Source: Prasinococcaceae sp. CCMP 1430
Taxonomy: Eukaryota > Plantae > Prasinodermophyta
Assembly (NCBI GenBank): GCA_013416795.1
Contig: RQSC01001207.1
Location: 114,350-149,301, forward strand
DNA: 34,952 nucleotides
Direction: 5' to 3'
Shown: positions 1-34,952 of the stretch, piece by piece
Position numbering within the stretch: position 1 is the first letter of the stretch
Layout: each line of letters begins with the position of its first letter
Notes under the pieces: generated by a model
Databases searched by the model: none
The model's input: the letters and a program-made list of their open reading frames with translations, nothing else
What the model was told of the DNA's origin: nothing
Position numbers and translations under genes: made by a program

Positions 1-485
1 GCGCGCCGCCGCCCCGCGCCTCCGAGCCCGGCGACGGCAGCGGCGCGAGCGTGGCGCAGCGCGTCGTCGAGGGCGACGTCGTCGCGTACTGCACCTCGAG
101 CAGCATCGCGGCGGGGGTGGACGCCAGCGACATGCCCGCGCGTGCGCTCGCCGTAGTGGACGCTGTGCAACTCATCGTGCCCGCACCGGGCGTGCCGGTG
201 CAGCACGAGCATGGGTACGTGTACGCCAGGCGTCTGCGCCGCGCCGACGACGGCGGCGGCGGCGCGGACGCCGGCGCTGTGGGTGAGGACGAGCAGGCGG
301 CGGTGTGGGTAGACGCGGGCGAGGACGTGCAGATTGCACCGGAGGACCTGCTTGACATCGTCACGGCGAGCTACGATGGGCGTGCGGAGGCCGGTGACGA
401 GGCGTCCGGCGGGTGGCGCGTGCGCGGCGCGGGCGCGGCGCTCGCACCCGGCGGGGCGCCCGACGCCAGCAGCGAACGCCAGTAG
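1..485 (+). CDS. Hypothetical protein, 3' part (5' end outside window)
   Basis: Frame is open from position 3 to TAG at 483-485 with GC3-rich, protein-like codons (VVEGDVVAYC...EDLLDIVTASYDG). No family recognised. Confidence 0.5.
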   Translation, partial: APPPRASEPGDGSGASVAQRVVEGDVVAYCTSSSIAAGVDASDMPARALAVVDAVQLIVPAPGVPVQHEHGYVYARRLRRADDGGGGADAGAVGEDEQAAVWVDAGEDVQIAPEDLLDIVTASYDGRAEAGDEASGGWRVRGAGAALAPGGAPDASSERQ

Positions 486-1006
486 GGAGGACTGAGAGAA
501 AGTGCGTCCGCCGCACGGCCTCGGCGGCCTCTCACCCGCCGACGCCATCGCAGGCGCAGCGCCCGCCACGCACGGCGTCGATGCTGTCGGCGCCGGCAGG
601 CCCCCCAGCGTGGGCCGGCCCGCGCCGCCGCTCCCCCTGGCCTGCGACAGAGCGGTGCGCACCCGTTTGGGTCGCGACCATATTTAGGGTAAGTATTAGG
701 GTTCTAAATATGTGCTTTTGCACCTTGTTTGTGGAGCGCGTTCGAATTGATACGAAGGTGTTTGTACGCATTCGATTTGATGGCGCGCTTCGAAAAAGCG
801 CGCCGCGGGCGCGCGCGCCACAGCGCGCGCGCGCGGCGCGGGCGGCGNNNNNNNNNNNNNNNNNNNNNNNNNNNNNNNNNNNNNNNNNNNNNNNNNNNNN
901 NNNNNNNNNNNNNNNNNNNNNNNNNNNNNNNNNNNNNNNNNNNNNNNNNNNNNNNNNNNNNNNNNNNNNNNNNNNNNNNNNNNNNNNNNNNNNNNNNNNN
1001 NNNNNC

Positions 1007-3538
1007 CGCGGCGGGGGCGCCAGGCTCCGAGGGTGGCGTGCGCGCGGTGGTGGAGGCCGTGGGCGCGCTCGCGAGGGAGAGGCGCATCGAGGAGGTCGCG
1101 CCCACGCTGGTGGCCGACTCGATTGAGGCGGCCGGCGCGGCGCCGCCGCCGCAGCTTGCGCTCGCCGTCGGCGCGCTCGCAAGGGCCGTCATCCTGGGTG
1201 CCACAGACAGGGTCGTGATCAAATGCCTGGAGGGCGAGAACGCCAAGGCGGCGGCCAAGCTCGCCAACGGCGCGCTGGCGGCGCTGGAGGGACTCGCCGG
1301 CCGGCTGAGCGGCGACGCCGACACCGCCGCTGGCGTGATCCTTCCAGTCCTCGAGGACATGTCGCGGCTCGCCGTCACGCTCGCAGGCGAGATTCGAACG
1401 CGAGCTGACAGCGGCGAGCAGAGCAAGAAGGTGTGCCAGTTTCTGCTGCAGCGGACGCGCAAGCTGCTCGCGGCCGCGCCGGCGGTCGCGTCGACGGACG
1501 AATGTGCGCGGGAGATCCAGGCGATGGTCGCCGCTGTGAAGCTCGCGGTGACCACGGCGGCGAACGGCGTGCAGGGCATCGAGCGCAACCTGGGCCAGGT
1601 GCTCGCGCAGGCCGTCGGCGCCGCCGGGGCTCGTGTGTGGCACGCCGCGGCCTCCGCGGGTGACAGCATGGGGCGAGCTGGAGTGGTCGCGCTGGCGGCC
1701 GTTGAGGAAGCGTACAGCCTTGACGCCTCACACCTCGAGGCGGTCGTTGCCGCCGTGCCGGCCGCGTGCGCCGGGCTCGCCGCCGTGTGGGACGGCCGCG
1801 TTGGCGCGCCGTTCGCGTCTGTGCTGGCGCTCCCGCGCATCAGCGGCGCCGTCCTGCGGCTCGCCACCGCGCTGTCTCTGGCGGTGGAGGCGGGTCCAGG
1901 CACGCCGGCCGCCAGGGCATGGGACATGCTTCAGCAGTGGCTGGCGGGCGCGGCCGCCGATCCACATCCGGCATACTCCGCTGTCGCCTCGCGCGTCTAC
2001 GGTCTGTTGCTGCCGTCATCGACGCCCAGCTTTGCAGGGGCGCACCTCAGGGCGGTGATGGCTCGGTTGCGCGCGTCATCGCCTGCGTGGGCGGCCTGGG
2101 CGATGGCCGTGCCAGCGGGCGGACAGTGCGCGGCTGCCGGTCGCCTGGAGGCGCGCGCGGCAGCATCCACTTTGGCGCGTATGCTCGTCGCCGCGGGCGC
2201 GGAGCGCAGCATGGCTGTGGTGGGCGAATTTGTGCAGCCACTGGCGGAGGCGGTGGCGCCCGCGTCGGATGCGTGCGCGTGCATGGCCGCCGCCCTGCTT
2301 GTCGAGGAGGCCTACGCGGTGAAGGTGCCAGTGGTGCAAGACATCGGCCCGCTGATATCCCACGCTGTTGCGGACGCGCGGATGGCTGCGGCGGGCGACC
2401 TCGATGCGGAGATTCGCTGCTCGGCCCGACTGATGGCGCTCACTGCTGTGCTCGAGTCAGGCGCACTCGGGGGCGAGGAAAGCGCCACCATCGCCAAACA
2501 GATCCTCTCGAGATCGGTGGCTGGGGCGGATAAGGAGAATTGCCCCCCAGCTGCTTCGCCAGGGGCTGCGAGCGGCGACGAGCTGTCCCTTCTGAGGCAC
2601 GCGCTGCCCCGCGGTGCCATGTCGTCCTTGCTGCGCATCGCGGCGGTCGCCGCACCGGCGCTGACCCCGACGGCAGCGCTCGAGGTAGTCGAGGCCCTTG
2701 CCTCGGACGTGAACAAGTCGGGGGCGCCGATAGAGTCCATTGTTGAGGCGGCAGGTGCCGCTGCGCAGGCTGCGGCTGGTGGTGGCGGCCCAGCGGCCCA
2801 GCGGGCTCCACGAGCGCTCGAGGCGGTCTGGAAGGCCGCCTTGCTCCCCTCTTCAGAGCACGACCACTGGGCAGCAGCAGAGGGTGCCGCATACGCCTAT
2901 CAGGAGTTTGCGTACGTTCATGATTTCGCTGCGGCTGCATGGCGCGCCCATTCCCGCGCACGCGCGCACTGACCACTGCCTGCACACAGCGACAAGCAGA
3001 CTGACCAATCTACGCCCACTCGCCGCACCCACGCAGCCGATGGAACTCGCTTGCTCAGCACATCACCCAGGTGCTGCCCGACGCGGCCAAGTCTGTCGTC
3101 GTACAGGTGAGCCAGGCGAGAGTGGCCGCCGTCGCCGAAAGCTTCGACGGACCGGCGGCATTCGCATCGATCGTCAAAGCGAGCGCAGCCAGCGCGGACG
3201 CCTCGGCGGTGGACCTGGGCGCTGCTCTCCGCGCCGCCCTCGACAACACACCACAGACGACGGGGACGCCCACCGACGGCCCGGTGCCTCTGCGCGCGGC
3301 GCGTTGCGGCCTCAGCGCGCGGGATGTCGTGGCTGCTAGCGCGGGCACCGGCAACGCGCAAGCTGCGGCTGGCGGCGACGCGTCTGCGCCCGCAGACCAT
3401 GGGGCGTACGCCGCGGCGCTCGGGCATCTCCGGTCGGCCGCTGCGGTGCTTGCGGCGCTCCCGACGTCCGAGGCCGCGAAGGCCGTTGCCGCCGCCGTCC
3501 GCTCGGTGGAGGAAGCCACGGGCGCCCCGGCGCGCTGA
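1007..3538 (+). CDS. Alpha-helical protein, probable FIRRM/C1orf112 (plant FLIP) homologue; join(<1007..2911,3037..3538); start lies in the N gap
   Basis: Long Ala/Leu-rich ORF. A phase-2 intron 2912-3036 (GTACGT...CTGAC...CAG) joins ...AYQEFA to RWNSLAQHITQVLPDAA. The segment AVWKAALL...DHWAAAEGAAYAYQEFARWNS...VLPDAA resembles the conserved C-terminal HW...AF..FA.R...P.DAA block of FLIP/C1orf112 as I recall it. Confidence 0.5.
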
Positions 3539-3801
3539 CGCGGCCCCCCGCCCAGTCCCTGTAGCCCCGCCCACCTCTTCCGCCCGCGGTGGCCGATCAG
3601 GGGGCGCCACGTGCGGGTGCCGTGCTCGGTCATCGGCGGGCGCCTGGCGCGTGCTCGACGCCCGTCGCAACGCGCGCACGTACGTGTTCCATGTGCTCTC
3701 CTGTATGTACACACTATCGACATTGTTCTCAGTACAGTATCAAATCTCAGAAGCTTTCGATGAGATGGCATGTGCCCGCACGTGCCACACCGCGCGCACG
3801 C

Positions 3802-3833
3802 GCTTGCGCTTGCGCTTGCGCTTGCGCTTGCGC
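3802..3833. repeat. (GCGCTT)n hexanucleotide microsatellite
   Basis: About five tandem copies read directly, upstream of the FSH1 gene. Confidence 0.8.
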
Positions 3834-3971
3834 AGGCGCTGGCCGGTGCGAGGGGCGGCGCGACTCCGTGTGCCTCCGCGATGCGCGCCGCCGCCGCTGC
3901 GGCCGAGCCCTCCGCGGCAGCGCGTGCACGCCGTGACATGGAGGCGGCGGCAGGATGTGGCAGCGGAAGTG

Positions 3972-4772
3972 ATGAGTGGGAGGTCGCTGCGAGTGCTCTG
4001 CCTGCCCGGGTTCCGGCAGACGCGGGAGCAGCTCGCGCGCGCCCTCGCGTCCGCCGGGTGGGAGCGCGAGCTCGCGCCGTTCGCGACGCTCGAATGCGTG
4101 CAGGCGCCGACGCCAGCGGGCGGCGAGGCGCCCGAGTGGTGGAACGCCAAGACTCTCGAGGACGGCAGCGTCGTGTACGACAACTGGCGGGCGGGCCTGC
4201 GGGCCGTGAGGCGGCCGCTCGCCGCGGCTGCGGCGCAGCAGCGGCCGTTCGATGGCATCCTGGGCTACTCGCAGGGCGGCGCCGTGGCGAGCGTGTACGC
4301 CGCCCTGGCGATGCAAGGCAGGCTCGACGAAGAGCTCGGCCCGCTTATCGACGAGGCGGCGGGCTGCTGTGATGAGGGCAGTGACTGCGACGAGCGCCGC
4401 ACGCTGCACAGCTCCGCCGACATTCCAGCGCCGGCGTTCGTCGTCGGCGTGAGCTGCATGCCAAGCCGGGCAAACGAGCACAGGGCCTTCTTCGCCCACG
4501 AATCCCTGCCGCTCCAGCTGCCAGCGCTTGCCGTGACCAACAAGGGCGACCGCATCGTCCCGAGCGAAGCGACGCTTGAGTACGCCGCGCTCTTCGCCGG
4601 AGGCAGGGTGGTCGAACTCGAGGCGGGCTCGCATCGCCTCGCCGCCATGGGAAGTGACCGGGGCAAAAACGAGCGGCCCGAGCTCCTGCGCGAGCTCGCG
4701 CCCTTCCTGCGCGCGCGCATGGACGAGCGCGACACCGCCGAGCGCGTCGCCGACGAGCTCAGCAGGCTGTGA
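3972..4772 (+). CDS. Serine hydrolase, FSH1/OVCA2 family
   Basis: N-terminal LRVLCLPGFRQT, APTP...WW, nucleophile elbow FDGILGYSQGG, Asp in KGDRIVP, His in GSH. Intronless from ATG 3972. Confidence 0.85.
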   Translation: MSGRSLRVLCLPGFRQTREQLARALASAGWERELAPFATLECVQAPTPAGGEAPEWWNAKTLEDGSVVYDNWRAGLRAVRRPLAAAAAQQRPFDGILGYSQGGAVASVYAALAMQGRLDEELGPLIDEAAGCCDEGSDCDERRTLHSSADIPAPAFVVGVSCMPSRANEHRAFFAHESLPLQLPALAVTNKGDRIVPSEATLEYAALFAGGRVVELEAGSHRLAAMGSDRGKNERPELLRELAPFLRARMDERDTAERVADELSRL

Positions 4773-5136
4773 CATGATGTACTGTAGACGTAGTGACTAT
4801 GTGTAAGTCTATCTGGTTTGTGGCGTGGGACTCGCCTCAACGCGGCCCGCGCAGACCTCGCCGCTATCGGCGGAGCTCTCCGTGGCGAGGTCGCCGACGG
4901 CCAGGCGCGAGAGCGCCACCCCGGCGCCCGAGGCGATGCACCTGCCGAGCCGGCCGGCACCCCAGGCGGACCGCACGCGCTGAGGGACGGCGCACATCGC
5001 GGGCGCCACCGCCTCATTTTAAGGTCTACAAATCAGGGTTTACAACTGGGGCGCGGCCGCGCCCACGGGCGCTTGGATGGAGGTTGAGGTTGGAGATCTT
5101 TTTTTAGTACGGGTTTGTCGTCTTTGAGGTTTTATG

Positions 5137-5147
5137 TTTAGGGTTTA
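5137..5147. promoter_or_regulatory. Telobox-like element (TAGGGTTT) in the AT-rich island upstream of RSP9
   Basis: TTTAGGGTTTA read directly, with degenerate neighbours at about 5034 and 5108. Function inferred from plant telobox biology. Confidence 0.4.
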
Positions 5148-5225
5148 TATCTGTGGTTATTCGCACGCGATTTGACGTGGGTGCGCGCGCGCGCCGCGCG
5201 GTTTCCCGAACGGGCGCGCGTTCCC

Positions 5226-5291
5226 CGAGCGCGCGAGCGCGCGCGAGCGCGCGAGCGAGCGAGCGAGCGAGCGCGCGAGCGAGCGAGCGGC
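5226..5291. repeat. (GCGA)n / (GCGCGA)n simple repeat
   Basis: Tandem GCGA and GCGCGA units. A similar tract lies at about 26521-26570. Confidence 0.75.
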
Positions 5292-5461
5292 TCTCTCTTG
5301 GTTGTTTGGTAGGTTGGCTGTGCACCTGCCCGGCTGGCCGGGTGGTGGTGCGCCTGGCTCTGGCTGGTACAGTAGCTCTGTCCGTCGGTCGGCGGGTGGG
5401 TGTGCGTGGATGGGGCGCGGGACGAGGCGGGCGCACGCGTATACATGCATTTTGATGGCAC

Positions 5462-7013
5462 ATGTTCCGTTTACATGATGTGTGCCTTACGCTGCGCGCC
5501 GCCGCGTCGGTCGGCGCGTCGCTCGGCACCGAGACGCGCGCGGCGCTCGCGACGAGCCTGCCGCTCAAGGTGCGCGCTGTGCGCTGCGGAGCGCGCGCGG
5601 GCAGCGCGCGCGGCCGCGCCGCGTGCGAGAGAGAGGGGGTGTGAAGGGGGGAGGGGACGCAGAAATTGAGCGAGAGAGATGAGACTGACGCGCGCGCTCA
5701 CCTCCGGGCGGCCCTGCCCGCCCCTTCCTCCTCACACACACACACACACACACACCTTCTTCCCGCAGCGCGCGGAGGCGGGCCTCGCGACGCTTTCGCT
5801 CGTCGGCAAGGTGCTCGCGGCGTCGGGCTCCGACTACCTGCTGGCGCAGGGATCCGTCGAGGGGGGATACATGTTCGAGGACAAGTCGGTGGTGACCACG
5901 AAGCTCTTCTACAGGTGAGAGCGCGCGCGACACGGTGTGGAGGCCGGCTTGGACATCGAGGGGTGCGCGTGCCGCCCTCCCGGTGCGGCCGAACGCAGCT
6001 TTTTCCGTTCCTTTTTTTCTCGATTTTCGGGGGAAAAGCGCTCGTTTGGGGCGCGCGCGCGGGTCGCAAGGGGTGGAGGAGGCGCGCCCGCCCGCGAGCC
6101 CGCGCTCCCTCCCGCGCACCTGGCGCGGCTGGGACGATGCGGAGACAGAGCGACATTTGTGGGAGCCGCGCCGGCGCGCTCGCCCAGGGGATGCGCGACG
6201 TGGGTGCCCCGCGCTCGACCGGAGCGCGCGCGCGCGCGTGCGCGTGCTGGGCTTCCAACAGATTGTTGGAAATCAGCGCATGCGGGCATGCCCACGTGCC
6301 GCGCGACTGACCGCTCGGCGACACCTGCATTCCTACCCGTCCTGCCGTGGCCGCGCGCGTGCAGCATTGACGCCGTCAAGTGGATGGAGCTCGAGGCTGC
6401 CGCCCCGTCGACCCAGGAGAACGCCGCAAAGATCACAGTGTCGTTCACCGGTGACGTCACACACGTGTACACCGTGCGCCAGCCCAAGCCGGTGGTCGAG
6501 GACAGCGGCGACGCGGCGGAGGAGGGGGCCGAGGGTGAGGAAGGTGGCGAGGTGGAAGCGGAGGCAGAGGCGGAGGCGGAGGCAGAGGGGGAGGCGGAGG
6601 CGGCGCCTGAGTTCGAGGAGTTCGAGGTCAGTGAGCTGGACCGCCTGGCGGCGACCGCTGAGGCTCTTGCCAGCGCGGTGGGCGACGTGGCCCCGGTCGG
6701 CGCGGTTGTGCTCAACGCCACCGACAACTTCGTGGCCAATAAGCTCTTCTCAGGCGTGGCCCATCCTGATAAGCTCGACTCGTACATGCACCTCTCGCAG
6801 GGCCCCGCGAGTGGTCCCAACGCGCCCAACTCGCTCGCAAAGGACACGCGTGGCAGCTGGGCGGTCCAGTACGACGCCTTCTCTCGCACGGCGACGCTGC
6901 GCTCGCTGCTGTGGCCGGGGTTCGTGTTCTTCCTCAACAACGACAGCGGCGCCTACGGAAGCCTGTACGTCGGCTCGGGCATGAAAAACGAGGACCTGCC
7001 TTTCATGATCTAG
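5462..7013 (+). CDS. RSP9: Flagellar radial spoke head protein 9; join(5462..5569,5769..5914,6365..7013)
   Basis: Spliced protein MFRLHDVCLTLRAAASVGASLGTETRAALATSLPLK|RAEAGL...DYLLAQG...TKLFY|SIDAVKW...NKLFSGVAHPDKLDSY...DTRGSWAVQYDAF...LRSLLWPG...GSLYVGSGMKNEDLPFMI is colinear with Chlamydomonas RSP9. Both introns are GT-AG with ACTGAC branch points and keep frame. Confidence 0.93.
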
Positions 7014-7199
7014 GTGCGCCGCGAGGGGGGCAGCGCACTGAGAGTAAACCCGGTATCTGTAACGCACACCGTGCGCACCCACCCTCGCGCGTGGCAGTGC
7101 GCGGCCAGCCGCGCCACGATTGAGCATGGCGTGTTTAGCACCATGGGTATATTAATTAATGCCTCCGGCGGGCCGGAGGGATGTGGAGGGGGAGGGAAC

Positions 7200-8824
7200 T
7201 CAGAGCTGCAGCAGGCGCCTGTAGACCTTCGCCACGAAGCACTCGGCGTCGTCGTCAAGGAACTCGCGCACGTCCGACAGCAGCACCGAGCCAGTGGTCC
7301 TCTTGCTGAGCTTGTCCATGACGAAGTCAGCGATCTCCGAGGCCACTTCCGCGTCCCCGCCCATGAGCGTCATGAGCTCGGCCTGCACCCACGAGCTCGT
7401 GCGCTCCACCGTCGTAGAGGCGGAGGCCTTGGCCCAGTCGACCGTATTTGACGCAGCGATCACCTCGGCGTCGGACATCTCCGACGGCGGCTTGCCCGTG
7501 CGCGACGAGGCCAAACGTGCGTTGAGGCGCTTGAGGAGCTCCGACGCGGCAGCGGCACCCTGCTTGGGCACAGTCACGGCGACCTGCTCCTCCTGGGAGT
7601 AGTCGATCGGCACGAGCGGTCGCATGCGCTTCGCACTCTCCTGCTCCTCTCTCTCCAAGGCCTCGGCGCGCGCAAACACAGCCATGGTGGCCAGCCGCTG
7701 CTGCTTCTCCTTTTCCGCCGCGGCGGCTGCAGCGGCGACGCGCTTCGCGGCGGCCTCCTTCACGCGTTCCTCCTCCTCCAGGCGGCGGGCCTCCTCTTCC
7801 ATCGCGGCGGCAGCAGCGGCCGCAGCAGCCGCTGCGACGGATTCTGCTTCCTTCTTGAGTGTCTCGACGCGTTGCGCCTCCTCTTCAACCTCGCGCCTCT
7901 CACGCCGCTCATCCTCGGCGTCCGCTTCGGCCTCGCGTGCGCGCGCGCGTCGTCGCCGCTCCTCCTCGCGCCCATGAGCGGCACCGCCACTGCCGTCCCA
8001 TGAACCCCCATACGGCGCCCGCGCGCCGCCCGCGCCCGCCCATCGTCAGCGCTCGCAGCACACGGCACACCAGGTCACACAACCACGGCGGGCTGCCACA
8101 GAGGGCACGCGATGCAGCGAAGTGAAGGACGGGGCGCGCTTTGAGATCTTGCAGGATATAATTCTCCGACGGTCATGTAGTCATCATGCCGGAGACTCAA
8201 CTCCTGCTGCTTTCGCTGCGCTGTGCAAGGACCAGGGCTCGCAGCAACGCACCTTCGCAACTTCGCCGCAAGCGCCCGCAGCATCGCAGCGTCGTCCGCG
8301 CTCTCGCTCTCGTCTTTTTGCATCTTGGTGCGCCGCTCTGCGAGTTGCCTCGCGTCGTACTCAAGGTCACTGCGGTGGGGGCGTGTGATGCGAGGGCGCA
8401 AGCGCAGGTGCACGTGCACACAATGACTGTCAGTGGGTGCGCCGTGCCTTGCGGGGAGAGAGGTCCGCAGCCTACATGCGCGCCCATGCCCTTTGCTCGC
8501 GCGGCCACGTGACGCACCGTTCGCGCTTCTCTGCTAGCGATCGCTCCCTGTCCTCCCATCTCCGCAAGCGGTCCGCGTAGCCGCGGCTGTCGCGCTCGCG
8601 CCGACGACGATCGGCGCCGTGACTCAGCTCAGCCTCCAAACGCGACTCAGCAGCGCCCGCCACCTCGCCAGCTGCGGCCCGCGTGCGTTCGGGAGCGGGC
8701 GTTGCAGCCGAGGCAGGATTCGCCGCTGGCGCGCCCGCGGGTGCGCTTGTCCCTGCTGGTACTGCGGAGGTGGGCTGCGGAGGCCTTCCCGGGGGCGGGC
8801 CAGGAGGCACGACGGCTGCTGGCG

Positions 8825-8858
<34 letters not shown>

Positions 8859-9466
8859 CGCTACGGTGGCGGGTGGGGCGCTCCCCGTGCCGCCCATGAG
8901 CTCCTGCTCGAGACGCTGCGCATCAGAGCGCGCCGTCGCCGCCGCTGCGGTCGCCACGACTTTGGCGGTCGCGCTCACGATGGCCGTCACCTGTGCCTTG
9001 AGGTCGGCGATGTTCTGCGGAAGCCCGGTGGGCGCGAGGGCTCCAGGCGACTCGTCCGGCTCCAACCCATCCGCCGCCCTCCGAGCCGCGGCGTGCTCGA
9101 GGTACGCCTGAGTGGCCTTGTTTGGCTTCACGAGCAGCGCACGCCCGTCGACCTCGAGCCCGTTGAGGGCGGCCACGCACCGCGTGCACGCCTGCGGCGT
9201 GACGAACTCAACGAAGCCGAAGCCCTTGGGCTTGCCGGTCGCTGGGTCGCGCGTGGGTTTCCACGAGCGCACGCCGCCGCAGAGCGCGAGCAGGCGCGTC
9301 ACGAGCGCATCGGCGACGGTCGGCGCAATCTTGCCAACGTAGAGCGTCGTGCTTGGCGGGGGGCCGGCCGCCACGGTCGTGGCGGCCGCGCCTGCGCTCG
9401 CGGGGGGGGCGCCCCGTCCGCGCCGTCCGCGCCCAAGTCCCCGCCGCCGTCGTTCCCCAGTAGCAT
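7200..9466 (-). CDS. RBM25: RBM25/Snu71-like splicing factor (RRM, charged region, PWI); complement(join(7200..7989,8253..8369,8518..>9391)); 5' end unresolved
   Basis: RRM TLYVGKI...KPKGFGFVEF...LNGLEVDGRALLVK, an R/E-rich middle, the RPLVPIDY motif, and a C-terminal PWI-like DW...WVQAELMTLMG...FVMDKL...FLDDDAECFVAKVYRRL. Two phase-2 GT-AG introns keep frame. No in-frame ATG follows the TGA at 9518-9516. Confidence 0.88.
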
Positions 9467-10144
9467 GGCGTCCGCGAACGCGTTGGCAGCGCCCGTCCCG
9501 TGGCTGCTGCCGTTCTCACGCCCTGCACTGCCGCGCGCCACCTCTTCGGAGGCGTTGCCCCCGCTCGCCGCGCCGCTGCCCCCACTGCTCGTGCCCCTGA
9601 GCGCCTCCTGCTCCTGCGCGTCGTTGTCGAACCCACCCGCGGTGCGCGCAACCAGGTACAGCTGCACGTTCCGCGCGCGCTGCATGCTCAGCGCCCTCGC
9701 GATTTCTTCCGGGCAGTCCGGCTGCACGTGGCCGGTGACACGCAGCCGCAGCGTCGGGTGCCTGCGCAGCAGCGCGGCGGCCGAGTCGAGCGCCGGCTGC
9801 GCGCACAGCGCGAGGTCGCCGCTGCCGAACTGGAAGTGCACGTCCCCGAAGCGGGGCGGATTCTCCGCCAGGTGGAGCCTCTCCAGCGTCCACTCGGCGT
9901 CCGCCTCAACCTGCAGCGGCAGATCGCCCGCGCAGTGCGCCGCGTGGATGGCCGCCCAGTCCCGGCTGGCCGCCACGTGCCTGACGACCGCAGAGCCGCT
10001 CAGCGCTACGCGCGAGGCACGGCACACGCACGCGAGCCGCGCGAGGTCCGCCGCGCTGAGGTGCGAGAACAGCGCTACCAAGCACGCCCCGTCCAGCACG
10101 TCGAATGGATATGCGGTCGACGTGCTCGCCCCGCCGGCGGACAT
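9299..10144 (-). CDS. F-box protein with OmpA/MotB C-terminal-like domain
   Basis: ATG at 10144. F-box-like FDVLDGACLVALFSHLSAADLARLACVCRASR (about 10105-10000). OmpA_C-like VHFQFGSGDL...ALDSAAALLRRHPTLRLRVTGH...LSMQRARNVQLYL (about 9841-9644). 3' end uncertain because it overlaps RBM25. Confidence 0.72.
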   Translation of the reverse strand: MSAGGASTSTAYPFDVLDGACLVALFSHLSAADLARLACVCRASRVALSGSAVVRHVAASRDWAAIHAAHCAGDLPLQVEADAEWTLERLHLAENPPRFGDVHFQFGSGDLALCAQPALDSAAALLRRHPTLRLRVTGHVQPDCPEEIARALSMQRARNVQLYLVARTAGGFDNDAQEQEALRGTSSGGSGAASGGNASEEVARGSAGRENGSSHGTGAANAFADAMLLGNDGGGDLGADGADGAPPPRAQARPPRPWRPAPRQARRSTLARLRRPSPMRS

Positions 10145-10329
10145 GGCGCCGCCGCCCCCCGCCCCACTCACCGACCCCGTGCCCGACCCAATCACGCCCG
10201 CTCACGACAACACCCACTCCGCCCGCCCGCGCCTCGCTCGCCGCCCTTGCTTCGCCCCCGACCGCGCGCCGGCGCCGCCGCCTCGCGTGCNNNNNNNNNN
10301 NNNNNNNNNNNNNNNNNNNNNNNNNNNNN

Positions 10330-10755
10330 GCGCCGGCGGCGCGCCGCGCCGCCACGCGCCGCGTCGCGGCGTCGGCCTTCGTCCAGCCGGAGATCTACGT
10401 CAAGGCGTTCTGCGCCGTCATGGCGATCTACTCCGCGCAGATGATCCTCATCCCCGCCAAGATGGTCTCCGACCACTTCGACGCGACGGCCGACGCCATG
10501 ACCAAGTTCTGGATCCGCGGACAGTCCTGCGCCTGGCTCGGCGTCGTCTACTGCCTGACGCAGCTCCAGACGGCGGTGGCGGTCAAGGTCGCCACCGGCG
10601 TGTCGGTGGCCTGCGCGGTTCTCTACCCGTACAACGCCAAGTTCGGCGTGCTCACCGGCGACGGCTTCCCCGCGGTCAAGTACCCCATGCACTACGTGCC
10701 CGAGTTCCTCATGGGCGCGCTCTCGCTCGTGGGCCTGTACCTCTGCTTCGCGTGA
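10330..10755 (+). CDS. Small membrane protein (about 4 hydrophobic helices) of unknown function; start lies in the N gap
   Basis: Very strong C/G-ending codon bias. Hydrophobic segments YVKAFCAVMAIYSAQMILIP, WLGVVYCL, VATGVSVACAVLYP and EFLMGALSLVGLYLCF. An Arg/Ala-rich leader (RRAATRRVAASA) resembles the end of a transit peptide. Confidence 0.8.
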   Translation, partial: APAARRAATRRVAASAFVQPEIYVKAFCAVMAIYSAQMILIPAKMVSDHFDATADAMTKFWIRGQSCAWLGVVYCLTQLQTAVAVKVATGVSVACAVLYPYNAKFGVLTGDGFPAVKYPMHYVPEFLMGALSLVGLYLCFA

Positions 10756-11741
10756 GCACGATCGCGCGCCGACTACCAAGGGGCCGCCGGCGGCGACAGC
10801 CGCACGCGACCGTAGTGAACCGATCAAAGAGCGCCGCGCCATGCATGCAGTAACGCGGGGCCCCTCCGACTCCTGAAGACACCGACACCCGCGCCGCAGC
10901 GCACGCAGTGCGCACTGCTGCGCGCGATCGGCCACGCGGCGGCGGCGCCAGCGCTCGCACGCACACGCGCGCGAGCAGAAGGACGGCGCAGCGAGCCACG
11001 CGCGCGACCATAGAACAGATCGAGCGGCGATCGGCAACGCGTCACGCGTGGAGCAACGCGGCGCCACCGACCGACTCCTCGCACGCGTACTCGTGCGCGC
11101 GCGGTGCGACTGCGCTCCGCGCGCGATCGCGCGTGCCCCCAAAGTGCGACGCCCACCGCGGCGCGCGCTGCTCCGCGAAGGTCCAGTGTTAGATCGCCAC
11201 GCACCCCGAGCGGCCCTTGCCGAGGGGCGGCGCCTGCACGAAGCGCACGTAGAAGCGCCCTCTCCCCCCCCCCATACACACACGCACACACACACACGAA
11301 CTTACACACGCACACAACACGCGCGCCCACCCTCGCGACAGGCGCAACTCGGAGGCTACCGTGCGGAGCAGCTCCTGCGTTCCACCCGTGCTCTCGATGA
11401 GCTCCTGCCGCGCGCCCCGCGCCCCCACGCAGCGAGGGGCGCCTCGACGCCGCCCCGATCGGCCTTTCCAGCCCCCCCGCGGGCCCGCACACACACCACA
11501 CGCGCGCTCCCTCCCCGCCGGCGCCTGGGGGGGAGGCGCTGCGCGCAGGAGGAGCGCACGATGGCCACGTGCCCAAACCACTAACAAAAAACGAATCTGC
11601 GGTATCTCGCACGAATTACAACCAATTCCGCGAATTAGGCACTTACGGATGCATCATTCCCTTTAAGATGGCGCAGGCGAGCGAGTGAACCGATCGGCGA
11701 AATCGAATGCGCAACATACGATATTTCGCACACAAGAAATC

Positions 11742-11749
11742 AAACCCTA
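11742..11749 (+). promoter_or_regulatory. Telobox AAACCCTA
   Basis: Exact plant telobox octamer, 30 nt upstream of ATG 11779. Confidence 0.45.
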
Positions 11750-11778
11750 GTTGCACTTTTCGTCGGGTTTAACCCCAA

Positions 11779-12662
11779 ATGGATGGGATTCGAACCGCGG
11801 CTGGCGGCGGGCGCCACACTCTACCAACTGAGTTATACCCCCGCCTTCTCTGTCAAAGAGAAAGGGTGCCATGCCCGACGTTCGCGCCGCACGTCACGTT
11901 GCTCGGTGAGGCCTGGCGCCCCGCCGCGGCGCCGCGCGCGAGCGGGCGGGCTGCGGCGCTCGCTGACGCCCTCCCACGCCTTGCGACCCTCGTCCGCGCG
12001 CCGTCCTCGCTCGCACGCCCCCTCCCTGTTGCGCGTCTGCAGGCGGCTTTCCGTCCGAGTCCGATGATGCCGCTCTCAGCGCGACGCGCACGCTGTGCCA
12101 GGGGCTCGGCTCGGCCGATGGCCCCGCCTTCTGGGGGCTCGAGGTGCGAATGCCGAGCCCACGCGTATCGACGCGTGCACATGCGCGCGCGCGCTGCTTG
12201 AGCGCGTGCGCTCGCCGCGCGCGCGCGCGCTCACGCACCCACTCGCGCGTGCGCTCGCAGATTGAGCTGGACGCCCCAGAGGCGGGTGCGACGCACTTCC
12301 AGTGCGTGTACATGCGCGTGAAGACGCCCAACTCGGCGCTGGCTAAGGCAAACGCACTCGCGCAGAAGGCACTCATGCATGTGACTGGCGATGAGGGCGA
12401 CGGTGGGGGCGCGCTGGAGCTCGCCCCGTACCTGCCACACCTGAGCCTGGTGTACGGCGGCACGCTGGAGCAGGCCGAGCGCGCGGCGATCGTCGATGAG
12501 CTGCGCGGCGGTGCCACCGACGCCACGCCCACTGTACGCGCGCCTACGGAAGGCTTCGTCGCCAACGAAGTCTCGCTGTGGTACACCCCCGTGAAGGACC
12601 AGAGCACCGCCAGCTGGAGGGAGGTTGCGAAGGTTCGCATGGAGGGCGTCGACGGCGGGTAG
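11779..12662 (+). CDS. Cyclic phosphodiesterase (2H phosphoesterase, plant CPDase-like); join(11779..11905,12043..12143,12261..12662)
   Basis: Two 2H motifs, PTFAPHVTLLG and PYLPHLSLVYG, plus FQCVY and a C-terminal D.S..SWREVA as in Arabidopsis CPDase. Introns 11906-12042 (phase 1) and 12144-12260 (phase 0) keep frame. Start codon uncertain. Confidence 0.85.
11780..11842 (-). pseudogene. tRNA-derived relic (D-arm/A-box and T-loop/B-box intact; anticodon arm and acceptor stem degenerate)
   Basis: Minus strand reads GGGGGTA TA ACTC AGTTGGTA GAGT G TGGCG CCCGC CGCCA GCC GCGG TTCGAAT CCCAT CCA. It is only about 63 nt, has a 5-nt anticodon loop and lacks acceptor-stem pairing. Confidence 0.65.
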
Positions 12663-12837
12663 GGGATCGCAACGCACACGGCACGCGCGCGCTTGCGGGC
12701 GCTCCAACCCTCCGTCTCAGCAGGCAGGCAGCGCGCGACCGATAATACGAGCTGGCACGGCCACTTGGTACAATGCGGGCACAGGCCCCATTTAGAAATG
12801 ATACACACACGTATGGTAGTATGGTAGAGTGACGCAC

Positions 12838-15422
12838 TCATGCCTCCGCAGCGCCAGCGCCGTCGGCGGAGTACGCCGCGGTCGGAAGCAGCTTGTAGGC
12901 GGATATGCAGTCGAGCAGCCAGCTGCTGGTGAGGAGCTCAGCCTCAGCGCCGTAGCGCGCACGCGCCGCGCGCACCGAGGCCACCGTGAGCGGGGTGGGC
13001 ACGAGCACATGCAGGGGAGCACCCTCGAAGTCGGTGCCGCGCGCCTTGGCCTTCTCCTTGGCATTGAGAACACGCCCGCCGCACATGCGCGCGAGCTTCT
13101 CGGTGTCGGCCTGCGACGGAACGGCGTCCGCGTTGGCGCACACGACGAAACAGTGGCCATCGAGGATGGGCCTGCCCCCGGCGGCCGCGCGCTCGCGCGA
13201 GCGCAGCACGCCCCCGGACTGGTGCATGTCGCCGAGCACCACATGCGTGCGCGGGTCCGGCTCAAGCCACTTGCCGGCAGCGCGGCTGTCGCGAACCCAA
13301 TCGATGCCCACGACCCATTTGCCGGCCGCCTGCGCGCAAACAGACAAAGGCGTGCGCGCCGGGGCCATTTCGCGTTAGCACGTGCGCGCGCGCTCGCGAG
13401 AGAGAGAGAGAGAGAGAAGCGCGCGCCGCCAAGCGCACGTGCGCGCGAGCGCGCGTTCGGCGCGTGCCCGGAGGGACGCACCACCGCATTGAAGTACTTG
13501 AGGGTGCGCTTCGCCGCCATCAGCCGCGTCTCCTCCTTTTCAGGGTTAGGGGCGTCCGTCACGATGACGAGGTGCGTGGCGCTGGCGCCAGCGGCCTTCG
13601 CAGGTAAGACTTTTGCGTCCCCGAGCTCGTCGCATGCGGTCGCCAACAAGTCTTTGTCCTTCCTGGCCAGGTTAGACTGCTGCAGCACCACCTGGGCCTG
13701 CGTCTGCTTGCGCTGTCCACCCGATCGTCTCGACTTCGACTGCCCCTGCGTTGGCGTCCGTAGCTCGGCTGGCGCGCTCAGCCCGACTGGGCTCTTCGGG
13801 CGTGCCGGCGTCTTCGCTGCTGCGGATCGACGCGAAGCAACGCGAGAGGAGGATCCCTTGGCGCGCCTGCGGGTGCCACGTCGCTTGCTGTTGCTCGGGG
13901 GCGGGCTTGCCTGCGACGGCTGCACGCAGTCTGCATTCGCCCCTTCGTCGGCGACCGCCGGGGTGGCTGCGACAGGCGAGGCCGCGGTCTCCGGGACGGT
14001 GGTCGCTGCCAGCGCATCGGCATCGGGCGCACGGGTGGGGGCGACGCCAGCCCGCAATGGTGTCGCCTTTCGCCGCTTTGATGAACGCTCCGAGCTCCGG
14101 CCGCAGGCCGCTTGACTTGGTTGTGACGCGCTTGGGCTGTCGCGTTTCCGCTGTGAGGTGCGCTGCGATGATCGGCGCGTGCGCGGCACTGCTGTCGTCG
14201 GTGCCAGGTCATGCGCCTCGACAACTGGCAGCGTGGAAGGCTGTGGCGCACCTGCAGCCGGGATGGCGGGCTCAGACTCCAGCATCGTCTCGTCGGGATC
14301 GTCTACCGCCGCCGGGGGCGGCGATGGCTGCGCGGCCTCGCCCTTGGGAGGAGGTGCGAGTCGCTTGGTCTCAACGAGATTCTGCAGATCCTTGAAGCGC
14401 TGCCGCATCACAGTCACCTCCGCTTCAAGCTTGCGCACCTCCTGTGTCGTCGGGATGGGCTCACTCAGCGTTTCGGGCCCCTGCCCATCGTCGCGCGTGT
14501 CGTTCACTGCATCCGACACGCCATCGGCGGTGCACGCCTCGCCGCGCGCGCCCGGTGCGCGAGCGTGCATGCTCATCGCTGCGCGCTCGAGCGCCGTGAG
14601 CTCCGGCTCGGCGGGCGCCTCACTGCCGCTGTCAGCGACGGGCGAGCCGTTTTCGACTCCCGGGCTCGTGCTGTGAGGAAGCGGCGCGCGGGCGTCCTCC
14701 TGCGGCGCCAACGGGGTGGGCTCGACCACGTCGTCCGCCGTTGCCGCGCGCTCAGGAAGGCACGGATCCGGCTGCTCTTCTTTCGAAGGCGCTGCCTCAG
14801 GCTCGTCCTCTGGCGCCGACTCGCAAGGTCGCGCCGCCGCGTGCTCCTGCGATTCGCAGCCCCGCGCCGGCCCCAGCCCATTCTCTGCTGCCTTGGCGCA
14901 TTGCCCTTGTTGGTCTGCGTCATCCGCGCAGGGCCCTTGCGACTGCGGTTGCTGCTGCCCGTGGCCGCGCTGCTGTTCATGAACGAGCTCGCGCCCGCCT
15001 GCGAGCTGTTGCTGTTCCTGCGGGGGTGGCTCCTGTGGCTCGCGCTGCACTGCCAACCCGCCGCCCTCATGCATCATCTCCTGCAGCATTTCGAGGGCGC
15101 TGACTGCGCGATTTATCATCGGGCACGGTGCGAGATCGAGCACTGTGACGTTCGGCCCGCCGGGGCAGCGATCCGAGGGGCATGGCCGCGCCGTGTGCGC
15201 GCGAGCCCCCCCAACGCCCGCGCCCGCGTCGCGCTCCTCGGCGAGCGCCTCGCGGCCGCACGAGAGGCACATCGCGCAGCCGCACGGCAGCACGGCGGCG
15301 TCGCGCACGGTGCCGCCGCAAAGCGGGCAGAGCAGCGCGTCCGCCAGGCACGCCGCAACGGCGGCGTCGTTCGTCAGCGACGCCGCGCCCAGGCTGAGCC
15401 CCGCGCCCAGCGAGAGCGCCAT
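12838..15422 (-). CDS. BRCA1: BRCA1-like protein (RING, disordered middle, tandem BRCT); complement(join(12838..13329,13482..15422)), about 810 aa
   Basis: RING CPLC...PCGCAMCLSC...CPSDRC. BRCT1 THLV...KRTLKYFNAV|AAGKWVVGIDWV. BRCT2 ends SSWLLDCISAYKLLP. Intron is GTGCGT...CTAAC...CAG, phase 0. No ankyrin repeats seen, which argues against BARD1. Confidence 0.75.
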
Positions 15423-15540
15423 GCTCCCCTCAAGCCCCGCGGCCTTCAGCCCGGCCGCCTCGGCCGCCTCCCCAGCCCGCGGCCTGCCGAACACGCGACG
15501 CGGCGCCCGCCCTGTGGCGCCCGCCCGCGCGCGCGCGCGC

Positions 15541-15743
15541 GCGCGAAAGCGCCGCGTATTCGGAATTCGAAGCCGCGTTTTCCCGCACGAGAAAAGGAGG
15601 GATGTGTTCTGGGTTTCCCCCCCGAGTGTTGTGGATGAACCCGGGGAGAGAGCGTTTGTTGGGGCCGTCGATGTCTGATTTAAACCAGGTGTGCCCCCTC
15701 CCATTCCGGGATCATTCGAGTTTGGCTTCGGCTCCTTTCGCGC
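15541..15743. promoter_or_regulatory. Three E2F-consensus sites upstream of the BRCA1-like gene
   Basis: GCGCGAAA 15541-15548, TTTCCCGC 15579-15586 and TTTCGCGC 15736-15743 all match TTTSSCGC. Confidence 0.55.
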
Positions 15744-15942
15744 GCGCGCGTTAGCACCACAGCCCGCAGCCGCAGTGTGCGCACGCCGCCTCCCCACCGT
15801 TGAGGGGTGGGGGGTGGGGGATGGCAGCGGCGGCGGCGCCGAGGCGCACCCGGCATGTGCTGCTCGCGGGCGGCGCGCTGGTCCTCGCGGTGGCGGCGGC
15901 GGCGACGTCGCGGCCGCCGCCGCGCGAGCGGTTGGGGGCGCC

Positions 15943-18528
15943 ATGTCGGGCGTGCTGTCGGCGGCAACCTGCGCCCTCCGCCTCGCCGTCGCGGCCGCGC
16001 ATGCCGCCTCTCGGTGGCTGAGCGACACCGTGGTCTCCCTCGTTCTCTTGGTGGCATTCTTCTGTCAGGCTCCCCAACTGCTCGCCGCCGGCCTCTCGTG
16101 GTGCTTGACGAACGTCGTCCTGTTCCATCCGTTCTCGTTGGGCTGCGTCTCGTTGGCCTTCACCTTCAGCGCGTACACCGGTAGGCTGTACGTGCGGCTG
16201 GTGGCGGACGACGTCGGGTTCGGCAATCCGCCCGGCTTCCCGACGGGAAATTTTGTCACCGCGCGCAGGGTTGAAGCCGAGGCGAGCGTCTCTTTGGCCG
16301 CCTTCGTGGCGGCGCACTGGCGGCGCTTCGTCGCAGCGCCGGCGACCGCGGCGCGCCGCGCGCGGCAGGGCCTGTCCCCTGCCGATGACGCGCGCCTGCG
16401 TGCGGCGCGAGCAAAGACACGCGCCGCGCGCACGCAGTCGAGGTCAGCGGTGGAGGCGATGGCGAAGGCCCCGCTAACTGCAGGGCGCACATTGTTCGCG
16501 GGGGCGATCGCGCTGGCAAGTTCTGCGCATGCTGCGGCGTGGACTGTGACGATGGCGGTGAGGCGCGTCACGCGTGGCGCAGAGCGCGTTGGAGGGCGAA
16601 GCGCGATGGCGGCGGTTGCCGCAGTCGGCGGCGGTGGCCAGCCTGACGTGGACGGCGCCACGGCCGCAGCGCAGAGCCGAGCGCGCACGGAAGAACAAGC
16701 GTTTCTCGGATGCTTCCGCATCGAGCGTCTGCAGATACACGGCGTCGGCCTGTGCTTCGAGACCGGGCCTGGTGGCGAATTTAACGTCAACGGCGTGACG
16801 CGGAGCGTTGCGTGCGGTGACCTGCGGCGGCTGGGCGTCCTGGGTCACGATATGACGATGTGGCCGAACAAGGTCTGCGTGCACGTTCTGCGCGCGAGGG
16901 GACTGCTCGCTAATGACGTCGGCGGAACGTCAGACGTGAAACTCGTCATCCAGTGCCGGCACCACAAAGTCGTGACTGCCGTGCAGTACAAGACGCTGAG
17001 CCCGCTCTGGAATCAGTCGTTCGAGCTGTGCATGGCAGACCCGAGTGCAGTCGTGCATTTTGCGCTGTACGACGTCGGCATGGTGAGCAAAGACAAGCTG
17101 CTCGCCCAGTGGCACATTACCCTGAAGATGCTGCTCCTCAAACATGGAGGCAAGATGTCGGGGTGGCAGACGCTTCGGGACAGAAATGGCGTGCGCTACG
17201 CAGAGCCGACCTGCGGGGAAATTGACATTCGTCTTGAGTACGTCTACGAGGAGGGCTTCGTGGCACGCTCGCCCAAGCCACCCTCGCTGAGTGCCATGGC
17301 TCAGATGGACATGAACAGCCAGGAGACTGCGTGGCGGATCGCAGACTTTCAAAACGCGAAGCTCTTCCTGGACGAGCGCTTTCCCTATCTCTTCGACATC
17401 CGCGCCCTGGAAATCGATGACGTACACTTTCGCATGAAGGAGCTGTTCGCCCGTGGCTCGGAGGCCGCGGCAGAGCTCGACGAGCGCCAGCGCGCCGCCA
17501 ATGATGCCGATGAGGCGCACGACGTCGATGAAGGAGGTTTTGTCCTGTATGATGAGGGTGACGTTGTGCTGACCTCCCTCGGAAGGAAGGACGTGCGTAA
17601 GGAGCGCAAGAGGCGGCGGCCTGGCGAGCGCTCCCCGTCGTCCCGCCCCCGAGCCATCGACCGAGCGGTGGTGCACGTACCCCGCCTGGAGCTCACACGT
17701 CGGAAGCACTTTCGTCCGCGCCCTGACAGGCCTGGCTGCTCGGTCTGGGAGCTTCTCGCTGGCCTCACCGGCATCATTCCGCAGGTCATTCAGCCAGACG
17801 TGCTTGGCAGGGCAACGCATGCCATGCTGGCGGGTGTGCTCAGCCGCCCGCTCAGCCTCAAGGGCGCCACCGTTGCTGTGGGAGACCAATTCCTCAACTC
17901 GGTGGAACGCGCCGCGGGCGCCGCCGCGCACGCCGGCACACACCTCCGCGCCAAACTGGGTGGGAAGGTCGGCACGGCGGTCGGTGAGAGCAGTGGCGAC
18001 GACGCACTACAGTCAGCTTCGCTCGGCCCGACGGCCGCTCTCGTGCGCAAGCCGCGCGGGCGCCATCGGTGGAAGCGCCGGCTGCTTGAGAGGCGCGGCG
18101 CGTCTGTATTTTATAAGGGCGTGCGCAGCGGGGGAGACGACACGCCGACGCCGTGGCTGCGCAAGTTTGAACTCGGCGCCGTGACCTCTGTGGCAGTGCT
18201 GGTGTCGAGTGGGACCAGCGTCATCCAACTCATCGACGACGGGGGCGGCGACGGGGTGGGCCCGTCCCCTGCTGGGACGGAGGCGACTGCCAGTGGAGTG
18301 CACCGCAGAAGCACCGACCGCGCGTCGCAGCATGCTACAGAGGTCAAAATCGTTGGGATCGACGACGATGACGAGCTCGCTCTCGAGGTCGACCGCTGGC
18401 GCGAGGCGTTCGTCGCCGCCGTCGAGGCGGAGCGCGCCGCGAAGAGGCGGCGGGCGGAGGCGGGAGGGCGGGGTGCCGATCCTCGCGGCGTGGTCACGCG
18501 CATGCGTAGCTGGCTGCGCCTTGAATGA
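15943..18528 (+). CDS. Membrane-anchored protein with AsmA-like beta segments, a C2 domain and a putative PH domain
   Basis: N-terminal hydrophobic segment (VVSLVLLVAFFC). AsmA-like VADDVGFGNPPGF and RIERLQIHGVGLCFE...GEFNV. C2: VCVHVLRARGLLANDVGGTSDV...KTLSPLWNQSF...FALYD. PH-like RHRWKRRLL...SVFY...VDRWREAF. Single exon; start may lie further upstream. Confidence 0.7.
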   Translation: MSGVLSAATCALRLAVAAAHAASRWLSDTVVSLVLLVAFFCQAPQLLAAGLSWCLTNVVLFHPFSLGCVSLAFTFSAYTGRLYVRLVADDVGFGNPPGFPTGNFVTARRVEAEASVSLAAFVAAHWRRFVAAPATAARRARQGLSPADDARLRAARAKTRAARTQSRSAVEAMAKAPLTAGRTLFAGAIALASSAHAAAWTVTMAVRRVTRGAERVGGRSAMAAVAAVGGGGQPDVDGATAAAQSRARTEEQAFLGCFRIERLQIHGVGLCFETGPGGEFNVNGVTRSVACGDLRRLGVLGHDMTMWPNKVCVHVLRARGLLANDVGGTSDVKLVIQCRHHKVVTAVQYKTLSPLWNQSFELCMADPSAVVHFALYDVGMVSKDKLLAQWHITLKMLLLKHGGKMSGWQTLRDRNGVRYAEPTCGEIDIRLEYVYEEGFVARSPKPPSLSAMAQMDMNSQETAWRIADFQNAKLFLDERFPYLFDIRALEIDDVHFRMKELFARGSEAAAELDERQRAANDADEAHDVDEGGFVLYDEGDVVLTSLGRKDVRKERKRRRPGERSPSSRPRAIDRAVVHVPRLELTRRKHFRPRPDRPGCSVWELLAGLTGIIPQVIQPDVLGRATHAMLAGVLSRPLSLKGATVAVGDQFLNSVERAAGAAAHAGTHLRAKLGGKVGTAVGESSGDDALQSASLGPTAALVRKPRGRHRWKRRLLERRGASVFYKGVRSGGDDTPTPWLRKFELGAVTSVAVLVSSGTSVIQLIDDGGGDGVGPSPAGTEATASGVHRRSTDRASQHATEVKIVGIDDDDELALEVDRWREAFVAAVEAERAAKRRRAEAGGRGADPRGVVTRMRSWLRLE

Positions 18529-18648
18529 GACGCACTTTTTTGTTGTGCCTCGAAGCCGCCATCTGCAGACCTGCCTCGCCGCGCCGCCTCCCTTGCCCCC
18601 ATGTATGTACCTCAGGCCCGCACGCGCGGCACGAGGATGCCCGCAGGA

Positions 18649-19443
18649 TCACATGGAGTGTGAGTGCCCGCCGTCCACCCGGAGCTCGGTCGCCGTCACG
18701 AAGGAAGCGTCGGACGACAGGAGGAAGACGGCGGCGCGTGCGATCTCCTCCGCTTCGGCGTACCGCCCCAACGGTATGACCGAGGTCATCATCTCCCTCG
18801 TCGCCTCCATACCGGCTTCGTCCATGCCCGTCGTCTCCCAAAAGGACGATTCACTCGCGCCTGGTGCCAGCGCGTTGACGCGAATTCCCTTCGGGGCTAG
18901 CTCGCTCGCCAGGCAGCGCGACATCGAGTCGGCCGCCGCTTTGGTGACGTTGTAGAGAAAGGAGACCCTGCTCATATGCGCCGCGATGCTCGTGTTGACG
19001 ACCACGCTGGCGCCTGGCGACCTGAGCATCCCTTCGAATGCCTGGGCCGTCCACAGCACCCCATTGACATTCGGACCGAACACAGCTTGCACGTGACCCT
19101 CGTCGAGCTCGGAGAGAGGGAGCCCCCAACTCGTTCCGGGCGTTCCGGCGTTGATGAAAAGGCAGTCGATGATGGGATAGTCGGCCTTGAGCGAGTCGGC
19201 CAGCGCGTGGCACGCGCTCTTGCTCGACGCGTCGCACACGCGGCCGACGACGACGTATGGCGTGTCGACGCCTTGGACTTCCGCAAGCACTTTGTCGACT
19301 GCCTCGTCCACTCTCGCTTGGGTGCGCCCCGTGATGACTACCACGGCAGCACCTTCCTTGATGCACTCCTTGGTCGTCGCGAAGCCGATCCCCGACGTGC
19401 CGCCGGTGATGACGCACACCTTGCCGGGCAGGCGCGGCCCCAT
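18649..19443 (-). CDS. Classical short-chain dehydrogenase/reductase
   Basis: GKVCVITGGTSGIG (TGxxxGIG), FINAG, catalytic YNVTK, IRVNALAPG, GR...EEIARAAVFLLSSDASFVT...VDGG. Intronless, ATG 19443. Confidence 0.93.
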   Translation of the reverse strand: MGPRLPGKVCVITGGTSGIGFATTKECIKEGAAVVVITGRTQARVDEAVDKVLAEVQGVDTPYVVVGRVCDASSKSACHALADSLKADYPIIDCLFINAGTPGTSWGLPLSELDEGHVQAVFGPNVNGVLWTAQAFEGMLRSPGASVVVNTSIAAHMSRVSFLYNVTKAAADSMSRCLASELAPKGIRVNALAPGASESSFWETTGMDEAGMEATREMMTSVIPLGRYAEAEEIARAAVFLLSSDASFVTATELRVDGGHSHSM

Positions 19444-19628
19444 CGCCGCGTGACTCCCCGCCGCCGTCGCGGCCTGTCGCGGTTCACCCTTGTCGGCGGA
19501 GCGCGGTGTGGCGCCGCGGGCGACGCGCGTGCCCGCACTCGCTGCCAACGGCGGCGGCGCCGCCGGTCCCACACACGCGCACTCCCTCGCGTGCTTTTAC
19601 ATTTGTAAAATGACATACAAAAACGCAG

Positions 19629-19640
19629 ACACGTGACGTG
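19629..19640. promoter_or_regulatory. G-box/ACGT-core pair (ACACGTGACGTG) in a divergent intergenic island
   Basis: Motif read directly between the SDR and the Trp-rich gene. bZIP/bHLH binding is only inferred. Confidence 0.3.
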
Positions 19641-19671
19641 AAATACAGATTCCGTGATTCAATGGAGTTTG

Positions 19672-21099
19672 ATGTACGCTTCGTTCCCCGAGCGCGGCGT
19701 AGCAACTGCGCGCGCGCGCGCGGGTGGCGCGCGGAGCCCCCCGCCAGGTAGCGCGCGCGCAGCCCCACGAAGAGCGGCGCGCCCGGGGCGAGGGGGGGAG
19801 GCAGCGGCCGCGAAGGAGAGCGGCGCGGCGAGCGCCAAGGCGGCGTGCGCGGGCGCCACGTCGAGCGACGAGTGCGACGCGCCCTGCGTGTGGGCGTACG
19901 ACAAGTGTTTCTACAAGGAATGGGAGGAAGACAAGGGCGAGGAGGAGGACTGGGACGACTGGGATGACTGGGACGGCGAGGAGGCGGAGCGCGACGCTGA
20001 GTGCACGGGCGAGGACGCACCCGGCAAGACATGGACGCGCGGACAGTTCCATGACTGGTACGCCGAATTCGGCGGGGCCTACTGCTTCGTAGGCAAGCTG
20101 GTGGCCGACCCCGACTGGGACACGTCCAAGTGGCAGACTTGGTTCAAGGCTCTCTCGCCAGGCGGCGGGGGCGAGGCGAGGCTCGCCTCGCTCGACGACT
20201 TCAGCGACGACTTCGAGAACCAGGCGGAGTGGGCGGAGATATTCGAGGAGGACTTCATGCCCGAGCGCGACTGGGACGCCGACCAGTTTCGCGAGTTCTA
20301 CGACGAGAGCGCGGAGCTGCTCGGGTGGGACAACCCACTGCCTGAGGTGTCGTTCGCCGAGCGGCGCCGCTGGAGCCCGACCGACTGGTGGACGTGGGCG
20401 AAGGAGTGGAAGGACGACGACGAGGTGCTCGTGACGCTGCGCTGGGTGGCGCGGTTTGCGGACCTTTGGATTTGGCCAGAGGACGAATGGGAGCGCGAGG
20501 ACGACGAAGACTTCTGGCTCGAATGGGAGGAGATGCTCGGGGGCGACGAAGGCGGCGACGAACCCGAGCACTTCGACGAGAGCGACGAACTCTGGAGGGA
20601 GCTAGAGGAGCTCTGGGCGAGAGTGGGCGACCATGCCTCGCACCTGGACGATTTCGAGGGCTGGCTGTCGGCGGTCGAGGAGAGCGTGGAGCAGGGCGAC
20701 GAGCGCACAAGAACATGGCTCGAGGCGCTTGTACATGCAGCGGAGGAACATGACACTGTGCAGGAAACGCAAATATTTAGCATGCGCTCTGACGTTTTTG
20801 ACACCTCTGCGGCAAGCGGCGGCTCTATCGACATCGGGGGAGGCAGTGACGACCGCCGCCGAGAAGACAGCGGCGACACGCACATCCACATCCACACGCA
20901 CGCCGACGGAACAGACCGCACGCTACTCATCGTCATGGCAGTGCTGCTGGGCATAATTGGCAGCGCCGTTGTGGTGCTGCTGGTGCAGCGCCAGCGTGCT
21001 AGCGCGGGATACGCCCGTCACAACGCCATGCGCTCCCTGGGCGCCGCCGAAGGCATTCCGGTGGCCGATGGTGGCGGCCTGCTCGGATCCAAGGTGTGA
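19672..21099 (+). CDS. Trp/Asp/Glu-rich single-pass membrane protein of unknown function; N-terminus uncertain
   Basis: Strong codon bias from about 19800. Small Cys cluster (CAGATSSDECDAPCVWAYDKC), long W/D/E-rich region, HIHIHTH, TM helix LLIVMAVLLGIIGSAVVVLLV, short basic tail. Confidence 0.75.
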   Translation: MYASFPERGVATARARAGGARSPPPGSARAAPRRAARPGRGGEAAAAKESGAASAKAACAGATSSDECDAPCVWAYDKCFYKEWEEDKGEEEDWDDWDDWDGEEAERDAECTGEDAPGKTWTRGQFHDWYAEFGGAYCFVGKLVADPDWDTSKWQTWFKALSPGGGGEARLASLDDFSDDFENQAEWAEIFEEDFMPERDWDADQFREFYDESAELLGWDNPLPEVSFAERRRWSPTDWWTWAKEWKDDDEVLVTLRWVARFADLWIWPEDEWEREDDEDFWLEWEEMLGGDEGGDEPEHFDESDELWRELEELWARVGDHASHLDDFEGWLSAVEESVEQGDERTRTWLEALVHAAEEHDTVQETQIFSMRSDVFDTSAASGGSIDIGGGSDDRRREDSGDTHIHIHTHADGTDRTLLIVMAVLLGIIGSAVVVLLVQRQRASAGYARHNAMRSLGAAEGIPVADGGGLLGSKV

Positions 21100-21221
21100 C
21101 GGCGCGTCCGAGAAGGGCCATCGATGGGTGGCATCGCCCCCGCTCTCATACAAAAGCAATTGCACTACAACATGATCGCCGCGCGATTATGGCGCACGTG
21201 CTGGCGTGCACCACGGCCGTG

Positions 21222-24200
21222 CTAGAACTGCCGCGTGCACTCGTTGACGACCGTCATGTCGTCGATCTCATACTCAAATCCGCAGGCGCCGGTGTCCGGA
21301 AGCACCTGAGAGGCCAGCCCAATAATATCCCACGAACATGCTCCGAGTTCGGGCGCGGGCACGGAGAAGCGCTGGGAAGTAAAACAAAAAGGTCGTGCGC
21401 GAGATAGCGTCAGCAGTGATCAAAGCACGCATGCGCGCGCAGTGCTGCACGAGCTAGCCAGACGCACCATTTGCGCCCACTCTCCTATGATCGGGAACGA
21501 GCCACGCTGAAGCTGCAAGTCGACCACAGAGGCGCTCGCCGTCGTCTGGTTTGGGCCAATGAGGCCCGGGCAGCGCACGAAGAAGCGCAGGGTCGACCAT
21601 GTGGCGCACGGGTCGAACGTGGGCGCCGCCGTAGGGGCTGCGGTCGGCGCTGCAGTGGGTGCCGGAGTAGGGCTTGGTGTCGGTGCCGACGTCGGCGCGC
21701 TCGTCGGCGCACTTGTCGGCGATGGCGTCGCCGGGCGCGCCGGACACGTGTACCGAATGTCGGGGTTGTCTGCGTTGGCACATGGGTCGCAGCAGCTGCG
21801 TGCGGCGCGCGCGCGCGCGCGTGTGCGGGCGTGCGCGTAAGTGCGCCGGCCACGCATGGCATCCATCGGCAGCGGCGGATGGCGGGATGCAATGCGTGAA
21901 CATCATGCACTCCCACGAGAGCGCTTGCGCTCGGGCGCGCACTCACCAGTCGCCCGTGAGCGCGCAGAGGTCGTCGCAATAGCACACTTCAGGGGGGTCA
22001 CCGGGGCGCTGTGCGTCACAAAGCGGGCAGACGCCTCCACACGCAAAGGCCGCCGCGGGCGAGAGAGGCGGCTCAGTATCGCAGCTTGGGAAAGCGGTCG
22101 GCGAGCCCGTGGGGCTCACCGTAGGCTGGGCCGTCGGCGCGGCCGTGGGGGACGGAGTCGGTGATGGCGTCGGGCTCCCCGTGGGGCTTGCAGTCGGCGA
22201 CTCCGTGGGCGACGCGGTCGGTGAGGCTGTCGGCGCATCCGTGGGCGACTTCGTGGGTGCGGGCGTGCCAACTGGCACGGGCGGAAGCGTGCCGCCAGTG
22301 CAGATGTGATCAACCCCCGGGGCTGCTTCCAAGCCCGCGCACGAGGAGCAGCAGCAGTCGTTGAAGACCGTGCATGAGAGGTCGCATCGGCAGCTAGCGC
22401 CGCCCGAGGCGCATTCGGGGCAAGCCGGCCCGCCGGTGGATGCGCCCTCCGCCAGGCACGCCGCGAGTGCCGCGTCGCTCAGAGGCGGGCTCGTGGCGCA
22501 CGTGTTGTCATTCGGCGGCGGGGGCGGGGGCGTCGGAGGCGGCGTGGGGGCGCGCGTCGGCGCTGCTGTCGGCGTCGCCGTCGGCGTCGGCGTCGGCGAC
22601 GGTGTAGGCGCCGCTGTGGGGGCTGCAGTGGGGCTGCGTGTTGGATCCACCCCCAGCGGCCGGATCTGGAAGTAGACCGCAACCACCTGCAGCGGGTCGC
22701 GCGCGATTTCGCCGAAGGGCGTGCCGCCGCAGCCGTTCTCCCTCTGCTCGAGCGCGAACGCCGTCCCGGAGAACTGCGTCACGCGCAGCGCAACGCTGTT
22801 GTTCGTCCGCCCAGGAGTCACCGTCTCAATGTTTGCGGTAGAGCCACTGCTGTCCCAGTCCTCCTCGTGGATGGCATTGGCCGGCGGCGGCGGCGAGATG
22901 AACTCCTTCCCCACCGCCTCGCAGTGCAGCGGCGGGCTCTGGCAACACCATATTCCCTCACACGCCGAGCAGGTGTCGGGGCAGCAGTCGCCTACGCTCA
23001 CGCAGATCAGATCGCAGTAGCACTGCAGGTCGCCCTGCGGCCCTTCCTCGCCGCACTTGCCCGCGCACAGGGGCGGCGGCGGCGGCGTGGGCATTGGCGT
23101 GGGGCGAGGCGTCTGGGGCACTGTCACTGGCGCGAAGGTGGGCGAGGCGGTCGGCTGCGGCGTGGGGGCCGGCTTCGGCCTGTTGGTCGGCGAATCGGTG
23201 GGTGACTGAGTGGGGAAGCGCGTCGGCGCGTCCGTCGGACTCTTGGTTGGTTGCGGTGTGGGTCTCGGCGTCGGCGGCGGCCGCGGCCGGCGCGTAGGAG
23301 CCAGAGTCGGGGACTCGGTAGGCGAAGGCGTCGGCGACGGCGTAGGCCGACGGGTGGGCGCAGATGTGGGGACGGCGAAATTGTTCGTCACGCTGACCAG
23401 CCCATTGCCTGGCGGCACGGGTCCAATGAGCTCGCCAATGGGCGAGTTGGGAAAGTCCGCCGCCTCCTCAAGCAACGCATCGCGGATCTCGTCCGTGCTC
23501 GGGTCGAACGCTGTGCCCGCAGGATCCTCCACGATGGCGGTCACAAAGAAGAGGCCCGCTGGGTCGAAGGCGCAGAAAAGATTGATGTCGTCAAAAGCCA
23601 CGTTGTAGAGGGGGGCCAAGACCTGTCGGTGCTGCGCGGCCAACACTGCAGTACAACCCTGCGTCGAGCCCGACGGCAGCGGGGGCACCGACGGGAGCTG
23701 CGTCGGCGTGCCGCCGCTTGCGCCACCGCGCGGATCGTACGCGATGGTGATGCTCGCGGTGACGTTGACGAATGCCGTCGGAGACGCTGTGGGGACGTCT
23801 GTTGGTGAAGGGGTGGGCCTCGGCGTCGTTGGCCTCGGCGTGGGCGCGTTCGTCGGAGACAACGTCGGCAGAGGAACGGTCGGACTGCCCGCGCACGCGT
23901 CGAGGTGCGCGCGTTGGAGAGCAAGCGGGACGAGAGAACGCGCGGGCGCGCGGCGTCAGTGGGGATCATGACCATGAGCGGGCGCGACCATCCTGAGGCC
24001 ACGCGCACTCCCGCTCGGCGAACGCGCATCAAGCGCGCGCGCGCGCGCGCACCTCGGCGTCACTGGTGCCGCTGTGGATGGACTCTGCGTCGGCGAATCT
24101 GTCATGGTCGGGCTCTCGGTCGGAGGCGTCCTTGGGGGCAGCGCCGGGATGGGCTTCGTCGGAATAGGTGTCGGCCGAGGCGTCGGTGAAAGCGTCGGAG

Positions 24201-25985
24201 AGTCCGTCGGCGGCTGCGTTGGAAAGCTCGTTGGCGACGCGGTGGGCGCTGAGGTCGGCGTCGGCGTCGGCGACGGCGTCGGTGACGACGTCGGCGACGC
24301 GGTTGGCGCGGCTGTTGGCTCCGTTGCAGGAGCGGCAGTTGGCGTCGACGTTGGCAGGGCAGTGGGTGCAGCTGTCGGTCCTGACGCTGTGGGAGACGCC
24401 GTCGGTGGAGTCGTCGGCGACGCGACAGGGGATGCCGTCGGTAGAGTCGTCGGCGACGCGAACGGTGACGCCGTCGGCGGGGTCGTCGGCGACGCAGAAG
24501 GAGACGCCGTCGGTGGAGTCGTCGGTGACGCGACAGGTGATGCCGTCGGTAGAGTCGTCGGCGACGCGAACGGCGACGCCGTCGGCGGGGTCGTCGGCGA
24601 CGCAAACGGCGACGCCGTCGGTGGAGTCGTCGGTGACGCGACAGGTGATGCCGTCGGTAGAGTCGTCGGCGACGCGAACGGCGACGCCGTCGGCGGGGTC
24701 GTCGGCGACGCAAAAGGCGCCGCCGTTGGCGGCGTCGCAGGAGCCACCGTCGGCGACGCAAAAGGCGCCGCCGTTGGCGGCGTCGCAGGAGCCACCGTCG
24801 GCGACGCAAAAGGCGCCGCCGTGGGAGGCGTCGCAGGAGCCACCGTCGGCGACGCAAAAGGCGCCGCCGTTGGCGGCGTCGCAGGAGCCACCGTCGGCGA
24901 CGCAAAAGGCGCCGCCGTGGGAGGCGTCGCAGGAGCCACCGTCGGCGACGCAAAAGGCGCCGCCGTTGGCGGCGTCGCAGGAGCCGCCGTCGGCGACGCA
25001 AAAGGCGCCGCCGTTGGCGGCGTCGCAGGAGCCGCCGTCGGCGACGCAAAAGGCGCCGCCGTTGGCGGCGTCGCAGGAGCCGCCGTCGGCGACGCAAAAG
25101 GCGCCGCCGTTGGTGGCGTCGCAGGAGCCGCCGTCGGCGACGCAAAAGGCGCCGCCGTTGGCGGCGTCGCAGGAGCCGCCGTCGGCGACGCAAAAGGCGC
25201 CGCCGTGGGAGGCGTCGTAGGAGCCGCAGAAGGGGCTGCCGTCGGTGTCGTTGTGGGCGGGGGGATGCCGCACGTCACCGTTAGGTTGTATGTCCCCACC
25301 GCTCCCTCGAAGCCCGTGACCTGCACCGCATACAACAAGGATTCGCCGAGGTTGAAGGAGAAGGACGTCTGATCTTCGTTGCCGTATGTATCGTCCTCGC
25401 ACCCGTCGTCCTGACAGCCCTCGATGACGAAGCTGTCCTCGGCGCTGCTGTACAGGCGCACGCCCGTGTCGAAGGAGGTGTTGCCACACGTCTCCACAAG
25501 GCAAGCCCAGCCGTCCACGCTCGTCAGGGCCGAGAAGTCGAGCGTGTGGAAGATCGCCGGGGTGGGGGCGGTCTCGTCATAGCAGTCGGTCGTCGGAGTC
25601 GTCGGGAACTCGGCGCCGTCGGCGATCCCAGTCCCCGTGCAGCTGGGGTCGACCGTGCTCGTGTCGCCGCTCACCGCCTTGTGCGCGCGCGCGCGTGTGC
25701 ATATGTCAGAACTTGGTGTGTGTGCGTGTGTGTGCATGCGCGCGCGCGCGCATGCTCGTGTGTGCCCGTGCGCACCTTGGTGACGCCCTCGTCCTCGTCC
25801 TCGAAAATAATGGGGAGCCCCGCCTCGCCGGCATCGACGGTCCCCTCGAAGAGGCAGACGGGCTCGGGCTCGGGCGCGAGCTCCTCTGGCGTAATCTCGG
25901 AGTGGGCGACGGGCAGCGCCGCGACCCACGCCAGCAGCACCGCCGCCGCCGCCGTATGCGCCCGCGACGGCCGACTTCCTGGCTC
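21222..25985 (-). CDS. Large secreted mucin-like mosaic protein (about 1400 aa); complement(join(21222..21371,21468..21795,21947..23884,24053..25677,25776..>25940))
   Basis: Four GT-AG introns keep frame (4206 nt from GTG 25940 to TAG). Signal-peptide-like [21 protein letters not shown]-like beta domain, Pro/Thr PTxAP repeats, three somatomedin-B-like CxCDxxC...DCC units. No TM helix. No ATG after TAA 25988-25986. Confidence 0.8.
24377..24700 (-). repeat. Coding tandem array, 9 x 36 nt ([12 protein letters not shown] / [12 protein letters not shown]) with a 108-nt higher-order period
   Basis: Unit order P,L,P repeated three times, read from the translation. Confidence 0.85.
24701..25228 (-). 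repeat. Coding tandem array, 11 x 48 nt (TAAPFASPT[A/V]APATPP)
   Basis: CAAAAGGCGC recurs every 48 nt from 24711 to 25191. Confidence 0.9.
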
Positions 25986-25987
25986 TT

Positions 25988-26373
25988 ATGCGCGACGGCG
26001 TCGGTGGCGACGCGGAGGCAGCGGCCGCCGTCGTCACTGCGGGAGCTGCCTGGGACAAAGCGTACCACATCAGCCACAAAGGGCACGCGCAGAGCTTCAG
26101 CAAGGTTTCGAAGGTGTGCGCGCGTGCGTGGCTATATGAGACGTGCGCATACGCACGCGCACGCGCACGCAAGACGCGCGCCTGACGACGTTCTTGACTC
26201 TGTTCTGACGTCGAGGCTCGCCCGCTTGCCCGCGCTCGCACGCGCAGGCGTGGAGCTCTGTCCAGGCGCACGCCACGTACCTGGGTGGCCTCGACAAGAT
26301 GCCCGACGAGAAGCGCGAGATGGTGCTCGCGCTGCTCGACGAGGCCGAGGAGCTGATGAAGGGCGAGGCGTGA
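25988..26373 (+). CDS. Small orphan protein (83 aa or more); join(25988..26113,26248..26373)
   Basis: Intron GTGTGC...CTGAC...CGCAG, phase 0. Product MRDGVGG...AWDKAYHISHKGHAQSFSKVSK|AWSSVQAHATYLGGLDKMPDEKREMVLALLDEAEELMKGEA with coding-like codon use. Frame is also open upstream ([16 protein letters not shown]). Confidence 0.6.
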
Positions 26374-26637
26374 TGGCTCTCTGGTAGAAAGATCTAAGCA
26401 CGAATATAACATCGAAAGCGAGAGAGCGAGAAGCATCGAGCAAGTGTCCGACGAGGCCGCAGCGCGCCGCGGCGCTTTGAAAGTGCGCTCGCCGCCGCAC
26501 CTGCATATACTCACGCACGACCGAGCGAGCGAGCGAGCGACCGAGCGACCGAGCGAGCGAGCGAGCGCGAAGGCGCGGGTATGATACAGTGCTATTACAT
26601 CTTCCACCCACCCACGCGAGTGTTCGCGCGGCGTACA

Positions 26638-28156
26638 TCACAGCGGCACGAAGTGATGCCCGCATCTCTTGCGCCCATCGCACGCATCGTCGGTCGCGTT
26701 GCCCACTCCAGATGCCCGCGCGGCAACAAGCCTCTCGCGCAGGGGCTCCACGAGCGTGCCCATCACGGCGGCGGCCACGCCCGGCACCATGCGTATGGCC
26801 ACCGCCGGCGAACCATTCGACTCGAGCAACAACACGTCGCCGCTTTCGTCGCATATGATGTCGAGCCCAATCAGCTGGAAGGAGAGGATGCATGGCTGTG
26901 AAGATGGCGTGTGATGAGGGAGGGGCAGGGAGGGGTAAGTACAGCGCGTGCACGTGCAACGTGCATAGTCAGCGACAGGACTGCATGCACACACGTATTC
27001 GCGCGAGCGCGCGAGCGCACCTCCTCCTCCTTGCCTTGAGCATGTTCGCCGTGCCCCGTGCGTTCTGCCATCGCCGCCACAAGCACGCGCGCGGCGTCGT
27101 GCATGCCCGCCACCACACGCGCGTGCAGCGCTGCGCCGGCGACATCCCCGTGCAGCTCGCGCAGATACGCCTGCACGGCGCGCGCGCGGTCAGGTCACAG
27201 CTCGACGGTGTGCTTGCATTCGATCCGCTCGAGTGCGCGTGCCACGGGGCCGGCGGCGTCGGGCACGCGCTGGCACGCGCACGCACCTCAATGTCCTCCG
27301 AGAAGACCTCGTTCGAATCCTCGTGCTTGCCGAAGTCCTCGCCCTCTACTTGCACGCAGTGATTAGTTATGTGCGCGAATTTATCCGACAGGTCGGCGCC
27401 GGCGTATGCCCTGCCGCACACGCGTGCGACGTACTGCGAGTAGAAGAATGCCGCGCCGTCGTGGCGCACGCCAACGAGCGCACGCACGTCGAACTTGCGG
27501 CCGCCGCGGTACAGCAGAGGCCTGGCCACGTACGCCTGCACCAGCCACGTGGGCTTTGGACGCGGGCGCAGCGGGCGGCGGGAGGACGCCACGGGCGCGT
27601 CTGCGGGCGCGCCTTGCGCCTCGGCCGCGGCGTCGACGTACTGGAGCGCCTCCGCGGCTGTCTCGCACACGCAAATGCCATCGCCGTGGGCGCCGGCGGT
27701 GGGTTTGGCGATCCAGCGCACGTCGGGCGCGCCCAGCGCGGCGGCGCGGAGCGCCTCGCGCTCGTCGCCGAGGCCAGCGCCAGGCACGATGAGGTGCGTC
27801 TCCGGCAGCAGCGCAGGCTGCGCTTCCCCGAGGTGGTCGCGCAGCGCCTTGACCATCAGCGCTTTGATGGTGACACACTTGGAGCCGCGGATGTGGTTGA
27901 CGCCCACCCTCGCGTGCGCGCCGCCGTCGGCGCGCTCCGCGAGCCGCGCCCAAGGGACCTCCCAGCGCTCGACGATCACGAGGTCCGCGCGCTGCTCCGA
28001 CCCGACGCGCCGCCAGCGCGGCGACGCGCGCAGCTCCTCGAGCACCCCCGCGTACAGGCTGCTCGCCGTCTTGAAGAAGTACGCGGTGGGCTCGTCGCCG
28101 GGGGCGGAGTCCGCGGGCGGCCGCGCGGCCGCGCGCGAGGGAGATTGCGGATGAGA
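26638..28156 (-). CDS. TTL: Tubulin-tyrosine ligase (canonical TTL-like); complement(join(26638..26895,27021..27170,27287..>28100)); start unresolved
   Basis: YFFKTASSLYAGV...WRRV, NHIRGS...KALMVK, WIAKPTAGAHGDGI, QAYVARPLL...KFDVR, HITNHCVQ, KHEDSNEVF, FQLIGLD, LLESNGSPA and terminal FVPL follow vertebrate TTL motif by motif. Two phase-0 introns. Confidence 0.85.
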
Positions 28157-28515
28157 TCAAGTACGTCTCCCTCCCCTCCCCCCCCCGCCCGCCAGCTGCC
28201 AGCGCGGCGTCGCGCGGCAAGCTCGCGTGCGCACTTGTGCGTGTGCGTGTGCGCGCGTGTGCGTGTGAGCGCGCGTGGGTGCGCTGCCGCGCGCCGGCAC
28301 GCGCAGTAGACATGCGCGGCGTGCGGCGCGCAGGGCAACGCCCATCGCCCGCCGTTACGTCCCGCGGGCATTGACACGCGCGCGCGCGAGCAGCAAACTC
28401 TTTCGTGGACACGTGTATGACGCTCCATGACTCTGCCGTGTGATGAATGCGAGGACCGCGAGGTGCGACTGTAGGGCGCGAGGCTGCGAGCCTCGCACGG
28501 TGGTGAGCGCACACG

Positions 28516-28674
28516 TGCGTGTGTGTGTGTGCGTGTGTGCGTGCGCACGCGCTTGTGTGTGGAAGTGTGTGTCTGTGTGTGTGTGAGCGCGTGCCCTCAC
28601 GCACACACACACGCGCGCGCGCGCACACACACACACGCACACACACACACACACACACATGCACACACACACAT

Positions 28675-28764
<90 letters not shown>

Positions 28765-28765
28765 N

Positions 28766-28831
<66 letters not shown>
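28516..28831. repeat. Compound (TG)n/(CG)n/(CA)n microsatellite with a long (CA)n core (about 28622-28830)
   Basis: Read directly. Contains one N, so the length is unreliable. Confidence 0.95.
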
Positions 28832-28834
<3 letters not shown>

Positions 28835-29333
28835 ACCGCCAAACACGTCGCGCTTCTACCTTTCGGGGCGCGCGCACCGTCAGGCGGTGCGCTCCGATGA
28901 TGTCCACATGACACGACCGTCTCGATCTCTCTTTGAATTTGATGAGATCGCATCTGATCAGATCTGACCTGCCCGCGACAAACCCCTGTCAACGCACGCG
29001 GGCTTTTTTTTTTTTTCCTGCCGGCGTTTTGCCCCGGGCGAGTCAGGGGGTCGTCGGAGCCGTCGCAGGGACGAATCGACGGTGCCACCCGTTTACACCG
29101 GGTTTGACATCGCAGGAACCAAACAAACCAGAAAAAAAGCAGGCGTCGCTCGCATGTTGGTAGTCTCCCGTGGTTAAAAATAACGAAAATATGCACCCAA
29201 AACATCGAGATCATGCGGCCGACACGCGCTGCGCGTGAAAAAAGTGGATGCGCGCGTGCGCCTTTGCCCTTGCCTGTGCCATGAACAAACCCTGTGAAAT
29301 GTAACCCTAATAACGGCGGCGCGCCGGCGATAG

Positions 29334-31078
29334 CAGCGGTGCCACGCGCGCGCGCCCCACACGCGCGTTCGCGCCGGGCGAGGGCCGGACGCCGCGGCCG
29401 AGCCCAAGTACCGGTGCGCCGTGCGCACGTTGCGCCGGCGGCGGCTGGTTTTGGTTGGGGGCGAGCGCGCGGCTGACGCGCGCCGCTGCGCCGGTGCCCG
29501 TCACCATCTCGCGCTCCATCACCGGCCGCGGCAGCGGCGTGGTGTTGGTCGGCAGGGTGCATAAATGCGGCTCGATTTTGGCGCAGGACTTCGTGCACAA
29601 GCACGTCAGCAAAGGGCGGGACGCGGGCGGCAGGCCGTTCATCGTCGAGCATGTGCGTCTGCTGATGCGGCGATGGCAGGGGCATTGCGCGTCGGGCGTG
29701 GCAGTGGCGCCGACGTGATGTCATGTGAGCGCGATTGCATGCGCTTTGCGCGCGTGCGCCTGACGCACACCGCATCCACTGGCAGGCTCAGGAATCGGGT
29801 GCCGTCAAGGCGCTGCGCTGCGCGGCAGACTACTGGGTGGAGCCCAAGGAGAGAGGGCCCTCAGGAAAGAGCTGCGGCCCCGCGGACTGGTTTGAGCACG
29901 CGTGCAATCTGACGCTCGAGTCCGGCCTGGCAGACGACGGCGGCGGCAACTGGCACGCCAAGGAACTCACAGGGCTGCCTGTGCTAGTCAAGCAGATATA
30001 GTGCGTTCGATCCTCGCCCGCGCCGCCTCTTTTGCATCAAGGAGACCAGGGCTGCCGTGACCGCTGACATCCCCTGTGACGTGCGCAACGCCCCGCAGCA
30101 ACCCGAAGCCGCACTACAAGTACAATCGCCTGCCTGGAAACTCGTCCAAGACGCCGCGCTTGTTACGCCTCGTCAAGGACTTCTGGAACATGCAGGTGGC
30201 CCAGGCCGCACTCCCAAGGCGGCGCTCGTCATGGAAGATGCAGTGGGCGCCGCCAGAGGGCGCATGGGCGGGTGCCAATCGTCACGCGCAGTTGCCGGAG
30301 AAGTGCGCGCAGGCCATCGAGCACGGTCGCATTCGCTACATAAGCAACGCGCGCGAGCCATTCTCGATGGCGGTCTCTGACTGGGCGTATTCGCGCGCCT
30401 GCAAGGAGCCGTGGTGGATGAACACGAGGCAGCAATGGGGCCCGCACGCCAACGAGACCCTCTGCGCTGTGCTGCAGCGCCTCAGCCCTGAGGAGGGAGT
30501 CGTCTATAACGCCAAGGAGGGGGTCTTTGGCTGGGCGCTGCCCCAGATGGTCGCGAACACGCTCGGAGGGGGCGCGCACGAAATGGGCGTGCCGCACCTC
30601 GTCCTGAGGCTGGAGCGCTTCGCCAGCTTTCCCATGGCGTCCGAGGCGTTCGAACAGTTCGCGCGTTTCGTCACCTTCACGGACCTCGACGATGGCGCCA
30701 TAGTGTCGCCCAACATGTCGTTCCTGGCCAAGGCGGCGGCACGAGAGCAAACGGCGTCGGGCCAAGGCTTCGACAGCAAGCACAGCACGCACAAGGCAGT
30801 CCAGGAGGGTCGCGCCGCCCGCTGTATGAGGTGCGCGATGACCTAGACCGCTGGCAGCACGCGGGCTGCGAGTGCCAGCGCAGTGGCGAAACCATGCATT
30901 TGACTGGCCGCCATCTCCGGGGGTGAGACTCTGACTGACGCCCTTGTGCCTCTCTCGCCGTGGCGCCCAGGTGCTGCACGCCGACGCCGAGCTCGGGCCT
31001 CTGCTGTGCGCGGCGCGCGTCGCCTCGGGGTACGCCCCCCCGCCTGCGAAGTGGCCATGCATCGACGACGTGGAGTGA
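29334..31078 (+). CDS. Sulfotransferase-like protein; exons approximately <29400..29413, 29535..29652, 29786..30000, 30099..30830, 30971..31078, with an apparent frameshift near 30820
   Basis: 5'-PAPS-binding-like VHKCGS, 3'-PB-like YISNAREPFSMAVS, then KEPW and a late HST motif. The first three introns keep frame. The last exon (VLHADAELGPLL...GY) needs +1 or -2 nt near 30818-30822. Confidence 0.6.
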
Positions 31079-31371
31079 GCGCCGCGCCGCGCCCTGCCGG
31101 GCGTGTGTAGACTCTTCGCTCGCTACTGCCAAGGTGTCAGCCGAGCGCGCGCCTAGCTAGTAGAGGCCGCTGGTGCTGGGTGCGCCGAGATGATGCCATC
31201 GTCAAAACACACGTAATTAACATACAACGAAAGGCCGAGCGAATGCAGAGGTCAAAATGAATGCCACCGAAGCTCCGTAGTAAATACCGCTGTTTACTGA
31301 ATGTTTCATATCATATTGGATTGTATTTTCTGGTGACAGTTTTGAATTTAGTTCCGTGGTATTTCCTGAAG

Positions 31372-32964
31372 CCCTCGCGCGGCGGCGGCGCCGTGCGCAG
31401 GCGCGGCGCGCCGCCGCGCCGGCACTGAGGCGGCCGACCGCGCGCTGCGCGATCGCGACGCCGCGCGCGACGTCGAGTACGCGCGGCTCGAGCGGGAGCG
31501 GCGCGCGGACGACGTGCTGGGCGCGGGGCAGCCGACGGAAACGGAGAGTGGGGCGGAGCGCGTGCAGGCGGAGGTCGAAGCTGAAGAGGAGAAGGAGGTG
31601 CGCTTGCGCTCGTGTCCGCGCGCGCTTGTTGCCCGAGCGCTCGCTCGCGTGCGCTGACGTGCTCTGTTCTCCGCGCGGCGCAGGAGGACTTCGTGGAGGA
31701 GCCCGGCGTCACCTACCTCGAGCTTGAGGACCTCGACATGGACATCATAGACGAGGACGCTGAGGAGGACGGCCTGCCGCCGCCTCCGGAATCCTCGAAG
31801 GCCGACCTCGGCGACGTCGAGGCGAAGCGGCTGCAGATGCTCAAGGAAGTGCGTCGATGGGTGGGTTGTGTGGTTGGTGGTGGTGTTTTTTGGGGGGGGG
31901 GAGATGGGCGTCTGCCCGCGCTCCGCTCGCGCGCATGGCCTTGCGTGTCCCGAGCCTGACTCGTGTCGCCCGTCACGCGCACCTGCGCGTTGGCTGCCCG
32001 CGCCTGCGCCCTCACCCGCGCTACAGGCCGCCGAAAGGCTGGAGGCCGAGGCGAGCAGCGCGTCGGCTGCCTTGGAGGACGACACTTCCGCCATCGGTGC
32101 GGCGCAGGCCGAGCAGCGGCCGCGCGTGGACGCACAGGCGCAGCAGCCGAAGGAGGAGACGATGGAGACGCAGGAGCCGCCCGCGCCCCCCTCGCCTACG
32201 GGGCCCGCTGGCGACGCGCAGGCGTACACCGCGCCCAACCCCGCGCCCATCGGCGAGCCGAGCGACGCTGATCTGGAGGCTGCGTCGCAGGTGATCGAGC
32301 GCATGCTCAACGCCGGAGGGCTGCTGGACACCGTCATCGACGAGTATTCACACGCAGGCGCCATCTCGCAGCTTTTGGTGGAGGTGTGCACCGCCCGCGC
32401 CGAGCTGGAGCGCGAGCTCGGCCGCACCGAGCAGGCGGAGGCGTGCGCGTTGCTGCGGCGGCGTCTGGTCGCCGAGCGCAAAAAGCGCGCGGCGCCGCCC
32501 GAGCTGAGGCTGCTCGATGAGCTCATCAAGAGCCAGAGCGAGGAGGAGCTGCGCAAGCGGATGGACGAGGCCTTCGGTAGGGCCAAGGTGGACGTGATGG
32601 ACGCCGCGTGGGAGGTGAGCGATACCTGCGCGGGCGCGCACACACACGCGCGCGCACAGGCGCAGGCGCGCCCGCCCGCGAGCGCACGCCGACTCGCCTC
32701 GCTGACTGTCTTGAGCTCCCCGCCCTCGCACGCGCCCTCGCGCAGCTGGCCGAGACCAAGGTGGCCCCATCCGCCCTGACGGTAGACAAGGTGCCGCCCA
32801 ACGCTATCGTCGGCACCGTCGACCAGATCCTCCTCGCGGACGCGTTCTCCTCGGCGAGCGTGGCCGGTCTGAGCGCCAAGGAGATGCTCGAGGAGGCCAA
32901 GAAGCGCAAGATGCTCGAGCAGAAGCTTCAGCTCATCCGCGCCATCGCCAAGGGGTACTGCTAG
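31372..32964 (+). CDS. Hypothetical acidic/helical protein, possibly plastid-targeted; join(<31372..31597,31684..31848,32027..32614,32746..32964)
   Basis: Three phase-0 GT-AG introns with CTGAC branch points keep one frame to TAG 32964. Ala/Arg-rich leader. No in-frame ATG found. Confidence 0.7.
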
Positions 32965-33176
32965 CTGCGCGCGCCGCTGCTACACACTAGCTACAGTACT
33001 ATAGAGTGCATAATTGTGGACTTTACTCACGCCACCCGGGAGGCTTCTGGGGCGCGAGTTGTGACAAGGCGCGTCTGGTGGATCTCCTGACGACCGCGGC
33101 AGGGCTGCGCGGCTGCTCGCGCCGCGCCCATTCTCGCCATAGCGAGGCCTGGCGCCCGCATCCGCACAGTCGCCAG

Positions 33177-34669
33177 TCACATGATGCTGCAACCCAGCTG
33201 TGCCAGGAGGTTGCGAGAGGGGCGTTCGTTGAGCTCCTCCTGGAGGCGCCGCACCTCCGCTTGGGAGTGCTGATACGCCCTGCGGGTGCGGCAGGCGCGT
33301 TCGCGCGCAGTCGTGGAGTGCGCAGAGGAGGGTCAGCTCGGCACGACAATGCGACAGCTGGCGGGGCGGCGCGCGCCGCGCACGCCCGATCTGGACGGAA
33401 CACAGCGCACCTCTCGAACTCCTCGCTCTGCGCCTGCAGCGCCGCCCTGTGTGCTCTCTCCGCGTCGATCTGCACCTGCATGGTTTTGACGCTCGCCTCC
33501 ATGTCCGCCAGGCGGCTCTCCACGGCCCGCTGGACCGCGTCGCGCACTTGGCTCTCCACGAGCATGTGCAGCCGGTTGACGTCGCTGACGTCCTTGAAAT
33601 CGCCGTACGCACGCCCGTTGAGAGAATCAGTTGCCAGCGCAGCCGCTGCGCGGGCTTCCGCCGCGGCATCCGACGCCACGCGGAACAGCCCCTCTGTGAA
33701 GGCCTCCCCGCCGTTGTCGGCGACGACTTGCTCGATGACGGCCTGGAGCCTCGCCCTGCCCGCGGCTCGCACGGCCTTGGGCGCGCGGCGAGAATTGTCC
33801 AAGACGCACGTGCGCCCGCGGCAGTTGTCGAGGTAGCGCCGCAGATCCGTCGGCACGTCGGCTGCCTGCGTGAAGCGTTCGAACGCGGCCTGGAGCCTCG
33901 CCGCCTCAGCTTCGTGCGTGGGCTCATCGTCCGCCTCGTCCTCGCAGTACTCGTCGACCAGCGCGTCGCCGTACGTGAACACGGCGACGGCATGCCGCCA
34001 GAACGAGCTCCCGAAGAGCGCCTCGAGTGCCTCGAGCGCCTGTATCTCGGCGCGAGTGAACCGCACATCCGCGCGGAACACGAGGAGAATCGCATGCACG
34101 CCGGTGTCCCTCGCAAGGCTCACGCAGCGGCTCAATTCCTCGAGCACGGCCCCGTCACCCATCCTCGTGTCAAATAGCCCCACGGTGTCGACGGCCGAAA
34201 GGCTGCCATCGTCGGAGGTCGCCATTGTCGCCTCGCTCGTGACCGAGCATGCAGAGCGCCCGCTCTTGAACGCGGCCCTTTGCAGCAGAAGGTTGCCCGC
34301 AGAGCTCTTGCCATGTCCGGTGGGGCCGACGAGGACGACGGTGCGCCTCTGGGGGTCTGCTCCCGTCGCGTCGTCCACACCTATGTATGGGCACGCCTCG
34401 TGGAGGTCGAGCTCGGAATCGAGCGCCGCTGCCAGCGCCGCACCCGGGTCCGAAGTCAGCGAGCCGCTCGCGCGCGCGGCGTCCCCGCCCAGCGCAGCGC
34501 TCCCGCCGGCGAGCGCTCGCGTCGGGTTGGCGTCGACCGCCGTCCCCTCCGAGAGCATCGTCCCCGTGCCCGAGGGGAACGCGTCCGTGCCCGCGCCCGA
34601 GAGCAGCGACCACTCGTCGTCCCCGCGCGCGTGCGCCTGCGAGGGCGGCTGCGGCGCGTCGCCCTGCAT
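33177..34669 (-). CDS. AIG1/IAN/GIMAP-family GTPase with C-terminal coiled coil and CaaX motif; complement(join(33177..33279,33411..34669)), about 453 aa
   Basis: G1 LVGPTGHGKSSAGN, G2 FKSGRSACSVT, G3 VDTVGLFD, conserved box GVHAILLV...RFT...LFG, G4 VFTYGD, VLDN. A phase-2 intron leads to ...LLAQLGCSIM-stop. Confidence 0.9.
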
Positions 34670-34952
34670 CGGTTCTGCGCCGCGCCGCAGCTGCAGCGGC
34701 AGCGGCGCGCGTTTGCGAGGGGAAAAACCAAACGCGAAAAAATCGCTCGCGCCGCGCCGTCGCCCCTCTCCTGCCCGCCATATCATTGCGCATGCAGTGC
34801 ACCTTTTTCGCCTTTTTTTTTTTTTTTTGGGTACGCGCTGCGACGCGCTGGCGTGTCTCCCTCGCCGAAGCGCCGCGTGCGCGGCGGAGCTGGGCGGCGC
34901 AGCGGCGGGGGCTCCTGGCTGGGGGGTGGGCGCCGCCGCCGGGCCGTTGCGC

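What the first reader, a model, noticed from the sequence alone, without database searches (positions are those of the whole stretch)
9644..10144. F-box joined to a bacterial OmpA/MotB-like domain in an algal nuclear gene
Seen: an F-box-like N-terminus followed by VHFQFGSGDL-x5-ALDSAAALLRRHPTLRLRVTGHVQ...LSMQRARNVQLYL. Known: this matches the OmpA_C-like pattern (F..GS..L......LD..A..L...P...I.I.GHTD...LS..RA..V..YL) of the peptidoglycan-binding domains of Pal, MotB and OmpA. F-boxes recruit substrates to SCF ubiquitin ligases. The Arg of LSxxRA is kept but the Asp of GHTD is Gln, and the second half of the domain is missing or replaced by Gly/Ser-rich sequence. Inference: an SCF adaptor that senses a murein-like ligand (bacterial or plastid peptidoglycan), or a repurposed interaction module. 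This could be an undescribed algal sensing-to-degradation system.
Basis: partly seen in the sequence, partly recalled or inferred. Interest (0 to 1): 0.8.

Follow-up and report, generated by a model that had tools for sequence, protein, structure and literature searches.

The report
Algal F-box-like protein with OmpA-like domain
A small green-alga gene really does join an F-box-like module (normally a ubiquitin-ligase adaptor) to a complete bacterial-type OmpA/Pal fold. It belongs to an undescribed family found in several marine algae and alveolates, but its binding pocket has lost a residue that bacterial domains need to hold peptidoglycan.

Summary
The minus-strand ORF starting at 10144 carries an OmpA_C-like domain (Pfam PF00691, 31.7 bits against a cut-off of 27.2) behind a divergent F-box-like domain that scores just under the Pfam cut-offs but is supported by profile and fold.

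The "missing second half" is an assembly artefact. At 9408-9413 the window joins this gene to an unrelated RBM25-like gene. Contigs of two DNA and two RNA runs, and two further public contigs, all continue differently. They give a 322-aa single-exon protein (P0001) that ends in the canonical NRRV last strand.

With a 128-sequence alignment AlphaFold gives pLDDT 78. Residues 98-320 superpose on A. baumannii Pal at Z 17.2 and 1.4 Å, around an insert of about 110 residues that is largely disordered. Residues 13-61 superpose on F-boxes from Skp1 complexes.

At least 59 cluster representatives share the architecture. Named members come from Tetraselmis, Chromera and three dinoflagellates; the window's alga is probably Prasinoderma coloniale. 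Across the family the peptidoglycan-binding Asp is Gln or Arg, never Asp; the Arg is kept.

Best reading: a cytosolic SCF-type adaptor whose remodelled OmpA-like pocket recognises a ligand other than canonical murein. I found no paper on it. An earlier scan note on this same window had raised the mis-join.

The parts
9408..10144 (-). Genuine part of the gene: codons 1-246 of the 322-codon F-box-like/OmpA-like CDS. The remaining 76 codons and the stop are not in the window; they are at L001:907-1138.
   Evidence: blastn and tblastn of L001/L002/P0001 against the window: 99.3-99.6% identity from 10290 down to 9408/9407, then no match. Pairwise alignment across the break. An RNA-library contig of X15 is colinear over 9408-10107 and runs on for 283 nt.
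9962..10108 (-). F-box-like domain, residues 13-61. Helices at 19-26, 31-40, 42-49 and 51-60. Has L17-D18 instead of the usual Leu-Pro, and Ser instead of the usual Trp.
   Evidence: Pfam F-box-like 24.2 bits against a 24.3 cut-off. The family N-terminal profile finds only F-box proteins as its top 7 PDB rows, 4 distinct proteins: AnkB, FBXO22, FBXW7, GID2, E 0.02-0.3. VIA-align matches residues 13-61 to the F-boxes of Fbl10, FBH1, FBXL17 and FBXL5 in Skp1 complexes, rmsd 1.9-2.5 Å, 16-28% identity. Atlas feature hits are F-box clusters.
9848..9892 (-). Family signature linker W85-F99 (WTLERLHLAENPPRF), a helix packed just before strand 1 of the OmpA-like domain.
   Evidence: E88 and P97 are nearly invariant in A1, and E88 and L90 in A3. 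pLDDT is about 90.
9641..9847 (-). First part of the OmpA_C-like domain, residues 100-168 (strand 1, helix 1, strand 2, helix 2). Includes Q141 (9722-9724), which replaces the peptidoglycan-binding Asp, and the retained R156 (9677-9679).
   Evidence: Pfam OmpA 31.7 bits. Alignment to Pal 4g4v. Column counts. Model and fold matches.
9408..9640 (-). Window part of the Gly/Ser-rich, then acidic, insert inside the OmpA-like domain. The insert spans residues 169 to about 277 of the true protein, and pLDDT is below 50 over 190-235.
   Evidence: AlphaFold model. Foldseek and VIA alignments bridge this segment.
9408..9413 (.). Assembly mis-join, at 6 shared bases inside a G8/C8 run. No contig of four runs crosses it.
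   Evidence: read laying: contigs from the F-box side all leave the window before 9408 with the same 30 letters, which are the reverse complement of L001:907-936. Contigs from the RBM25 side end at 9413 with different letters. Depths are single-copy on both sides.
9299..9407 (-). Not part of this gene. This apparent C-terminal tail of the window ORF is an out-of-frame read-through into the 5' region of the neighbouring RBM25-like gene.
8472..9374 (-). Separate RBM25-like RNA-binding gene (RRM_1, 48 bits), wrongly abutted to the F-box gene. Its true 5' end lies beyond the mis-join.
   Evidence: Pfam. Contigs covering 8867-9413 end at 9413 with other sequence.

Best explanation
The window holds the first 246 codons of a single-exon, apparently transcribed nuclear gene of a GC-rich green alga, probably Prasinoderma coloniale. 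The complete product is 322 aa (P0001). It has an N-terminal F-box-like three-helix module, a family-specific linker helix (WTLERLHL..PPRF), and a complete OmpA_C/Pal-type alpha/beta domain interrupted by an insert of about 110 residues that is largely disordered. The apparent run-on into an RBM25-like gene is an assembly mis-join at 9408-9413. These points are shown. What follows is inferred. The protein acts in the cytosol as a substrate receptor of an SCF-type cullin-RING ubiquitin ligase. The F-box-like helices would dock on SKP1, and the OmpA-like domain would be the recognition module. Its pocket keeps the carboxylate-binding Arg. It has replaced the amine-binding Asp (by Gln or Arg) and the Asn (by Gly) with a motif of its own, G-[YHF]-A-Q-P-x-A-P-x-x-I-G-x-A-L-S-Q-A-R-A, conserved across the family. 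It therefore most likely binds a conserved ligand other than canonical diaminopimelate-type murein, such as an acidic or carboxylate-bearing group on a protein or metabolite. In about one fifth of family representatives an N-terminal hydrophobic anchor followed by a Lys/Arg cluster would tether the same module to a membrane with the domains facing the cytosol.
For: Gene and mis-join: P0001, L001 and L002 match the window only down to 9408. Contigs of two DNA runs that are identical to the window, and of two RNA-labelled runs, all continue as L001 does, and none bridges 9408-9413. The 90% cluster of P0001 has 9 members on many independent contigs. Fold: AlphaFold with 128 sequences gives pLDDT 78 and pTM 0.68. 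Foldseek finds Pal/OmpA/TagL/OprF at E 4e-05 with TM by target up to 0.88. VIA-align gives Pal 4g4v Z 17.2, 1.4 Å over 108 of 111 residues. F-box. Family: 207 hits at E<=1e-3. P0002 aligns over residues 17-321 at E 2.7e-37. 59 of the 128 aligned rows carry the linker motif. Taxa. A homologue has eukaryotic neighbours (bZIP, Notch, aspartic protease). Pocket: Q 27, R 12, D 0 at the Asp position; Arg in 45 of 47. D271 and R286 are critical for DAP binding in A. baumannii OmpA (PMC6572160). Membrane anchors: 11 genuine cases among 12 of 59 rows flagged. No signal peptide: only 12 residues precede the F-box-like domain.
Against: F-box Pfam scores are below the gathering cut-offs. The Leu-Pro and Trp that are typical of F-boxes are missing. 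Only 11 of 40 family N-termini hit PF00646 even at E<=1. The F-box structural Z-scores (4.4-5.5) lie in the range the tool calls common. No SKP1 interaction, substrate or ligand was tested. The RNA runs are labelled 'RNA?' and are contigs, so transcription is likely but not strictly proven. The organism name is inferred from a neighbouring gene's cluster-mate and from GC content.
Confidence: 0.55

Rival explanations
1. Peptidoglycan sensor. The OmpA-like domain still binds murein or muropeptides from the alga's own plastid wall when the envelope is damaged or turned over, or from bacteria, and the F-box couples this to ubiquitination.
For: The fold is nearly identical to Pal. The Arg of LSxxRA and the FxFxSxxL and NRRV motifs are kept. 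Prasinoderma coloniale is reported to encode all ten core peptidoglycan-synthesis enzymes (PMC7455551). Unchecked scan notes mention a nuclear PBP-A and plastid FtsW/FtsI in this genome. There is a conceptual precedent in glycan-recognising F-box proteins: an Fbs2/Skp1/glycan complex appears among the N-terminal fold matches.
Against: The Asp critical for DAP binding is never present in 59 family rows, and the Asn is mostly Gly. Named members come from dinoflagellates, Chromera and Tetraselmis. These lineages are not expected to keep plastid peptidoglycan: PMC7455551 reports complete loss in red algae and losses to different degrees in core Chlorophyta, and extending this to red-derived plastids is my inference. 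A cytosolic protein has no routine access to a wall between the envelope membranes.
Confidence: 0.15
2. Not a ubiquitin-ligase subunit. The N-terminal helices are only a structural cap or dimerisation element that resembles an F-box, and the protein is a stand-alone scaffold or ligand-binding protein, membrane-tethered in some species.
For: F-box scores are sub-threshold and the LP and W residues are lost. The N-terminal helices, linker and OmpA-like domain are all modelled at high confidence, consistent with a single compact unit although no PAE was available. The strongest conservation lies in the linker and pocket rather than in the F-box-like helices.
Against: Four independent approaches point to F-box and to nothing else: Pfam, the profile against PDB, structure and language-model features. 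Sequence identity to true F-boxes in the structural alignments is 16-28%.
Confidence: 0.25
3. A real F-box/OmpA-RBM25 fusion gene, or a truncated pseudogene, as the window text reads.
For: In the window the ORF runs on to 9299 and overlaps the RRM ORF (scan note s1-377834).
Against: No contig of four runs crosses 9408-9413. Both DNA runs that are base-identical to the window continue as L001 does, and depths give no sign of a second copy. The alternative continuation restores the last strands of the fold and aligns with homologues to residue 321.
Confidence: 0.04

Closest known systems
OmpA_C-like peptidoglycan-binding domains of Pal, OmpA, OprF, TagL and MotB (Pfam PF00691)
   Same: Same fold and topology: Pal 4g4v at Z 17.2, 1.4 Å, 28% identity. 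Pfam score is above the gathering cut-off. The FxFxSxxL start, the Arg of LSxxRA and the NRRV last strand are kept. The strand 2 to helix 2 loop has the same length, 20 residues.
   Different: Eukaryotic, with no signal peptide and preceded by an F-box-like domain. The DAP-binding Asp is Gln or Arg and the Asn is Gly across the family. There is an insert of about 110 residues, largely disordered, between helix 2 and strand 3. The loop motif QPxAP is conserved and family-specific.
F-box substrate receptors of SCF ligases (PF00646/PF12937), especially FBXO-class proteins with a ligand-binding C-terminal domain such as the glycan-binding Fbs1/Fbs2
   Same: A short N-terminal three-helix module followed by a separate recognition domain. 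Residues 13-61 superpose on F-boxes solved with Skp1. The idea of an F-box protein reading a non-protein ligand has precedent.
   Different: Scores are below the Pfam cut-offs and the Leu-Pro and Trp are missing. The recognition domain is a bacterial-type OmpA fold, which no paper in the searched library reports for an F-box protein. SKP1 binding is untested.
Chromera velia A0A0G4HIP6 (P0027) and Tetraselmis striata, Prorocentrum, Yihiella and Cladocopium homologues, named only 'OmpA-like domain-containing', 'unnamed' or 'hypothetical'
   Same: Same architecture, linker motif and remodelled pocket. These are members of the same family.
   Different: 25-40% identity. Insert lengths vary. Some carry an N-terminal membrane anchor that the window's protein lacks.

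Membership tests
OmpA_C-like domain (PF00691) | Pfam score at or above the gathering cut-off of 27.2 bits | tested here: met
   31.7 bits for the window ORF and 32.5 bits for P0001. 37 of 45 family members also match.
OmpA_C-like domain (PF00691) | Complete beta-alpha-beta-alpha-beta-beta fold | tested here: met
   The model of P0001 matches Pal 4g4v at Z 17.2, 1.4 Å over 108 of 111 residues. TM by target reaches 0.88. This is met only by the true 322-aa protein, not by the window ORF.
OmpA_C-like domain (PF00691) | Asp/Arg pair that binds diaminopimelate (D271 and R286 in A. baumannii OmpA) | tested here: not met
   Arg is present (R156), but the Asp position is Q141. In the family it is Q 27, R 12 and D 0. 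The residues' role is taken from PMC6572160.
OmpA_C-like domain (PF00691) | Actual peptidoglycan binding | not testable with these tools
   Needs a sacculus pull-down or ITC.
F-box (PF00646 / PF12937) | Pfam score at or above the gathering cut-off | tested here: not met
   PF12937 scores 22.4 to 24.2 against 24.3. PF00646 scores 17.1 to 19.6 against 20.5. These are near misses.
F-box (PF00646 / PF12937) | Three-helix F-box fold | tested here: inconclusive
   Residues 13-61 align to the F-boxes of Fbl10, FBH1, FBXL17 and FBXL5 at rmsd 1.9-2.5 Å over 40-44 residues, but Z is only 4.4-5.5. The family profile's top 7 PDB rows are all F-box proteins, at marginal E-values.
F-box (PF00646 / PF12937) | Leu-Pro at the start and Trp in helix 3 (typical F-box residues; from general knowledge of the family) | tested here: not met
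   L17-D18 and S44 at the corresponding positions by ungapped comparison with the Pfam match. The family consensus has no Pro there.
F-box (PF00646 / PF12937) | Binding to SKP1 | not testable with these tools
   No complex prediction or experiment was available.

The most novel reading that the evidence does not exclude
The family is a cytosolic surveillance receptor. Through a remodelled OmpA pocket it recognises a wall-derived or organelle-derived ligand: plastid or bacterial peptidoglycan fragments, or another D-amino-acid or carboxylate-bearing envelope component exposed on damage or infection. It then triggers SCF-dependent ubiquitination. This would be an algal counterpart of glycan-sensing F-box proteins and a previously unknown eukaryotic use of the bacterial OmpA fold.
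Probability: 0.12. Interest if true: 0.85.

Novelty: new variant of a known kind. Interest (0 to 1): 0.55.

Why it matters
F-box proteins are grouped by the domain that selects their targets, and an OmpA/Pal fold in that position has not been described in the searched literature. The family is conserved from a deep-branching green alga to dinoflagellates and chromerids, and it has its own invariant pocket motif. It therefore probably reads a specific, still unknown ligand, which could open a new ubiquitin-dependent pathway in ecologically important marine protists. The work also flags a concrete error in a published chromosome-scale assembly: a chimeric join that truncates one gene and removes the 5' end of another.

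Tried and rejected
- **Single-sequence AlphaFold of P0001:** pLDDT 46, unusable. Replaced by the alignment-based model.
- **Word-indexed homologue search on residues 1-175:** found only the protein itself. The exhaustive HMMER search was needed.
- **Weak tblastn hit at 15697-15801 as a possible second OmpA-like gene:** it lies upstream of a C2-domain membrane protein and has no OmpA signal, so it is chance.
- **High-ranking long hits (P0008, P0026, P0032 and others) as a possible bacterial source subfamily:** they are ordinary bacterial multi-OmpA proteins with canonical GHTD motifs and bacterial neighbours. Their scores add up over repeats.
- **ESM Atlas search on the whole protein and by shape:** only bacterial OmpA clusters, and no cluster with the joint architecture.
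- **Four literature searches for F-box with OmpA or a peptidoglycan-binding domain, or OmpA-like domains in eukaryotes:** nothing relevant.
- **Fusion with RBM25:** rejected.

Full report
**1. What is in the window**

Pfam OmpA (PF00691) matches residues 104-166 at 31.7 bits, above the 27.2-bit gathering score, but covers only profile positions 2-66 of 98. NCBIfam models for YiaD, PA1041, PdsO and Pal, and PDB Pal chains (best 4g4v, E 0.0034), hit the same stretch.

The F-box models score just below their cut-offs. F-box-like scores 22.4 bits on the ORF and 24.2 on the N-terminus alone, against 24.3. F-box scores 17.1 and 19.6, against 20.5.

**2. The "missing second half" is an assembly mis-join**

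The only close database relative, P0001 (322 aa), is identical to the window protein apart from one residue up to residue 246. It then continues with 76 different residues and ends in ...APNRRVSFTLLSL, the canonical last strand of OmpA-like domains. Its contigs L001 (5,033 nt) and L002 match the window at 99.3-99.5% from 10290 down to 9408 and nowhere else. L001 continues into MoeA/gephyrin-like and PHAF1 genes that the window lacks.

I laid Logan contigs of two DNA runs and two RNA-labelled runs on 8400-10290.
- Every run has a contig on 9408-10290, or part of it, that leaves the window before 9408 with the same 30 letters. These are the reverse complement of L001:907-936.
- Contigs from the RBM25 side (8867-9413) end at 9413 with other letters.
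- Nothing bridges the 6 shared bases, which lie inside a G8 run.
- The two DNA runs have no differences from the window on either side, so they represent the same strain.
- Their depths (366, 242 and 356 in X1) give no sign of a second gene copy.

Contigs show presence, not absence. Even so, six independent data sets and a 9-member protein cluster on many contigs agree on the 322-aa form, and none supports the window's join. The published assembly was built from PacBio and Illumina data (PMC7455551), so a chimeric join is plausible.

The tail 9299-9407 of the window ORF is therefore an out-of-frame read-through into the 5' region of a separate RBM25-like RRM gene. The X15 RNA-library contig (983 nt) runs from codon 13 to past the stop codon without a gap, so one transcript-derived contig covers both domains. 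The caveat is that the run type is only guessed to be RNA.

**3. Structure**

A single-sequence model was useless (pLDDT 46). With a 128-sequence alignment (A2) AlphaFold gives mean pLDDT 78 and pTM 0.68, with blocks above 90 over residues 20-70 and 90-170 and 80 to above 90 over 260-322.

The elements are:
- helices at 19-26, 31-40, 42-49, 51-60 and 63-69;
- a linker helix at 87-94;
- strand 1 near 102, helix 113-128, strand 133-139 and helix 146-168;
- a segment of low or poor confidence from about 170 to 253 (pLDDT below 50 over 190-235);
- a long helix at 254-282, strand 283-289, helices at 300-312 and strand 314-321.

Foldseek against the PDB returns only OmpA_C-like domains (Pal, OmpA, TagL, OprF, PorE), with E from 4e-05 and TM by target up to 0.88. 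The alignments run from residue 102 to 321. VIA-align gives Pal 4g4v Z 17.2, rmsd 1.4 Å, 108 of 111 residues and 28% identity, and 31 chains reach Z>=8, all OmpA/MotB-type. The fold is complete, with an insert of about 110 residues (169-277) between helix 2 and strand 3.

Below the OmpA block, the N-terminal region 13-61 matches F-boxes solved with Skp1:
- Fbl10: 40 of 40 residues, 1.9 Å, 28% identity;
- FBH1: 1.9 Å, 27% identity;
- FBXL17: 2.3 Å, 23% identity;
- FBXL5, FBXO31, Fbs2 and beta-TrCP1 also appear.

These Z-scores (4.4-5.5) are in the range the tool calls common, so this is supportive rather than decisive.

**4. A conserved family**

The exhaustive HMMER search found 207 cluster representatives at E<=1e-3 and 37 at E<=1e-10. 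P0002 aligns over residues 17-321 at E 2.7e-37. Dozens of others align from about residue 25 to about 170, that is across the F-box-like part, the linker and the OmpA start.

Alignments A1 and A3 show a shared N-terminal helical pattern, a near-invariant linker (W-T-L-E-R-L-H-L-x-E-x-P-P-R-F-P) and an OmpA-like core. 59 of the 128 aligned rows carry the linker motif.

A profile of 40 family N-termini searched against PDB sequences gives F-box proteins as its top seven rows (four distinct proteins): Legionella AnkB at E 0.02, then FBXO22, FBXW7 and GID2, aligned in register. Scanning those 40 N-termini against Pfam at E<=1 gives F-box in 11 and F-box-like in 7, and no other family in more than one. 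Language-model features of residues 8-98 also point to F-box clusters.

Named members come from:
- Tetraselmis striata;
- Prorocentrum cordatum and Chromera velia (UniProt A0A0G4HIP6, 'OmpA-like domain-containing protein');
- Yihiella yeosuensis and Cladocopium sp..

Others come from MMETSP transcripts, GOS and marine metagenomes. One homologue lies on a 16-kb contig among bZIP, Notch-domain, aspartic-protease and EF-hand genes, which is a eukaryotic setting. The long, multi-hit proteins near the top of the list are ordinary bacterial multi-OmpA proteins.

A hydropathy scan flagged 12 of the 59 family rows. Eleven of these have an N-terminal hydrophobic stretch followed by a Lys/Arg cluster (the twelfth, P0040, falls within the F-box-like helices). 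By the positive-inside rule (my inference) this would anchor the protein with its domains facing the cytosol. The window's protein has only 12 residues before the F-box-like domain, and no anchor or signal peptide.

**5. The pocket**

The alignment to Pal places Q141 at the Asp of GHTD and R156 at the Arg of LSxxRA, 15 residues apart, like D271 and R286 of A. baumannii OmpA. Those two residues are reported as critical for diaminopimelate binding, on the basis of D271A and R286A proteins measured by ITC (PMC6572160).

| Position | 59 family rows | 69 other, mostly bacterial rows |
|---|---|---|
| Asp of GHTD | Gln 27, Arg 12, Asp 0 | Asp 40 |
| Asn of YN | Gly 33 | Asn 36 |
| Arg of LSxxRA | Arg 45 of 47 | Arg 69 |

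The loop between strand 2 and helix 2 keeps its length but carries a conserved motif of its own (Q-P-x-A-P ... I-G). A remodelled yet strongly conserved pocket argues for a conserved ligand that is not bound in the canonical murein mode.

**6. Organism and the peptidoglycan question**

The PHAF1 neighbour on L001 falls in a 90% cluster with EukProt Prasinoderma coloniale PRCOL_00000516. The window's GC content (62-74% per kb, mostly about 70%) fits the 69.8% reported for that genome (PMC7455551). That paper reports all ten core peptidoglycan-synthesis enzymes in P. coloniale, complete loss in red algae and losses to different degrees in core Chlorophyta. Unchecked scan notes also mention a PBP-A and plastid FtsW/FtsI in this genome.

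The family also occurs in Tetraselmis, dinoflagellates and Chromera, where a plastid wall is not expected (my inference from the paper and from the red-algal origin of those plastids). A cytosolic protein would reach an inter-envelope wall only after damage.

**7. Verdict**

Shown:
- the gene is real, apparently transcribed, single-exon and 322 codons long;
- it has a complete OmpA/Pal fold behind an F-box-like module;
- the architecture is conserved in a sizeable family of algal and alveolate proteins;
- the canonical Asp is lost across the family;
- the window is mis-joined at 9408-9413.

Inferred: it functions as an SCF substrate receptor that uses the OmpA-like pocket for a non-murein ligand (about 0.55). 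The rivals are a scaffold that is not part of a ligase (about 0.25), a murein sensor (about 0.15) and a true fusion or pseudogene (about 0.04).

Four literature searches found no description of an F-box/OmpA architecture. Databases carry only automatic names. I class it as a new variant of a known kind, an FBXO-type protein with an unprecedented recognition domain, of moderate to good interest.

Noticed in passing
window 9408-9413: Chimeric join in the assembly at a G8 run. It truncates the F-box/OmpA-like gene and cuts off the true 5' end of the RBM25-like gene. The real downstream neighbours of the F-box gene (MoeA/gephyrin-like, PHAF1) are on L001 and not in the window.
   Followed up: yes
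window 8472-9374 (-): RBM25-like gene: an RRM_1 domain (48 bits), a Gly-Arg repeat and an Arg/Glu-rich tail. Contigs break at 8821-8866, where the tool skipped a repeat.
   Followed up: partly
window 10292-10330 and 10330-10755 (+): A gap of about 39 Ns lies between the F-box gene's 5' flank and a divergently oriented ORF for a small hydrophobic protein of about 140 aa with no Pfam match. L001:1-23 supplies some of the bases missing in the gap.
   Followed up: partly
window 11270-11320: A (CA)n-rich microsatellite in the intergenic region.
   Followed up: no
window 15691-18528 (+): Long ORF with hydrophobic N-terminal segments and a C2 domain (57 bits). It overlaps, on the opposite strand, a 1078-aa ORF (12792-16028) with a weak RING-finger match (18 bits, below cut-off).
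   Followed up: partly
window 11779-11905: Another scan note calls this a tRNA relic. ARAGORN finds no tRNA gene anywhere in the window, which does not exclude a degraded relic.
   Followed up: partly
L001:1438-3199 (-): The MoeA/gephyrin-like gene appears split between two reading frames (a 138-aa MoeA_C ORF and a 556-aa ORF), which suggests an intron or frameshift in that contig.
   Followed up: no
P0187 (EukProt Prasinoderma coloniale PRCOL_00000516, 864 aa): The reference annotation's PHAF1 model is twice the length of the 428-aa form found in all other assemblies. It may be a merged gene model.
   Followed up: no
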